Source of the DNA: Candidatus Babeliales bacterium
Lineage (GTDB): Bacteria; Babelota; Babeliae; Babelales; UASB340
DNA length: 35,655 bases
Direction: 5' to 3'
Assembly (NCBI GenBank): GCA_021735465.1
Contig: JAIPGX010000001.1
Coordinates: forward strand, 1-35,655
Every line of letters begins with the position of its first letter. Positions within the stretch are counted from its first letter, which is position 1. Below, one piece after another: positions 1 to 35,655 of the stretch. The translations under genes and the position numbers were made by a program. The notes under the pieces were generated by a model. The model was not told the origin of the DNA and searched no databases. It saw only the letters and a program-made list of their open reading frames with translations.

Positions 1-76
1 TGTAAGCTGCAGTACTTCCTACAAATCCTGTACCTACTATTGCAACTTTGCGAAAACAATTTTTTTTATTTCCCAT
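1..76 (-). CDS. N-terminal fragment of an NAD-dependent L-lactate/malate dehydrogenase family protein; the gene continues left of the window
   Basis: The reverse complement of 1-76 reads ATG GGA AAT AAA ... = MGNKKNCFRKVAIVGTGFVGSTAAY. VAIVGTGFVGS is the GxGxxG Rossmann start typical of LDH/MDH enzymes. It is not in the ORF track because the window edge truncates it. Confidence 0.5.
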   Translation of the reverse strand, partial: MGNKKNCFRKVAIVGTGFVGSTAAY

Positions 77-221
77 AAAAACAACCCATCACAAAAATAA
101 AATAAAATAAAAAATATAAAAAAAATGATTAATATAATGGTTGTAATAAGAAATTTGATAAAAAATCAATAAATTTGTTTTTTAGAAGTAAATTAAATTT
201 TGTTATATATTTTTTGAAAAC

Positions 222-280
222 AAAAAATCGTTTATAATTTTGCCGCAAAAAATATGACAAAATTTATAAACGATTTTTTT
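222..280 (-). terminator. Long AT-rich inverted repeat; likely an intrinsic and possibly bidirectional terminator after the 304-702 gene
   Basis: Arms aaaaaatcgtttataattttg (222-242) and caaaatttataaacgattttttt (258-280) are complementary except for one extra base, with a 15-nt loop. On the minus strand the hairpin ends in GATTTTTTGTTTTC, about 25 nt after the stop at 304. Confidence 0.5.
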
Positions 281-303
281 TATTTTAAATTTTTTAATAT
301 ATT

Positions 304-702
304 TTAGTGCAAATATGCTGGGCCAGAACGAGGAATTACACTGTTTGGCCTGATAACATAATAAAAATCAGGTTTTCTTTTTTTACCTTTTTTTACTTTT
401 TTCTTAATAATACAATCTTTAATTTTTTTATTAGGATTTAATGATTTTGACACTTTAAAAAATTTTTTATCTGCATAAATATCTATTCTTGAATTTTTTG
501 GCAATTTTTCTTTATCTTTAATAACCTTGACTAAATCTGAAATGGTTTTTGTTGCATCAATTTTTACATCACCTCTTTGTTTTGTAAAAAGATTTTTATA
601 TCGAATAATTCTAGTATTATCTCTAGCGCTTATTTGATCTAAAAAACAAAAAAAACTTAAAAACAAAAAAGCTTTTGTTAATTTTGTTAAATTATTTCTC
701 AT
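304..702 (-). CDS. Small secreted Lys-rich hypothetical protein (132 aa) with a possible ubiquitin-like (beta-grasp) core
   Basis: ATG at 702 is preceded by AGGAG (rc of 708-712) 5 nt upstream. The N-terminus MRNNLTKLTKAFLFLSFFCFLDQISA|RD looks like a Sec signal peptide. The core TISDLVKVIKDKEKLPKNSRIDIYADKKF resembles ubiquitin residues 22-50. There is a basic tail KKKVKKGKKRKP, and a terminator hairpin lies downstream. Confidence 0.65.
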   Translation of the reverse strand: MRNNLTKLTKAFLFLSFFCFLDQISARDNTRIIRYKNLFTKQRGDVKIDATKTISDLVKVIKDKEKLPKNSRIDIYADKKFFKVSKSLNPNKKIKDCIIKKKVKKGKKRKPDFYYVIRPNSVIPRSGPAYLH

Positions 703-819
703 AATTTCTCCTAAAAATTAATTAAATTTATAATCTAAACTACTCACTTTTATATTTAATTTAACAAAACAATAATCCAAATAGCAATTTGTTTTAAAAA
801 ATTTGATCTCAAAAAATAA

Positions 820-885
820 TTAACCCCAGTTTACACTGGGGCCTAACACACTATTAACTGCACGAAACGCGCAGCTAATTTGAAT
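820..885 (-). terminator. Two-hairpin module closing the ribosomal super-cluster (copy A of a repeated intergenic element)
   Basis: Read on the minus strand about 20 nt after the rplQ stop (907). Hairpin CTGCGCG-TTT-CGTGCAG (rc of 857-874, one G-U pair) is followed by CCCCAG-TGTAAA-CTGGGG (rc of 824-841) and then TTAATTATTTTTT. The 43 nt at 843-885 match 21780-21822 at 33/43 positions without gaps (hand count). Confidence 0.55.
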
Positions 886-906
886 TAATATTTTTTATAT
901 TTAAAA

Positions 907-1263
907 TCAAACCCATTCAAGACGTGCTATTTGTGCTGTATCACTTTCACGTCTACCCAATGGTATAACTCTGGTATATCCACCTGGACGATCTACATAT
1001 TTAATTGCAATTTCTTTAATAAGTTTTTCAACTGCCTTTTGATCATAAGGCAAAGCTTGTTTTACGCGACGAATAGTATTAAAATCATATCCCTTACGAG
1101 CTACAGTAACAAGTTTTTCAGCTATTTTTTGCACTTCTTTAATTCTTACCTTAGTTGTTTGCAAAAAACCATTATTAATCAAATGTATAGTCTGATTTCT
1201 TAACATTGCAGTTCTATGAGAAGATTTTCTATTTAACTTCTTTCTTCCATTTTGATGTTTCAT
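907..1263 (-). CDS. rplQ: 50S ribosomal protein L17
   Basis: The 118-aa translation MKHQNGRKKLNRKSSHRTAMLRNQ... is a typical L17 N-terminus. It is the last gene of the alpha operon, and its ATG overlaps the rpoA TGA (ATGA). Confidence 0.95.
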   Translation of the reverse strand: MKHQNGRKKLNRKSSHRTAMLRNQTIHLINNGFLQTTKVRIKEVQKIAEKLVTVARKGYDFNTIRRVKQALPYDQKAVEKLIKEIAIKYVDRPGGYTRVIPLGRRESDTAQIARLEWV

Positions 1264-2324
1264 GATTTTAAACCATCCTCTTGCTCTTTAATAACTTTTT
1301 TTAAATCTAACTCTTTTACATTCATGCCCAAATGAAGACCAAATGCACCAAGAATTTCTTTAACTTCTCTTAATGATTTACGTCCAAAATTCTTAACTTT
1401 TAATAAATCATCTTCAGTTAAATTAACCAAATCTATAACTCTTTTTACACCAGCACTTATCAAGCAATTATGAGATCTGACCGAAAACTCTAATTCATCA
1501 ATTGGTTTTAAAAAGAGCTCAACTGGAAGACCTTTTGTTGGACCTTGAACATCCATTGCGCTAATTTTTTTCTCTTCAGCAATACCCTCTTCTTTAGATA
1601 TGTCATTGAATGGAATTTCTTCTGCATCTAAGAAATGCTCAAATTGCGTTCTCAAAACAGACGTTCCATAGTTAATAATATCCTGAGGATTTATAGCACC
1701 GTTAGTAAAGATGCTCATTATAAGCTTGTCATAATCTATATCTTTACCCACACGAGTTTTTTCTGTATGGTATTCAACACGTTTAACAGGAGAAAACATT
1801 GCATCAACATAAATTCTACCATCTGATTGCAAAGCTTTATTTGCCGGCCACTGTGCAGGTAAATACCCTCTTCCTGTTTCAACAAAAAATTCAATTTCCA
1901 ATACACCATCTGGAGCTAAATGTGCAATAATATGATCTTTATTTATTAATTCTAAATGATCATCTGCTTTAATATCTTCAACTCTTGCAACAGACTGACT
2001 TCCGGAAACAACTAAATTCATTTTTCCTGGTTGGCCAGTTTTGTTTTTAATAATTATACCCTTAATATTGAGTATAACTTGTAAAACATCTTCTATTACG
2101 CCTTTAACTGTAGAAAACTCATTATTAACGTCTTTAATTATAACGCTAGTAACGGCTGAGCCTTCTATTGATGATAAAACCACTCTTCGTAATGCATTCC
2201 CCAATGTAATACCAAAACCTGGTTCCAAAGGTTGAACAACCAATTCACCAAAAGTATTTGTAAGAGTTTTTTTTTCCCAACCTACCTTGGGAAGGATCAA
2301 CGGTTTATATTTCATTTCCTGCAT
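1260..2324 (-). CDS. rpoA: DNA-directed RNA polymerase subunit alpha
   Basis: The alpha NTD and the CTD helix-hairpin-helix (ELEFSVRSHNCLISAGVKRVIDL) are recognisable. The ORF-track start at 2348 is a TTG. ATG at 2324 (or 2315) follows GGAGG (rc of 2329-2333), so the exact start is uncertain by about 10 codons. Confidence 0.93.
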   Translation of the reverse strand: MQEMKYKPLILPKVGWEKKTLTNTFGELVVQPLEPGFGITLGNALRRVVLSSIEGSAVTSVIIKDVNNEFSTVKGVIEDVLQVILNIKGIIIKNKTGQPGKMNLVVSGSQSVARVEDIKADDHLELINKDHIIAHLAPDGVLEIEFFVETGRGYLPAQWPANKALQSDGRIYVDAMFSPVKRVEYHTEKTRVGKDIDYDKLIMSIFTNGAINPQDIINYGTSVLRTQFEHFLDAEEIPFNDISKEEGIAEEKKISAMDVQGPTKGLPVELFLKPIDELEFSVRSHNCLISAGVKRVIDLVNLTEDDLLKVKNFGRKSLREVKEILGAFGLHLGMNVKELDLKKVIKEQEDGLKS

Positions 2325-2382
2325 CAGACCTCCGTACCATTTATTCAAAAATTCAAATTAATTTAAAAATATCAATTATCAA

Positions 2383-3030
2383 TTACTTGGAATACAACTC
2401 AACAATTAAACGTTCCTCAACTGGAATAGTTACATCAGAACGAACAGGTAAGCGTAAAACAACACCCTTACGTTCTTTTTTATCTAATTCCAACCAATCA
2501 GGAACTTTAATGCCAATATTTATTCTTTTATCAACAATAGTTTCAATAAAAACTGTTTTATTTAAAGCTCTTTGAGACAAAGTAATTGCATCGCCTGGCT
2601 TAACCAAATAAGATGGAGTTCTTACTCTTTTTCCATTAACATTAATATGACCATGCACTATCAACTGACGAGCTTGATCCCTGGAAAAAGCCATTTTTAA
2701 TCGAAAAAGAACATTATCTAATCTGCGTTCTAATAAAGAAACTAAATTTTCACCTGTTGAGCCTTTAAATTTAGAAGCTTTTTCAAAAAATCTTCTAAAT
2801 TGTGATTCCAGCACACCATACATTAATTTTGCTTTTTGCTTTTCTTGAAGCTGCTTTCCATATTCTGAAAGCTTTTTTGAACCAGCTTTTTTTCCATGCT
2901 GACCAGGAGTAGGCAAACCTTGTTCTATAGGACACTTTGCCGTTCGACATTTTGCACCCTTCAAGAACAATTTTTCACCAACTTTTCTGCAGCTTCTGCA
3001 ATTTTTGCTAATATCTAGATTACTTGCCAT
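2383..3030 (-). CDS. rpsD: 30S ribosomal protein S4 (Cys4 zinc-finger form)
   Basis: 215 aa with an N-terminal CRSC...CRTAKC cluster and the S4 RNA-binding domain SRDQARQLIVHGHINVNGKRV. It sits between rpsK and rpoA. Confidence 0.95.
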   Translation of the reverse strand: MASNLDISKNCRSCRKVGEKLFLKGAKCRTAKCPIEQGLPTPGQHGKKAGSKKLSEYGKQLQEKQKAKLMYGVLESQFRRFFEKASKFKGSTGENLVSLLERRLDNVLFRLKMAFSRDQARQLIVHGHINVNGKRVRTPSYLVKPGDAITLSQRALNKTVFIETIVDKRINIGIKVPDWLELDKKERKGVVLRLPVRSDVTIPVEERLIVELYSK

Positions 3031-3079
3031 AAAAACCTTTAATCAAAGTAAGTAATTAACTACTTTTATACTTTATATA

Positions 3080-3466
3080 TTAAACTCTACGTTTTTTAGG
3101 AGGCCTACAGCCATTATGAGGCAATGGCGTCACATCCCTTAATAAAGTTACAGTCAAACCAGAAGATTGTAGAGCTCTTACAACAGAATCTCGACCGGAT
3201 CCTGGCCCCTGCATATTTACCTCTACCAATCTGGCACCAAGACCAACCAATTCTTTAGCTAGATTACCAGCTATTTGTGTAGCAGCAAAAGGCGTACCTT
3301 TACGCGCACCTTTAAAACCTAATTGCCCAGAACTTCCACGCATAATAACATCACCATTAGTAGTTGTAATACTTACCAAAGTGTTATTAAAAGTAGATTT
3401 TACATGAGCTACTACAGTATCAATATTTTTCCAACTTTTTTTACTACTTTTCTTTTTATAAGCCAT
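3080..3466 (-). CDS. rpsK: 30S ribosomal protein S11
   Basis: 128 aa, ending in ...[38 protein letters not shown], the characteristic S11 C-terminus. Confidence 0.96.
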
Positions 3467-3491
3467 CTTTACCTCTATATCCTAGACAAGT

Positions 3492-3881
3492 TTATTTTTT
3501 AGTTATTGCCTTTTTTAATGCTACAGCTCCACCTGGACGTCTAGGTCCCTTGCGAGTTCTAGCATTAGTTTTTGTACGTTGTCCTCTGACAGGTAAAGAT
3601 CTCTTATGTCTTGTACCTCTATAAGAACCTATTTCTTGCAATCTTTTAATATTAAGGGTTATTTCTTTTCTTAAATCACCCTCAATTTTGTAATTATCAT
3701 TTATGTATTTTTGAATAGCAGCAACTTGTTCATGAGATAAATCTTTTATACGAATATCTGGACTTACTTTTGTATCAGATAAAATTTCTTGGGATCTAGT
3801 CAAACCTATCCCAAACAAGTATGTTAATCCAATTTCTACACGTTTATTAGCGGGTAAATAAACACCTTCAATACGAGCCAT
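3492..3881 (-). CDS. rpsM: 30S ribosomal protein S13
   Basis: 129 aa. [26 protein letters not shown] is the canonical S13 N-terminus. Confidence 0.96.
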
Positions 3882-3899
3882 GCAAAACCTCTCTAATTA

Positions 3900-4016
3900 T
3901 TAACCTTGACGTTGTTTATGTCTAGGGTTTTTATCACAAATCACTCTAACGATACGTCCTCGTCTTATAACTTTACAATGTTCACAAATTTTTTTTACAG
4001 ATGTGCGTACTTTCAT
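3900..4016 (-). CDS. rpmJ: 50S ribosomal protein L36 (zinc-binding C+ form)
   Basis: Not in the ORF track because it is too short. Hand translation of the reverse complement gives [38 protein letters not shown], 38 aa with CxxC...C...H. It sits in the canonical infA-rpmJ-rpsM position. Confidence 0.93.
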
Positions 4017-4071
4017 AATATCTAATCTTTCAAAACTTAATTAAATTTAAACTAAAATTAACTTAAAATTC

Positions 4072-4296
4072 TTAAACTTTATAACGTGAAATAATTCGCC
4101 CCTTGGTCAAATCATATGGCGAAAGTTCCACGGCTACCTTATCCCCCGGTAATAATTTTATATAATGCATACGCATTTTACCAGAAACATGTGCTAAAAC
4201 CAAATGTTTACCTTCTATTTCTACTTGAAACATAGCATTTGGCAAAGCTTTCATAACCGTACCATCTACAACAATAACATCATTCTTTTTTTTCAT
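4072..4296 (-). CDS. infA: Translation initiation factor IF-1
   Basis: 74 aa with an S1-like OB fold and ...[35 protein letters not shown]. Confidence 0.95.
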
Positions 4297-4321
4297 ACTA
4301 TAAATTACCTTAAATTACCTT

Positions 4322-5068
4322 CTATCTAGTAAAAATTTGTGGGCCATTATTTGTTATTAAAATGGTATCTTCAACATGGGCTGACAAACCACCATCCAAA
4401 GTCTTTGCAGTCCATCCGTCTTTCATTATTTTAACGGCATAATCACCTTGCGTAATCATAGGCTCAATTGCAAGAGTCATGCCTTCTTGCAAAATAGGAC
4501 CTTGACCTTTAACGCCAAAGTTTGGAATATCTGGCTGCTCATGCATACTTTTACCTATACCATGTCCAGCAAAATCCCTCACTACGCCAAAACCAGCTTG
4601 TTCAACTATTGATTGAATACAAGCAGATATATCAGATAGATGATTACCAACTACGGCATACTCAATTGCACAATCTAAAGCAGTTTGCGCAACAAGTGCT
4701 ATTTTTTTCACTTCGTCTCTCACAGATTCTACAAAAAAATACCTTGCCATATCTGCACAATAATTTTTGTAAGAACCAACAACGTCTATTTTAACAAAAT
4801 CCCCAGATTTTAAAATAACTTTATCCGAGGGAACTCCATGAACAATAACATCGTTCAATGAAATACAAGTTGCATATTTGTAACCCGCATAACCCTTACA
4901 TTCTGGCTTCAAACCCAAACTTAGCATTCTTTTTTCAATAAAATTATCAATCTGTAAAGTGTCAATTCCAGGCACTATTAAATCTTTTGTCTCTTGCAAT
5001 ATTTGAGAAAGCAGTTGTCCAGCTTTCTGCATTCGTTCTATTGAAATTTTATTTTTTATTTTTATCAT
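4322..5068 (-). CDS. map: Methionine aminopeptidase type I (M24A)
   Basis: 248 aa with the metal-ligand context DVVGSYKNYCADMARYF, GHGIGKSMHEQPDIPNF and LAIEPM. It shows the ATGA overlap with adk that is typical of the distal spc operon. Confidence 0.92.
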   Translation of the reverse strand: MIKIKNKISIERMQKAGQLLSQILQETKDLIVPGIDTLQIDNFIEKRMLSLGLKPECKGYAGYKYATCISLNDVIVHGVPSDKVILKSGDFVKIDVVGSYKNYCADMARYFFVESVRDEVKKIALVAQTALDCAIEYAVVGNHLSDISACIQSIVEQAGFGVVRDFAGHGIGKSMHEQPDIPNFGVKGQGPILQEGMTLAIEPMITQGDYAVKIMKDGWTAKTLDGGLSAHVEDTILITNNGPQIFTR

Positions 5069-5742
5069 AAAATTAATTTTGATTTAAAATTCTCAAATAG
5101 GTCTAAACTCTTTAAGTTAGTAACTTCTATTTTTTCAACACGAATATTAGAAGAAGCATAAAAATTTAACACTTTTTTACTGGATTCAATAAATTTTTTT
5201 AACCTATTTTTTATATTTTCAAAACTGTCATCAGCTCTCTTAATCAAATCACTTCCACAAACTTCGCAAGATTTATTTTTCAAAAAATTTTCAGAATAAA
5301 CAATTTGACAGTCTTTATTCTGACACAATAATCTAGAAAAAGCCCTTTTAAGAACCTCTTCATCTGATATTATAAGATAAATAATTTTAAAATTAAAATT
5401 CACACCTATTTTATTTAAAAAATCTAAAAAAAGTGTCGCTTGTTTAGCAGTTCTAGGAAATCCATCAAAAATTATTGTTTTTGTTTCAATATTTTTTTTT
5501 GATATTTTTGCTAAAAACCAATCACTAACAACATCAACTATTAAATCATCAGGTATTAAACTTTTATTTTGCGAATATTTCAATATCAGATTACCAATAT
5601 CTGTACCGATTTCAATACTTTTTCTACAAAAATTACCTGCAGAAAAAATTTCAAATGTTCTATCTTTTTTGCACAAATTTGTCAAAGTTCCTTTTCCAGA
5701 ACACGGCGGACCCATTAATGAAATAATATTATTAACGGCCAC
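5065..5742 (-). CDS. adk: Adenylate kinase (divergent; Cys-containing P-loop and Cys4 LID)
   Basis: 225 aa. It carries IISLMGPPCSGKGT (P-loop), FDGFPRT and RADDSFENIKNRL. The LID reads CQNKDC...CEVC. The GTG start at 5742 follows AAGAGGAAG and overlaps the secY end by 11 nt. Confidence 0.85.
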   Translation of the reverse strand: MAVNNIISLMGPPCSGKGTLTNLCKKDRTFEIFSAGNFCRKSIEIGTDIGNLILKYSQNKSLIPDDLIVDVVSDWFLAKISKKNIETKTIIFDGFPRTAKQATLFLDFLNKIGVNFNFKIIYLIISDEEVLKRAFSRLLCQNKDCQIVYSENFLKNKSCEVCGSDLIKRADDSFENIKNRLKKFIESSKKVLNFYASSNIRVEKIEVTNLKSLDLFENFKSKLIL

Positions 5743-7048
5743 TTCTTCCTCTTAATCTACCAGTAGATAAAAAACCTTCGTAACGCCTTTCTATCAAATG
5801 CGTTTCAATTTGTGAAGACATATCAAGAGCAACGCCAATAACAATCAAAAGGCTAATACCACTAAATATTATTGGAAAATTAAAAATATAAGCCAATACA
5901 CTTGGCAAAATAGCCAACGATGCAAGATATATAGCTCCAGGAAAACCTATTCTTGTTAACAAATAATCAAAAAATTCTGCAGTTTTTTTACCCGGACGAA
6001 TCCCAGGAACAAAACCACCCGATTTTCTTATATTATCTGCCAACTCAACCGGATTAAAAATTACAGCAGTATAAAAAAATGCAAAAAATATAATCAACCC
6101 TGCCTGCAAGACATAGAATAAAAAACTATTATAACCAAACCATTGGGATAAAAAAGCCAATGCAGAAAACTTAGACGCAAGCATATTAATTATCATCATT
6201 GGCAATTGTATTATTGCACCAGCAAAAATAACAGGTATAACCCCAGATGGATTTATTTTTAATGGGATATAAGAACTTTGTCCACCATAAACTTTATTCC
6301 CAACAACTCTTTTTGCATATTGTACAGGAACTCTTCGCTCACCACGCTCTAAAAATACAACACACATAATAACAGCAATTGTAATTAATACTAATAAACC
6401 CGCAACCAACGGATCGGTCTGCCCCATTTGGACGTTGTTTATTAATTTAATTATGGCACTAGGCAAACCAACTACTATTCCAGCAAAAATTATCATTGAA
6501 CTACCATTGCCTATACCATGAGAATTTATTTGCTCACCAAGCCACATTATAAACATGGCGCCAACACTAAAAATTAAAACTGAAGTTAATCTAAAACCCC
6601 ATCCAGGATTAATTACAATACCAGGCTGAGAAGCCACAAGTGCAGAAATACCAAATCCTTGAATTATACTTAACCCAAAAGCTAAATATCGCGTATATTG
6701 ATTTATAACTTTACGCCCATATTCGCCTTCTTTTGCTAATTGCTCCAAGGTTGGAACCATAACTGTAAGCAACTGCATCATAATAGAGGAGTTAATATAA
6801 GGAATCATACCTAAGGCAAAAATAGAAAAATTTCTTAACGCTCCTCCTGAAAACAAATCCAAATAAGAAATTAATCCACCAGTAAAACCTGTGCTTAACA
6901 AACCACTTAATGCACTTGTATTTACACCCGGAACAGGAACGTGCGCCCCAAACCTATAAACGGCTAATACCGCAAGGGTAAAAGCCAGTTTTTTTCTTAA
7001 ATCAGCAACAAAAAAAATATTCTTAAAATTGCTAAATTGTACTATCAC
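5732..7048 (-). CDS. secY: Preprotein translocase subunit SecY
   Basis: 438 aa and polytopic, with YRFGAHVPVPGV and GMIPYINSSIMMQLL motifs. The GTG start at 7048 lies 7 nt after AAGGAG. Confidence 0.95.
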   Translation of the reverse strand: MIVQFSNFKNIFFVADLRKKLAFTLAVLAVYRFGAHVPVPGVNTSALSGLLSTGFTGGLISYLDLFSGGALRNFSIFALGMIPYINSSIMMQLLTVMVPTLEQLAKEGEYGRKVINQYTRYLAFGLSIIQGFGISALVASQPGIVINPGWGFRLTSVLIFSVGAMFIMWLGEQINSHGIGNGSSMIIFAGIVVGLPSAIIKLINNVQMGQTDPLVAGLLVLITIAVIMCVVFLERGERRVPVQYAKRVVGNKVYGGQSSYIPLKINPSGVIPVIFAGAIIQLPMMIINMLASKFSALAFLSQWFGYNSFLFYVLQAGLIIFFAFFYTAVIFNPVELADNIRKSGGFVPGIRPGKKTAEFFDYLLTRIGFPGAIYLASLAILPSVLAYIFNFPIIFSGISLLIVIGVALDMSSQIETHLIERRYEGFLSTGRLRGRSGR

Positions 7049-7050
7049 CT

Positions 7051-7509
7051 TTAATCTCCTTGTTCAACTTGAGTTACCTCGACTTTCCCTCCAGCATTCT
7101 GAATAGCTTCAACAGCAGATTTGCTAAATAAATCGGCTTTGACTGTCAATTTTTTATTTAATTGACCATTTCCTAATATTTTTATTAAAAATTTTCTTTT
7201 GCCTTTTATTAAATTTTTTTCTAATAAAGTTTTTTTATTAACTATCTCATCATTATTAAATTTTAATTCTAAATCTTTTAAATTTATTATTAAAACTTCT
7301 TTTTTAAATGAATTAATAAAACCTCTTTTTGGCAATCTTCGAGTCAAAGACATCTGCCCACCCTCAAAGAAAGGCTTTAATTCACCAGATACTCCAGATC
7401 TTGCCTTTTGACCTTTATGTCCACGACAAGAAGTGCCACCCCTGTCTCCGCCCCTACCTATACGTTTTCTTTTCTTAGATGTTGATTCCAAATTATTAAG
7501 CTGCAACAT
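7051..7509 (-). CDS. rplO: 50S ribosomal protein L15
   Basis: MLQLNNLESTSKKRKRIGRGGDRGGTSCRGHKGQKARSG is the canonical L15 start. ATG at 7509 follows GAGG by 6 nt. The ORF-track start (GTG at 7566) would add 19 non-conserved residues lying inside rpsE. Confidence 0.93.
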   Translation of the reverse strand: MLQLNNLESTSKKRKRIGRGGDRGGTSCRGHKGQKARSGVSGELKPFFEGGQMSLTRRLPKRGFINSFKKEVLIINLKDLELKFNNDEIVNKKTLLEKNLIKGKRKFLIKILGNGQLNKKLTVKADLFSKSAVEAIQNAGGKVEVTQVEQGD

Positions 7510-8065
7510 TTTGAACCTCTTCATTATTGTTGGACTTATTAGTGACATCTCTGCCGACAATTTCACTTAATGATTTGCCGCGCATTTTTGCTAACTGTCT
7601 AGCTGATTTCATTGTTCTTAAAGCCTTTACCGTCGCTTTAACAATATTTTGAGGGTTTGAAGATCCAAAGGATTTTGCTAAAACATCTTTAATTCCAGCA
7701 GCATCCATTATAGCTCTTACTGCACCTCCAGCAATTACACCAGTACCCAAACTAGCTGAACGTAATAAAACCTGACTAGAACCATGCTTTGCTTTGAGAG
7801 CAAATGGTATAGTAGTTTTGTACATAGGCACTTTAAACATATCTTTTTTTGCCCTTTTTAAAGCCTTAGCAATAGCAGAGGAAACTTCTCTACTTTTCCC
7901 TAATGCAAATCCAACTTTTCCATTTTTATCTCCAACTACAACAAGAGCTGAAAAAGCAAATCTTCTACCACCCTTTATTACTTTTGCAACACGTCTTACA
8001 TTCAAAACTTTTTCAACGTATTCTTCTGTAGGCATTAATTCTTTTTTAATTCTTGCTTGAGCCAT
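7496..8065 (-). CDS. rpsE: 30S ribosomal protein S5 (with a short C-terminal tail)
   Basis: 189 aa with the dsRBD-like VVVGDKNGKVGFALGKSREV and GTGVIAGGAVRAIMDAAGIKD. The tail ...GRDVTNKSNNNEEVQNVAA overlaps the rplO start by 14 nt. Confidence 0.95.
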   Translation of the reverse strand: MAQARIKKELMPTEEYVEKVLNVRRVAKVIKGGRRFAFSALVVVGDKNGKVGFALGKSREVSSAIAKALKRAKKDMFKVPMYKTTIPFALKAKHGSSQVLLRSASLGTGVIAGGAVRAIMDAAGIKDVLAKSFGSSNPQNIVKATVKALRTMKSARQLAKMRGKSLSEIVGRDVTNKSNNNEEVQNVAA

Positions 8066-8097
8066 ACCAATCTTTCTTAGTTAAAATTCAAATATCT

Positions 8098-8472
8098 TTA
8101 AAATTGCAATCCACTTTCACGTAAACCTTCAGCTAAAGCGCTAACTCTTCCATGATAAAGATATCTTCCTCTATCAAAAAAAACTTTATCAATAGATTTG
8201 CTCAAAGCAATTTTTCCAAGTTCAATACCAACTTTTTTAGCAACTTCTTTTTTATCAGTTTTTTTATCTTTAGTAGTCAAATTAAGAGAAGAAAAACTTG
8301 CTATAGTAGTTTGTGAACTATCATCAATAATTTGAGCATACATATTTTTCAAACTTCTAAAAACACAAATTCTAGGCTTTAAACCTTTACTATTTAGATT
8401 GCCCTTGACTCTATGAACTCTTCGTACAGTTCTTTGTTGAATTTTTTTTTGTGTTTTTTTCTGAATACTCAC
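8098..8472 (-). CDS. rplR: 50S ribosomal protein L18
   Basis: It carries ...RICVFRSLKNMYAQIIDD...FDRGRYLYHGRVSALAEGLRESGLQF. The ORF-track start (8502) is a TTG without an RBS. GTG at 8472 lies 8 nt after GGAAAGG and gives a typical-length protein, so the start remains uncertain. Confidence 0.9.
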   Translation of the reverse strand: MSIQKKTQKKIQQRTVRRVHRVKGNLNSKGLKPRICVFRSLKNMYAQIIDDSSQTTIASFSSLNLTTKDKKTDKKEVAKKVGIELGKIALSKSIDKVFFDRGRYLYHGRVSALAEGLRESGLQF

Positions 8473-8533
8473 TTTAAATGCCTTTCCATATTCAATACTC
8501 AATATTTAATATTTAATAATTTAAATTTAATAA

Positions 8534-9076
8534 TTAACTAGAAGATTTGGTTTTTCCTGCTTTACGGATTAAAACCTGACCTTCTATTATAATTCCAGTA
8601 CCCTTATATGGCTCTGGTGGCCTAAATGATCTAACCGTATCACAAACATTTCCAAGCAAAAATTTATCAGATGATTTAAAAATTAAATTTTGTCCAGTTT
8701 TATCAACATCTACAGTTACTTGGACAGGTAATTCATAATCAATTTTATGACTATATCCCAAAGTAAAAGTAAGTTTTTTACCTGATAATTGAGCTTTATA
8801 ACCAAGACCAACTATTTTTACTTTTTTCTCAAAACCTGTTTGAACACCAGTTACTTTGTTAGCAAGCAAAGCTCTATGAAGTCCCCAAATCATTCTGTTT
8901 TTTCTGCTATTCTCAGAAATAGATAAAATTAAAAAACCATTTTCTAAAGAAGCATTTACAGCTTCTGGTAATTCATGAGTAAATTCAGCCTTGGGACCCT
9001 TTAAAAAAACATTTTTATCTTTAATTTCCACTTTTGCTGTTGAAATTTCTATCGGTTTTCTTCCAATCTTAGACAT
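8534..9076 (-). CDS. rplF: 50S ribosomal protein L6
   Basis: 180 aa. MSKIGRKPIEI... shows the two-domain L6 pattern, and the gene is in spc operon order. Confidence 0.95.
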   Translation of the reverse strand: MSKIGRKPIEISTAKVEIKDKNVFLKGPKAEFTHELPEAVNASLENGFLILSISENSRKNRMIWGLHRALLANKVTGVQTGFEKKVKIVGLGYKAQLSGKKLTFTLGYSHKIDYELPVQVTVDVDKTGQNLIFKSSDKFLLGNVCDTVRSFRPPEPYKGTGIIIEGQVLIRKAGKTKSSS

Positions 9077-9085
9077 ATCAAATCC

Positions 9086-9481
9086 TTACCACACGTGACA
9101 AATAACTTCACCGCCAACAGATAATTGTCTTGCTTGTCGATCGGTTATTATACCTTTGTTAGTATTTAGAATGGAGACGCCTAATCCTCCAATAACTGAA
9201 GTCATACTTCTTATACCTTCATAACAGCGACGACTTGGCTTACTAACACGTTTTATCTCATTAATAGCTGGCTGACCATCAACATATTTTAAATGAACAA
9301 CCAAACACAATTTTCCATCTTCATCTTCAATCTTTTCAAATTCACGAATAAAACCTTCATTTTTTAAAACTTGAGCAATCCCAAATTTTTCTCTTGAGTA
9401 AAAAACAACTATTCTGCGTTTACCAACTAATAACGCATTACGAATACTAGTTAAAAAATTACCTAATACATCAATCGACAT
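9086..9481 (-). CDS. rpsH: 30S ribosomal protein S8
   Basis: 131 aa with ...TNKGIITDRQARQLSVGGEVICHVW, the typical S8 C-terminus. Confidence 0.96.
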   Translation of the reverse strand: MSIDVLGNFLTSIRNALLVGKRRIVVFYSREKFGIAQVLKNEGFIREFEKIEDEDGKLCLVVHLKYVDGQPAINEIKRVSKPSRRCYEGIRSMTSVIGGLGVSILNTNKGIITDRQARQLSVGGEVICHVW

Positions 9482-9499
9482 TATTTTGTCCTTCTAATA

Positions 9500-9685
9500 T
9501 TACCAGCTTGTCTTCTTAACCCCGGGAAGCAAACCTTCTAACGCAAATTTTCTAAAACAGAGTCTACATAATAAAAAATCCCTCATAAATCCACGAGGTC
9601 TTCCACACATTTTACATCTGTTTCTTGATCTTGTAGAAAATTTTGGAGTCTTATTTGCTTTTTCAATCAATGCTTTTTTTGCCAT
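9500..9685 (-). CDS. rpsN: 30S ribosomal protein S14, short zinc-binding type Z
   Basis: 61 aa with [22 protein letters not shown] (CxxC...CxxC), ending in W. It sits between rplE and rpsH. Confidence 0.95.
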
Positions 9686-9709
9686 AAATATAGCCTTTTT
9701 TCAATATTC

Positions 9710-10249
9710 CTAGTTTTTAAATGGCATATTAAAGTCTTTTAAAAGAGCTTTTGCATGCTCATCAAGCTTAGCCGTAGTTTGTATTGTTATATTTAAACCT
9801 CTTACTTTGTCAACCTTATCATAGTCAACTTCAGGAAAGATCATCCAATCTTTAATTCCCAAATTTAAATTTCCATTTCCATCAAATTTTGGATTAATTC
9901 CATGAAAATCTTTCACGTTAGGAATAGAAATATTAACAAGTTTATCTAAAAATTCATACATCATCTTTCCCCTTAAAGTTACCATAACTCCAATAGGAAC
10001 CCCTTCTCTCAATTTAAAACCCGCTATTGATTTCTTAGCATAAGTTTTAACTGCCATCTGACCTGCAATCTGACTTATTATATTTTTTATTCCATCTAAA
10101 ATTTTTCCATCACTAACAGCGTCTTTTACACCTATATTTAAAACAATTTTAGACACCTTAGGAACTTGCATAACATTTCTGAATTTTAATTTATTTTGCA
10201 AGCTTGGAACAATTTCATTTTTATACAATTCTTCTAATCGTGATTTCAT
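9710..10249 (-). CDS. rplE: 50S ribosomal protein L5
   Basis: 179 aa with MKSRLEELYKNEIVPSL... and ...FHGINPKFDGNGNLNLGIKDWMIFPE, the L5 signature region. Confidence 0.95.
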   Translation of the reverse strand: MKSRLEELYKNEIVPSLQNKLKFRNVMQVPKVSKIVLNIGVKDAVSDGKILDGIKNIISQIAGQMAVKTYAKKSIAGFKLREGVPIGVMVTLRGKMMYEFLDKLVNISIPNVKDFHGINPKFDGNGNLNLGIKDWMIFPEVDYDKVDKVRGLNITIQTTAKLDEHAKALLKDFNMPFKN

Positions 10250-10264
10250 AAAGCAACCTTAATG

Positions 10265-10585
10265 CTAAAAAGCTTCTTTGCATTTATTACAAATTCTAGC
10301 CTTTTTTTGTTTTTCATCGTTCAAAAATTTAGTTTGTACCCTACAAGCTTTTTTACAAGAAGAACAAACAGGCATTACCTTGCAAAGAGGAAAATAATTT
10401 TCTTCTTTTACAATTTTACTAACTTCACCCTGTTTTCTTGCTTTTACATGACGAGCAACTATAGAAACACCTTTTACTAAAACTTTATCTTTTTTAGTAT
10501 CAATATCTATTACGCTGCCCTGCTTGCCCTTATCTTTACCAGATATAACAAGCACTGTATCATTTTTTTTTACCCTACGTAACAT
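10265..10585 (-). CDS. rplX: 50S ribosomal protein L24 with a Cys-rich C-terminal half
   Basis: 106 aa with the KOW motif [20 protein letters not shown]. The C-terminal part carries six Cys, including CSSC and CNKC. Confidence 0.93.
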
Positions 10586-10617
10586 AATCTTTTACCCATT
10601 TTTATAATTTATTTTTT

Positions 10618-10986
10618 TCACAAAACTTCCGGTGCTAAAGAAACTATTTTTGAAAAACCTTCAGCCCGCAATTCTCTAGCAATAGGACCAAATATGCGAG
10701 TTCCAACCGGTTGTTTTTCTTTGTCAATTACAACAGCCGCATTTTCATCAAACCTTATGTAACTTCCATCATTTCTTCGGGTTTCTTTTCTTGTTCTAAC
10801 TATAACGGCGTTTAATACATCACCCTTTTTAACGGTTCCACCTGGAATAGCTTTTTTCACAGAAACTTTTACAATATCTCCAATATATGCATACCTTTTA
10901 TCGGTACTTCCTGTAACTTGTATAACCATTAATTTTTTTGCACCTGAATTATCAGCTACTTCTAAATAAGTTTGTTTCTGAACCAT
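10618..10986 (-). CDS. rplN: 50S ribosomal protein L14
   Basis: 122 aa. [24 protein letters not shown] is the canonical L14 N-terminus. Confidence 0.97.
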
Positions 10987-11000
10987 CGCTTATTCCCTTA

Positions 11001-11252
11001 TTAAACCGATTTCTTTGTAATTAATTTCAAAACCATATGCTTAGTTTTGGAAATAGGTCTACTTTCAATTATTTCAACCAAATCGCCAATCTTCGCTTCA
11101 TTGTTTTGGTCATGTACTTTATACTTTTTTGAACGTGTAACGATTTTATGAAAAAAAGGATGTTCAAAAGTTCTGCTTATACTAACCACAATTGTTTTAT
11201 CCATTTTATCAGAAACAACTTTACCTAAAAGAATTTTTTCATTTTTCAACAT
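11001..11252 (-). CDS. rpsQ: 30S ribosomal protein S17
   Basis: [25 protein letters not shown]... is the conserved S17 start. ATG at 11252 lies 20 nt after the rpmC stop and follows AAGGA. The longer ORF-track start (11309) lies inside rpmC. Confidence 0.92.
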
Positions 11253-11272
11253 TTTACATCCATCCTTAAAAA

Positions 11273-11464
11273 CTATTTGTTTCTTTTCTGATTTAAAACA
11301 GTCAAACATCTAGCAATATTAATTCGTATTTTTTTTAATTGCGAATAATCTTTAGCCTGACCAACGGCTAAATTTAGCTTCAAATTAAAAATATCTTTTT
11401 TTAACTGATCTACTTCTCTTAACAATGAACTAGCATCCATTTTTCTTATTTCATCTATATTCAT
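11273..11464 (-). CDS. rpmC: 50S ribosomal protein L29
   Basis: 63 aa and helical, with ...[22 protein letters not shown]... It sits between rplP and rpsQ. Confidence 0.93.
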
Positions 11465-11477
11465 AATAAATCACATT

Positions 11478-11885
11478 TTATTTAATAATAAATTTAGTTC
11501 TCATAGGAAGCTTGTAAGAAGCCGAAGTTAAAACCTTCTTGGCAATTACTGCATCAAGACCCTTAACTTCAAACAAAACTTTACCTCGCTTAACAACACA
11601 AACCCAAAACTCTGGATTTCCCTTACCTTTACCCATTCGTGTTTCAGCGGGTTTTTTAGTTACTGGCTTATCAGGAAACACTCTTAAAACAAGTTCCCCG
11701 ATTTTTTTTAATTTCCTATTAATCGTAACTCTAGCCGCTTCTATTTGCCTTGCAGTTAACCAACCAGGCTCAACTGCCTGCAATCCAAATTCTCCAAAGG
11801 TCACCGTGCTTGCGCCTTGTTTTGCATGACCTCTCATAGAGCCTCTTTGAACTTTTCTGTACTTAGTCTTCTTCGGCATTAACAT
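11478..11885 (-). CDS. rplP: 50S ribosomal protein L16
   Basis: 135 aa with [24 protein letters not shown]... and ARQIEAARV. Confidence 0.96.
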
Positions 11886-11918
11886 AGTTCAATCTTTCTG
11901 ATAACTATTTTTTTAATC

Positions 11919-12536
11919 TTAATATTCACCATTACAAATCCATACTTTGACACCAATTATTCCATAGGTAGTCTTTGCTTCAGCCGAATAAAAACCAACA
12001 TTAGAACGCAAAGTATGTAATGGAACAGATCCAAGCCTTAACCATTCACTACGCGCAATTTCTGCGCCACCCAGCCTACCGGAACAACAAATTTTTATGC
12101 CCTTAGCACCAGCATTCATTGTAGCATAACCTGCACGCTTCATTGCTCTTTTAAAACTAACTCTTTTTTCTAACTGATCAGCAATGTTTTTTGCAACTAA
12201 GGCCGCATTCAAATCAGGATTTTTTACTTCCTGCACAGATATATCAACATTTTTTTTAAATTTAGAAAAAAAATCACTTTTTAATCTATCTATTCCTGCA
12301 CCCCTTTTTCCAATAATGAAACCAGGATGTGCAGAAAAAATGATTATTTTAACATTTTCTGCAGCTTTTTCTATAACTATTTTTGCAACATCACTATAAT
12401 TTAATTGGTTTTTTAGGAATTTTCTAATATGCAAATCTTCCAACAAATCTTTTCCGTAACTTTTGGCAAACCAACGAGCCTGCCAATCTTCAAAAACACC
12501 TAATCTAAAACCTAAAGGATGAACTTTTTGACCCAC
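11919..12536 (-). CDS. rpsC: 30S ribosomal protein S3
   Basis: 205 aa with MGQKVHPLGFRLG and KH-domain GFIIGKRGAGI. The start codon is GTG (rc of 12534-12536), 7 nt after GAGGTG. Confidence 0.95.
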   Translation of the reverse strand: MGQKVHPLGFRLGVFEDWQARWFAKSYGKDLLEDLHIRKFLKNQLNYSDVAKIVIEKAAENVKIIIFSAHPGFIIGKRGAGIDRLKSDFFSKFKKNVDISVQEVKNPDLNAALVAKNIADQLEKRVSFKRAMKRAGYATMNAGAKGIKICCSGRLGGAEIARSEWLRLGSVPLHTLRSNVGFYSAEAKTTYGIIGVKVWICNGEY

Positions 12537-12614
12537 TTAAACACCTCTAAAATTATTATCTATATCAGCAAACATAATTACTTTTCAATTAATTTTTGTA
12601 TCTACTTAAAATAT

Positions 12615-12971
12615 TTATTTAGATATTTTTCTTGCCAATTCAACCTGAATATGACTCAATCTTTTTCTCTGTATATTTGCTTTACCCATAGCTCCAGGTT
12701 TAAAATATTTTATAATTGGTCCTTGATCTATTCTTATTTCTTTAATAAGTAAATCTTGCATAGAAGAAATATCTGTCTGCGTATTTTTTCCATTTGAATA
12801 TGCAGAAAAAATTGTTTTAATTATAGGTCTTACTCTTTTAATTTCACAATTCTGCAACCAAGCCAAAGCACGATCAACAGAATACCCTCTAACTACATCA
12901 ACAAAAGGTCTCAACTTATACGGAGAAACACGTACATATTTACTTATAGCTTTTATTGTTTTTTCAGACAT
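12615..12971 (-). CDS. rplV: 50S ribosomal protein L22
   Basis: 118 aa with ...KYVRVSPYKLRPFVDVVRGYSVDRALAWL..., typical of L22. Confidence 0.94.
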   Translation of the reverse strand: MSEKTIKAISKYVRVSPYKLRPFVDVVRGYSVDRALAWLQNCEIKRVRPIIKTIFSAYSNGKNTQTDISSMQDLLIKEIRIDQGPIIKYFKPGAMGKANIQRKRLSHIQVELARKISK

Positions 12972-13006
12972 TTTTTAGCCTTTTTAAAATTGTCTTAATA
13001 CTTTAG

Positions 13007-13291
13007 TTATTTTCCAGCTGCTCCAGATTTACGCTGGCCACTATGCATCCTAAATGTTCGAGTTGGGGCAAATTCTCCTAAATAATGTCCAACCATATTT
13101 TCTGTAATTGAAACAGAAACAAATTTTCTTCCATCATGAATTGCAATTGTTTGACCTACAAAATCAGGAGTAACCATGCTGCCTCTTTTCCAGGTTTTAA
13201 TCACTTTTCTTTGACCTGATGCTTTTACCTCTTCTAATTTTTTCAACAAAGATGGATCAACAAAAGGTCCTTTTTTTAATGATCTAGTCAT
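13007..13291 (-). CDS. rpsS: 30S ribosomal protein S19
   Basis: 94 aa with [12 protein letters not shown]... and [13 protein letters not shown]. Confidence 0.96.
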
Positions 13292-13306
13292 ATTTATTAT
13301 ACCTTT

Positions 13307-14122
13307 TTATTTACGTCTTTTCAAAATAGCAGAACTTTTACGTTTTCTAGTTCTGGCACCTTTAGTACACTTACCCCAAGGAGTTACTGGATGAGATCCA
13401 GATTTTGATCTTCCCTCACCACCTCCATGAGGGTGATCTATAGGGTTCATAGCCATACCTCTAACTGTAGGCCTTATACCCATGCGCCTAGTTCGTCCAG
13501 CTTTACCTATTGTAACGTTTTTCCAATCAGCATTGGATAAAACACCAACAGATGCCCAATTATCCAATCCAACGGTTCTTGTTTCCCCTGAAGGCATTTT
13601 TAATATAGCAAGACCCCCTTCTTTTGCTAATAATTGAACTGCACATCCTGCACTTCTTGCAAACTTACCCCCACGCCCAGGAGAAATCTCCACGTTGTGA
13701 ATAAAAAAACCAACTGGAATGTTTTTTATAGGTAAACAATTACCTACTCTAGGCTCAGCTTTGCTACTTGAAAGAACCGTATCACCTATATTTAATCCAT
13801 CTGCTTTAAGAATATAACCCTTTGCTCCGTTTTTGTAAAAAATTAAAGCAATAAAAACATTTCTGTTTGGATCATACTCAAAGGCTTCAATTTTACCAGG
13901 AATATCTATTTGAGATCTTCTAAAATCTATAATCCTATATTTTCTTTTTGCTCCCCCTCCACGATGTCTTGTTGTAATGCGACCATAAGCATTACGTCCT
14001 CCTGAACCGCCAAGAGGAAGAACCAAGCTTTTTTCCGGATTTTTCTTGGTTATATCTTTAAAAGAGAGAAATTGTTGATTTCTTAATGAAGAATTTCTTG
14101 GTTTTCTATTTACTATAGCCAT
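13307..14122 (-). CDS. rplB: 50S ribosomal protein L2
   Basis: 271 aa with ...GMAMNPIDHPHGGGEGRS..., the L2 signature. Confidence 0.97.
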   Translation of the reverse strand: MAIVNRKPRNSSLRNQQFLSFKDITKKNPEKSLVLPLGGSGGRNAYGRITTRHRGGGAKRKYRIIDFRRSQIDIPGKIEAFEYDPNRNVFIALIFYKNGAKGYILKADGLNIGDTVLSSSKAEPRVGNCLPIKNIPVGFFIHNVEISPGRGGKFARSAGCAVQLLAKEGGLAILKMPSGETRTVGLDNWASVGVLSNADWKNVTIGKAGRTRRMGIRPTVRGMAMNPIDHPHGGGEGRSKSGSHPVTPWGKCTKGARTRKRKSSAILKRRK

Positions 14123-14123
14123 T

Positions 14124-14483
14124 CTATTTTCCTTCTAAATTCATCTCTTTTTTGTCCAAAGTCTCTTCTTGTTCTGCAACACCCATGGTTTCAAAATTAC
14201 CAGGCAAATCTATCTTGTAACCTTTTTTTAAAAAAACAATTGCCTTTTTTGTATCAGGAGACTGGAAAGACATTCTTGCAAAAACTCTTTTTTTTCCAGG
14301 ACAAGAAATAACCCGAACTTTATCAACCTTAACATCCCAAATTTTTTCAACGGCTTCTCTAATCATTATTTTGTTCGCTTCTTTATGAACTTGGAATGTT
14401 ATTTGTTTTAATTTCCTAAACAAATCAACTGTTTTAGGAGTTATTATTCTTTTTTTTATAATATCATAAGCGCTTAATTTCAT
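14124..14483 (-). CDS. rplW: 50S ribosomal protein L23 with an acidic C-terminal extension
   Basis: MKLSAYDIIKKRIITPKT... is an L23-like start at ATG 14483. The ORF-track start at 14504 is a GTG overlapping the rplD end. The tail reads ...ETMGVAEQEETLDKKEMNLEGK. Confidence 0.9.
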   Translation of the reverse strand: MKLSAYDIIKKRIITPKTVDLFRKLKQITFQVHKEANKIMIREAVEKIWDVKVDKVRVISCPGKKRVFARMSFQSPDTKKAIVFLKKGYKIDLPGNFETMGVAEQEETLDKKEMNLEGK

Positions 14484-14494
14484 TTTAGTCTCAC

Positions 14495-15136
14495 TCAGTT
14501 CCACGCTGCAATCATATTTTTAAACAAATCCAAATCTTTCTTTAAAAATATCCAGCGATCATTTTTGGTTAAATTATAAGCATCGGCTTGATCAAAACTA
14601 AGTACACTAATATTTGGAATATTTCTAAAAGACATCCAATTAGATTCATCAGCAAAAGGTAAAAATATTAAAACTTTTTTATTATGTTTATCTATTTTTT
14701 TTAATGCATCAAATGCACCTCTTGTACTTGGTTTATCAAAACTCAAATCCAAACAACATAATTTTTTATCTTCTAAAAAATTATGAAAAATATTATTCAA
14801 AACTAATTTTTTTTGTTTGCGATTAATAGACAAAGTTCTTGTTCGAGGTTGTGGTCCAAAGATCACACCACCTTTTCTCCATAATGGAGAACGCAACGTT
14901 CCAGCTCTTGCTCGACCCGTACCTTTTTGCTTCCAAGGTTTTTTGTTTGAGAAACTAATCCCACCTCTATCTTTGCAACCAACAGTTCCTTGTCTCCAAT
15001 TAAACAATAAAGACTTTATGGCATAAGAAAAAGTTCTTATGCTTTCATCTCTCTTTAAAGCTTGTAAGTCATCAAGTTTCAATGCTTCTTGCTCATTTCC
15101 GCTAGAATTATAAATAGGTATCTGTATCTGGCTCAT
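14495..15136 (-). CDS. rplD: 50S ribosomal protein L4
   Basis: 213 aa with ...KPWKQKGTGRARAGTLRSPLWRKGGVIFGPQPR, the L4 signature. Confidence 0.95.
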   Translation of the reverse strand: MSQIQIPIYNSSGNEQEALKLDDLQALKRDESIRTFSYAIKSLLFNWRQGTVGCKDRGGISFSNKKPWKQKGTGRARAGTLRSPLWRKGGVIFGPQPRTRTLSINRKQKKLVLNNIFHNFLEDKKLCCLDLSFDKPSTRGAFDALKKIDKHNKKVLIFLPFADESNWMSFRNIPNISVLSFDQADAYNLTKNDRWIFLKKDLDLFKNMIAAWN

Positions 15137-15141
15137 AATAT

Positions 15142-15771
15142 TTATCCTTGTTTACAAATAGTTACCAAAGAAGCATTCTTTCCAGGAACAGCTCCCTTTA
15201 CAAACAAACTACTATTTTCTTTATCTATATGAATAATTTTTAAACCTTTTACAGTGATTCTATCATTTCCTGTTTGTCCAGGAAGTTTTTTACCTTTTAC
15301 AACTTGACCCTGAGTGCGCAAGTTACCTATAGCCCCTGGTCTTCTATGAAAATTTGAACCGTGACTTTCAGGTCCACCGCCAAAACCCCAACGTTTAACA
15401 ACGCCCTGAAATCCGTGTCCCTTACAAATTCCAGTAACTTTTATAATATCTTCAGCCTGTAAACCAAGACCATCAAAATTGATTTTTTGGCCTAAAGTAA
15501 AACCGGAAGAATCTGCTTCTTCAGTTAAAACTTCACGTAAAAAACAAAAATATTTTTTTTTATTTTTTAACCAATCAACAGAAAATGACTTTTTTCTATA
15601 TCTATTTCTTAAAATACCCAATTGCAATGCAGAATAACCTTCATTTTGAGTAGTTTTAACCTGAGTTACAAATAAATCAGAAACATTTATTACCGTAACA
15701 GGAAAAACTTTTCCATTAGGAGCAAAAATTTGGGTCATCCCCACTTTTTTACCTAAAATATTATTTAGCAT
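15142..15771 (-). CDS. rplC: 50S ribosomal protein L3
   Basis: 209 aa with ...ILGKKVGMTQIF... and GHGFQGVVKRWGFGGGPESHGS. Confidence 0.96.
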   Translation of the reverse strand: MLNNILGKKVGMTQIFAPNGKVFPVTVINVSDLFVTQVKTTQNEGYSALQLGILRNRYRKKSFSVDWLKNKKKYFCFLREVLTEEADSSGFTLGQKINFDGLGLQAEDIIKVTGICKGHGFQGVVKRWGFGGGPESHGSNFHRRPGAIGNLRTQGQVVKGKKLPGQTGNDRITVKGLKIIHIDKENSSLFVKGAVPGKNASLVTICKQG

Positions 15772-15801
15772 AATTCAGCCTCTTGCTCATCATTTTGTTC
15801 T

Positions 15802-16107
15802 TTACTTAATTTCAACATCGACCCCAGCTGAAATATTTAATTTCATCAAAGCCTCCATTGTCTGTTCAGAAGGGGAAACAATATCTAAAATGCGTTTATG
15901 TGTTGTTAGTTCAAACTGTTCCCTCGACTTTTTATCAACATGAGGCGATCTTAAAACTGTAAAACATTTTCTGTGATTAGGCAGAGGAACGGGCCCCAAA
16001 ACTTTGGACCCGGTCCTTTTAACTGTCAACGCAATTTGCTTTACTGCACTATCTAACAGCTGATAATCATAGGATTTCAATGTTAAACGTATTCTTTGTT
16101 TCTTCAT
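15802..16107 (-). CDS. rpsJ: 30S ribosomal protein S10
   Basis: 101 aa with [12 protein letters not shown]...[25 protein letters not shown]. Confidence 0.96.
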
Positions 16108-16125
16108 TCAAAATAACCTAAACAA

Positions 16126-17316
16126 TTATTCTATTATTTCTGTAACAATACCTGCACCAACTGTTCTTCCGCCTTCACGAATTGCAAATTTCAATTCTTT
16201 ATCCATAGCAATCTTACTTACTAATTCTACGGTTACTGCAACTTCATCCCCAGGAACAACCATTTCTCGGCCCTCTGGAAGAGTTATTGTACCTGTAACA
16301 TCTGTAGTTCTAAAATAAAATTGAGGTCTATAACCATTAAAGAATGGCGTATGACGCCCGCCTTCTTCTTTTTTTAATGTGACAATTTGAGCTTTAAATT
16401 TTTTATGAGGTGTTATTGAACCCGTTTTCGCTATCACCTGACCACGTTCTACTTCTTCTTTTTTCGTACCACGAAGTAAAACACCTACGTTATCACCAGG
16501 AATAGCTTCTTTTAATTCCTTATTAAACATTTCAAGACCAGTAATGGTAGTTTTTTTCGTATCACCAAAACCAACTATTTCAGCTTCATCACCGACCTTA
16601 ACAATACCTTGTGCAATACGGCCTGTAACAACAGTTCCACGACCAGAAATTGAAAATACGTCTTCTATTGGCATCAAGAAAGGCTTCTCTGTATCTCTTT
16701 CTGGGGTTGGGATATATGAATCCACCGCATCCATTAGTTTCATGATAGCCTGAGAACCTATTTCAGATTTATCACCTTCTAATGCCTTTAAAGCAGAACC
16801 TTTGACAATAGGGATATCTTGACCCGGAAAACCATAACTACTTAAAAGTTCTCTTACTTCTTCTTCTACCAATTCAACCAAGCCTTCATCATCAACCATG
16901 TCAACTTTATTCAAGAAAACAACAATAGATGGAACGCCAACTTGACGAGCCAAAAGTATATGCTCTCTTGTTTGAGGCATAGGTCCATCTGCTGCAGATA
17001 CTACCAGGATAGCACCATCCATTTGTGCTGCACCAGTTATCATATTTTTTACATAGTCAGCATGCCCAGGACAATCGACGTGCGCATAGTGACGCTTACC
17101 TGTTTCATATTCAACGTGAGATACTGCAATCGTAATACCTCTAGCTTTTTCTTCTGGAGCATTATCAATTTGATCAAAAGCCCTAAAAGAACCTCCGCCC
17201 TGTTCAGATAAAACTTTTGTAATAGCTGCAGTCAATGTCGTTTTTCCATGATCAACGTGCCCAATTGTTCCAACATTACAATGAGGCTTTGTTCTTTCAA
17301 ATACACCTTTTGCCAT
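16126..17316 (-). CDS. tuf: Elongation factor Tu
   Basis: 396 aa with [18 protein letters not shown] and NKVD. It aligns full-length by eye to canonical EF-Tu. Confidence 0.98.
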
Positions 17317-17371
17317 TTTGTAAATCCTTCCTAGACAAACTATTTTTAAACTATTTTTTTATAAAACTATT

Positions 17372-19447
17372 TTACTTTTGTCCTACAATTGCATCTTGAA
17401 CATTTTTAGGTACTTCCCTATAAACTTCAAATTGCATAGTAGAACTGGCACGACCTTTTGTCATTGAACGTAAATCAGTCGTATACCCAAACATTTCCGC
17501 TAACGGAACTTCAGCATTTATAACTTGAACACCTTTACGTTCACCCATTCCCAAAATCCTACCCCGCCTAGAATTTAAATCTCCCATAACATCACCCATA
17601 TGCTCTTCTGGAGTAACAACTTCAATCTTAAAAATGGGTTCTAATAGGACTGGATTTGCCTTTTTCATTCCATCTTTAAAAGCCATTGATGCTGCAATCT
17701 TGAAAGCCAATTCAGAAGAATCAACATCATGAAAAGATCCATCATAAACAGTTACCTTAACATCCTCTACAGGATAACTCGCAAGAATACCCGAAGTTAA
17801 GGCTTCCCTTACCCCCTTTTCTATACCAGGAATATATTCTCTAGGAATTACACCACCAGTAATACCATTCACAAATTCAAATCCAGCCGCTCTTTCTAAT
17901 GGTTCTAACTTAAGCCATACATGTCCATATTGACCTCTACCACCAGATTGCCTGATAAATTTACCTTCAGATTCAATTGTTTTCTGAATGGTTTCTTTAT
18001 ATGCTACCTGGGGTTTTCCCACAGTAGCTTCAACTTTATGTTCACGCAATAACCTATCAACGATAATCTCTAAATGAAGCTCACCCATACCTGAAATCAC
18101 CGTCTGACCTGTATCATTATCAAAAGAAAATTTGAAAGATGGATCTTCTTGCATTAACTTCCTTAAAGACAAAGTCATTTTTTCATAATCACCGCGCCCC
18201 TTAGGTTCTATTGCGACACTTACTACAGTTTCAGGGAAATCAATGGATTCTAATAAAATAGGGTGATTTTCATCACAAAGAGTATCGCCCGTGGTAACAT
18301 CTTTTAATCCCACTAAAGCCACAATACTTCCTGCTTCGGCAGATTTTACTTCTTCCCTCTTATTTGCGTGCATTTTTAATAATCGGCTAATTCTCTCTTT
18401 TTTACCTTTTGCAGCATTAAAAACATAAGATCCAGCCTCTAACACACCAGAATAAACACGCGCAAAAACCAATGAACCGACAAAAGGATCTGTCATAATT
18501 TTAAAAGCAAGAGCAGAAAAAGGTTCTTTTGTATCAGCATGCCTTACTTCTACTTTATCTGTATCAGGATTTTCACCCTCAACTGGTCGGACTTCTAAAG
18601 GCGATGGCAAATAATCAACAACAGCATCCAGAAGTAATTGAACACCTTTGTTTTTAAAAGCAGAACCACAAAACATAGGCGTTATTTCCTGATTTAAAAC
18701 ACCTTTTCTTATTGCCGATTTAATTTCTTGGATAGAAATATCTTCCCCATTTAAATATTTATCAGCTAAAGCATCATCAAAATCACAAGCTTTTTCTACA
18801 ATTTTTTCTCGCAATTCTTTAGTTTTTTCTTTATATTCTTCAGGAACTTCAACTCTTTGAATAACCGTTCCTTGAGAGGCTTCATCAAAAAGAATCATTT
18901 GCTGATCTAATAAATCTATAATTCCTTTGAAATTTTCAGATTCACCTACAGGCAATTGCATTGCAACAGAATTACCTCTTAATTTTGAATTAACTTCTTC
19001 TACAACATCAAAATAATTTGCGCCTACTCTGTCTAATTTATTAACAAACGCCATTCGTGGAACTTTATATTTATCAGCCTGCCTCCAAACCGTTTCCGAT
19101 TGAGGCTCAACCCCACCAACACCACAAAAAACCGCAACGCAACCATCTAAAACCCTCAAGGATCTTTCAACTTCAATTGTAAAATCAACGTGGCCAGGAG
19201 TATCTATAATATTAATTTGATAATCCTGCCAAAAACAAGTAGTCGCTGCAGAAGTAATGGTTATCCCTCTCTCTTGTTCTTGCTCCATCCAATCCATTAC
19301 GGCCGCGCCTTCATGGACCTCTCCTATTTTATGAGAAACACCGGTATAAAAAAGAATACGTTCAGTTACAGTCGTTTTACCGGCATCTATATGCGCCATT
19401 ATTCCTATGTTTCTATATTTTTTTAATTTATTGTCACCATTACTCAT
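17372..19447 (-). CDS. fusA: Elongation factor G
   Basis: 691 aa with [17 protein letters not shown] and NKLDR. It sits between rpsG and tuf. Confidence 0.97.
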
Positions 19448-19471
19448 ACTAAATTACCTCTATAAGCAACA

Positions 19472-19954
19472 TTACCAAGCATAATGAGAGAAAGCCCTAT
19501 TTGCTTCGGCCATCCTATGAACATCAACACGTTTTTTTACAGCGTTTCCCCGGGCTTCTGCAGCTTCAAGAATTTCGCTAGCCAATCTTTTACCCATAGT
19601 CTTGTCAGACCTTCCAGCAGCTGCATCTATAAGCCAACGCAATGTGAGCGCTGTTGCCCTTCTTGGTCTAACTTCAGTAGGTATTTGGTATACGCCACCG
19701 CCAACACGCCTAGATTTAACTTCAACAGCAGGTTTTATTTGCTTTATAGCTTTATCAAATATCAAAAAACCCTTTTTATCATCCCCATCAGATTTTTCAG
19801 CTAAAACATCAAACGCTTCATAAACAATAGAGCGAGCTATATTTTTTTTACCCTGCTCCATTACCATATTTATAAATTTTTGAACTAAATTAGAGTTAAA
19901 TCTTGGATCAACGCCTATTTCTCTTATAAGGCCTACTGATTTACGTCTTGGCAT
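19472..19954 (-). CDS. rpsG: 30S ribosomal protein S7
   Basis: 160 aa with MPRRKSV...DPRFNSNLVQKFIN... and ending ...ANRAFSHYAW. Confidence 0.96.
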   Translation of the reverse strand: MPRRKSVGLIREIGVDPRFNSNLVQKFINMVMEQGKKNIARSIVYEAFDVLAEKSDGDDKKGFLIFDKAIKQIKPAVEVKSRRVGGGVYQIPTEVRPRRATALTLRWLIDAAAGRSDKTMGKRLASEILEAAEARGNAVKKRVDVHRMAEANRAFSHYAW

Positions 19955-19956
19955 TA

Positions 19957-20337
19957 TTAAGCACCTTTCTTTTTCCGTTTAGCACCATATAAAGAACGAG
20001 ATTGAGATCTTCCCTCAACCCCAGAAGCATCTAGTGTTCCTCGAACAATATGATATTTTACACCAGGCAAGTCTTTTACCTTTCCACCCCTAACCAAAAC
20101 AACTGAGTGTTCTTGAAGATTATGACCTTCACCAGGAATATAGGCAGTGACTTCTTTTCCTGTTGTCAATTTGACACGAGCAACTTTTCTTAATGCTGAG
20201 TTTGGTTTTTTGGGAGTTTGCGTATAAACACGCACACAGACGCCCCTTCTTTGAGGACATGCATTTAGTGCGGGAGACTTTGTCTTTTTTTTGACTTCAG
20301 TACGACCAGATCGTACAAGTTGATTTATCGTTGGCAT
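19957..20337 (-). CDS. rpsL: 30S ribosomal protein S12
   Basis: [12 protein letters not shown]... is the universal S12 start. ATG at 20337 lies 5 nt after AGGAAG. The ORF-track start (20358) is a TTG that adds 7 residues. Confidence 0.96.
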
Positions 20338-20569
20338 TTTTTGCTTCCTATTCAACAAAAATTAATTTAAATTCTCTTAATATTTTCGATTAACAATAAT
20401 CAATTTTATAGGTTTTTAAACTTTTTTCAAGTAAAAATTATGCAATTCTTGTTTAATTATAAAATTAAACTCTATAATTAAAAATATGATTATTACTAAA
20501 AAATGATTTTTTGTATATAATAAAATTTTACTAAATAATAATCACATTTTTTATAAAAAAAGGGCAATC
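20338..20569. promoter_or_regulatory. Divergent AT-rich control region between rpsL (minus) and rseP (plus), with candidate sigma70-like hexamers
   Basis: Minus strand: TTGAAA (rc of 20425-20430), 16 nt, TAAAAT (rc of 20403-20408). Plus strand: TTACTA (20493-20498), 17 nt, TATAAT (20516-20521), or alternatively TTGTTT (20449-20454), 18 nt, TATAAT (20473-20478). Such hexamers arise easily by chance in AT-rich DNA. Confidence 0.3.
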
Positions 20570-21697
20570 ATGAATTTAAATGTTTTATCTATTTTTTTTA
20601 CCACAAAATTCGTTCCGCTTATTTTTACAATAATAGGTTTTGGCTTATTAATTACAATACACGAATTCGGTCATTTTATATTTTGCAAAATATTTGGTGT
20701 TTACACACCAACTTTTTCATTAGGAATGGGACCTAAAATTTTAGAAAAAAAGATAGGTACAACAAATTTTAGATTATCAGCAATTCCTCTTGGTGGCTAT
20801 GTAGAAATTGCAGGCCTTGCAGAAGTTGGAGGCCAGGGTGAACAAGAACATTCTAAATTGACAGGTGGTCAATCTTTTGAATCCAAACCATATTGGCAAA
20901 AAGCAATTATTTTATTGGGAGGTGTTTTATTCAACTTGTTATTTGCTTACATATTTTTCTCAATCATATATTTCTATGGCGTCCCAAAACAAAAGGCCGA
21001 CTTAATAATAAACACCAAAATCGAAAAAACTATTCAAAAAAAATTTAATATAGCTCCTGAAGACAAAATTATTTCTATAGATAATCAAAATTTAAGTTCA
21101 GACCCCAAAAAACTTATCCCGGTTTTGCAAAAATATTTTTTAAAAAAATTCACTGGTGCTGATATTATTCCATTGACAGTTTTAAGAAATAATAAAAATA
21201 TAAAATTAAATTTGAATTTCAAATCTGAAAAAGAACAAGACGAATTTTTAGGCTCGTTACAATTAAAAACTACGCCAATAGAAGGTCAGTACGAAAAACA
21301 TTCTCTTTTTGGAGCTATTGGAAAAGGCATTCAGGTTACTAACGGTTGGATTTTTAACATTATTTATGGCATAAAATGTTTAATAACAGAAAGAACGCTA
21401 AAAGGCGTTGGCGGACCTGTTATGATTCTTTCTAAAACTTTTGAAACTGCTCAAAAAGGCTTTTTGCCTCTGTTAATTTTTCTTTGCATAATCAGTATAA
21501 ATTTAGCAGTTTTAAATATTTTACCAATAGGTGCACTCGATGGTGGTCAATTTTTATTTGTAAGTGTTGAGGCTATAATTCGTAGGCCAATTCCAGAAAC
21601 AATAAAACTTGTTATAAATATAGGTTCTTGGATATTAATTTTAGGCCTTGTTTTATATTTATCCTACAAAGATTTGATGGCTATTATTTGGAAATAA
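20570..21697 (+). CDS. rseP: RIP site-2 metalloprotease, M50 family (RseP-like)
   Basis: 375 aa with HEFGHFIFCKIFGV (HExxH in TM1), a central PDZ-like segment, and the C-terminal LNILPIGALDGG (NxxPxxxLDG) motif. Confidence 0.88.
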   Translation: MNLNVLSIFFTTKFVPLIFTIIGFGLLITIHEFGHFIFCKIFGVYTPTFSLGMGPKILEKKIGTTNFRLSAIPLGGYVEIAGLAEVGGQGEQEHSKLTGGQSFESKPYWQKAIILLGGVLFNLLFAYIFFSIIYFYGVPKQKADLIINTKIEKTIQKKFNIAPEDKIISIDNQNLSSDPKKLIPVLQKYFLKKFTGADIIPLTVLRNNKNIKLNLNFKSEKEQDEFLGSLQLKTTPIEGQYEKHSLFGAIGKGIQVTNGWIFNIIYGIKCLITERTLKGVGGPVMILSKTFETAQKGFLPLLIFLCIISINLAVLNILPIGALDGGQFLFVSVEAIIRRPIPETIKLVINIGSWILILGLVLYLSYKDLMAIIWK

Positions 21698-21723
21698 AAA
21701 ATATTATCAATCCCAAAATTTCA

Positions 21724-21822
21724 TTAACCTAGCAGACGCCCAGCCGTCGCTCTTGTAGCTATGGCGGACAGGCTAGGTTCTAATTCACTTTTTACTGCAC
21801 ACAAGGCGCAGTAAATTTGACT
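21724..21822 (-). terminator. Copy B of the two-hairpin intergenic module, between convergent rseP and lpxC, with a GC-rich expanded first hairpin
   Basis: Outer stem aacctagc (21726-21733) / gctaggtt (21772-21779) encloses 38 GC-rich nt. Then comes ctaattcacttttt, and then the ACTGCAC-ACAAG-GCGCAG hairpin (21794-21811). On the minus strand this reads TTTACTGCGC-CTTGT-GTGCAGTAAA. Bases 21780-21822 match 843-885 at 33/43 positions. Confidence 0.5.
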
Positions 21823-21901
21823 TTAACATTATTTAAATATTAAACCAATTCAAATTATCCTAAAAAAAATATCTATTATGATTTATTTTTTAGAATTGGT
21901 A

Positions 21902-22771
21902 TTATATTAATTTCCACAATTCAGGATGCTCAATATAATGTTTTACAACAAGCCTATTAAAACTATGACCAGTTTTTTGAGCCTTAACTGTCCCTGCCAA
22001 ATTTTTACCCAAAAGCGCCAAATCTCCAATCAAATCTATAAGCTTGTGTCGTGAAAATTCATCATGAAAACGAGTTTCATTTAAAAATTCTTCTTTACCA
22101 AGTACAACAGTATTTCCCAAAGTTGTACCCTTGGCTAAGCCATGACGCCTTAAAAATGGCAATTGCTCTAAAAAACCGAAAGTCCTTGCTGGAGCTATAT
22201 TTTGAACAAAATATTCTTTTGATAAAACACCCTCAAGACTACTTTTGCCAACCAAGGGGTGAGTAAAATCTGCAAAATAATCAAAATAAAAATTTTTATC
22301 ATATTGACCAATTTTTGTATCAAAATTTGCAGGAAATATCTCAAGCGTGCGCTCTTGGTCATCTTCAAATCTTAAATTATTAATTGGCGTTAAAAAGTTT
22401 TTTTCTTGATTCTGTTCTTGTAGACCATTTTGTAAAATCATATCAACAAATGTTAATGCGCTGCCATCTAAAATAGGAATTTCCGGACCATTTATCAAAA
22501 TTATTAAATTATCTATTTCTAATGCAATTATAGCAGCCATCAAATGCTCTACTGTACTGATTACAAAATTGCCATTATTCAAAACAGTTGCATGCATTGC
22601 CTCTTGGGGCACAATTGTTCCAATTTTTATGGTTTTTTCAAAATTGCTTGAATCAATAAAACATATACCCGAATTTTCTGGTGCCGGTTTTAAAACAATA
22701 CTTGATTCAACCCCAAAATGGACACCAATTCCCTTAAAAATTAAATCTTTTTTTAACGTTTTTTGTTTCAT
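21902..22771 (-). CDS. lpxC: UDP-3-O-acyl-N-acetylglucosamine deacetylase (lipid A biosynthesis)
   Basis: 289 aa with MKQKTLKKDLIFKGIGVHFG, TVEHLMAAI and HKLIDLIGDLALLG, which are LpxC signature regions. Confidence 0.92.
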   Translation of the reverse strand: MKQKTLKKDLIFKGIGVHFGVESSIVLKPAPENSGICFIDSSNFEKTIKIGTIVPQEAMHATVLNNGNFVISTVEHLMAAIIALEIDNLIILINGPEIPILDGSALTFVDMILQNGLQEQNQEKNFLTPINNLRFEDDQERTLEIFPANFDTKIGQYDKNFYFDYFADFTHPLVGKSSLEGVLSKEYFVQNIAPARTFGFLEQLPFLRRHGLAKGTTLGNTVVLGKEEFLNETRFHDEFSRHKLIDLIGDLALLGKNLAGTVKAQKTGHSFNRLVVKHYIEHPELWKLI

Positions 22772-22786
22772 CGAAATTAACCCAAA

Positions 22787-22818
22787 CTAAAAAGGCAGGA
22801 CTTTTTGCCCTGCCTTAA
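22787..22818 (-). terminator. Rho-independent terminator-like hairpin after rplM
   Basis: The minus strand reads AAGGCAGG-GCAAAAAGT-CCTGCCTT followed by TTTAGTTTGGG. This is an 8-bp GC-rich stem (22792-22799 / 22809-22816), about 30 nt after the rplM stop and only about 15 nt before the lpxC ATG (22771). Confidence 0.6.
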
Positions 22819-22847
22819 TTTTGTCTAAATTAAAAATTTATTTAAAT

Positions 22848-23270
22848 TTACTTAGCTTGCGCTATATGAGGATGTGTGGATCCGGCATAAACTTTTAATT
22901 TCTTTAAAATTTGTCTACCAAGCTTATTTCTTGGAAGCATACCTTTTACTGAATGTTCAATTAAAGCAGCAGGATCTTTGGCCAATAAATCTCTTGCACT
23001 TATACTCTTTAAGCCACCTCTCCAGCCAGAAAAGGCTTTATAATTTTTATCTGCCCATTTTTCACCAGTGAGCTTAATTTTATCGCAATTTACTACAATT
23101 ACATAATCACCAGCATCTGCATGAGGAGTATATTCAGGTCTATTTTTACCTCTCAAAATATCTGCAATCTGAGTGGACAAACGGCCCAAAATTTGACCGG
23201 TAGCATCAATTGTCTGCCATTTTGGAGCTCTATCTTCTTTTCTTAAAAAAAAACTTTTATTCATATCCAT
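22848..23270 (-). CDS. rplM: 50S ribosomal protein L13
   Basis: 140 aa with ...KWQTIDATGQILGRLSTQIADILRGKNRPEYTPH..., typical of L13. The start is at M1 or M3. Confidence 0.95.
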   Translation of the reverse strand: MDMNKSFFLRKEDRAPKWQTIDATGQILGRLSTQIADILRGKNRPEYTPHADAGDYVIVVNCDKIKLTGEKWADKNYKAFSGWRGGLKSISARDLLAKDPAALIEHSVKGMLPRNKLGRQILKKLKVYAGSTHPHIAQAK

Positions 23271-23341
23271 GATAAATAATTCCTACTTTTTGCAACTTTT
23301 TTGTGCATACATTTATATCTTTATTTCTAAATAATATAAGA

Positions 23342-23370
23342 ATATTAAATCAAAAATCAAAACTGGTCAA
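23342..23370 (-). promoter_or_regulatory. Candidate sigma70-type promoter for rplM
   Basis: The minus strand reads TTGACC (rc of 23365-23370), a 17-nt spacer, then TAATAT (rc of 23342-23347). It begins immediately after the pyrG stop and lies about 70 nt upstream of the rplM start. Confidence 0.45.
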
Positions 23371-23373
23371 CTT

Positions 23374-25038
23374 CTATTCACTCTTTTTATTTTTCAAAGT
23401 CGCATCAACAAAAGCCTTAAACAATGGATGCGACTTTAAAGGGCTAGACAAAAACTCTGGGTGAAACTGGCAGCCAAGCATAAAAGGGTGATCTTTAATT
23501 TCAGAAATTTCAACAAGATCTTTTTCTTTAAAAATCCCTGAAAAAACTACCCCAGCTTTTTCAAAATCTTTTTTATACTTATTATTAAACTCATAACGAT
23601 GTCTATGTCTTTCTATAATTTCTGTTTTCCCATAAGCATTATAAGCCAAAGTATCTTTTTTTATTAAACATTTGTACGCACCAAGGCGCATTGTGCCACC
23701 CTTATGTTCTATATTTAACTGCTCTTCTAGCAAAGATATAACTGGATGTTTTGTTTGTTTGTCAAACTCGGTACTTGATGCATCTTTAAATTTTAAAACA
23801 TGTCTTGCAAATTCAATAAGCATAACTTGCATACCAAGGCAAAGTCCTAAATACGGAATTTTATTTTCTCTTGCCCATTGAACTGCTAAAATTTTACCCA
23901 AAATACCTCTAGCATCAAAACCGCCTGGAACAACTATACCAGAAGCAGATTTAAGGATTTTCCAAGCAGAATTATTTTTTTCAGGACAATTTTCTAATTT
24001 TTCAGCCTCAATAATTTCCAAATCTAAAGCATATCCCGCATGTGTACATGCGGCTTCTAATGCTTTTACTATGCTTAAATAGGGATCATTGCTACCAACA
24101 TATTTAGCAACCAATGCAATTTTTAAATCACCTTTTTTATCCTGAATAAGCTCAATTAATTTTTCCCACTTTGTAAGATCGGCTTCTTTTGTCTTCTTTA
24201 TGCCAAACCAATTTTGTATTCTTTTATTAAGCTCCTGTTTTTGCAAGTCTAGAAAAATATTATAAATAGGATTAAAAGTCAAAGCTTCGAAAATCAAATT
24301 TTTGTGTACACCACACATTACAGATAATTTTTCTATCTGTTTTTTTTCTATGTGTTTATCACTTCTCAAAAAAAGAGCGTCTGGTGTTAATCCTACTTTT
24401 TTAAGCATCATAACACTATGCTGTGTGGGTTTTGTTTTTATTTCATTTGCCCAATTTAAATACGGCACTAAACTCAAGTGACATAACATTAATTGTCTAT
24501 CAGAAAGTTGCATTTTTAATTGTCTAATAGATTCTAAAAAAGAAATCCCCTCCATATCTCCAACCGTTCCACCTATTTCTAATAAAACAAAATCAACTTT
24601 TGTCTTAAGTGCAAAATTCAATAATCTATCTTTTATGGCATCAACAACATGTGGAACAACTTGAATATCTCGACCCAAAAATTTGCCTTCTCGCTCTTTA
24701 TCCAAAATTTCTTTAAAAATTTGACCGGAAGAAACTGATGAATCTTTATGCAAATGTACTTCTAAAAGTCTTTCATAATGTCCCAAGTCCAAATCTGTTT
24801 CTGCTCCATCATTTGTTACAAAAACCTCACCATGAACTAAAGGCGACATTGTTCCAGGATCAACATTCAAATACGGGTCCCACTTTATAACAGATAAAGA
24901 GTAACCAGAGTTTTTAAGCAAAACTCCAATTGATGACACAAGTATTCCCTTACCCAAAGAAGAGCAAACACCCCCTGTAACAACAATAAATTTTGTTTTT
25001 TGTTCTATAACTTTTTTTAGTAATTTTTCGGTAGTCAT
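23374..25038 (-). CDS. pyrG: CTP synthase
   Basis: 554 aa with N-terminal FIVVTGGVCSSLGKGI, the glutaminase GLCLGMQ catalytic Cys context, and QFHPEF. Its ATG directly abuts the pepP stop (TAGATG). Confidence 0.95.
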   Translation of the reverse strand: MTTEKLLKKVIEQKTKFIVVTGGVCSSLGKGILVSSIGVLLKNSGYSLSVIKWDPYLNVDPGTMSPLVHGEVFVTNDGAETDLDLGHYERLLEVHLHKDSSVSSGQIFKEILDKEREGKFLGRDIQVVPHVVDAIKDRLLNFALKTKVDFVLLEIGGTVGDMEGISFLESIRQLKMQLSDRQLMLCHLSLVPYLNWANEIKTKPTQHSVMMLKKVGLTPDALFLRSDKHIEKKQIEKLSVMCGVHKNLIFEALTFNPIYNIFLDLQKQELNKRIQNWFGIKKTKEADLTKWEKLIELIQDKKGDLKIALVAKYVGSNDPYLSIVKALEAACTHAGYALDLEIIEAEKLENCPEKNNSAWKILKSASGIVVPGGFDARGILGKILAVQWARENKIPYLGLCLGMQVMLIEFARHVLKFKDASSTEFDKQTKHPVISLLEEQLNIEHKGGTMRLGAYKCLIKKDTLAYNAYGKTEIIERHRHRYEFNNKYKKDFEKAGVVFSGIFKEKDLVEISEIKDHPFMLGCQFHPEFLSSPLKSHPLFKAFVDATLKNKKSE

Positions 25039-26328
25039 CTACATCTCCATCAATTTTTCAATTTCACTTGGATTTTTTGGTAACTGATAACTTAAACAAA
25101 TAACACCATCTTGCGTCATTAAATAATCATCTTCAATTCTAATTCCTAAATTTCTTTCAGGAATATAAAGACCAGGTTCTATTGTAAATACATCTCCTAC
25201 TGCTAATGGATACTGGTTACTTACAGTATCATGAACATCTAATCCTAAAAAATGACCTATCGAATGTGCAAAATATTTTTCGTAACCCATTTTTTTTAAA
25301 AAATTAATTGCTAAATGATTCAAAGATAAATCTTGCTCATTTTTATTATTCAAAAACATGCCAGGCTTTACAATTGATTCGATATAATTTTGCGTTTCAA
25401 GCACAATGTTATAAATTTCAAGCTGTTCCTTATTAAACTTGCCACCAACGGGATAAGTTCTCGTCAAATCTGATGAATAATATTGGTACTGCGCTCCCAT
25501 ATCAACAACAACAAGTTCATCTGATTTTAATTTTTTATCTCTATCCATATAATGCAAAATTGTAGTATTTTTGCCCGATGCAACAATTGTCGGAAACGCT
25601 GGACCCATTGCACCAGCTTGAGTAAAAACAGATTCAGCTATAGCTTGAATTTCATTTTCAAAACATTCTGGAGATATAACTGACGCAACGGTTTGATGTG
25701 CCATAGAGGTAATTTGTATAGCCTTATAAATTGAATCAATTTCATACTCATCTTTAAACCTTCGCATATAATGTATCAATGGGGCCAAATCTCTTGTAAC
25801 ATCTTGCAAGTAAGGTAGATAGTCTAAAATATTTTTAAAAATTTGTATTTGAAAAAAATAATTTCTATAAAAATTATCAAAAGGCGAAAACAACAAATAT
25901 TCAAAATTATTTTTAAAAAAAGCATTTAAATCAAAAATTAAGTTCTCATAATATTCTTTTGCAAAAACTGGCGGAAAAATATAGCTTTTACAAGATTGTC
26001 CCAAAAATTTTACTTGAGAAACACAAAATAATTTCGATAAACTTTCTTCGTTATTATCTTTGAAAGCAGTTGATACCCATTTTTCTCTTACGCCACCATA
26101 ATTGGGTAAATATAAAATTTCTGTTCCATCTAAATAAGAACACAAAACTGCACCAGGTTCTGTAATCCCTGTAAGATAATAAAAAGAACTTTCTTGACGA
26201 AATACATTTCGTGAATTTTCATAATCGGCAAAAAGCATCATCATTGAATTTTTTAATTCAGGATTTTCTCTGCGCAAAAAATCAAGAACTTGTTCTCTTC
26301 TATTTTTAAATAAAGAATAATCACACAT
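25039..26328 (-). CDS. pepP: Xaa-Pro aminopeptidase/dipeptidase, M24B family
   Basis: 429 aa with VVVDMGAQYQYYSSDLTRT, HSIGHFLGLDVHD, TIEPGLY and IRIEDD, which are M24B metal-ligand motifs. The assignment within the family (PepP versus PepQ) is uncertain. Confidence 0.8.
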   Translation of the reverse strand: MCDYSLFKNRREQVLDFLRRENPELKNSMMMLFADYENSRNVFRQESSFYYLTGITEPGAVLCSYLDGTEILYLPNYGGVREKWVSTAFKDNNEESLSKLFCVSQVKFLGQSCKSYIFPPVFAKEYYENLIFDLNAFFKNNFEYLLFSPFDNFYRNYFFQIQIFKNILDYLPYLQDVTRDLAPLIHYMRRFKDEYEIDSIYKAIQITSMAHQTVASVISPECFENEIQAIAESVFTQAGAMGPAFPTIVASGKNTTILHYMDRDKKLKSDELVVVDMGAQYQYYSSDLTRTYPVGGKFNKEQLEIYNIVLETQNYIESIVKPGMFLNNKNEQDLSLNHLAINFLKKMGYEKYFAHSIGHFLGLDVHDTVSNQYPLAVGDVFTIEPGLYIPERNLGIRIEDDYLMTQDGVICLSYQLPKNPSEIEKLMEM

Positions 26329-26355
26329 AAAACTCCCTTTTTAAAAAACAAAAAT

Positions 26356-28716
26356 TTATCCAGCTCTATAAACGGGTGGTCTTTTAAATTTTCTCGCAAA
26401 AGAACCCAAAGATTCAAGTCTAACAAATAAAGAGTAAGAACGCTCGCTTTTCCAATCTCCACACTCTCTATATTTTTTTTCTTCAAATCCAATTGAAGCT
26501 CCCCAACAATGTCCGTGATAGTCTAAACTAACATTATGCGCAAAATCTCTAAGCCCTTCAAAGGGCAAAAAATTAGAGCTTTTAGAAGAATAAAATTGAC
26601 CACTATAAGCAAATCTTAAACTTTTAGATAATGGAAAAGACGTTCTGAAAAAAACAAAATGTGGGATATCTGATAATAATTCTCTTTCTTGCCTTAAAGA
26701 CTCATTCTGATAAAGCGTACCTAGAGTAAAATTAAATTGTCCTAAATTAAAATTCGCACTTATTTGCGATTGCAACAATTTAAAATTCCGCCATTCATAT
26801 TCTTGACTAAAAAACAAACTTATTAAATCAGAATTAACTGATAATTCAAACTTAGGTGGTAAAAAATGTTTTTGACCGGGATAACGTCTTAATGGAAAAA
26901 TGTCAGATTTATTATAAAATTCAACTGCAGTAGAAATATTTAAATCTATATTCAAACTATTAAGATACCAATTATTTCTTAAGTAAAATTCTATTTGATT
27001 TTGTGGATAAATTCTATCCCAATTATCAGAATAAAACCAATTATTTTGATTCTCTTTTAATAAAAAATCCCATTTTAAACTCGGCTGAAAAAAATAATTA
27101 CAAAAAAAATTATTTTCTGTATCTTGCCACTCAATAGAACTTTCTGGAAGATCCCATTCTGCACCTGCACCCAAAAATAAGCGATATTTTTTTTTATTAT
27201 CAGAACTTATTTTAGTCCTGCTTCTGAGTTGTAACATTGGGTTAAAATATAATTTTAAAAATTGCTCTTTAAATCTTAAATTACTTTGTAAATTACCACT
27301 GTAAAAAAAACGTAAAGTATCAGCTTTTGCCAATGGGCGCAAAACAGTTTCTTTTACCAAGCTAGAATTTATATAAAAATTTTCCATTTTTTTTGATTTT
27401 GATAATATTTGATCAACAAAAAAATCATGTTTATAAGAAAATAAATTTTTTAATTTATAAAAAGCAGAATTATGTTCAAAATGAGGTAATAACAAAATCG
27501 TAACTTTATCTTCTACCTCTTTTTTCTTAGAAAAAGTTCCCCATTGATTAACCGTATCTTGTTCAAACGGCAACAAATTAAAAATTTCTCCCTCTTCTTT
27601 TCTATTTAAATTGCTAAATTGCCTAAAAGATGTTTCTTTGCAATCAAGCATAAGTGTATTAAAAGTTCTATTTCCTGTAGATCTAAAAATTAAAGAATTA
27701 TAAAAAGTATCATCAAGACCTTTTGTTATATCAAAAAATTGATAACCTATTCTTTTATCTGTTCCAAAATCTACTCTTGCTAAAGAATATAATTTTTTAT
27801 TGGGTAAAAATTTGATATCAAAAAAAGAAAAATCTTTACCACTAATCCAATATCTTTGATCAGTTTTTTTTACGATTTTATCCCCCTTTTTTACAAATGC
27901 ATTTTTTTCTATAGCATATTGCGCATTAACCAAAGTAAATTTTTCAGGATGTCTAACCCATCTAAAATCATTAGAAAAAGCAATACCTCTTTTAACTTTC
28001 CAATCTACCCCTAAAGTACTATCACATCTAGGCGCAATATACCAATAATAATCTTGTCTAATGCCAAAACCCAGTTCGTCATCATATGAAATTCGTGGCA
28101 ACAAAAAACCGGACTGTGATCTATTCTGAACAGGTAACACCATTGTTGGCAAAATAAAAAAAGGCAACTGACCAATTTTAAATATAAGACCATTAAATCT
28201 AATTAAATAATTATTATGTAGAACAGCTTGCCTTGCTATAATCGACCAATGAGGTATTGGCCCATCACAGGGCGTATAACAAATATCTTCCATCTTCCAC
28301 TGATTTTCTCCAAATTTTTCTGCTCTTGCTGATGTTATATAGCCTTGACTAACTTGCATTCTTACATTGTCTGCATAACCAGTTTTATTATCTAAATTTA
28401 AAAAAAACTTGTCAGCTAAAATCAAAAAATCACTATTCTCTATAACCACACTTGAACAAGTTTCATCTTTTTTTTTTGCAATCAAAATTTGTTTTTCTTT
28501 ATCGATTTCAACCTCATCTGCCCAGATATGCAACTTTTGATCAACCCAAACATCAACATTTTCATTCAAAATTAATTTGTTAAAATTTTCTATTTTTTGC
28601 TGAACGCTATTAACTTTTATAATTTTTACAGATTCGACAAAATCTCTTACAAAAGAATACGATTTTGATATAAAAAAAATAAAAAAGAATAAAACTAATA
28701 CTAAAAATTTATGCAT
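26356..28716 (-). CDS. lptD: LPS-assembly outer membrane protein LptD (OstA family)
   Basis: 786 aa with signal peptide MHKFLVLVLFFFIFFISKSYS and an OstA-like N-domain. YTPCDGPIPHWSIIARQAVLHNNY...LPFFILPTMVLPVQNRSQSGFLLPRISYDDELGFGI matches the LptD junction region. It has a long beta-barrel-like C-terminus. Confidence 0.85.
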   Translation of the reverse strand: MHKFLVLVLFFFIFFISKSYSFVRDFVESVKIIKVNSVQQKIENFNKLILNENVDVWVDQKLHIWADEVEIDKEKQILIAKKKDETCSSVVIENSDFLILADKFFLNLDNKTGYADNVRMQVSQGYITSARAEKFGENQWKMEDICYTPCDGPIPHWSIIARQAVLHNNYLIRFNGLIFKIGQLPFFILPTMVLPVQNRSQSGFLLPRISYDDELGFGIRQDYYWYIAPRCDSTLGVDWKVKRGIAFSNDFRWVRHPEKFTLVNAQYAIEKNAFVKKGDKIVKKTDQRYWISGKDFSFFDIKFLPNKKLYSLARVDFGTDKRIGYQFFDITKGLDDTFYNSLIFRSTGNRTFNTLMLDCKETSFRQFSNLNRKEEGEIFNLLPFEQDTVNQWGTFSKKKEVEDKVTILLLPHFEHNSAFYKLKNLFSYKHDFFVDQILSKSKKMENFYINSSLVKETVLRPLAKADTLRFFYSGNLQSNLRFKEQFLKLYFNPMLQLRSRTKISSDNKKKYRLFLGAGAEWDLPESSIEWQDTENNFFCNYFFQPSLKWDFLLKENQNNWFYSDNWDRIYPQNQIEFYLRNNWYLNSLNIDLNISTAVEFYNKSDIFPLRRYPGQKHFLPPKFELSVNSDLISLFFSQEYEWRNFKLLQSQISANFNLGQFNFTLGTLYQNESLRQERELLSDIPHFVFFRTSFPLSKSLRFAYSGQFYSSKSSNFLPFEGLRDFAHNVSLDYHGHCWGASIGFEEKKYRECGDWKSERSYSLFVRLESLGSFARKFKRPPVYRAG

Positions 28717-29336
28717 TAAAAAGGCCGACGTTCTGACATTGCTTTATGAATAGTAACACGATCCATGAATTCTAATACAGAGCCAATAGGTACACCACTG
28801 GCAAGTTTTGAAATTTTAACTTCTAGCTTAGATTCTTCAATCCTTGAACAAACAAAGCTTGCAGTAGCTTCTCCCTCTGGAGTTGGGTTTGTTGCAAAAA
28901 TAATTTCTTTTACAGTATTTAAATTTTCAGATTCTCTTAATCTTTTTAATAATTGTTCAATATTTAAATCTTCAGGCCCGATACCTTCCAGAGGGCTTAA
29001 AGCACCGCCCAATATGTGATAAAGACCATTGTAACTATTCGTTTTTTCTATGGCTAACAAATCATGCCAGGTTTGTACCACACATATAATAGATTTATCT
29101 CTTCTATTTGAATTGCAAATTTCACACAAGTTAGAATTTTCTGTCCAATTAAAACATTGCTCACAACTTTTAATATTTTTTTTTGCTTGCAAAATAACCG
29201 AGCAAAGCTCTTCTATTTCATTATCTTTTGCCATCAAAAAATAATTTGCAACTCTATAAATATTTTTTGAAGCTAAATAAGGCACTTTTTGCAAATGCCT
29301 TATAAGCTTTTTTAATCCTGGTAATTCTGTAGTCAT
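28716..29336 (-). CDS. recR: Recombination protein RecR
   Basis: 206 aa with the zinc finger CEQC...CEIC, a Toprim region, and HILGGALSPLEGIGPEDL. Its stop overlaps the lptD start (TAATG). Confidence 0.93.
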   Translation of the reverse strand: MTTELPGLKKLIRHLQKVPYLASKNIYRVANYFLMAKDNEIEELCSVILQAKKNIKSCEQCFNWTENSNLCEICNSNRRDKSIICVVQTWHDLLAIEKTNSYNGLYHILGGALSPLEGIGPEDLNIEQLLKRLRESENLNTVKEIIFATNPTPEGEATASFVCSRIEESKLEVKISKLASGVPIGSVLEFMDRVTIHKAMSERRPF

Positions 29337-29353
29337 AACTTTTACACAAATAC

Positions 29354-29387
29354 CGTTCGTATGGTTCGACGAGGCTCACCACGAACG
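29354..29387 (-). other. GC-rich stem-loop in the 53-nt yidC-recR spacer (possible attenuator, terminator or processing site)
   Basis: cgttcgt (29354-29360) pairs with acgaacg (29381-29387), and there is an inner ggt/acc extension. It begins 3 nt after the yidC stop and is followed on the minus strand by GGTATTTGTG. It is a conspicuous GC island in AT-rich DNA. Confidence 0.4.
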
Positions 29388-29389
29388 TA

Positions 29390-30964
29390 CTAGCCAACTA
29401 TTTTTTTTCTTAAATAATCTTCACCAACAGTTAAAAGATTGTTAGTCAACCAATAAAGTACTAATCCGGCTGGAAAATTTATAAAAATGGCAGTAAAGAC
29501 CACAGGCATAAAAAGCATCATGACTTTTTGTTTACTATCCGTAACCGGCGCCATAAGTTGTTGCAAAATCATAGAGCCACCCATCAAAATAGGTAAAACA
29601 TAATATGGATCTTTAGATGACAGATCTGTAATCCAACCAAATAACGGCGCCTGATATAAAGATAAATAGCCATTCAAAACACGATATAAAGCAAACAATA
29701 TTGGCATCTGTATTACCAAAGGCAAACAGCCAGATATTGTAGAAGTTGGAGAAAGATTATGTTCTTTATGGTATCTAACAATTTCTTCTTGTTGTCTTCT
29801 TAAATCATCTTTAAATTTTGTTCTAATTCTACCTATTGCAGGTTGATGTTTTTGATACGCTTCCATTTTTTTTCTTCCCCACATGGTCAATGGTGTAAAT
29901 GGAATTTTAATAAGAAAAGTTAAAATAATAATTGCTAAACCATAATTTTTTACATAAGACACTATAAGATTCAAAAAAGCTAATAATAATTTACATAACC
30001 AAGAAAGCCAACCAAAAGACAAAAGCTCTTCTAATCGTTGATCAACACTTCCAAGATCATCTACTAATTTTGGACCAATATAAAAAGAAATTTTATATTC
30101 ACTTTTTTCTTTTATTTCAGGTCCCTCTAAGACAGGATATAATTTGTTGCCTACTTTTTTAAACATAGCTCTTTGAACATAGTTATTTGTATCAGCAACT
30201 AAACAATGTGCAAAATATTTATCTTGTGCTCCAAAAATTGCGGGAGCAACCCAGGCCGAATCAAGGTTATTAGCATTAATTATATCTATATTTTGTCCGC
30301 CGATACTGCTTGAGAAAGCACTTATTTTATCATCAGTTACTTCACCTATAAATGGTGCTGGAAAAAATATACGGCTTCTTACTGAATTTAAATTTTTATC
30401 TTGTTCCAATTTTGGTACAAAATCTAACAAAATATCTATTTTATAATTATTATCATTTAAAAAATAAGTTTTATTTATAATCCAATTTTCCGTCTGAGCT
30501 TGATATAAAACAGTCTTTTGATCGCCCAAATCTTTTACTTCAGCAAACTTATAAAAATATGGTGTTTTTTCATCAAGAGCAATCAAAAACGCACCTTCTT
30601 CTCTTTGATAAAAGCTTACAGGCTGAATAGTTCTTAAAGGCGTTTTATTTTTCCCTAAGAATTTTTTAAAACTTATATTCGAAATTATGCCACCATAATT
30701 AGAAAAAGAGACATTATAAAGACCTGTTTCTACTTCTTTTATATCTTCTTTTTGTGTCATCTTTTTATCGATAAAATCTATCTCTGTATTAATTGGCCTA
30801 GCTAAATCTTGAGCCGTTGGAACTTTGTAACTTTGCCCAGGAAGAACTTGTGCAGGAACACCTGCTGGCTGCATTTTTTGTTGATTTTTATTATTAAAAT
30901 AATTAAAAATCATGATAGTCGTTGCTGTCAAAAATAAAGCAACTAAAAGATTTGTTTTATTCAT
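29390..30964 (-). CDS. yidC: Membrane protein insertase YidC
   Basis: 524 aa with an N-terminal TM segment, a large periplasmic domain, and a conserved core KFKDDLRRQQEEIVRYHKEHNLSP...GCLPLVIQMPILFALY. Confidence 0.93.
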   Translation of the reverse strand: MNKTNLLVALFLTATTIMIFNYFNNKNQQKMQPAGVPAQVLPGQSYKVPTAQDLARPINTEIDFIDKKMTQKEDIKEVETGLYNVSFSNYGGIISNISFKKFLGKNKTPLRTIQPVSFYQREEGAFLIALDEKTPYFYKFAEVKDLGDQKTVLYQAQTENWIINKTYFLNDNNYKIDILLDFVPKLEQDKNLNSVRSRIFFPAPFIGEVTDDKISAFSSSIGGQNIDIINANNLDSAWVAPAIFGAQDKYFAHCLVADTNNYVQRAMFKKVGNKLYPVLEGPEIKEKSEYKISFYIGPKLVDDLGSVDQRLEELLSFGWLSWLCKLLLAFLNLIVSYVKNYGLAIIILTFLIKIPFTPLTMWGRKKMEAYQKHQPAIGRIRTKFKDDLRRQQEEIVRYHKEHNLSPTSTISGCLPLVIQMPILFALYRVLNGYLSLYQAPLFGWITDLSSKDPYYVLPILMGGSMILQQLMAPVTDSKQKVMMLFMPVVFTAIFINFPAGLVLYWLTNNLLTVGEDYLRKKIVG

Positions 30965-31096
30965 TAAATTTTTACCCTTTAAAATAAAGTTTTATAAATA
31001 TTTATATATTGTTACTAACGAAAAATAAAAAATAAGTTTAACAAAGAATAAAAATGCTAGCTAGTTTTTATAAAGATTAAAAATTTTTTTAATTTT

Positions 31097-31124
31097 TTCA
31101 AAAGCTTGATCTTAACTTTATATT
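31097..31124 (+). promoter_or_regulatory. Weak candidate promoter for the giant ORF
   Basis: TTCAAA (31097-31102), 16 nt, TATATT (31119-31124), about 55 nt upstream of the ATG. Chance matches are likely in AT-rich DNA. Confidence 0.2.
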
Positions 31125-31181
31125 TTAAATAAACTTTTTCAAATCAAGATTTTTTAAAAAAAATAATTTTGGAGAAAATTA

Positions 31182-31250
31182 ATGCACAAAATTTTAAAAT
31201 TAATTTTAACTTTATGTTTTATAATAAATATTAATACAAAAATTTTTGCT
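31182..31250 (+). other. Predicted Sec signal peptide of the giant protein
   Basis: MHKILKLILTLCFIININTKIFA|VDYGS has a basic n-region, a hydrophobic core and an I-F-A cleavage-type site. Confidence 0.6.
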
Positions 31251-34200
31251 GTCGATTACGGTTCAGACACTGCTGTTGCCATTACACCTGTCACTATGGC
31301 AACAGGCCAAGATAACATAATAAAATCTTTTGGCTGGGCAAAACATGGATTAACATTTGAAGATGCTATAACTACAGTTACTTTTCAGTCTGCTTTTCCT
31401 ATTGCTGGCCCCATAGATATGCAAGGTGGAAAATTTTATCTTGATACAGATTTAGTCTTAAGTAATACCGCAAAATTTCTATCCCTTGGTTCTATAGAAG
31501 GTTATAATCACATGCTCTCTCTTTCGGAGTCTACTACCAATATGCGATTTATTGGAACTATAGGTGATAGTGCAACTTTAAATTTAATTGCACGAGCAAC
31601 TGAAGGCAATACTATTAATTCAGTTGATTGGTCATATGATAATAATTATATTGTTGCTGGAGCAGATCAAATAGGTGGACCAGGAAATAATTTATTTATA
31701 TATTCATATATAAACGACATACTTACTAAAGTTAATACCACAGGCCTAAACTCAGCTGTATTTTCAACTCGCTGGCACCCTTCTTCATATTATTTAGCAA
31801 TAGGGTCAGATAGGGTCAATGCTGAACTAAGAATTTATTCTTTTACACCACCCAACACAACATCTTTAGAACAATCATATAATGCCGGAGATAATATATA
31901 TTCCACAATTTGGCACCCAACAGGTAATTTTTTAGCCTCTGGAGGTATTTCAAATACAGATACAATAACAATTTTTACTTTTTCTGCCGGAACAATAACA
32001 AGAAGAACGGGAGTCAATAAAACACAAGATATTTCATCAGATACTCTTGTTTGGGCACCATCAGGAAACGGTAATTATTTAGCCTCAGGCTTTACAACAG
32101 ATGGAACAAATCCAGAATTAATTGTTTATTTATTTAATAACACAACACCATCTTTAACTTCAACTGCACAAAAATTAATAAATCAAAGTATAACTGCGCT
32201 AGATTGGTCACCAACAGGAACATATTTGGCTGTAGGCCTTTCTGGCGGGAATAATAGATTAAGAATTTACGAAAGAAATATTAGTAGAGGAGCAGCATCT
32301 TCTTATGGCTATTTAGAAGAGGCAACAAGACTTGATGAAACTCAAACTGTAAAATCTGTGAACTGGTCAAGTGATGGAACAAAGCTCAGTGTAGGATTAG
32401 AAAATAGTACAGGAACAGAATTCAGATTTTATTCCTTTTCTACATCACCAACTCCAACCATAAGCCTTTTAGCTGGAGTAGAATCATCTACAAATATAAA
32501 TTCCACAAAATTCTCTAACGACGATATGTACATCGCAAATGGCGATTCTTCAAATTTTGTTTCCGTATATAAACCTATTTTAACAGGTTCATTTTATTTT
32601 AAAGACTTAAACATATTTTTGTATAACAATGTTTTATTACAAAGTCCTTTAACATTTGAAGGCAACTGCTCTATAGATGCAAGAGGCAAAACCTTAGAAT
32701 TATCAGGAAATGCAAGCTTAAATATAAAACCTAATTCTACAACATCAATTAAAAGAACTGATTTAAAATTAGATAATCCTGGAACTTTTGCGTTAGAAAG
32801 CAAAAGTTCAGTCTTAAAATTTGAAGACTCAATAATAGAATTAAGTTCTGATGTGACTATTGGAGATGGAGCTCTAGGGATAGATGGGGACTTGGTTATA
32901 ACGGGACCATATACATTAAATTATTCAACCGCAACTACATCAACAATAAACGAATTTTCTTCTTTAAAAATAGAAAATGAAGCAACTTTGGCTATAGGAA
33001 GAAATCCATCAATATCAAGGCAACCGTTAGATTTTATAGATGACACTTCTTTTTTAATATTAGATAATGCAACACTTAATATAACAAATTCCGGACTTAA
33101 TATAAAAAAAGGTAAACTAAAAACTTTTAACAAATCTATCATAGATATTGATTCTCCTGATAATGAGTATGGCTTAATACTTGGTGACGGAACCTTAGAA
33201 AATGATGCAACTTTAGAAATAAAATCAGGATCTGAATTATTACTAAAAAATGGCCCTATAGTAATGAATACTCTTGGCAATGAAAATTTAAATTTTTTCG
33301 CAGACTCTTCAAAATTAACTTTTAGTGATTATCAATCAAGCCTACAAGTTCAACGAAGATTAAATATAAGCACTGGTACAATTTCACCTAAAACACAAGA
33401 TAATATTTCAGTATCAGATAATGCGTATTTAAGCGTTAATAATATAAAATTTGTAGATCAATCAACTAAAGAAGAATTCTTTTTAACAGGTACCATTCAA
33501 AATGCAAATAATATAATTTTAGATCAAGACGATCTTTTAACTTTAAATGCTGGTAATTTATCAAAAACAATTACCGTATCAAGGAACAATAACACAATAC
33601 GTGGAGTAGGCGGTTTTACTGGTGAATTAAATTTAACGTACAGCATGGCTAATTTAATATTTAATTTGAGCCCAATTAATAATAACAATATAGATTTAAA
33701 TAAGAGCAAAATAATTTTAGAGAACGACTCTAATTTTTTAAGAGATTTCATTTTTACAAACAGTGGCACCGTTGATTTAACATATTACAAATTATCTTTT
33801 GGGGCACAAGATGCCTTACATACAAGTACTATATACTGGCAAGGTACAGAGGGAAAAATAGAATTAAATTCAAAATTATCTTTAACTGGCACATGGACAT
33901 TTAGAGGCAATTTTGTAATTTACGGAAATAACAACACATTAGATTTAGGCAGTAGCGGTCAAATTTTTTTAGAAGGTGATTCAAGTGTACAATTTAAAGA
34001 TTTAGCAATTCAAAATTTAAAAAACACAAATTTTAAATGCACTACAAATCGAGGACAAATAACTTTAAATAATTGCATTTTATCTCAAACTAATGACTTT
34101 AATTTTCCATATGGTTCAATAGGATTTATGAATCAAAACTATTTACAAGCAAAAAATAGTTCAAGTTCAGATTTTACTTTTTATTATGATACAACACAAA

Positions 34201-35655
34201 CAAGTACAATAAAATCAATTAGTAATCTACAAATATCAAATGGCATAACATTCAAGCTTGGCAAAAAAAATTCAGCCTCTACTGTGCAACCATTGGAATT
34301 TGAAGATGCTTCTTCAATTCTAGATTTAAATGGATGTACTCTACATGTCACATCTTCTGGTATGCAATTATTAAGAGGCGAAATGCGTATATCAGATAAT
34401 TCTACTTTAGATATAGACGCTGCCAACTATGATACGGGCTTTATTATTGGTGATGGCACAACTTCAGATAATGATTTTATTATAAGAATCGGTGGTGGTA
34501 ATAAATTAATAATAAATACAGGAAAACTTTTTTATAACAATGTAAATTCAGAAAATAAAATTATATTCACAAGTTTAGCTTCTGCAATACGAGTTGAATC
34601 TGATTTAGGCCTTGTCGCCAAAAAAAATCTAAAAATAGTAAATGGTACTTTATTATTTCCACTTGCTGATGCAATACAAACTTTCGATGATTCATTTTTT
34701 GAACAAGATAATATTACGCATATACATGATACCTTTTATGCTGTTCACAAATCAAAAGCGCAACTTAAGAAAAAAGCCGGCTCGTTCTTTCCTACTGAAT
34801 ATTATATTTTTGATACAGGTTATTTTTATAGTTTAGAGGGAGACGCAAGGGTCCCATTAAATGTAGAAGCTGGAACTACTACAATAGGTGGATCTGGATT
34901 AATAAGTGCTACAACTACAATCAAAGATGCTAATGCAAGTATTAATACAAATTCAACAGCAAACTATCAAAATAATATAATTTTAAATGGTGGCACTCTT
35001 TCTTTAGATTCAGATTTAAAATTCATAGGAAATAAAAAATTATCAGGCTCAGGCATTATCAATTTGAATAATAGCAGACTTTCTTTTGGAACAGACGAAC
35101 TAACTTTCTCAGATCCTATTTATTGGAATTCTTCTTCTGGAATAGATTTAAATGCAAAAACAACTTTGAGTACAACATGGACAATTAATGGTATTTATAA
35201 TTTAAATGGTCACGGTAATATTCTTGATATGAGCTCTGGTGGCCGCATAGAAATTAGACCAGACTCAACTTTATTCTTAACAGATATAGTTATTAAAGGC
35301 CTTGGCCATGGTTATGGTAGATTATTACCATTGGCAGATTCAGCACAAATAAATATGTCCAATGTTTATATTGAACTTGATAACGATTATTCTACAACAA
35401 TTGGTGGCATCTATGTCGAAGGGCCTACAACCTTTGGTCTTAAAAATTATAATTGGACATTTGATCAACAAGCTTCTTTGACTGTAGATGGCATAACTTT
35501 ATGGCAAGATCCATTAGATAAAATAAATTATGGCAAAATTAAATTTGGCTCAGGGACTTTATCAAAATATTTATCTTTGACAGAAAGTGGCACTATAAAA
35601 ACTTGTGCAAATCTTGATATTATTTCAACAAATACTCAGGCCCTTGCTATTGACA
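31182..35655 (+). CDS. Giant secreted/surface protein (3' end outside the window): signal peptide, 7-bladed WD40-like beta-propeller, and at least 3 tandem ~420-aa beta-helix-like modules
   Basis: I hand-translated the whole frame. ATG at 31182 has GGAG at 31171-31174 and an in-frame TAA at 31164 upstream. There is no stop through 35654, giving at least 1,491 codons. It is absent from the ORF track, presumably because it has no stop inside the window. Only short antisense or out-of-frame ORFs are listed there. Confidence 0.9.
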   Translation, partial: MHKILKLILTLCFIININTKIFAVDYGSDTAVAITPVTMATGQDNIIKSFGWAKHGLTFEDAITTVTFQSAFPIAGPIDMQGGKFYLDTDLVLSNTAKFLSLGSIEGYNHMLSLSESTTNMRFIGTIGDSATLNLIARATEGNTINSVDWSYDNNYIVAGADQIGGPGNNLFIYSYINDILTKVNTTGLNSAVFSTRWHPSSYYLAIGSDRVNAELRIYSFTPPNTTSLEQSYNAGDNIYSTIWHPTGNFLASGGISNTDTITIFTFSAGTITRRTGVNKTQDISSDTLVWAPSGNGNYLASGFTTDGTNPELIVYLFNNTTPSLTSTAQKLINQSITALDWSPTGTYLAVGLSGGNNRLRIYERNISRGAASSYGYLEEATRLDETQTVKSVNWSSDGTKLSVGLENSTGTEFRFYSFSTSPTPTISLLAGVESSTNINSTKFSNDDMYIANGDSSNFVSVYKPILTGSFYFKDLNIFLYNNVLLQSPLTFEGNCSIDARGKTLELSGNASLNIKPNSTTSIKRTDLKLDNPGTFALESKSSVLKFEDSIIELSSDVTIGDGALGIDGDLVITGPYTLNYSTATTSTINEFSSLKIENEATLAIGRNPSISRQPLDFIDDTSFLILDNATLNITNSGLNIKKGKLKTFNKSIIDIDSPDNEYGLILGDGTLENDATLEIKSGSELLLKNGPIVMNTLGNENLNFFADSSKLTFSDYQSSLQVQRRLNISTGTISPKTQDNISVSDNAYLSVNNIKFVDQSTKEEFFLTGTIQNANNIILDQDDLLTLNAGNLSKTITVSRNNNTIRGVGGFTGELNLTYSMANLIFNLSPINNNNIDLNKSKIILENDSNFLRDFIFTNSGTVDLTYYKLSFGAQDALHTSTIYWQGTEGKIELNSKLSLTGTWTFRGNFVIYGNNNTLDLGSSGQIFLEGDSSVQFKDLAIQNLKNTNFKCTTNRGQITLNNCILSQTNDFNFPYGSIGFMNQNYLQAKNSSSSDFTFYYDTTQTSTIKSISNLQISNGITFKLGKKNSASTVQPLEFEDASSILDLNGCTLHVTSSGMQLLRGEMRISDNSTLDIDAANYDTGFIIGDGTTSDNDFIIRIGGGNKLIINTGKLFYNNVNSENKIIFTSLASAIRVESDLGLVAKKNLKIVNGTLLFPLADAIQTFDDSFFEQDNITHIHDTFYAVHKSKAQLKKKAGSFFPTEYYIFDTGYFYSLEGDARVPLNVEAGTTTIGGSGLISATTTIKDANASINTNSTANYQNNIILNGGTLSLDSDLKFIGNKKLSGSGIINLNNSRLSFGTDELTFSDPIYWNSSSGIDLNAKTTLSTTWTINGIYNLNGHGNILDMSSGGRIEIRPDSTLFLTDIVIKGLGHGYGRLLPLADSAQINMSNVYIELDNDYSTTIGGIYVEGPTTFGLKNYNWTFDQQASLTVDGITLWQDPLDKINYGKIKFGSGTLSKYLSLTESGTIKTCANLDIISTNTQALAID
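31611..32576 (+). other. Seven WD40-like (WD40/PD40-type) propeller blades within the giant protein
   Basis: The repeating pattern is xxW(S/H/A)PxGxYLAxG...(L/F)RIYxF. Conserved Trp codons lie at 31629, 31773, 31911, 32052, 32205 and 32364, with Phe at 32511. The spacing is 46-53 codons. Confidence 0.7.
32640..35655 (+). repeat. Tandem in-frame protein-level repeats, about 1.25-1.29 kb (415-429 aa) per module, at least 3 copies
   Basis: The motif T(W)TFxGNxxIxGxGNxLDLSxxGxIxIxxxS recurs with its aligned Thr codon at 32652, 33897 and 35181. G(L/F)I(L/I)GDGTxxND recurs at 33183 and 34449. LS(F)G recurs at 33801 and 35088. Confidence 0.7.

Follow-up and report, generated by a model that had tools for sequence, protein, structure and literature searches.

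The window, as we call the whole stretch of 35,655 nt of Candidatus Babeliales DNA analysed here, carries on its minus strand (positions 304-702) a gene for a 132-aa protein that is likely exported and likely adopts a ubiquitin-like (UBL) fold. We propose that this protein is a host-directed, non-conjugatable ubiquitin mimic with a targeting polybasic loop, a reading to which we give about an even chance and in which we infer all steps past Sec export. The organism is an amoeba-associated, host-dependent member of the Babeliales (Dependentiae/TM6) whose genome contains secretin and F-box-like genes, in agreement with the host dependence presumed in the first-pass annotation of this DNA.

The coding sequence runs from the ATG at 700-702 to the stop codon at 304-306 on the minus strand, according to the ORF list, and is backed by orthologues and dN/dS. 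A Shine-Dalgarno sequence, AGGAG, was read off the same strand at 708-712, with a spacer of 5 nt to the ATG. The start is unambiguous because only five open codons lie 5' of it. The 5' neighbours form the ribosomal block rpsM-rpsK-rpsD-rpoA-rplQ, from which the gene is split off by a GC-rich hairpin with a U-run after rplQ (822-843, minus strand), detected in a terminator scan. Directly after the stop codon follows a second, terminator-like hairpin, which is long and AT-rich and leads into a U-run (212-289, minus strand; inverted repeat I2); its predicted fold has −22.1 kcal/mol, corresponding to a z of −4.4 against shuffles. With these hairpins on either side, the gene appears to form its own unit. 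No sigma-70-like promoter on the minus strand of 703-822 passed a simple scan. The hairpin at 212-289 has an unusual length: its 30-nt arms are 83% complementary, with a small GC-containing tip, and it is much longer than the GC-rich one after rplQ. Next on the same strand begins a gene of the lactate/malate dehydrogenase type (ldh), of which the window holds the N-terminal part (76-1) and which is complete in relatives. The source genome is AT-rich and Lys-rich, and the GC content of the window's first kilobase is 23%. Elsewhere in the window, a 786-aa ORF (26356-28716, minus strand) between recR and an M24 aminopeptidase gene had no Pfam match at E ≤ 1e-5.

A search for homologues in related Babeliales assemblies, which the first-pass annotation had suggested, was carried out with a word index and returned two orthologues with 74% and 68% identity, one of them annotated at NCBI, in a Candidatus Babeliales MAG, as a hypothetical protein. 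Both are located 3' of rplQ, in one genome with an ArsP permease gene in between. The frame is intact in all three assemblies and pairwise dN/dS values were 0.38-0.48; for the basic cluster and the β5 segment together, 0-3 non-synonymous versus 1-4 synonymous changes were counted among the orthologues. The CDS is a real gene under purifying selection, with the good ribosome binding site that the first-pass annotation had noted. More distant homologues did not turn up, since phmmer against 1.84 billion representatives retrieved only the protein's own cluster; the family thus consists of three members, all within one 50% cluster. Among the eight genera of the taxonomic family, the gene is restricted to the window's own genus and missing from the other seven. 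The interval between rplQ and ldh (703-906 and 77-303 of the window; loci L009, L010 and L012-L015) is an insertion site whose content varies. Nothing lies there in two genera, where ldh comes directly after rplQ; genus g6 has an unrelated signal-peptide protein of 271-282 aa at the site, on the opposite strand; in the window's genus the interval contains the UBL gene, joined by the ArsP permease gene in the sister genome. The gene is of recent origin or evolves fast, and it occupies a site where insertions vary; restriction to one genus, as seen here, is characteristic of accessory genes for host interaction.

At its N-terminus the protein has a predicted Sec signal peptide of the SPase I type, covering residues 1-26 (625-702, minus strand) with predicted cleavage at ISA|RD. 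The leader, MRNNLTKLTKAFLFLSFFCFLDQISA|RD, shows a basic n-region, a hydrophobic core of 11 residues and I-x-A at positions −3/−1. This n/h/c pattern is kept in both orthologues, with hydrophobic substitutions, which upholds the earlier assignment of a Sec-type leader. The segment also passed a crude signal-peptide heuristic and appeared as a separate N-terminal helix in both AlphaFold2 models described below. Two other readings of the leader were ruled out: a signal anchor, by a hydrophobic core of just 11 residues, and a lipoprotein signal, by F-F-C or F-I-C, which is not a lipobox. The predicted mature protein comprises 106 residues with a pI of 10.3 and, at 32 K/R versus 10 D/E, a net charge of +22.

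We compared the protein with ubiquitin at the sequence level. Residues 53-81 align without gaps to ubiquitin 22-50 with a BLOSUM62 score of 44, and a recount confirmed exactly the 10 identities in 29 positions reported before. The Smith-Waterman alignment of the mature protein scored 51 and covered ubiquitin 15-64 with one gap of 7 residues. For 2000 composition-preserving shuffles the mean score was 25.7 ± 4.5 and only one shuffle reached 51; therefore the similarity is not merely compositional, as the first-pass annotation had cautioned that it could be. When Pfam was searched, the window protein matched Rad60-SLD (E 0.011), Crinkler-N (0.027), the USP7 UBL (0.029) and OTU1-UBXL (0.043), and the orthologue P0002 matched OTU1-UBXL (E 0.0044), Crinkler (0.008) and PF00240 (0.0094; 16.1 bits, below the gathering cut-off of 25.4). 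The top matches in all three orthologues came from four different UBL families, and none of the matches in the three reached a curated Pfam threshold. In the profile check proposed earlier, four UBL families thus matched the window protein below threshold, and PF00240, the ubiquitin family itself, was not detected in it.

All 60 matches listed in a PDB search with the three-sequence profile were ubiquitin or ubiquitin-derived. A single ubiquitin received only about 14 bits (E ~0.5) in this search, and the very low E-values of polyubiquitin entries are the sum of nine weak repeats. Comparing the family with ubiquitin by hhalign gave a P value of 2.2e-4 with 26% identity over 39 columns. Among the 1488 ORFs of the genome, the 132-aa ORF ranked first when ubiquitin was used as phmmer query, but with an E-value of 0.13, and NCBIfam returned only insignificant FtsL matches. 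By itself, the sequence evidence is suggestive of a ubiquitin relationship and inconclusive.

Structure prediction points to a UBL fold of the mature core, which we regard as very probable. The predicted ubiquitin-like beta-grasp domain extends over residues 30-119 (346-615, minus strand) and is indicated by AlphaFold2, Foldseek, the sub-threshold Pfam matches and hhalign. DSSP assigned the elements β1 (30-37), β2 (43-49), α1 (54-65), β3 (73-78), β4 (84-87), a 3-10 helix (94-97) and β5 (113-117), so that both models have the order ββ-α-ββ-3_10-β, the complete five-strand topology of ubiquitin. The first model, based on the alignment of the three orthologues, had a mean pLDDT of 74, a pTM of 0.61 and core values of 79-89, with β3 limited to 73-76; it rests on a very shallow alignment because the family has three members in one 50% cluster. 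For the second model, a 13-sequence alignment was used, consisting of the three family members and ten exported Babeliales UBLs. This yielded the same topology with β4 (84-87) resolved, core pLDDT values of 85-95 and 48 residues at or above 90. Foldseek searches of the PDB returned hardly anything but ubiquitin, NEDD8 and UBL domains (the TBK1 ULD, USP UBLs, FERM F1), with best E-values of 2e-4 to 5e-4 and TM-scores of 0.73-0.79 normalised to ubiquitin length, and giant-virus ubiquitins were found in BFVD. The ubiquitin-like core suspected in the first-pass annotation is thereby predicted by two models, and the structural comparison suggested there pointed the same way. AlphaFold may draw on the same weak ubiquitin similarity, so that the models lend strong support which is, however, not fully independent of the sequence evidence. 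We class the protein at the fold level only, as a predicted ubiquitin-like beta-grasp.

Candidate equivalents can be named for several ubiquitin positions, among them the Ile44-centred hydrophobic patch (Leu8, Ile44, Val70) that ubiquitin-binding domains recognise. By alignment, F39 (F/F/L in the orthologues) corresponds to Leu8 and I75 (I/I/M) to Ile44, and the position aligned to Lys48 is retained as well; V116 (V/V/A) lies opposite Val70 and R118 opposite Arg72 in the modelled β5 register only.

The most conspicuous departure from ubiquitin is the predicted polybasic loop KKKVKKGKKRKP, residues 100-111 (370-405, minus strand), which is indicated by both models, the Smith-Waterman alignment and the orthologues. 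The loop sits between the 3-10 helix and β5 in both models, in the place of the ubiquitin N60-S65 loop, which is thereby expanded from 6 residues to about 15. Smith-Waterman places K101 opposite Lys63, and the 3-10 helix IKDC is aligned to ubiquitin LSDY 56-59. The cluster had been described before as an NLS-like basic tail followed by a short Pro/aromatic segment; the cluster is indeed present, but in the models it forms an internal loop at the Lys63 position and not a tail, and the supposed Pro/aromatic segment becomes strand β5. KKKVKKGKKRKP shares first place in K/R density among the 12-mers of the genome's 849 ORFs of at least 100 aa and is nearly invariant in the orthologues, which argues that it is selected and not noise from AT bias. 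Within residues 100-110 of the modelled loop, the classical monopartite NLS core K-K/R-x-K/R occurs as KKRK, KKGK and KKVK; as a pattern only, this fits a classical NLS.

Strand β5, FYYVI (residues 113-117; 352-366, minus strand), was assigned by DSSP in both models and corresponds structurally to ubiquitin LHLVL; R118-P119 come next, where ubiquitin has RLRGG. The longer segment DFYYVIRP is the modelled counterpart of TLHLVLRL. A short sequence alignment did not give significant support for the β5 equivalence (p 0.35). Past β5 the window protein reads RPNSVIPRSGPAYLH, which includes the predicted disordered C-terminal tail NSVIPRSGPAYLH (307-345, minus strand), delimited by pLDDT values below 50 in both models and by the orthologue alignment. 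The protein ends in ...GPAYLH, and the terminal YLH is conserved in the orthologues. Gly-Gly, already reported as missing from the C-terminus, is absent from all three orthologues; therefore the protein cannot be conjugated in the manner of ubiquitin. We also considered an analogy to ubiquitin-ribosomal-protein fusions, prompted by matches to eS31 (residues 39-115) and by the site after the ribosomal operon. It was rejected because the models put β5 after the basic stretch, because the gene has its own terminators, because a permease gene separates it from rplQ in the sister genome, and because it is missing at this site in other genera.

Secreted ubiquitin homologues, BfUbb and BoUbb, are known from Bacteroides (PMC3352274, PMC5705921, PMC11467351). 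The 132-aa protein is similar to them in having an SPase I signal peptide, a single ubiquitin-fold domain (predicted here) and no C-terminal Gly-Gly. However, BfUbb is 63% identical to ubiquitin and clearly a recent transfer, whereas the 132-aa protein reaches about 26-34% over the aligned 39 columns or 29 residues and differs by a 7-residue insertion after β3 and the polybasic expansion of the Lys63 loop. Moreover, BfUbb belongs to a gut commensal and the 132-aa protein to an intracellular parasite of protists, and nothing corresponding to the periplasmic PPIase that BfUbb targets, or to its importer ButCD, is visible beside the 132-aa gene.

With eukaryotic ubiquitin and UBLs (PF00240, Rad60-SLD PF11976) the protein shares the predicted beta-grasp topology and the ubiquitin helix motif T-I-x-x-[LV]-K-x-x-I-x-D-K-E-x-[IL]-P, but it differs from them in scores below the gathering cut-offs, the signal peptide, the lack of Gly-Gly, two insertions and a net charge of +22. 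The N-terminal domain of Crinkler (CRN) proteins is a UBL module heading secreted, host-entering effectors. This header (PF20147) matched all three orthologues weakly and with the longest coverage (residues 45-106), at 15.4-17.4 bits against a cut-off of 24.6; unlike Crinklers, the 132-aa protein has no C-terminal effector domain and ends 13 residues past the UBL. Another likeness is offered by the F1 domain of the FERM module in talin and kindlin, a ubiquitin-like fold with an inserted basic loop that binds acidic membrane lipids. FERM and talin F1 structures were among the Foldseek matches, but there is no sequence relationship, and the analogy is confined to the way in which a UBL might make use of a basic loop.

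Exported UBLs were also found elsewhere in the Dependentiae. At a threshold of E ≤ 1e-3, 23 of 261 Dependentiae genomes had a PF00240 match, compared with none among 14 control genomes. A signal-peptide-like N-terminus was present in 20 of the 27 matching ORFs by a crude rule and in about 22 by eye, and a terminal Gly-Gly in none of the 27. These ORFs range from near-canonical ubiquitin (...LHLVLR) with a leader before and a long C-terminal extension after it to proteins of 120-150 aa. Two tandem paralogues of the leader-bearing ubiquitin type occur at locus L017 (G232:C9, ORFs 230-1321 and 1372-2382), a further ORF of this type at L018 (1417-1992), and another signal-peptide UBL ORF of Babeliales at L020 (1483-1797). 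Altogether, the PF00240-positive, leader-bearing ORFs seem to make up a class of exported ubiquitin mimics that spans the phylum. PF00240 at this threshold matched neither the window's genome (G000) nor its congener (G004), and since these two are not among the 23, Pfam undercounts exported UBLs.

The 120-150-aa Babeliales proteins (alignment A2), whose likeness to ubiquitin can be recognised at ubiquitin positions 1-41 only, resemble the 132-aa protein in phylum, in the combination of leader and UBL, in the missing terminal Gly-Gly and in size. The 132-aa protein aligned with them in all secondary-structure elements, and the joint alignment revealed that the helix motif and a later motif, L-[DN]-x-N-x-x-I-K, are shared; hhalign of the 132-aa family against A2 gave a P value of 3.7e-4 over 66 columns, and it was the inclusion of A2 that lifted the core pLDDT to 85-95 in the second model. 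The A2 proteins differ in lacking the polybasic loop and in having a longer insert after β3. An HMM built from A2 did not retrieve the 132-aa protein from the genome's own ORFs, where it hit ExbD and other false positives, and a joint-profile search found no intermediates between the 132-aa protein and the A2 UBLs. Common descent of the two groups is plausible. A wider hypothesis would be that the phylum uses diverse Sec-exported, non-conjugatable ubiquitin mimics, with the 132-aa protein as a cryptic, Pfam-invisible member whose Lys63 loop has become a polybasic address tag; this we put forward tentatively, as a possibility that we rather doubt.

Dependentiae are without classical injection systems and carry Sec leaders on a large share of their proteins, and proteins with Sec signals have been proposed as their effector pool (PMC6561590). 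Chromulinavorax has signal peptides on 44% of its proteins, which were taken as effectors, possibly also shed in vesicles (PMC6561590), and a type II secretion system has been reported as core in TM6 (PMC4776705). Three secretin genes (PF00263) are present in the window's own genome, outside the window (G000 contigs C22, C74 and C34), and the secretins are possible outer-membrane exits for Sec-exported proteins. Many ubiquitin-system proteins were described in Babela, where genes for F-box and RING proteins and for deubiquitinases have made ubiquitin signalling a suspected target (PMC4378268). The window's own genome contains two neighbouring F-box-like ORFs, each about 230 aa long (G000 C68:1304-2010), one of which lies above the Pfam cut-off; F-box proteins are eukaryote-type adaptors of SCF ubiquitin ligases. 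Searches of this genome, which is 84% complete, returned no USP (PF00443) or Ulp1 (PF02902) gene. The literature that we searched on ubiquitin together with Dependentiae or Babela yielded no description of exported ubiquitin look-alikes. The first-pass annotation had also paired the gene with a eukaryote-like propeller protein encoded at the other end of the window, but nothing links it functionally to that protein 30 kb away.

If the proposed role is right, the protein would be exported by Sec and would then leave the cell either by a type II pathway that depends on a secretin or packed into outer-membrane vesicles, and would meet the eukaryotic host. There it might occupy ubiquitin- or UBL-binding proteins as a non-conjugatable mimic. 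The polybasic loop would serve as an address, directing the protein into the nucleus by way of importin, to acidic membranes or to nucleic acids.

Other explanations were weighed against this proposal. That the ORF is spurious, a chance frame in an AT-rich intergenic region, could be suspected from its shortness, its Lys-richness, the missing family annotation and the 23% GC of its surroundings; with the frame intact in three assemblies, dN/dS below 1, the strong ribosome binding site, conserved synteny and terminator-like hairpins on both sides, this idea is effectively refuted. A real gene could still encode a small, fast-evolving, Lys-rich secreted protein without a ubiquitin fold, whose chance or compositional likeness to ubiquitin was amplified by AlphaFold. 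Every profile match was sub-threshold, the genome-wide phmmer E-value was 0.13, the alignment holds only three sequences and the C-terminal half lacks a significant sequence match, all of which would be expected in that case. We nevertheless consider it improbable, given the result of the shuffle control, the four UBL families heading the Pfam matches of all three orthologues, the agreement of two models on the five-strand ubiquitin topology with pLDDT values up to 95, and Foldseek matches that are essentially all UBLs.

Granting the fold, the protein might have its task in the bacterial envelope, staying in the periplasm or at the outer membrane and binding LPS, peptidoglycan or acidic phospholipids through its loop. 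In favour of this, a Sec leader by itself implies delivery no further than the periplasm, lpxC and YidC/SecY genes of this diderm organism lie within the same window, the mature protein is strongly cationic, and beta-grasp domains are found in bacterial periplasmic proteins too. We judge such a role unlikely, since the gene occurs in one genus and seven sister genera that have the same envelope lack it, a dN/dS of about 0.4 indicates weaker constraint than is usual in a housekeeping protein, and the nearest structures are ubiquitin proper and not bacterial beta-grasp families. An antibacterial weapon like BfUbb, i.e. a secreted ubiquitin homologue that cannot be conjugated and whose binding to a periplasmic target kills competing bacteria or inhibits them, would share the architecture of the B. 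fragilis protein (SPase I signal, ubiquitin fold, no Gly-Gly), and amoebae can harbour several competing symbionts (PMC4378268). Such a function appears quite improbable to us: the identity to ubiquitin is far below the value of BfUbb, neither a SusCD-type importer nor an immunity context adjoins the gene, the organism is intracellular, and the exported UBLs of the phylum include large multidomain forms that are more like host effectors.

The host-directed mimic bears on the poorly understood question of how Dependentiae manipulate their protist hosts. If the wider hypothesis of a polybasic address tag is true, a bacterium without type III or type IV injection could place a ubiquitin decoy inside its host, and the tag on this decoy could be a nuclear import signal, an anchor to acidic lipids or a cell-penetrating element. 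The gene shows that divergence can take such mimics out of Pfam's sight, and the number of exported ones is therefore underestimated. The 106-residue protein is a compact object on which to ask if a UBL exported by Sec gets as far as the host and what effect a polybasic Lys63 loop has there.

What the first reader, a model, noticed from the sequence alone, without database searches (positions are those of the whole stretch)
31182..35655. Unlisted giant ORF (at least 1,491 codons, open at the window edge) encoding a secreted propeller-plus-repeat-array protein of no family I can name
The supplied ORF track shows nothing real on the + strand here. Hand translation of the frame starting at ATG 31182 (GGAG 7 nt upstream, in-frame TAA at 31164) runs to 35654 without a stop. 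The product begins with a Sec-type signal peptide (MHKILKLILTLCFIININTKIFA|VD). It continues with about 120 aa, seven WD40-like blades, and then long Asn/Thr/Ser/Gly/Leu/Ile-rich segments. Those segments have the alternating hydrophobic pattern typical of parallel beta-helix adhesin passengers. It is the only large non-housekeeping gene in the window. It lies divergent from yidC and close to lptD, lpxC and rseP, which are envelope biogenesis genes. I could not find diagnostic motifs of the obvious giant-protein families: no clear chlamydial Pmp GGA[ILV]/FxxN pairs, no RTX GGxGxD nonapeptides, and no Ig/cadherin-like periodicity. A secreted eukaryote-like propeller fused to a giant repetitive array is a plausible host- or prey-contact surface factor.
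Basis: partly seen in the sequence, partly recalled or inferred. Interest (0 to 1): 0.85.

Follow-up and report, generated by a model that had tools for sequence, protein, structure and literature searches.

The report
Secreted beta-helix giant with inserted propeller
The open reading frame is a real but cut-off gene of a Babeliales (Dependentiae/TM6) intracellular bacterium, encoding a probably exported protein built from ~400-residue beta-helix modules with a WD40 propeller inserted into the first one; it belongs to a very large, unnamed protein family and is probably a surface or secreted host-contact fibre, though that function is only inferred.

Summary
ATG 31182 opens a stop-free frame of 1,491 codons running off the window. 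It is an NCBI "hypothetical protein, partial" of a Candidatus Babeliales MAG. Complete orthologs are 1,782-1,997 aa.

The product is not a propeller followed by a loose repeat array. It has a Sec-type signal peptide followed by ~400-aa modules that AlphaFold2 models as beta-solenoids (pLDDT 93.6). Module 1 is split at one fixed position by a canonical 7-bladed WD40 propeller (aa 136-466). Modules 2 and 3 follow. The contig breaks where a variable "NSNAI" tandem repeat begins. Orthologs add a last module and then stop, with no autotransporter barrel.

Neither Pfam nor NCBIfam covers the module, but a profile finds 2,746 representative clusters, 2 to 14 modules long. Every member that carries a phylum-level organism label is Dependentiae/TM6. 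Family genes often lie in same-strand clusters. "Eukaryote-like" and the link to envelope genes are not supported.

The most likely role is a Sec-exported, extracellular or surface host-contact fibre, a functional analogue of chlamydial Pmps. Localisation and function remain untested. I rate it a new variant of a known kind, with moderate interest.

The parts
31171..31174 (+). Shine-Dalgarno-like GGAG, 7 nt upstream of the start codon
   Evidence: Read directly from the sequence.
31182..31250 (+). Start codon and probable Sec signal peptide (aa 1-23, MHKILKLILTLCFIININTKIFA)
   Evidence: The leader varies while the following xYGSDT motif is conserved in orthologs. Heuristic only; no SignalP run.
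31251..31586 (+). Module 1, N-terminal part (aa 24-135), matching roughly the first quarter of the module profile (up to HMM position ~90)
   Evidence: jackhmmer/hmmsearch: aa 33-~135 match the N-terminal part of the module profile (from HMM position ~9-11 to the junction at ~86-100). Class A paralogs have the same module uninterrupted at aa ~35-415.
31587..32579 (+). Seven-bladed WD40 beta-propeller (aa 136-466) inserted into module 1
   Evidence: Pfam WD40 54.6 bits. AF2 model pLDDT 88.7, pTM 0.86. Foldseek: Ciao1 6tbl_F E=6.5e-15, TM 0.85, rmsd 2.8 A. Same insertion site in 22 of 26 propeller-bearing family members evaluated.
32580..33464 (+). Module 1, remainder (aa 467-761), matching module HMM positions ~90-377
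   Evidence: AF2 all-beta with short strands.
33546..34733 (+). Module 2, complete (aa 789-1184), a beta-solenoid
   Evidence: HMM match 2-396 at E=9e-151. AF2 pLDDT 93.6, pTM 0.92. Foldseek hits are only right-handed parallel beta-helix proteins, none close.
34836..35597 (+). Module 3, short form (aa 1219-1472, module HMM positions ~7-230) with the most conserved stretch of the protein (NWTFDQ...DG[VI]TLWxDPL)
35598..35655 (+). Onset of the variable 'NSNAI' tandem-repeat linker; the ORF is cut by the contig end
   Evidence: L001 continues ...IDIRHNSNTIVAID and is then cut. The contigs of the orthologs in L009 and L010 also end inside this repeat array. Orthologs carry 0-15 copies.

Best explanation
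The ORF encodes the first ~80 % of a ~1,800-2,000-aa exported protein of a Babeliales (Dependentiae) bacterium.

Shown: a Sec-type leader; then a chain of ~400-aa beta-solenoid modules (M1, M2, a short M3, and in orthologs a final M4); a canonical 7-bladed WD40 propeller inserted into M1 at a position conserved across the family; and a variable-number NSNAI repeat between M3 and M4. The protein is one member of a large, lineage-associated paralogous family that is modular (2-14 modules, with or without the propeller) and often encoded in same-strand gene clusters.

Inferred: after Sec export the protein is released or displayed outside the cell, possibly through the type II secretion system that all TM6 genomes carry. 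The stacked beta-helix modules would act as a rigid stalk. The propeller near the N-terminal end would be the ligand-binding head that contacts a host (protist) surface or vacuolar component. Variation in module number, NSNAI copy number and paralog content would give length and specificity variation. This resembles how chlamydial Pmps or autotransporter passengers work, but without their barrel anchor.
For: ORF, start and leader.

Organism and orthologs.

Module definition and split M1.

Beta-solenoid fold at high confidence, with only beta-helix neighbours (lyases, tailspikes, VacA p55, Vag8, Hbp, SRRP).

Propeller fold, and a confident joint model of propeller plus helix (pTM 0.86 over 742 aa).

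Only glycines are invariant across 30 module copies, as expected for a structural rather than catalytic repeat.

Family size and modularity. Minimal ~690-aa 'one split module plus propeller' proteins. Paralog clusters.

Native composition.

Literature: a T2SS is present in all TM6 genomes, and many signal-peptide proteins of Dependentiae are regarded as host-directed (PMC4776705; PMC6561590).

Geometry, my inference from the ~40 strands per module: roughly 13-18 rungs, or 6-9 nm, per module. That would give a rod of 20-30 nm if the modules stack. This is about the width I recall for a Gram-negative periplasm (textbook figure, not checked here), so a rod that long sits more naturally outside the cell.
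Against: No experiment or omics data bear on expression or localisation. The signal peptide was judged by eye, not by a predictor. No anchor (barrel, lipobox, sortase or CTD signal) and no dedicated transporter or usher gene was found in the orthologs or next to family genes, so how the protein would stay on the surface is unknown. The structural neighbours are weak (best E=0.02, TM ~0.3), and the top ones are polysaccharide lyases. The 3' end of this particular gene is missing. Coaxial stacking of modules was not modelled.
Confidence: 0.55

Rival explanations
1. It is a secreted effector rather than a surface fibre. After Sec/T2SS export it is released into the host vacuole or cytosol, where the WD40 propeller acts as a scaffold that mimics or hijacks host WD40-dependent complexes. 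The beta-helix modules would serve as a stable carrier.
For: The Dependentiae literature treats signal-peptide proteins with protein-interaction repeats (ankyrin, WD40, LRR, TPR) as likely host-directed effectors. No membrane anchor was found. The propeller is of the canonical WD40 type.
Against: Most family members (122 of the top 150) have no propeller at all, so the conserved core of the family is the beta-helix rod, which is typical of extracellular structural or adhesive proteins. The sizes (up to 4,562 aa) are atypical for translocated effectors. No T3SS/T4SS is described in the TM6 papers read here.
Confidence: 0.2
2. It is a glycan-active enzyme, or an array of such enzymes: the beta-helix modules are pectate-lyase-fold polysaccharide lyases or hydrolases that degrade host or prey surface polysaccharide, with the propeller as a carbohydrate- or protein-binding module.
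For: The top Foldseek neighbours of module 2 are polysaccharide lyases and depolymerase tailspikes (RbmB 9ozd E=0.02, PL6 lyases, FdlA, K64 tailspike).
Against: The similarity is weak (TM ~0.3, identity 6-13 %) and the adhesin/autotransporter passengers in the same list score comparably. The module profile finds no solved structure by sequence. No Pfam Beta_helix or Pectate_lyase hit was found. The only invariant residues across 30 module copies are two glycines, with no conserved Asp/Glu/Lys/Arg. Tandem arrays of 2-14 modules are not how such enzymes are usually built.
Confidence: 0.1
3. It is an envelope-resident structural protein, such as a periplasmic or outer-membrane-associated scaffold or an S-layer-like coat, rather than a host-contact factor.
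For: It has a signal peptide but no recognised secretion or anchoring signal. The high copy number and abundance of the family would suit a coat protein. An S-layer protein (RsaA) appears far down the fold-match list.
Against: The paralogs vary greatly in length and number between genomes, which fits diversifying surface or host-interaction families better than a conserved lattice. The RsaA match is negligible (E=1.2, TM 0.14). The inferred rod length equals or exceeds the periplasmic width I recall from textbooks (not checked here).
Confidence: 0.1
4. It is an assembly artefact or a decaying pseudogene: a long open frame produced by AT-rich repetitive sequence.
For: The gene is truncated at a contig end, and repeats break the assembly.
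Against: Identical sequence occurs in independent assemblies. Full-length intact orthologs at 33-72 % identity exist in many MAGs. AF2 models are confident. A 1,491-codon stop-free frame in 31 % GC DNA is far beyond what chance would give.
Confidence: 0.02

Closest known systems
Chlamydial polymorphic membrane proteins (Pmp; type Va autotransporters with Pmp repeats)
   Same: A lineage-associated, multi-copy paralogous family of Sec-exported beta-helical proteins in obligate intracellular bacteria, variable in number and length. This is the closest functional analogy.
   Different: No GGA[ILV]/FxxN motif enrichment (0 GGA[ILV]; 6 FxxN against ~7 expected). No Pmp, Pmp_M or autotransporter Pfam hit in the window protein or in the full-length ortholog. 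The repeat unit is a ~400-aa module, not short tetrapeptide repeats. There is a WD40 insertion. No sequence homology was detected.
Autotransporter / two-partner-secretion passengers (pertactin, Hbp, VacA p55, Vag8, FHA)
   Same: Same fold class: these proteins appear among the structural neighbours of module 2 (2qv3, 7akv, 3ak5). They also have a signal peptide and an elongated adhesin-like shape.
   Different: The matches are weak (E 0.4-2, TM 0.25-0.28). Full-length orthologs end in another module without a beta-barrel. No TPS domain reaches threshold (the best hit, in a stand-alone member, has E=0.038). No TpsB-like neighbour was seen.
Pectate-lyase-fold enzymes and phage tailspikes (RbmB, PL6 alginate lyases, FdlA, K64/HK620/Sf6 tailspikes)
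   Same: Right-handed parallel beta-helix; these are the best Foldseek hits.
   Different: TM is only ~0.3, there is no sequence-profile match, and no conserved catalytic residues occur across modules. Here the modules form tandem arrays.
Canonical 7-bladed WD40 domains (Ciao1, TLE1/Groucho, G-beta, RACK1; prokaryotic WD40 of Thermomonospora, 5yzv)
   Same: The propeller passes the Pfam WD40 threshold and superposes with TM up to 0.85 at rmsd 2.8 A.
   Different: Identity is only 12-19 %. The blades seen in the sequence end in hydrophobic-Tyr/Phe-x-Phe/Tyr-type motifs (e.g. IYSY, IYSF) rather than the Trp-Asp dipeptide that I recall gives WD40 its name (blade sequences; the canonical motif is from memory). 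Here the domain lies inside an exported beta-helix module, a combination that no PDB match covered (matches span only ~340-360 columns).

Membership tests
WD40 repeat / 7-bladed beta-propeller | Sequence match to Pfam PF00400 above the gathering score | tested here: met
   54.6 bits against a cut-off of 27, E=1.1e-14. Only 2 of the blades are detected individually.
WD40 repeat / 7-bladed beta-propeller | Seven-bladed propeller fold | tested here: met
   AF2 model pLDDT 88.7. Foldseek to Ciao1, TLE1, G-beta, RACK1 and 5yzv with E ~1e-13 to 1e-15 and target TM 0.7-0.85.
Chlamydial Pmp family | Repeated GGA[ILV] and FxxN motifs (Pfam PF02415) | tested here: not met
   GGA[ILV] 0 (expected 0.1); FxxN 6 (expected 7.2 +/- 2.6). 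No PF02415 hit at E<=1.
Classical (type Va) autotransporter | C-terminal 12-stranded beta-barrel translocator (PF03797) | tested here: not met
   The window protein lacks its C-terminus, so it was tested on the full-length 72 % ortholog P0002: no autotransporter hit at E<=1. Its C-terminal ~320 aa are another copy of the module.
Two-partner secretion TpsA (FHA-like) | N-terminal TPS domain (PF05860) and an adjacent TpsB transporter gene | tested here: not met
   No TPS hit in the window protein or P0002; only a sub-threshold E=0.038 in the stand-alone member P0018. No POTRA/ShlB-type neighbour appears in the Pfam-annotated gene lists of L003-L007 or among the ten flanking ORFs of L005/L011/L013-L015/L018/L021 that were scanned.
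RTX proteins | GGxGxD nonapeptide repeats | tested here: not met
   0 occurrences; no Pfam hit.
Pectin-lyase-like right-handed beta-helix superfamily | Right-handed three-sheet parallel beta-helix fold; Pfam Beta_helix/Pectate_lyase match | tested here: inconclusive
   All Foldseek neighbours have this fold, but the best has E=0.02, probability 0.80 and TM ~0.3. No Pfam Beta_helix hit was found.
Trimeric autotransporter adhesins (YadA-like), considered for the NSNAI repeat | Hep_Hag/HIM/YadA head-stalk motifs and a YadA anchor | tested here: not met
   The NSNAI arrays of P0003 and P0007 give no such Pfam hit at E<=1.
Unnamed Dependentiae ~400-aa beta-solenoid module family (defined here) | Significant match to the module profile built from 30 copies (A1), in tandem copies after a signal peptide | tested here: met
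   The window protein matches four times (E=2e-25 for the N-terminal fragment; 5e-64 to 9e-151 for the other three matches). It is recovered as P0001 among 2,746 representatives.

The most novel reading that the evidence does not exclude
This family could be the principal host-attachment or invasion apparatus of Dependentiae. That would make it a previously unrecognised class of secreted beta-helical fibres that reach the cell surface without an autotransporter barrel or TpsB partner. A WD40 propeller grafted into a rung loop of the first module would be the receptor-binding head, and module number and NSNAI repeat number would tune reach and specificity to different protist hosts.
Probability: 0.3. 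Interest if true: 0.7.

Novelty: new variant of a known kind. Interest (0 to 1): 0.5.

Why it matters
Dependentiae (TM6, 'Babelota') are widespread obligate parasites of protists. The comparative-genomics and isolate papers I read discuss ankyrin and other repeat proteins as candidate host-interaction factors, but none describes how these bacteria recognise and enter hosts.

A family of at least 2,700 sequence clusters of large signal-peptide proteins is the kind of gene set that usually underlies host contact and host range, as the Pmps do in Chlamydia. It is present in several copies per genome, is built from a domain missing from Pfam and NCBIfam, and is annotated almost everywhere only as 'hypothetical protein'.

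Defining the module and the propeller-insertion variant would do three things. It would give annotators a new domain model. It would give experimentalists working with Babela, Vermiphilus or Chromulinavorax concrete candidates. It would also provide a structurally unusual example of a WD40 domain nested in a beta-helix.

It is not a new principle of biology, and nothing about its function has been demonstrated.

Tried and rejected
1. Extending the contig. The neighbouring yidC product was looked up in other assemblies. L001 adds only 12 codons and is also cut, and L002 is shorter. An exact-match scan of JGI metagenome contigs with the last 59 nt found nothing. The 3' end of this gene was not recovered.

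2. Plain self-BLASTP of the protein gave no off-diagonal hits at E<=1e-3. The repeats became visible only with window-vs-family phmmer and jackhmmer.

3. A genome-collection scan with the module alignment A1 failed because A1 has no sufficiently conserved stretch. It was repeated with the ortholog alignment A2.

4. The module profile found no relative among PDB sequences. The viral structure library gave no meaningful match.

5. Pfam and NCBIfam gave nothing for the modules, the NSNAI repeats, or stand-alone and giant family members.

6. I searched for a conserved partner gene (transporter, usher, anchor) beside family genes. Neighbours are housekeeping genes or unrelated unknowns. The TPR gene that overlaps the P0002 ortholog is not conserved elsewhere.

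7. A functional link to yidC/lptD/lpxC was rejected. It is lineage synteny only.

8. The recent horizontal transfer / 'eukaryote-like' origin was not supported by composition or by the fold matches.

9. Per-region conservation did not single out the propeller as more constrained than the modules.

10. Literature searches for this family in Dependentiae (WD40, beta-helix, giant genes, adhesin) found only generic mentions of WD40 and propeller proteins.

11. Organism labels for further family members could not be obtained. Most carry no name, and a few carry spurious automated labels.

Full report
**1. The observation.** The frame from ATG 31182 to the window end (35655) translates into 1,491 codons without a stop. 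No other start codon lies between the stop and the ATG.

The protein is on record as 'hypothetical protein K9L05_00220, partial [Candidatus Babeliales bacterium]' on a contig of exactly the window's length. An independent Logan assembly of run SRR12088348 (L001) carries an identical sequence and extends it by only 12 codons before it too ends. GC content (30.7 %) and GC3 (0.17) equal those of neighbouring housekeeping genes. The ORF is therefore real, native and truncated only by assembly.

**2. Orthologs and the missing end.** Complete relatives of 1,782-1,997 aa exist at 33-72 % identity (P0002-P0007). A scan of species-representative genomes found 16 loci. Seven records are labelled Babeliales, Dependentiae or TM6. 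The other nine are labelled 'uncultured Pseudomonadota'. At least two of those nine (L009, L010) have ORFs of the same sizes and order as this window's yidC, recR and lptD-like genes upstream of the family gene, so I regard their label as doubtful.

The window protein ends, in L001, with ...IDIRHNSNTIVAID. In orthologs this is where a tandem 'NSNAI'-type repeat begins, present in 0 to about 15 copies. The contigs of two other orthologs (L009 at 59 % identity, and L010) also terminate inside this repeat. The repeat is thus the likely cause of the assembly break.

After the repeat, orthologs carry one more module of ~300-320 aa and then stop. No autotransporter barrel, sorting signal or other Pfam domain is found there. 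An exact-match scan of JGI metagenome contigs did not recover the 3' end of this gene.

**3. Anatomy.** Plain self-BLAST showed nothing. Window-against-family phmmer and an iterated HMM revealed a ~400-aa module present about four times.

- Module 2 (aa 789-1184) is complete.
- Module 3 (aa 1219-1472) contains only the first ~230 profile positions.
- Aa ~33-135 match the N-terminal part of the profile, up to about position 90, and aa ~467-761 match positions ~90-377.

Module 1 is therefore split, and the WD40 region (aa 136-466) lies in the gap. Three observations support an insertion rather than a chance resemblance.

- The majority class of family members (122 of the top 150 representatives) has the same first module uninterrupted at aa ~35-415.
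- In 22 of 26 propeller-bearing members evaluated, the profile breaks and resumes at the same position, ~86-100.
- Proteins of ~690-770 aa that consist only of leader, module start, propeller and module remainder are common.

A second arrangement also exists, with several propellers placed after a module truncated at profile position ~278 (P0008, P0072, P0140, P0143, P0165).

**4. Folds.** AlphaFold2 with a 30-copy module alignment models module 2 at pLDDT 93.6 and pTM 0.92, as an all-beta structure of about 40 short strands.

Foldseek against the PDB returns almost exclusively right-handed parallel beta-helix proteins: the RbmB, PL6 and FdlA lyases, AlgG, phage tailspikes, VacA p55, Vag8, Hbp and the SRRP adhesin. 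The best E-value is 0.02 and TM is about 0.3. The module profile finds no relative among PDB sequences. The fold class is therefore beta-solenoid, but the module is not a recognisable member of any solved family. Its handedness could not be inspected.

The N-terminal unit (aa 24-765) is modelled at pLDDT 88.7 and pTM 0.86, which suggests a defined propeller-helix arrangement. Its PDB matches are 7-bladed WD40 domains (Ciao1 with E=6.5e-15, TM 0.85 and rmsd 2.8 A; TLE1; G-beta; RACK1). A prokaryotic WD40 (5yzv) follows at TM 0.82. All matches cover only ~340-360 columns, which is the propeller alone.

Pfam recognises only WD40-type families, and NCBIfam recognises nothing. Across 30 module copies the only invariant residues are two glycines.

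**5. The family.** A profile of the module scored against 1.84 billion representative proteins finds 2,746 with E<=1e-3 and 1,762 with E<=1e-30. Among the 122 propeller-free members of the top 150 hits, lengths step with module number: ~830 aa with 2 modules (24 proteins), ~1,250 aa with 3 (53), ~1,660 aa with 4 (30) and ~2,050 aa with 5 (11). Across the whole list lengths reach 4,562 aa with 14 matched stretches.

Stand-alone modules of 358-423 aa also exist. Most N-termini that start with Met pass a crude signal-peptide heuristic (109 of 136). Members that carry an organism label are Dependentiae or TM6. Names are 'hypothetical protein' or spurious automated labels.

Family genes form same-strand clusters. 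Examples are 792/513/2,704/1,180 aa in L014, similar sets in L015 and L016, and two propeller-bearing giants in tandem in L005 and L011. The window itself contains only this one member.

**6. Context.** The divergent yidC, recR, a 786-aa protein with sub-threshold LptD similarity, pepP, pyrG, rplM, lpxC and an M50 peptidase are confirmed. The same order occurs next to the orthologs P0002 and P0003. L009 and L010 have upstream ORFs of matching sizes in the same order, though their products were not individually identified. More distant family genes lie beside a Glu/Gln-tRNA synthetase gene, mutS or unknown genes.

The TPR gene that overlaps the stop codon of P0002 is not conserved elsewhere. 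No transporter, usher or anchor partner was found in the ORFs I checked. The envelope-gene neighbourhood is therefore shared ancestry, not a functional clue.

**7. Mechanism.** Shown: a leader with Sec-type features; a chain of beta-solenoid modules; a WD40 propeller nested in the first one; a variable repeat linker; and membership of a large paralogous family.

Inferred: export through Sec, followed by release or display outside the outer membrane. The type II secretion system reported in all TM6 genomes (PMC4776705) is a possible route. The stacked modules would form a stalk. I estimate 6-9 nm per module from the strand count, giving a rod of 20-30 nm if the modules are coaxial. The propeller would serve as a binding head for a host surface or vacuolar ligand. 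Paralog, module-number and NSNAI-number variation would provide diversity.

This is how chlamydial Pmps and autotransporter passengers are thought to work. Membership of those families fails on every defining feature tested. I give this functional reading about 0.55. The rivals are a released effector (0.2), a glycan-active enzyme (0.1), an envelope or coat protein (0.1) and an artefact or pseudogene (0.02).

**8. Literature.** Papers on TM6/Dependentiae genomes and isolates mention WD40 and other propeller proteins only in general lists of eukaryote-type interaction domains. They do not describe a beta-helix module family or giant genes.

**9. Verdict.** The main corrections are these:

- The propeller is an insertion inside the first of several ~400-aa modules.
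- The protein is a member of a very large uncharacterised family rather than an orphan.
- 'Eukaryote-like' and the envelope-gene link are unsupported.

It is best classed as a new variant of a known kind (secreted beta-helical repeat proteins). The domain nesting is unusual, and the module is unannotated by Pfam and NCBIfam and, among members with an organism label, confined to Dependentiae. Interest is moderate at 0.5. It is useful for understanding and annotating Dependentiae host interaction, but its function is wholly inferred.

Noticed in passing
window 26356-28716 (-): A 786-aa protein with no Pfam hit at E<=0.001 and only sub-threshold N-terminal similarity to NCBIfam LptD models (E=2.9e-26, 92 bits against a cut-off of 683). 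An ORF of the same size keeps the same position in the P0002 and P0003 loci and in L009/L010. It is probably a very divergent LptD.
   Followed up: partly
window 35598-35655; L001; L009 ~10440-10745; L010 ~10440-10699: Three independent assemblies of orthologous genes all end inside the 'NSNAI' tandem-repeat array. Copy number varies from 0 to ~15 among orthologs. The repeat has no Pfam match, and its structure and role are unknown.
   Followed up: partly
L006 4801-11304 / L007 7488-13991: The stop-to-stop frame of the P0003 ortholog is 2,168 codons, but the called protein has 1,997 aa and starts with Leu inside the propeller. Its N-terminus (leader plus first part of module 1) seems to be mis-called.
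   Followed up: no
L011 1295-2902 (+) and L021 10939-12594 (+): Two unknown proteins of 536 and 552 aa with signal-peptide-like N-termini are 32 % identical (E=7e-88), and both lie next to family genes. They have no Pfam domain. They could be an occasional partner or just neighbours.
   Followed up: partly
P0008, P0072, P0140, P0143, P0165 (family members elsewhere): A second architecture exists. One or more WD40-like propellers (several in P0008) follow a module truncated at profile position ~278, and in P0008 these are combined with NSNAI arrays. The propeller therefore behaves as a movable cassette within the family.
   Followed up: partly
L003 15534-17648 (+): In the 72 % ortholog locus a 704-aa TPR protein overlaps the stop codon of the giant gene by 8 nt, which suggests an operon. 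It is absent downstream of the P0003 ortholog. Whether it follows the window gene cannot be seen.
   Followed up: partly
window 32921-33280 (-): A 119-codon antisense ORF with a TTG start lies inside the gene. It is most likely a chance frame in AT-rich DNA.
   Followed up: no
family N-termini (window 31251-31270 and homologs): A Gly-Ser pair is conserved a few residues after the proposed signal-peptide cleavage site across class A, class B and minimal members (xYGSDT, xKGSQ, xIGSNT). G4 is invariant and S5 nearly so in alignment A4. It could be a processing or sorting motif, or just the first strand of the fold.
   Followed up: no
L019 ~1864-8334: The family gene in this MAG contig is split into three ORFs around a run of unknown bases. 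This is probably an assembly or scaffolding problem rather than a real disruption.
   Followed up: no

What the first reader, a model, noticed from the sequence alone, without database searches (positions are those of the whole stretch)
31415..32775. Exactly seven WD40-like blades that look like a domain inserted into the first copy of the repeat module
Seven consecutive units follow one pattern: VDWSYDNNYIVAGAD..LFIYSY; TRWHPSSYYLAIGSD..LRIYSF; TIWHPTGNFLASGG..ITIFTF; LVWAPSGNGNYLASGF..LIVYLF; LDWSPTGTYLAVGL..LRIYER; VNWSSDGTKLSVGL..FRFYSF; TKFSNDDMYIANGD..VSVYKP. Successive Trp codons are 46-53 codons apart, which is blade-sized, and seven blades is the canonical closed propeller. Modules 2 and 3 open with a ...LSFG motif (33690-33803 and 34975-35090). 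A weaker relative of that motif, MQGGKFYLDTDLVLSNTAKFLSLGSIEGYNHMLSLS, lies at about 31415-31529, upstream of the propeller. The partner motif (L)TFEGN..GKTLELSGNASLNIKPNS starts at 32652, just downstream of it. Those two motifs are about 30 aa apart in modules 2 and 3, but about 374 aa apart in module 1. This is what a propeller inserted into a loop of module 1 would produce.
Basis: partly seen in the sequence, partly recalled or inferred. Interest (0 to 1): 0.6.

Follow-up and report, generated by a model that had tools for sequence, protein, structure and literature searches.

The report
WD40 propeller nested in beta-helix module
A large secreted protein of a tiny intracellular bacterium (Dependentiae) carries a seven-bladed WD40 ring spliced into a loop of the first of its repeated beta-helix modules, and close relatives lack the ring at exactly that spot; the modules belong to a large family matched by no Pfam or NCBIfam model, probably used to interact with the protist host.

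Summary
Observation confirmed and interpretation supported.

**The gene.** ORF 31182-35654 (+) is cut by the contig end. It encodes a signal peptide, an about 98-aa "N-cap" (aa 24-121), a WD40 propeller (aa 129-467) and a beta-solenoid "body" (aa 471-760). Two more N-cap-like plus body modules follow, without propellers.

**The propeller.** Pfam WD40 scores 54.6 bits against a cut-off of 27. AlphaFold2 gives pLDDT 87 and pTM 0.85, with 28 strands, that is 7 blades of 4. Foldseek matches seven-bladed WD40 structures (E 3e-15, TM up to 0.85).

**The nesting.**
- Profile alignment joins the N-cap to the segment that precedes each internal body (98.7 %, E 1.5e-16).
- Internal module 2 aligns in one colinear stretch with propeller-less first modules of relatives (E 2e-49).
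- In 37 propeller-bearing first modules the N-cap-to-body gap has a median of 347 aa. In 83 propeller-less modules it is 5-6 aa.
- No internal module carries a propeller.

**Evolution.** Propeller presence is not one clade on the tree of flanking sequence (AU p 1e-41). That implies repeated loss or gene conversion.

**The family.** The module has no Pfam, NCBIfam or PDB sequence match, yet 2,322 cluster representatives carry it. All named relatives are Dependentiae/Babeliales.

**Limits.** Function is inferred, not shown: a secreted host-interaction scaffold.

The parts
31171..31174 (+). Shine-Dalgarno-like GGAG, 7 nt before the ATG
   Evidence: Read directly from the sequence.
31182..35654 (+). 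Whole ORF: 1,491 codons, open at the contig end. The same-genus orthologue has 1,846 aa.
   Evidence: The probable last 89 codons lie on contig C56 of the same genome.
31182..31250 (+). Sec-type signal peptide, aa 1-23 (MHKILKLILTLCFIININTKIFA|VD)
   Evidence: The sequence has a basic n-region, a hydrophobic core and an IFA cleavage-like site. AF2 predicts a helix at aa 2-18. Family members have equivalent leaders. No signal-peptide predictor was available.
31251..31544 (+). N-cap: the N-terminal subdomain of module 1, aa 24-121.
   Evidence: ncap HMM at aa 24-121, E 7e-48. It is homologous to the pre-body segments of internal modules.
31545..31565 (+). Entry linker, aa 122-128
   Evidence: Lies between the ncap and prop HMM hits. 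This is the lowest-pLDDT block near the junction, about 73.
31566..32582 (+). Seven-bladed WD40 propeller, aa 129-467. Strand 132-140 is blade 7 strand D (velcro). Blades 1-6 run A to D at aa 145-188, 193-233, 239-278, 284-331, 337-384 and 390-433. Blade 7 strands A to C are aa 439-466.
   Evidence: Pfam PF00400, 54.6 bits against a cut-off of 27. AF2 strand list. Foldseek against seven-bladed WD40 structures, E 3e-15, TMt up to 0.85. Blade anchors.
32592..33461 (+). Module 1 body (beta-solenoid), aa 471-760. It starts FYFKDLNIFLYNN...TFEGN.
   Evidence: Body HMM E 7.5e-128. hhalign to module 2 at 100 %, E 1.6e-49. BLAST of module 1 against module 2, E 7e-28.
33570..33800 (+). Module 2 N-cap-like segment, aa 797-873
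   Evidence: ncap HMM hit, E 2.8e-4, HMM positions 15-91. Profile-profile comparison E 1.5e-16.
33858..34718 (+). Module 2 body, aa 893-1179
   Evidence: Body HMM E 1.8e-55. AF2 model of aa 790-1230 has pLDDT 91 and pTM 0.90 and is all-beta. All listed Foldseek hits are weak (best E 1.6e-3, TM at most 0.36), most of them to right-handed beta-helix proteins.
34881..35093 (+). Module 3 N-cap-like segment, aa 1234-1304
   Evidence: ncap HMM hit, E 7e-8, HMM positions 23-93. BLAST of aa 80-113 against aa 1268-1301, E 0.035.
35148..35489 (+). Module 3 half-body, aa 1323-1436 (body HMM positions 10-120 only, as in all orthologues)

Best explanation
The gene encodes a Sec-exported, multi-module beta-solenoid protein of a Dependentiae (Babeliales) bacterium.

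Each module of about 415-430 aa has two parts: an about 80-aa N-cap subdomain and a beta-helix-like body, joined by a short loop. In the first module only, that loop (a median of 5-6 aa elsewhere) is replaced by a complete seven-bladed WD40 propeller of about 340 aa.

The propeller's first strand completes its last blade, so the domain would enter and leave the host module at one point (a nested domain). I infer that the rigid solenoid array acts as a stalk or scaffold. I also infer that the propeller is a protein-binding head displayed at its N-terminal end.

The protein probably works outside the bacterial cytoplasm, in contact with the protist host (adhesion or effector scaffolding). It would reach there by Sec, and perhaps by the type II secretion system reported for the phylum.

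Shown here: the signal-peptide-like leader, the WD40 fold, the module homology, the nesting site, and the presence/absence polymorphism among paralogues.

Inferred: terminus adjacency in 3D, the export route beyond Sec, binding as the function, and the host as the target.
For: Fold:
- Pfam WD40 above threshold.
- AF2 of aa 1-720: pLDDT 87, pTM 0.85, 28 propeller strands.
- Foldseek top hits are seven-bladed WD40 structures: CIAO1 TMt 0.85, TLE1, RACK1/Asc1, G-beta and a bacterial WD40, 5yzv.

Nesting:
- hhalign of propeller-less first modules against the window family gives two blocks, 10-129 to 7-121 and 133-399 to 471-738.
- Module 2 is colinear with propeller-less first modules, E 2e-49.
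- The N-cap-only profile test gives E 1.5e-16.
- HMM census: the gap has a median of 347 aa (range 329-369, n=37) with a propeller and a median of 5-6 aa (n=83) without one. No internal module carries a propeller.

Module fold:
- AF2 of module 2: pLDDT 91, pTM 0.90, with confidence of about 90-95 across the junction equivalent to the insertion site.
- All listed Foldseek matches are weak. Most are right-handed beta-helix proteins: tailspikes, polysaccharide lyases and autotransporter passengers, including Hbp.

Organism and family:
- Record titles of relatives name Babeliales, Dependentiae or TM6.
- The module profile finds 2,322 representatives.
- It is present in 64 of 201 genomes sampled from the phylum.
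- Paralogues sit in conserved tandem clusters.

Literature:
- Secreted WD40 and beta-propeller proteins are proposed host-interaction factors in this phylum (PMC4378268, PMC4776705).
- A type II secretion system is reported in all TM6 genomes studied (PMC4776705).
Against: - There is no experimental or contextual evidence for function. In this genome the gene stands alone next to yidC, and its 3' end is missing.
- No anchor, beta-barrel or known secretion tag was found in complete relatives. Localisation beyond the periplasm is therefore unproven.
- Foldseek matches for the module are weak: best E 1.6e-3 and TM at most 0.36. 'Beta-helix' is a fold-class statement only.
The contact between the N-cap and the body, and the adjacency of the propeller termini, were not measured.
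- The blades lack the GH and WD dipeptides, so any binding mode cannot be transferred from canonical WD40 proteins.
Confidence: 0.6

Rival explanations
1. Cell-envelope structural protein. The solenoid proteins stay in the periplasm or on the outer membrane and assemble into a coat or fibre. Products of the tandem paralogue clusters would co-assemble. The propeller would serve as an oligomerisation or anchoring hub, as periplasmic propellers such as TolB or BamB dock onto envelope complexes, and would not bind host proteins.
For: - Signal peptide but no recognisable secretion tag.
- Conserved tandem clusters mix propeller-bearing and propeller-less paralogues.
- A weak Foldseek hit to the S-layer protein RsaA sits among the beta-solenoid hits.
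- Very large copy number per genome, up to 84 first-look candidate stretches.
Against: - The family is patchy: 64 of 201 genomes, and absent from many complete genomes of the same order. That is unexpected for a core envelope component.
- This genome shows only one copy.
- Rapid paralogue turnover and pseudogenes fit a host-interaction repertoire better.
Confidence: 0.2
2. Carbohydrate-active enzyme. The beta-helix body would be a polysaccharide lyase or depolymerase like phage tailspikes, and the propeller an accessory binding domain.
For: Top Foldseek hits for module 2 include a Klebsiella phage tailspike (E 1.6e-3), the RbmB and FdlA lyases, and HK620 and Phi92 tailspikes.
Against: - TM-scores are 0.2-0.36 and identity 8-13 %.
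- No Pfam, NCBIfam or PDB sequence match to any lyase or hydrolase family.
- The invariant columns are mostly Gly, Leu and Trp structural positions, with no acidic catalytic pair.
- The module is repeated up to 14 times per protein, which is typical of scaffolds and not of enzymes.
Confidence: 0.07
3. No true nesting. The N-cap is an independent leader domain, and the order N-cap, propeller, repeats is simply linear. The likeness to the start of modules 2 and 3 would be compositional.
For: - Pairwise BLAST of the N-terminal motif against module 3 is only E 0.035.
- Confidence in the entry linker is lower, pLDDT about 73.
- Coordinates were not inspected.
Against: - Profile-profile comparison gives E 1.5e-16.
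- An N-cap HMM built only from first modules hits just upstream of many internal bodies across many genomes.
- Propeller-less relatives join the N-cap directly to the body.
- The module 2 model is one confident unit: pTM 0.90, with pLDDT of about 90-95 at the junction.
Confidence: 0.05

Closest known systems
Seven-bladed WD40 propellers (Pfam PF00400; e.g. CIAO1 6tbl, TLE1 1gxr, RACK1/Asc1 3frx, G-beta; bacterial example Thermomonospora curvata 5yzv)
   Same: Seven four-stranded blades with velcro closure. Foldseek E 3e-15 to 1e-12 and TMt 0.7-0.85 over about 340-360 columns. The Pfam WD40 model is passed.
   Different: - The blades lack the GH and WD dipeptides. The conserved Trp sits in strand A (DWS or RWHP), and strand C ends in Y-x-F.
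- The domain follows a signal peptide.
- It is nested inside another domain and is not a free-standing or terminal domain.
Beta-helical passenger domains with inserted globular subdomains, e.g. SPATE autotransporters (Hbp domain 2; 3ak5, EspC 9mne), Ag43, pertactin
   Same: An elongated right-handed beta-solenoid stalk from which a globular functional domain projects out of a loop between rungs. These proteins appear among the weak Foldseek hits for module 2.
   Different: - No C-terminal beta-barrel translocator in the complete orthologue or in the probable C-terminus on C56, which aligns to that orthologue's C-terminus.
- No sequence similarity.
- The stalk here is built from repeated modules of about 415-430 aa.
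- The inserted domain is a full WD40 propeller, which I found no report of.
Secreted WD40 and beta-propeller repeat proteins of Dependentiae/TM6 described as candidate host-interaction factors (Babela massiliensis, PMC4378268; TM6 comparative genomics, PMC4776705)
   Same: Same phylum. Signal peptide plus propeller. Expanded paralogous families in genomic islands. Proposed role in manipulating the protist host.
   Different: The parts of those papers I read list domain types only. They describe neither the beta-solenoid module family nor a propeller nested within it.
Classical nested domains, e.g. the integrin alpha I (VWA) domain inserted in a loop of a seven-bladed propeller (from general knowledge)
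   Same: A complete globular domain with adjacent termini sits in a loop of a repeat-fold host, and is present in some paralogues and absent in others.
   Different: The topology is reversed. Here the propeller is the guest and a solenoid is the host. There is no sequence relationship.

Membership tests
WD40 repeat / seven-bladed beta-propeller (PF00400) | Sequence match to the WD40 profile above Pfam's gathering score | tested here: met
   54.6 bits against a cut-off of 27. The orthologue L003 scores 48.9 bits.
WD40 repeat / seven-bladed beta-propeller (PF00400) | Seven blades of four antiparallel strands forming a closed ring | tested here: met
   The AF2 model (pLDDT 87) has 28 strands from aa 132 to 466. 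Foldseek gives TMt up to 0.85 to seven-bladed WD40 structures. Ring closure is inferred from strand order; coordinates were not seen.
WD40 repeat / seven-bladed beta-propeller (PF00400) | GH ... WD dipeptide signature in each repeat | tested here: not met
   Strand C ends IYSY, IYSF, IFTF, VYLF, IYER, FYSF and VYKP. There is no GH, and the Trp lies in strand A. Divergent WD40 proteins often lack these dipeptides (general knowledge), so this does not exclude the fold.
Type Va autotransporter | C-terminal beta-barrel translocator domain (PF03797) | tested here: not met
   No hit in the complete 1,846-aa and 1,951-aa orthologues. The orthologue and the C56 fragment end in a module body (...GILDYRNLGA*...GILEFRNINN*).
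Two-partner secretion TpsA (FHA-like) | N-terminal TPS secretion domain (PF05860) | tested here: not met
   No Pfam or NCBIfam hit in the N-terminus. The N-cap is homologous to internal module starts instead.
Chlamydial polymorphic membrane proteins (Pmp) | GGA(I/L/V) and FxxN repeat profile (PF02415) plus an autotransporter barrel | tested here: not met
   No Pfam hit in the window protein or in five relatives.
Pectate-lyase-like right-handed beta-helix superfamily | Three-faced right-handed parallel beta-helix fold | tested here: inconclusive
   All listed Foldseek matches for module 2 are weak (best E 1.6e-3, prob 0.92, TM at most 0.36), and most are beta-helix proteins. No sequence-profile match.
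Dependentiae solenoid-module family (unnamed; defined here by alignment A3) | N-cap-like segment followed within about 20 aa by a body with the conserved G..C.I.G.G, QPL.F.D and GDG landmarks | tested here: met
   The window protein has three such units. There are 2,322 representatives in the library.

The most novel reading that the evidence does not exclude
The solenoid-module proteins are the subunits of a so far undescribed extracellular attachment or invasion apparatus of Dependentiae. Products of the conserved tandem clusters would co-assemble: multi-module stalk proteins, short N-cap-plus-body proteins and propeller-bearing proteins. The nested WD40 propeller would be an exchangeable host-receptor-binding head, whose repeated loss and diversification tracks host range.
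Probability: 0.12. Interest if true: 0.75.

Novelty: new variant of a known kind. Interest (0 to 1): 0.5.

Why it matters
Dependentiae are widespread, almost uncultured parasites of protists, and how they attach to and manipulate their hosts is unknown.

This locus defines a very large protein family that matches no Pfam or NCBIfam model: 2,322 clusters at 50 % identity, with up to 14 modules per protein. It also shows a clean, datable case of domain nesting. A complete WD40 propeller sits at one fixed loop of a beta-solenoid module. It is present in some paralogues and missing at the same loop in their closest sisters.

That gives two things:
- a concrete candidate repertoire for host-interaction studies in cultivable relatives;
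- a natural experiment for how propellers tolerate insertion into, and excision from, repeat folds.

It also justifies building a domain model, N-cap plus body, for annotation databases.

Tried and rejected
- **Chance periodicity.** Rejected by Pfam, AF2 and Foldseek.
- **Autotransporter, TpsA, Pmp or lyase membership.** No profile hits in the window protein, in two complete orthologues or in three propeller-less relatives. The PDB sequence search with the module profile gave only a noise hit, reovirus sigma-1 at E 0.14.
- **A single insertion event defining one clade of propeller-bearing modules.** Rejected on the tree of flanking sequence: at least 7 state changes are forced by well-supported branches, and the AU test gives p 1.4e-41. 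The group was named after I had seen the tree, and gene conversion between tandem paralogues could mimic this result.
- **Correlation of propeller and flank pairwise identities.** Uninformative because of saturation (Spearman 0.11). The propeller tree does recover the same shallow clades as the flank tree.
- **Viral structure library for module 2.** Only weak hits, mostly phage tail fibres and tailspikes plus uncharacterised and giant-virus proteins.
- **Self-BLAST of the whole protein.** It printed no off-diagonal match. Piecewise BLAST was needed.
- **Literature searches** for a beta-propeller inserted in a beta-helix, and for Dependentiae plus beta-helix, found nothing. A Chromulinavorax search was unhelpful.
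Full report
**Locus and organism**

The window is one whole contig (C48) of a 0.9-Mb, 80-contig, 84 %-complete genome with about 31 % G+C. ORF 31182-35654 (+) has 1,491 codons and runs off the contig end. A GGAG lies 7 nt before the ATG. The gene is divergent from yidC.

Relatives fetched from public genomes carry titles naming Candidatus Babeliales, Dependentiae or candidate division TM6. One of the eight is labelled an uncultured Pseudomonadota MAG. The organism is therefore a member of that phylum of protist parasites.

The same-genus orthologue is 73 % identical and is a complete ORF of 1,846 aa. The end of contig C56 in the window's own genome encodes 89 codons plus a stop. They are 61 % identical to that orthologue's C-terminus and have the stop at the same position. 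The gene is therefore probably split by an assembly gap of about 270 codons.

**Checking the observation**

Every quoted peptide is present in frame.
- The seven blade anchors lie at aa 150, 198, 244, 291, 342, 395 and 444. Their spacings are 48, 46, 47, 51, 53 and 49 codons.
- The 'LS(L/F)(S/G)' motif ends at aa 115, 874 and 1303.
- The partner 'TF(E/R)GN / TING' motif starts at aa 491, 906 and about 1334.

**The propeller**

- Pfam's WD40 model scores 54.6 bits against a gathering score of 27. Several propeller-family models hit aa 134-464.
- I predicted aa 1-720 with AlphaFold2, using a 20-sequence family alignment (A2). The model has mean pLDDT 87 and pTM 0.85.
- Between aa 132 and 466 it has exactly 28 strands. 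Strand 132-140 comes first and is followed by 27 strands in A-B-C-D order that end with 7C at aa 459-466.
- Strand 132-140 stands four residues before blade 1 strand A. Every D strand stands before the next blade's A strand with the same spacing. Strand 132-140 is therefore the D strand of blade 7, the usual velcro closure.
- This closure would place the propeller's entry and exit in one blade.
- Foldseek against the PDB returns seven-bladed WD40 proteins: TLE1 at E 3e-15, CIAO1 at TMt 0.85, and RACK1/Asc1, G-beta, WDR61 and a bacterial WD40, 5yzv, over about 340-360 columns.
- The blades are divergent. They have no GH or WD dipeptides, and the conserved Trp is in strand A.

**The modules**

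- Piecewise BLAST gives module 1 (aa 486-758) against module 2 (aa 901-1181) at E 7e-28. Module 2 (aa 837-1018) against module 3 (aa 1266-1480) gives E 6e-19.
- Ten full-length orthologues are colinear, with conserved module lengths.
- AF2 of module 2 (aa 790-1230, alignment A3) gives pLDDT 91 and pTM 0.90. The model is all-beta. Confidence is about 90-95 across the segment equivalent to the insertion site.
- All listed Foldseek matches for module 2 are weak, with best E 1.6e-3 and TM at most 0.36. Most are right-handed beta-helix proteins: phage tailspikes, polysaccharide lyases, and the autotransporter passengers Ag43, EspC, Hbp and pertactin. The viral library gives the same picture.
- The modules have no Pfam, NCBIfam or PDB sequence match.
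- I therefore call the module a beta-solenoid. It belongs to a sequence family matched by no Pfam or NCBIfam model.

**Is the propeller nested in module 1?** Four independent lines say yes.

1. *Propeller-less relatives exist.* In L012 (577 aa), L011 (775 aa), L013 (1,259 aa) and a 357-aa ORF in L018, the N-terminal region aligns to query aa 1-127. It is followed immediately by a match to query aa 467-716. Profile-profile alignment of these four against the window's orthologue set gives two blocks: 10-129 to 7-121 (96.7 %, E 4e-10) and 133-399 to 471-738 (100 %, E 6e-69).
2. *Internal module 2 is colinear with propeller-less first modules.* I cut it out purely by orthologue coordinates (aa 760-1264). 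It aligns over 344 columns (its positions 38-401) with the propeller-less first modules (100 %, E 2e-49). Against the window's own N-terminus it splits into 39-119 and 476-757. The tool's own hhalign confirms the body block.
3. *The N-cap recurs before internal bodies.* An HMM built only from the N-caps of first modules hits inside the window protein at aa 797-873 and 1234-1304, each about 19 aa before a body hit. It likewise hits just before many internal bodies in 40 loci from many genomes. A profile of 24 such internal segments aligns to a profile of 59 first-module N-caps at 98.7 % and E 1.5e-16 over 82 columns.
4. *The gap sizes are bimodal.* In HMM coordinates, the N-cap-to-body gap has a median of 347 aa (range 329-369, n=37) where a propeller is present. 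In propeller-less first modules (n=25) and later modules (n=58) the median is 5-6 aa. No internal module carries a propeller.

The insert therefore spans aa 122-470. It lies between the strand ending ...MLSLS and the strand FYFKDLNIF. In module 2 the corresponding connection is the ten residues GAQDALHTST.

**Family and evolution**

- The module profile (A3) finds 2,322 cluster representatives at E ≤ 1e-3 among 1.84 billion proteins, and 948 at E ≤ 1e-30. Proteins reach 14 matched stretches and 4,562 aa.
- In a sample of 201 genomes of the phylum, 64 genomes (44 of 120 genera) have the module.
- Several architectures exist:
  - signal peptide, N-cap, propeller, body (about 700 aa; many);
  - signal peptide, N-cap, body (about 350-420 aa; many);
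  - an about 110-aa leader followed by N-cap and body;
  - multi-module proteins with a propeller (this gene) or without one;
  - rarer forms with propellers after a half body.
- In several relatives, for example L028, L029, L030 and L031, these genes sit in tandem clusters with a broadly similar gene composition.
- I built a tree of N-cap plus body from 94 modules. First modules separate from internal modules with SH-aLRT support of 99. Within first modules the propeller state is interspersed, with at least 7 changes forced by well-supported branches.
- Holding all propeller-bearing modules together costs 436 log-likelihood units (AU p 1e-41).
- The propeller-only tree recovers the same shallow clades as the flank tree. 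The propeller is thus inherited with its host module.
- The simplest reading is one ancient acquisition at this loop followed by repeated clean loss. Concerted evolution of the flanks in tandem arrays is the alternative. The root is not inferred, so the direction rests on the propeller-less internal modules and remains an inference.

**How it probably works**

Shown: a Sec-type leader, a rigid multi-module solenoid, and a propeller nested in the first module.

Inferred:
- The protein leaves the cytoplasm through Sec. It may leave the cell through the type II system reported in all TM6 genomes studied (PMC4776705).
- No barrel, anchor or TPS domain exists.
- The solenoid serves as a stalk, and the propeller as a protein-binding head directed at the host. 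This agrees with the view that secreted WD40 and beta-propeller proteins of this phylum are host-interaction factors (PMC4378268, PMC4776705).

Rivals are a cell-envelope or coat role, a glycan-degrading enzyme, and a merely linear domain order. The last is largely excluded by the profile evidence.

**Comparison with what is known**

The propeller is a member of the WD40 fold family, but a divergent one. The host module works like beta-helical passenger domains that carry inserted globular subdomains, such as Hbp of the SPATE group. It fails the defining tests for autotransporters, TpsA proteins, Pmps and lyases.

I found no report of a WD40 propeller nested in a beta-solenoid. The parts of the phylum's genome papers I read list only domain types.

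**Verdict**

I rate it a new variant of a known kind, of moderate interest. The architecture is solid. The function remains open.

Noticed in passing
G000 contig C56:5157-5426 (-), outside the window: 89 codons plus a stop (…GILEFRNINN*). They are 61 % identical to the C-terminal 89 aa of the same-genus orthologue, with the stop at the same position. This is probably the 3' end of the window gene, with about 270 codons lost in an assembly gap.
   Followed up: partly
L028 (G037:C11), L029 (G017:C3), L031 (G027:C1), L030 (G005:C27): Tandem clusters of family paralogues with a broadly similar gene composition: a multi-module propeller-less gene, an about 360-380-aa N-cap-plus-body gene, and one to three propeller-bearing genes of about 700 aa. 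This suggests that the products act together.
   Followed up: partly
L021:2122-5235, L041:850-2931, L040:3-3122 (coordinates on the strand of the ORF): Alternative architectures in the same family. One is an N-cap, a half body (HMM positions 1-187) and then two propeller regions. Another has propeller regions on both sides of a body.
   Followed up: no
e.g. L022 13304-14602, L024 7406-8968, L027 5689-7179, L032 6239-7762: A class of 430-520-aa proteins with an extra N-terminal region of about 110 aa before the N-cap and body. In the tree their modules group with internal modules and not with first modules.
   Followed up: partly
Hits to query aa 1226-1450 in about 1,200-1,330-aa ORFs, e.g. G002:C7:36788-37369, G009:C34:20575-21273, G007:C2:167624-168304: ORFs of about 1,200-1,330 aa in many related genomes share only the N-cap-like segment and the first about 120 positions of the body (36-45 % identity), as in the window's module 3. 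No such ORF was found in the window's own assembly.
   Followed up: no
C-terminal parts of orthologues L004, L005, L006: Runs of short NNSNA(I/L)-type repeats after module 3 (e.g. ITNNSNALLYGITNNSNALLYGIKNNSNALL). The run length varies between orthologues. The window's ORF ends just before this region.
   Followed up: no
G061:C3:19004-20221, G065:C1:241304-242344, G175:C13:35314-36318: Family copies with two to seven in-frame stops. This indicates ongoing pseudogenisation and turnover in the family.
   Followed up: no
window 31182-35654 versus the rest of the window: The giant ORF is one of only two + strand ORFs of 100 aa or more that look like genes in a contig otherwise encoded on the - strand (the other is 20570-21697). 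GC skew goes from about -0.25 to about 0 across it.
   Followed up: no
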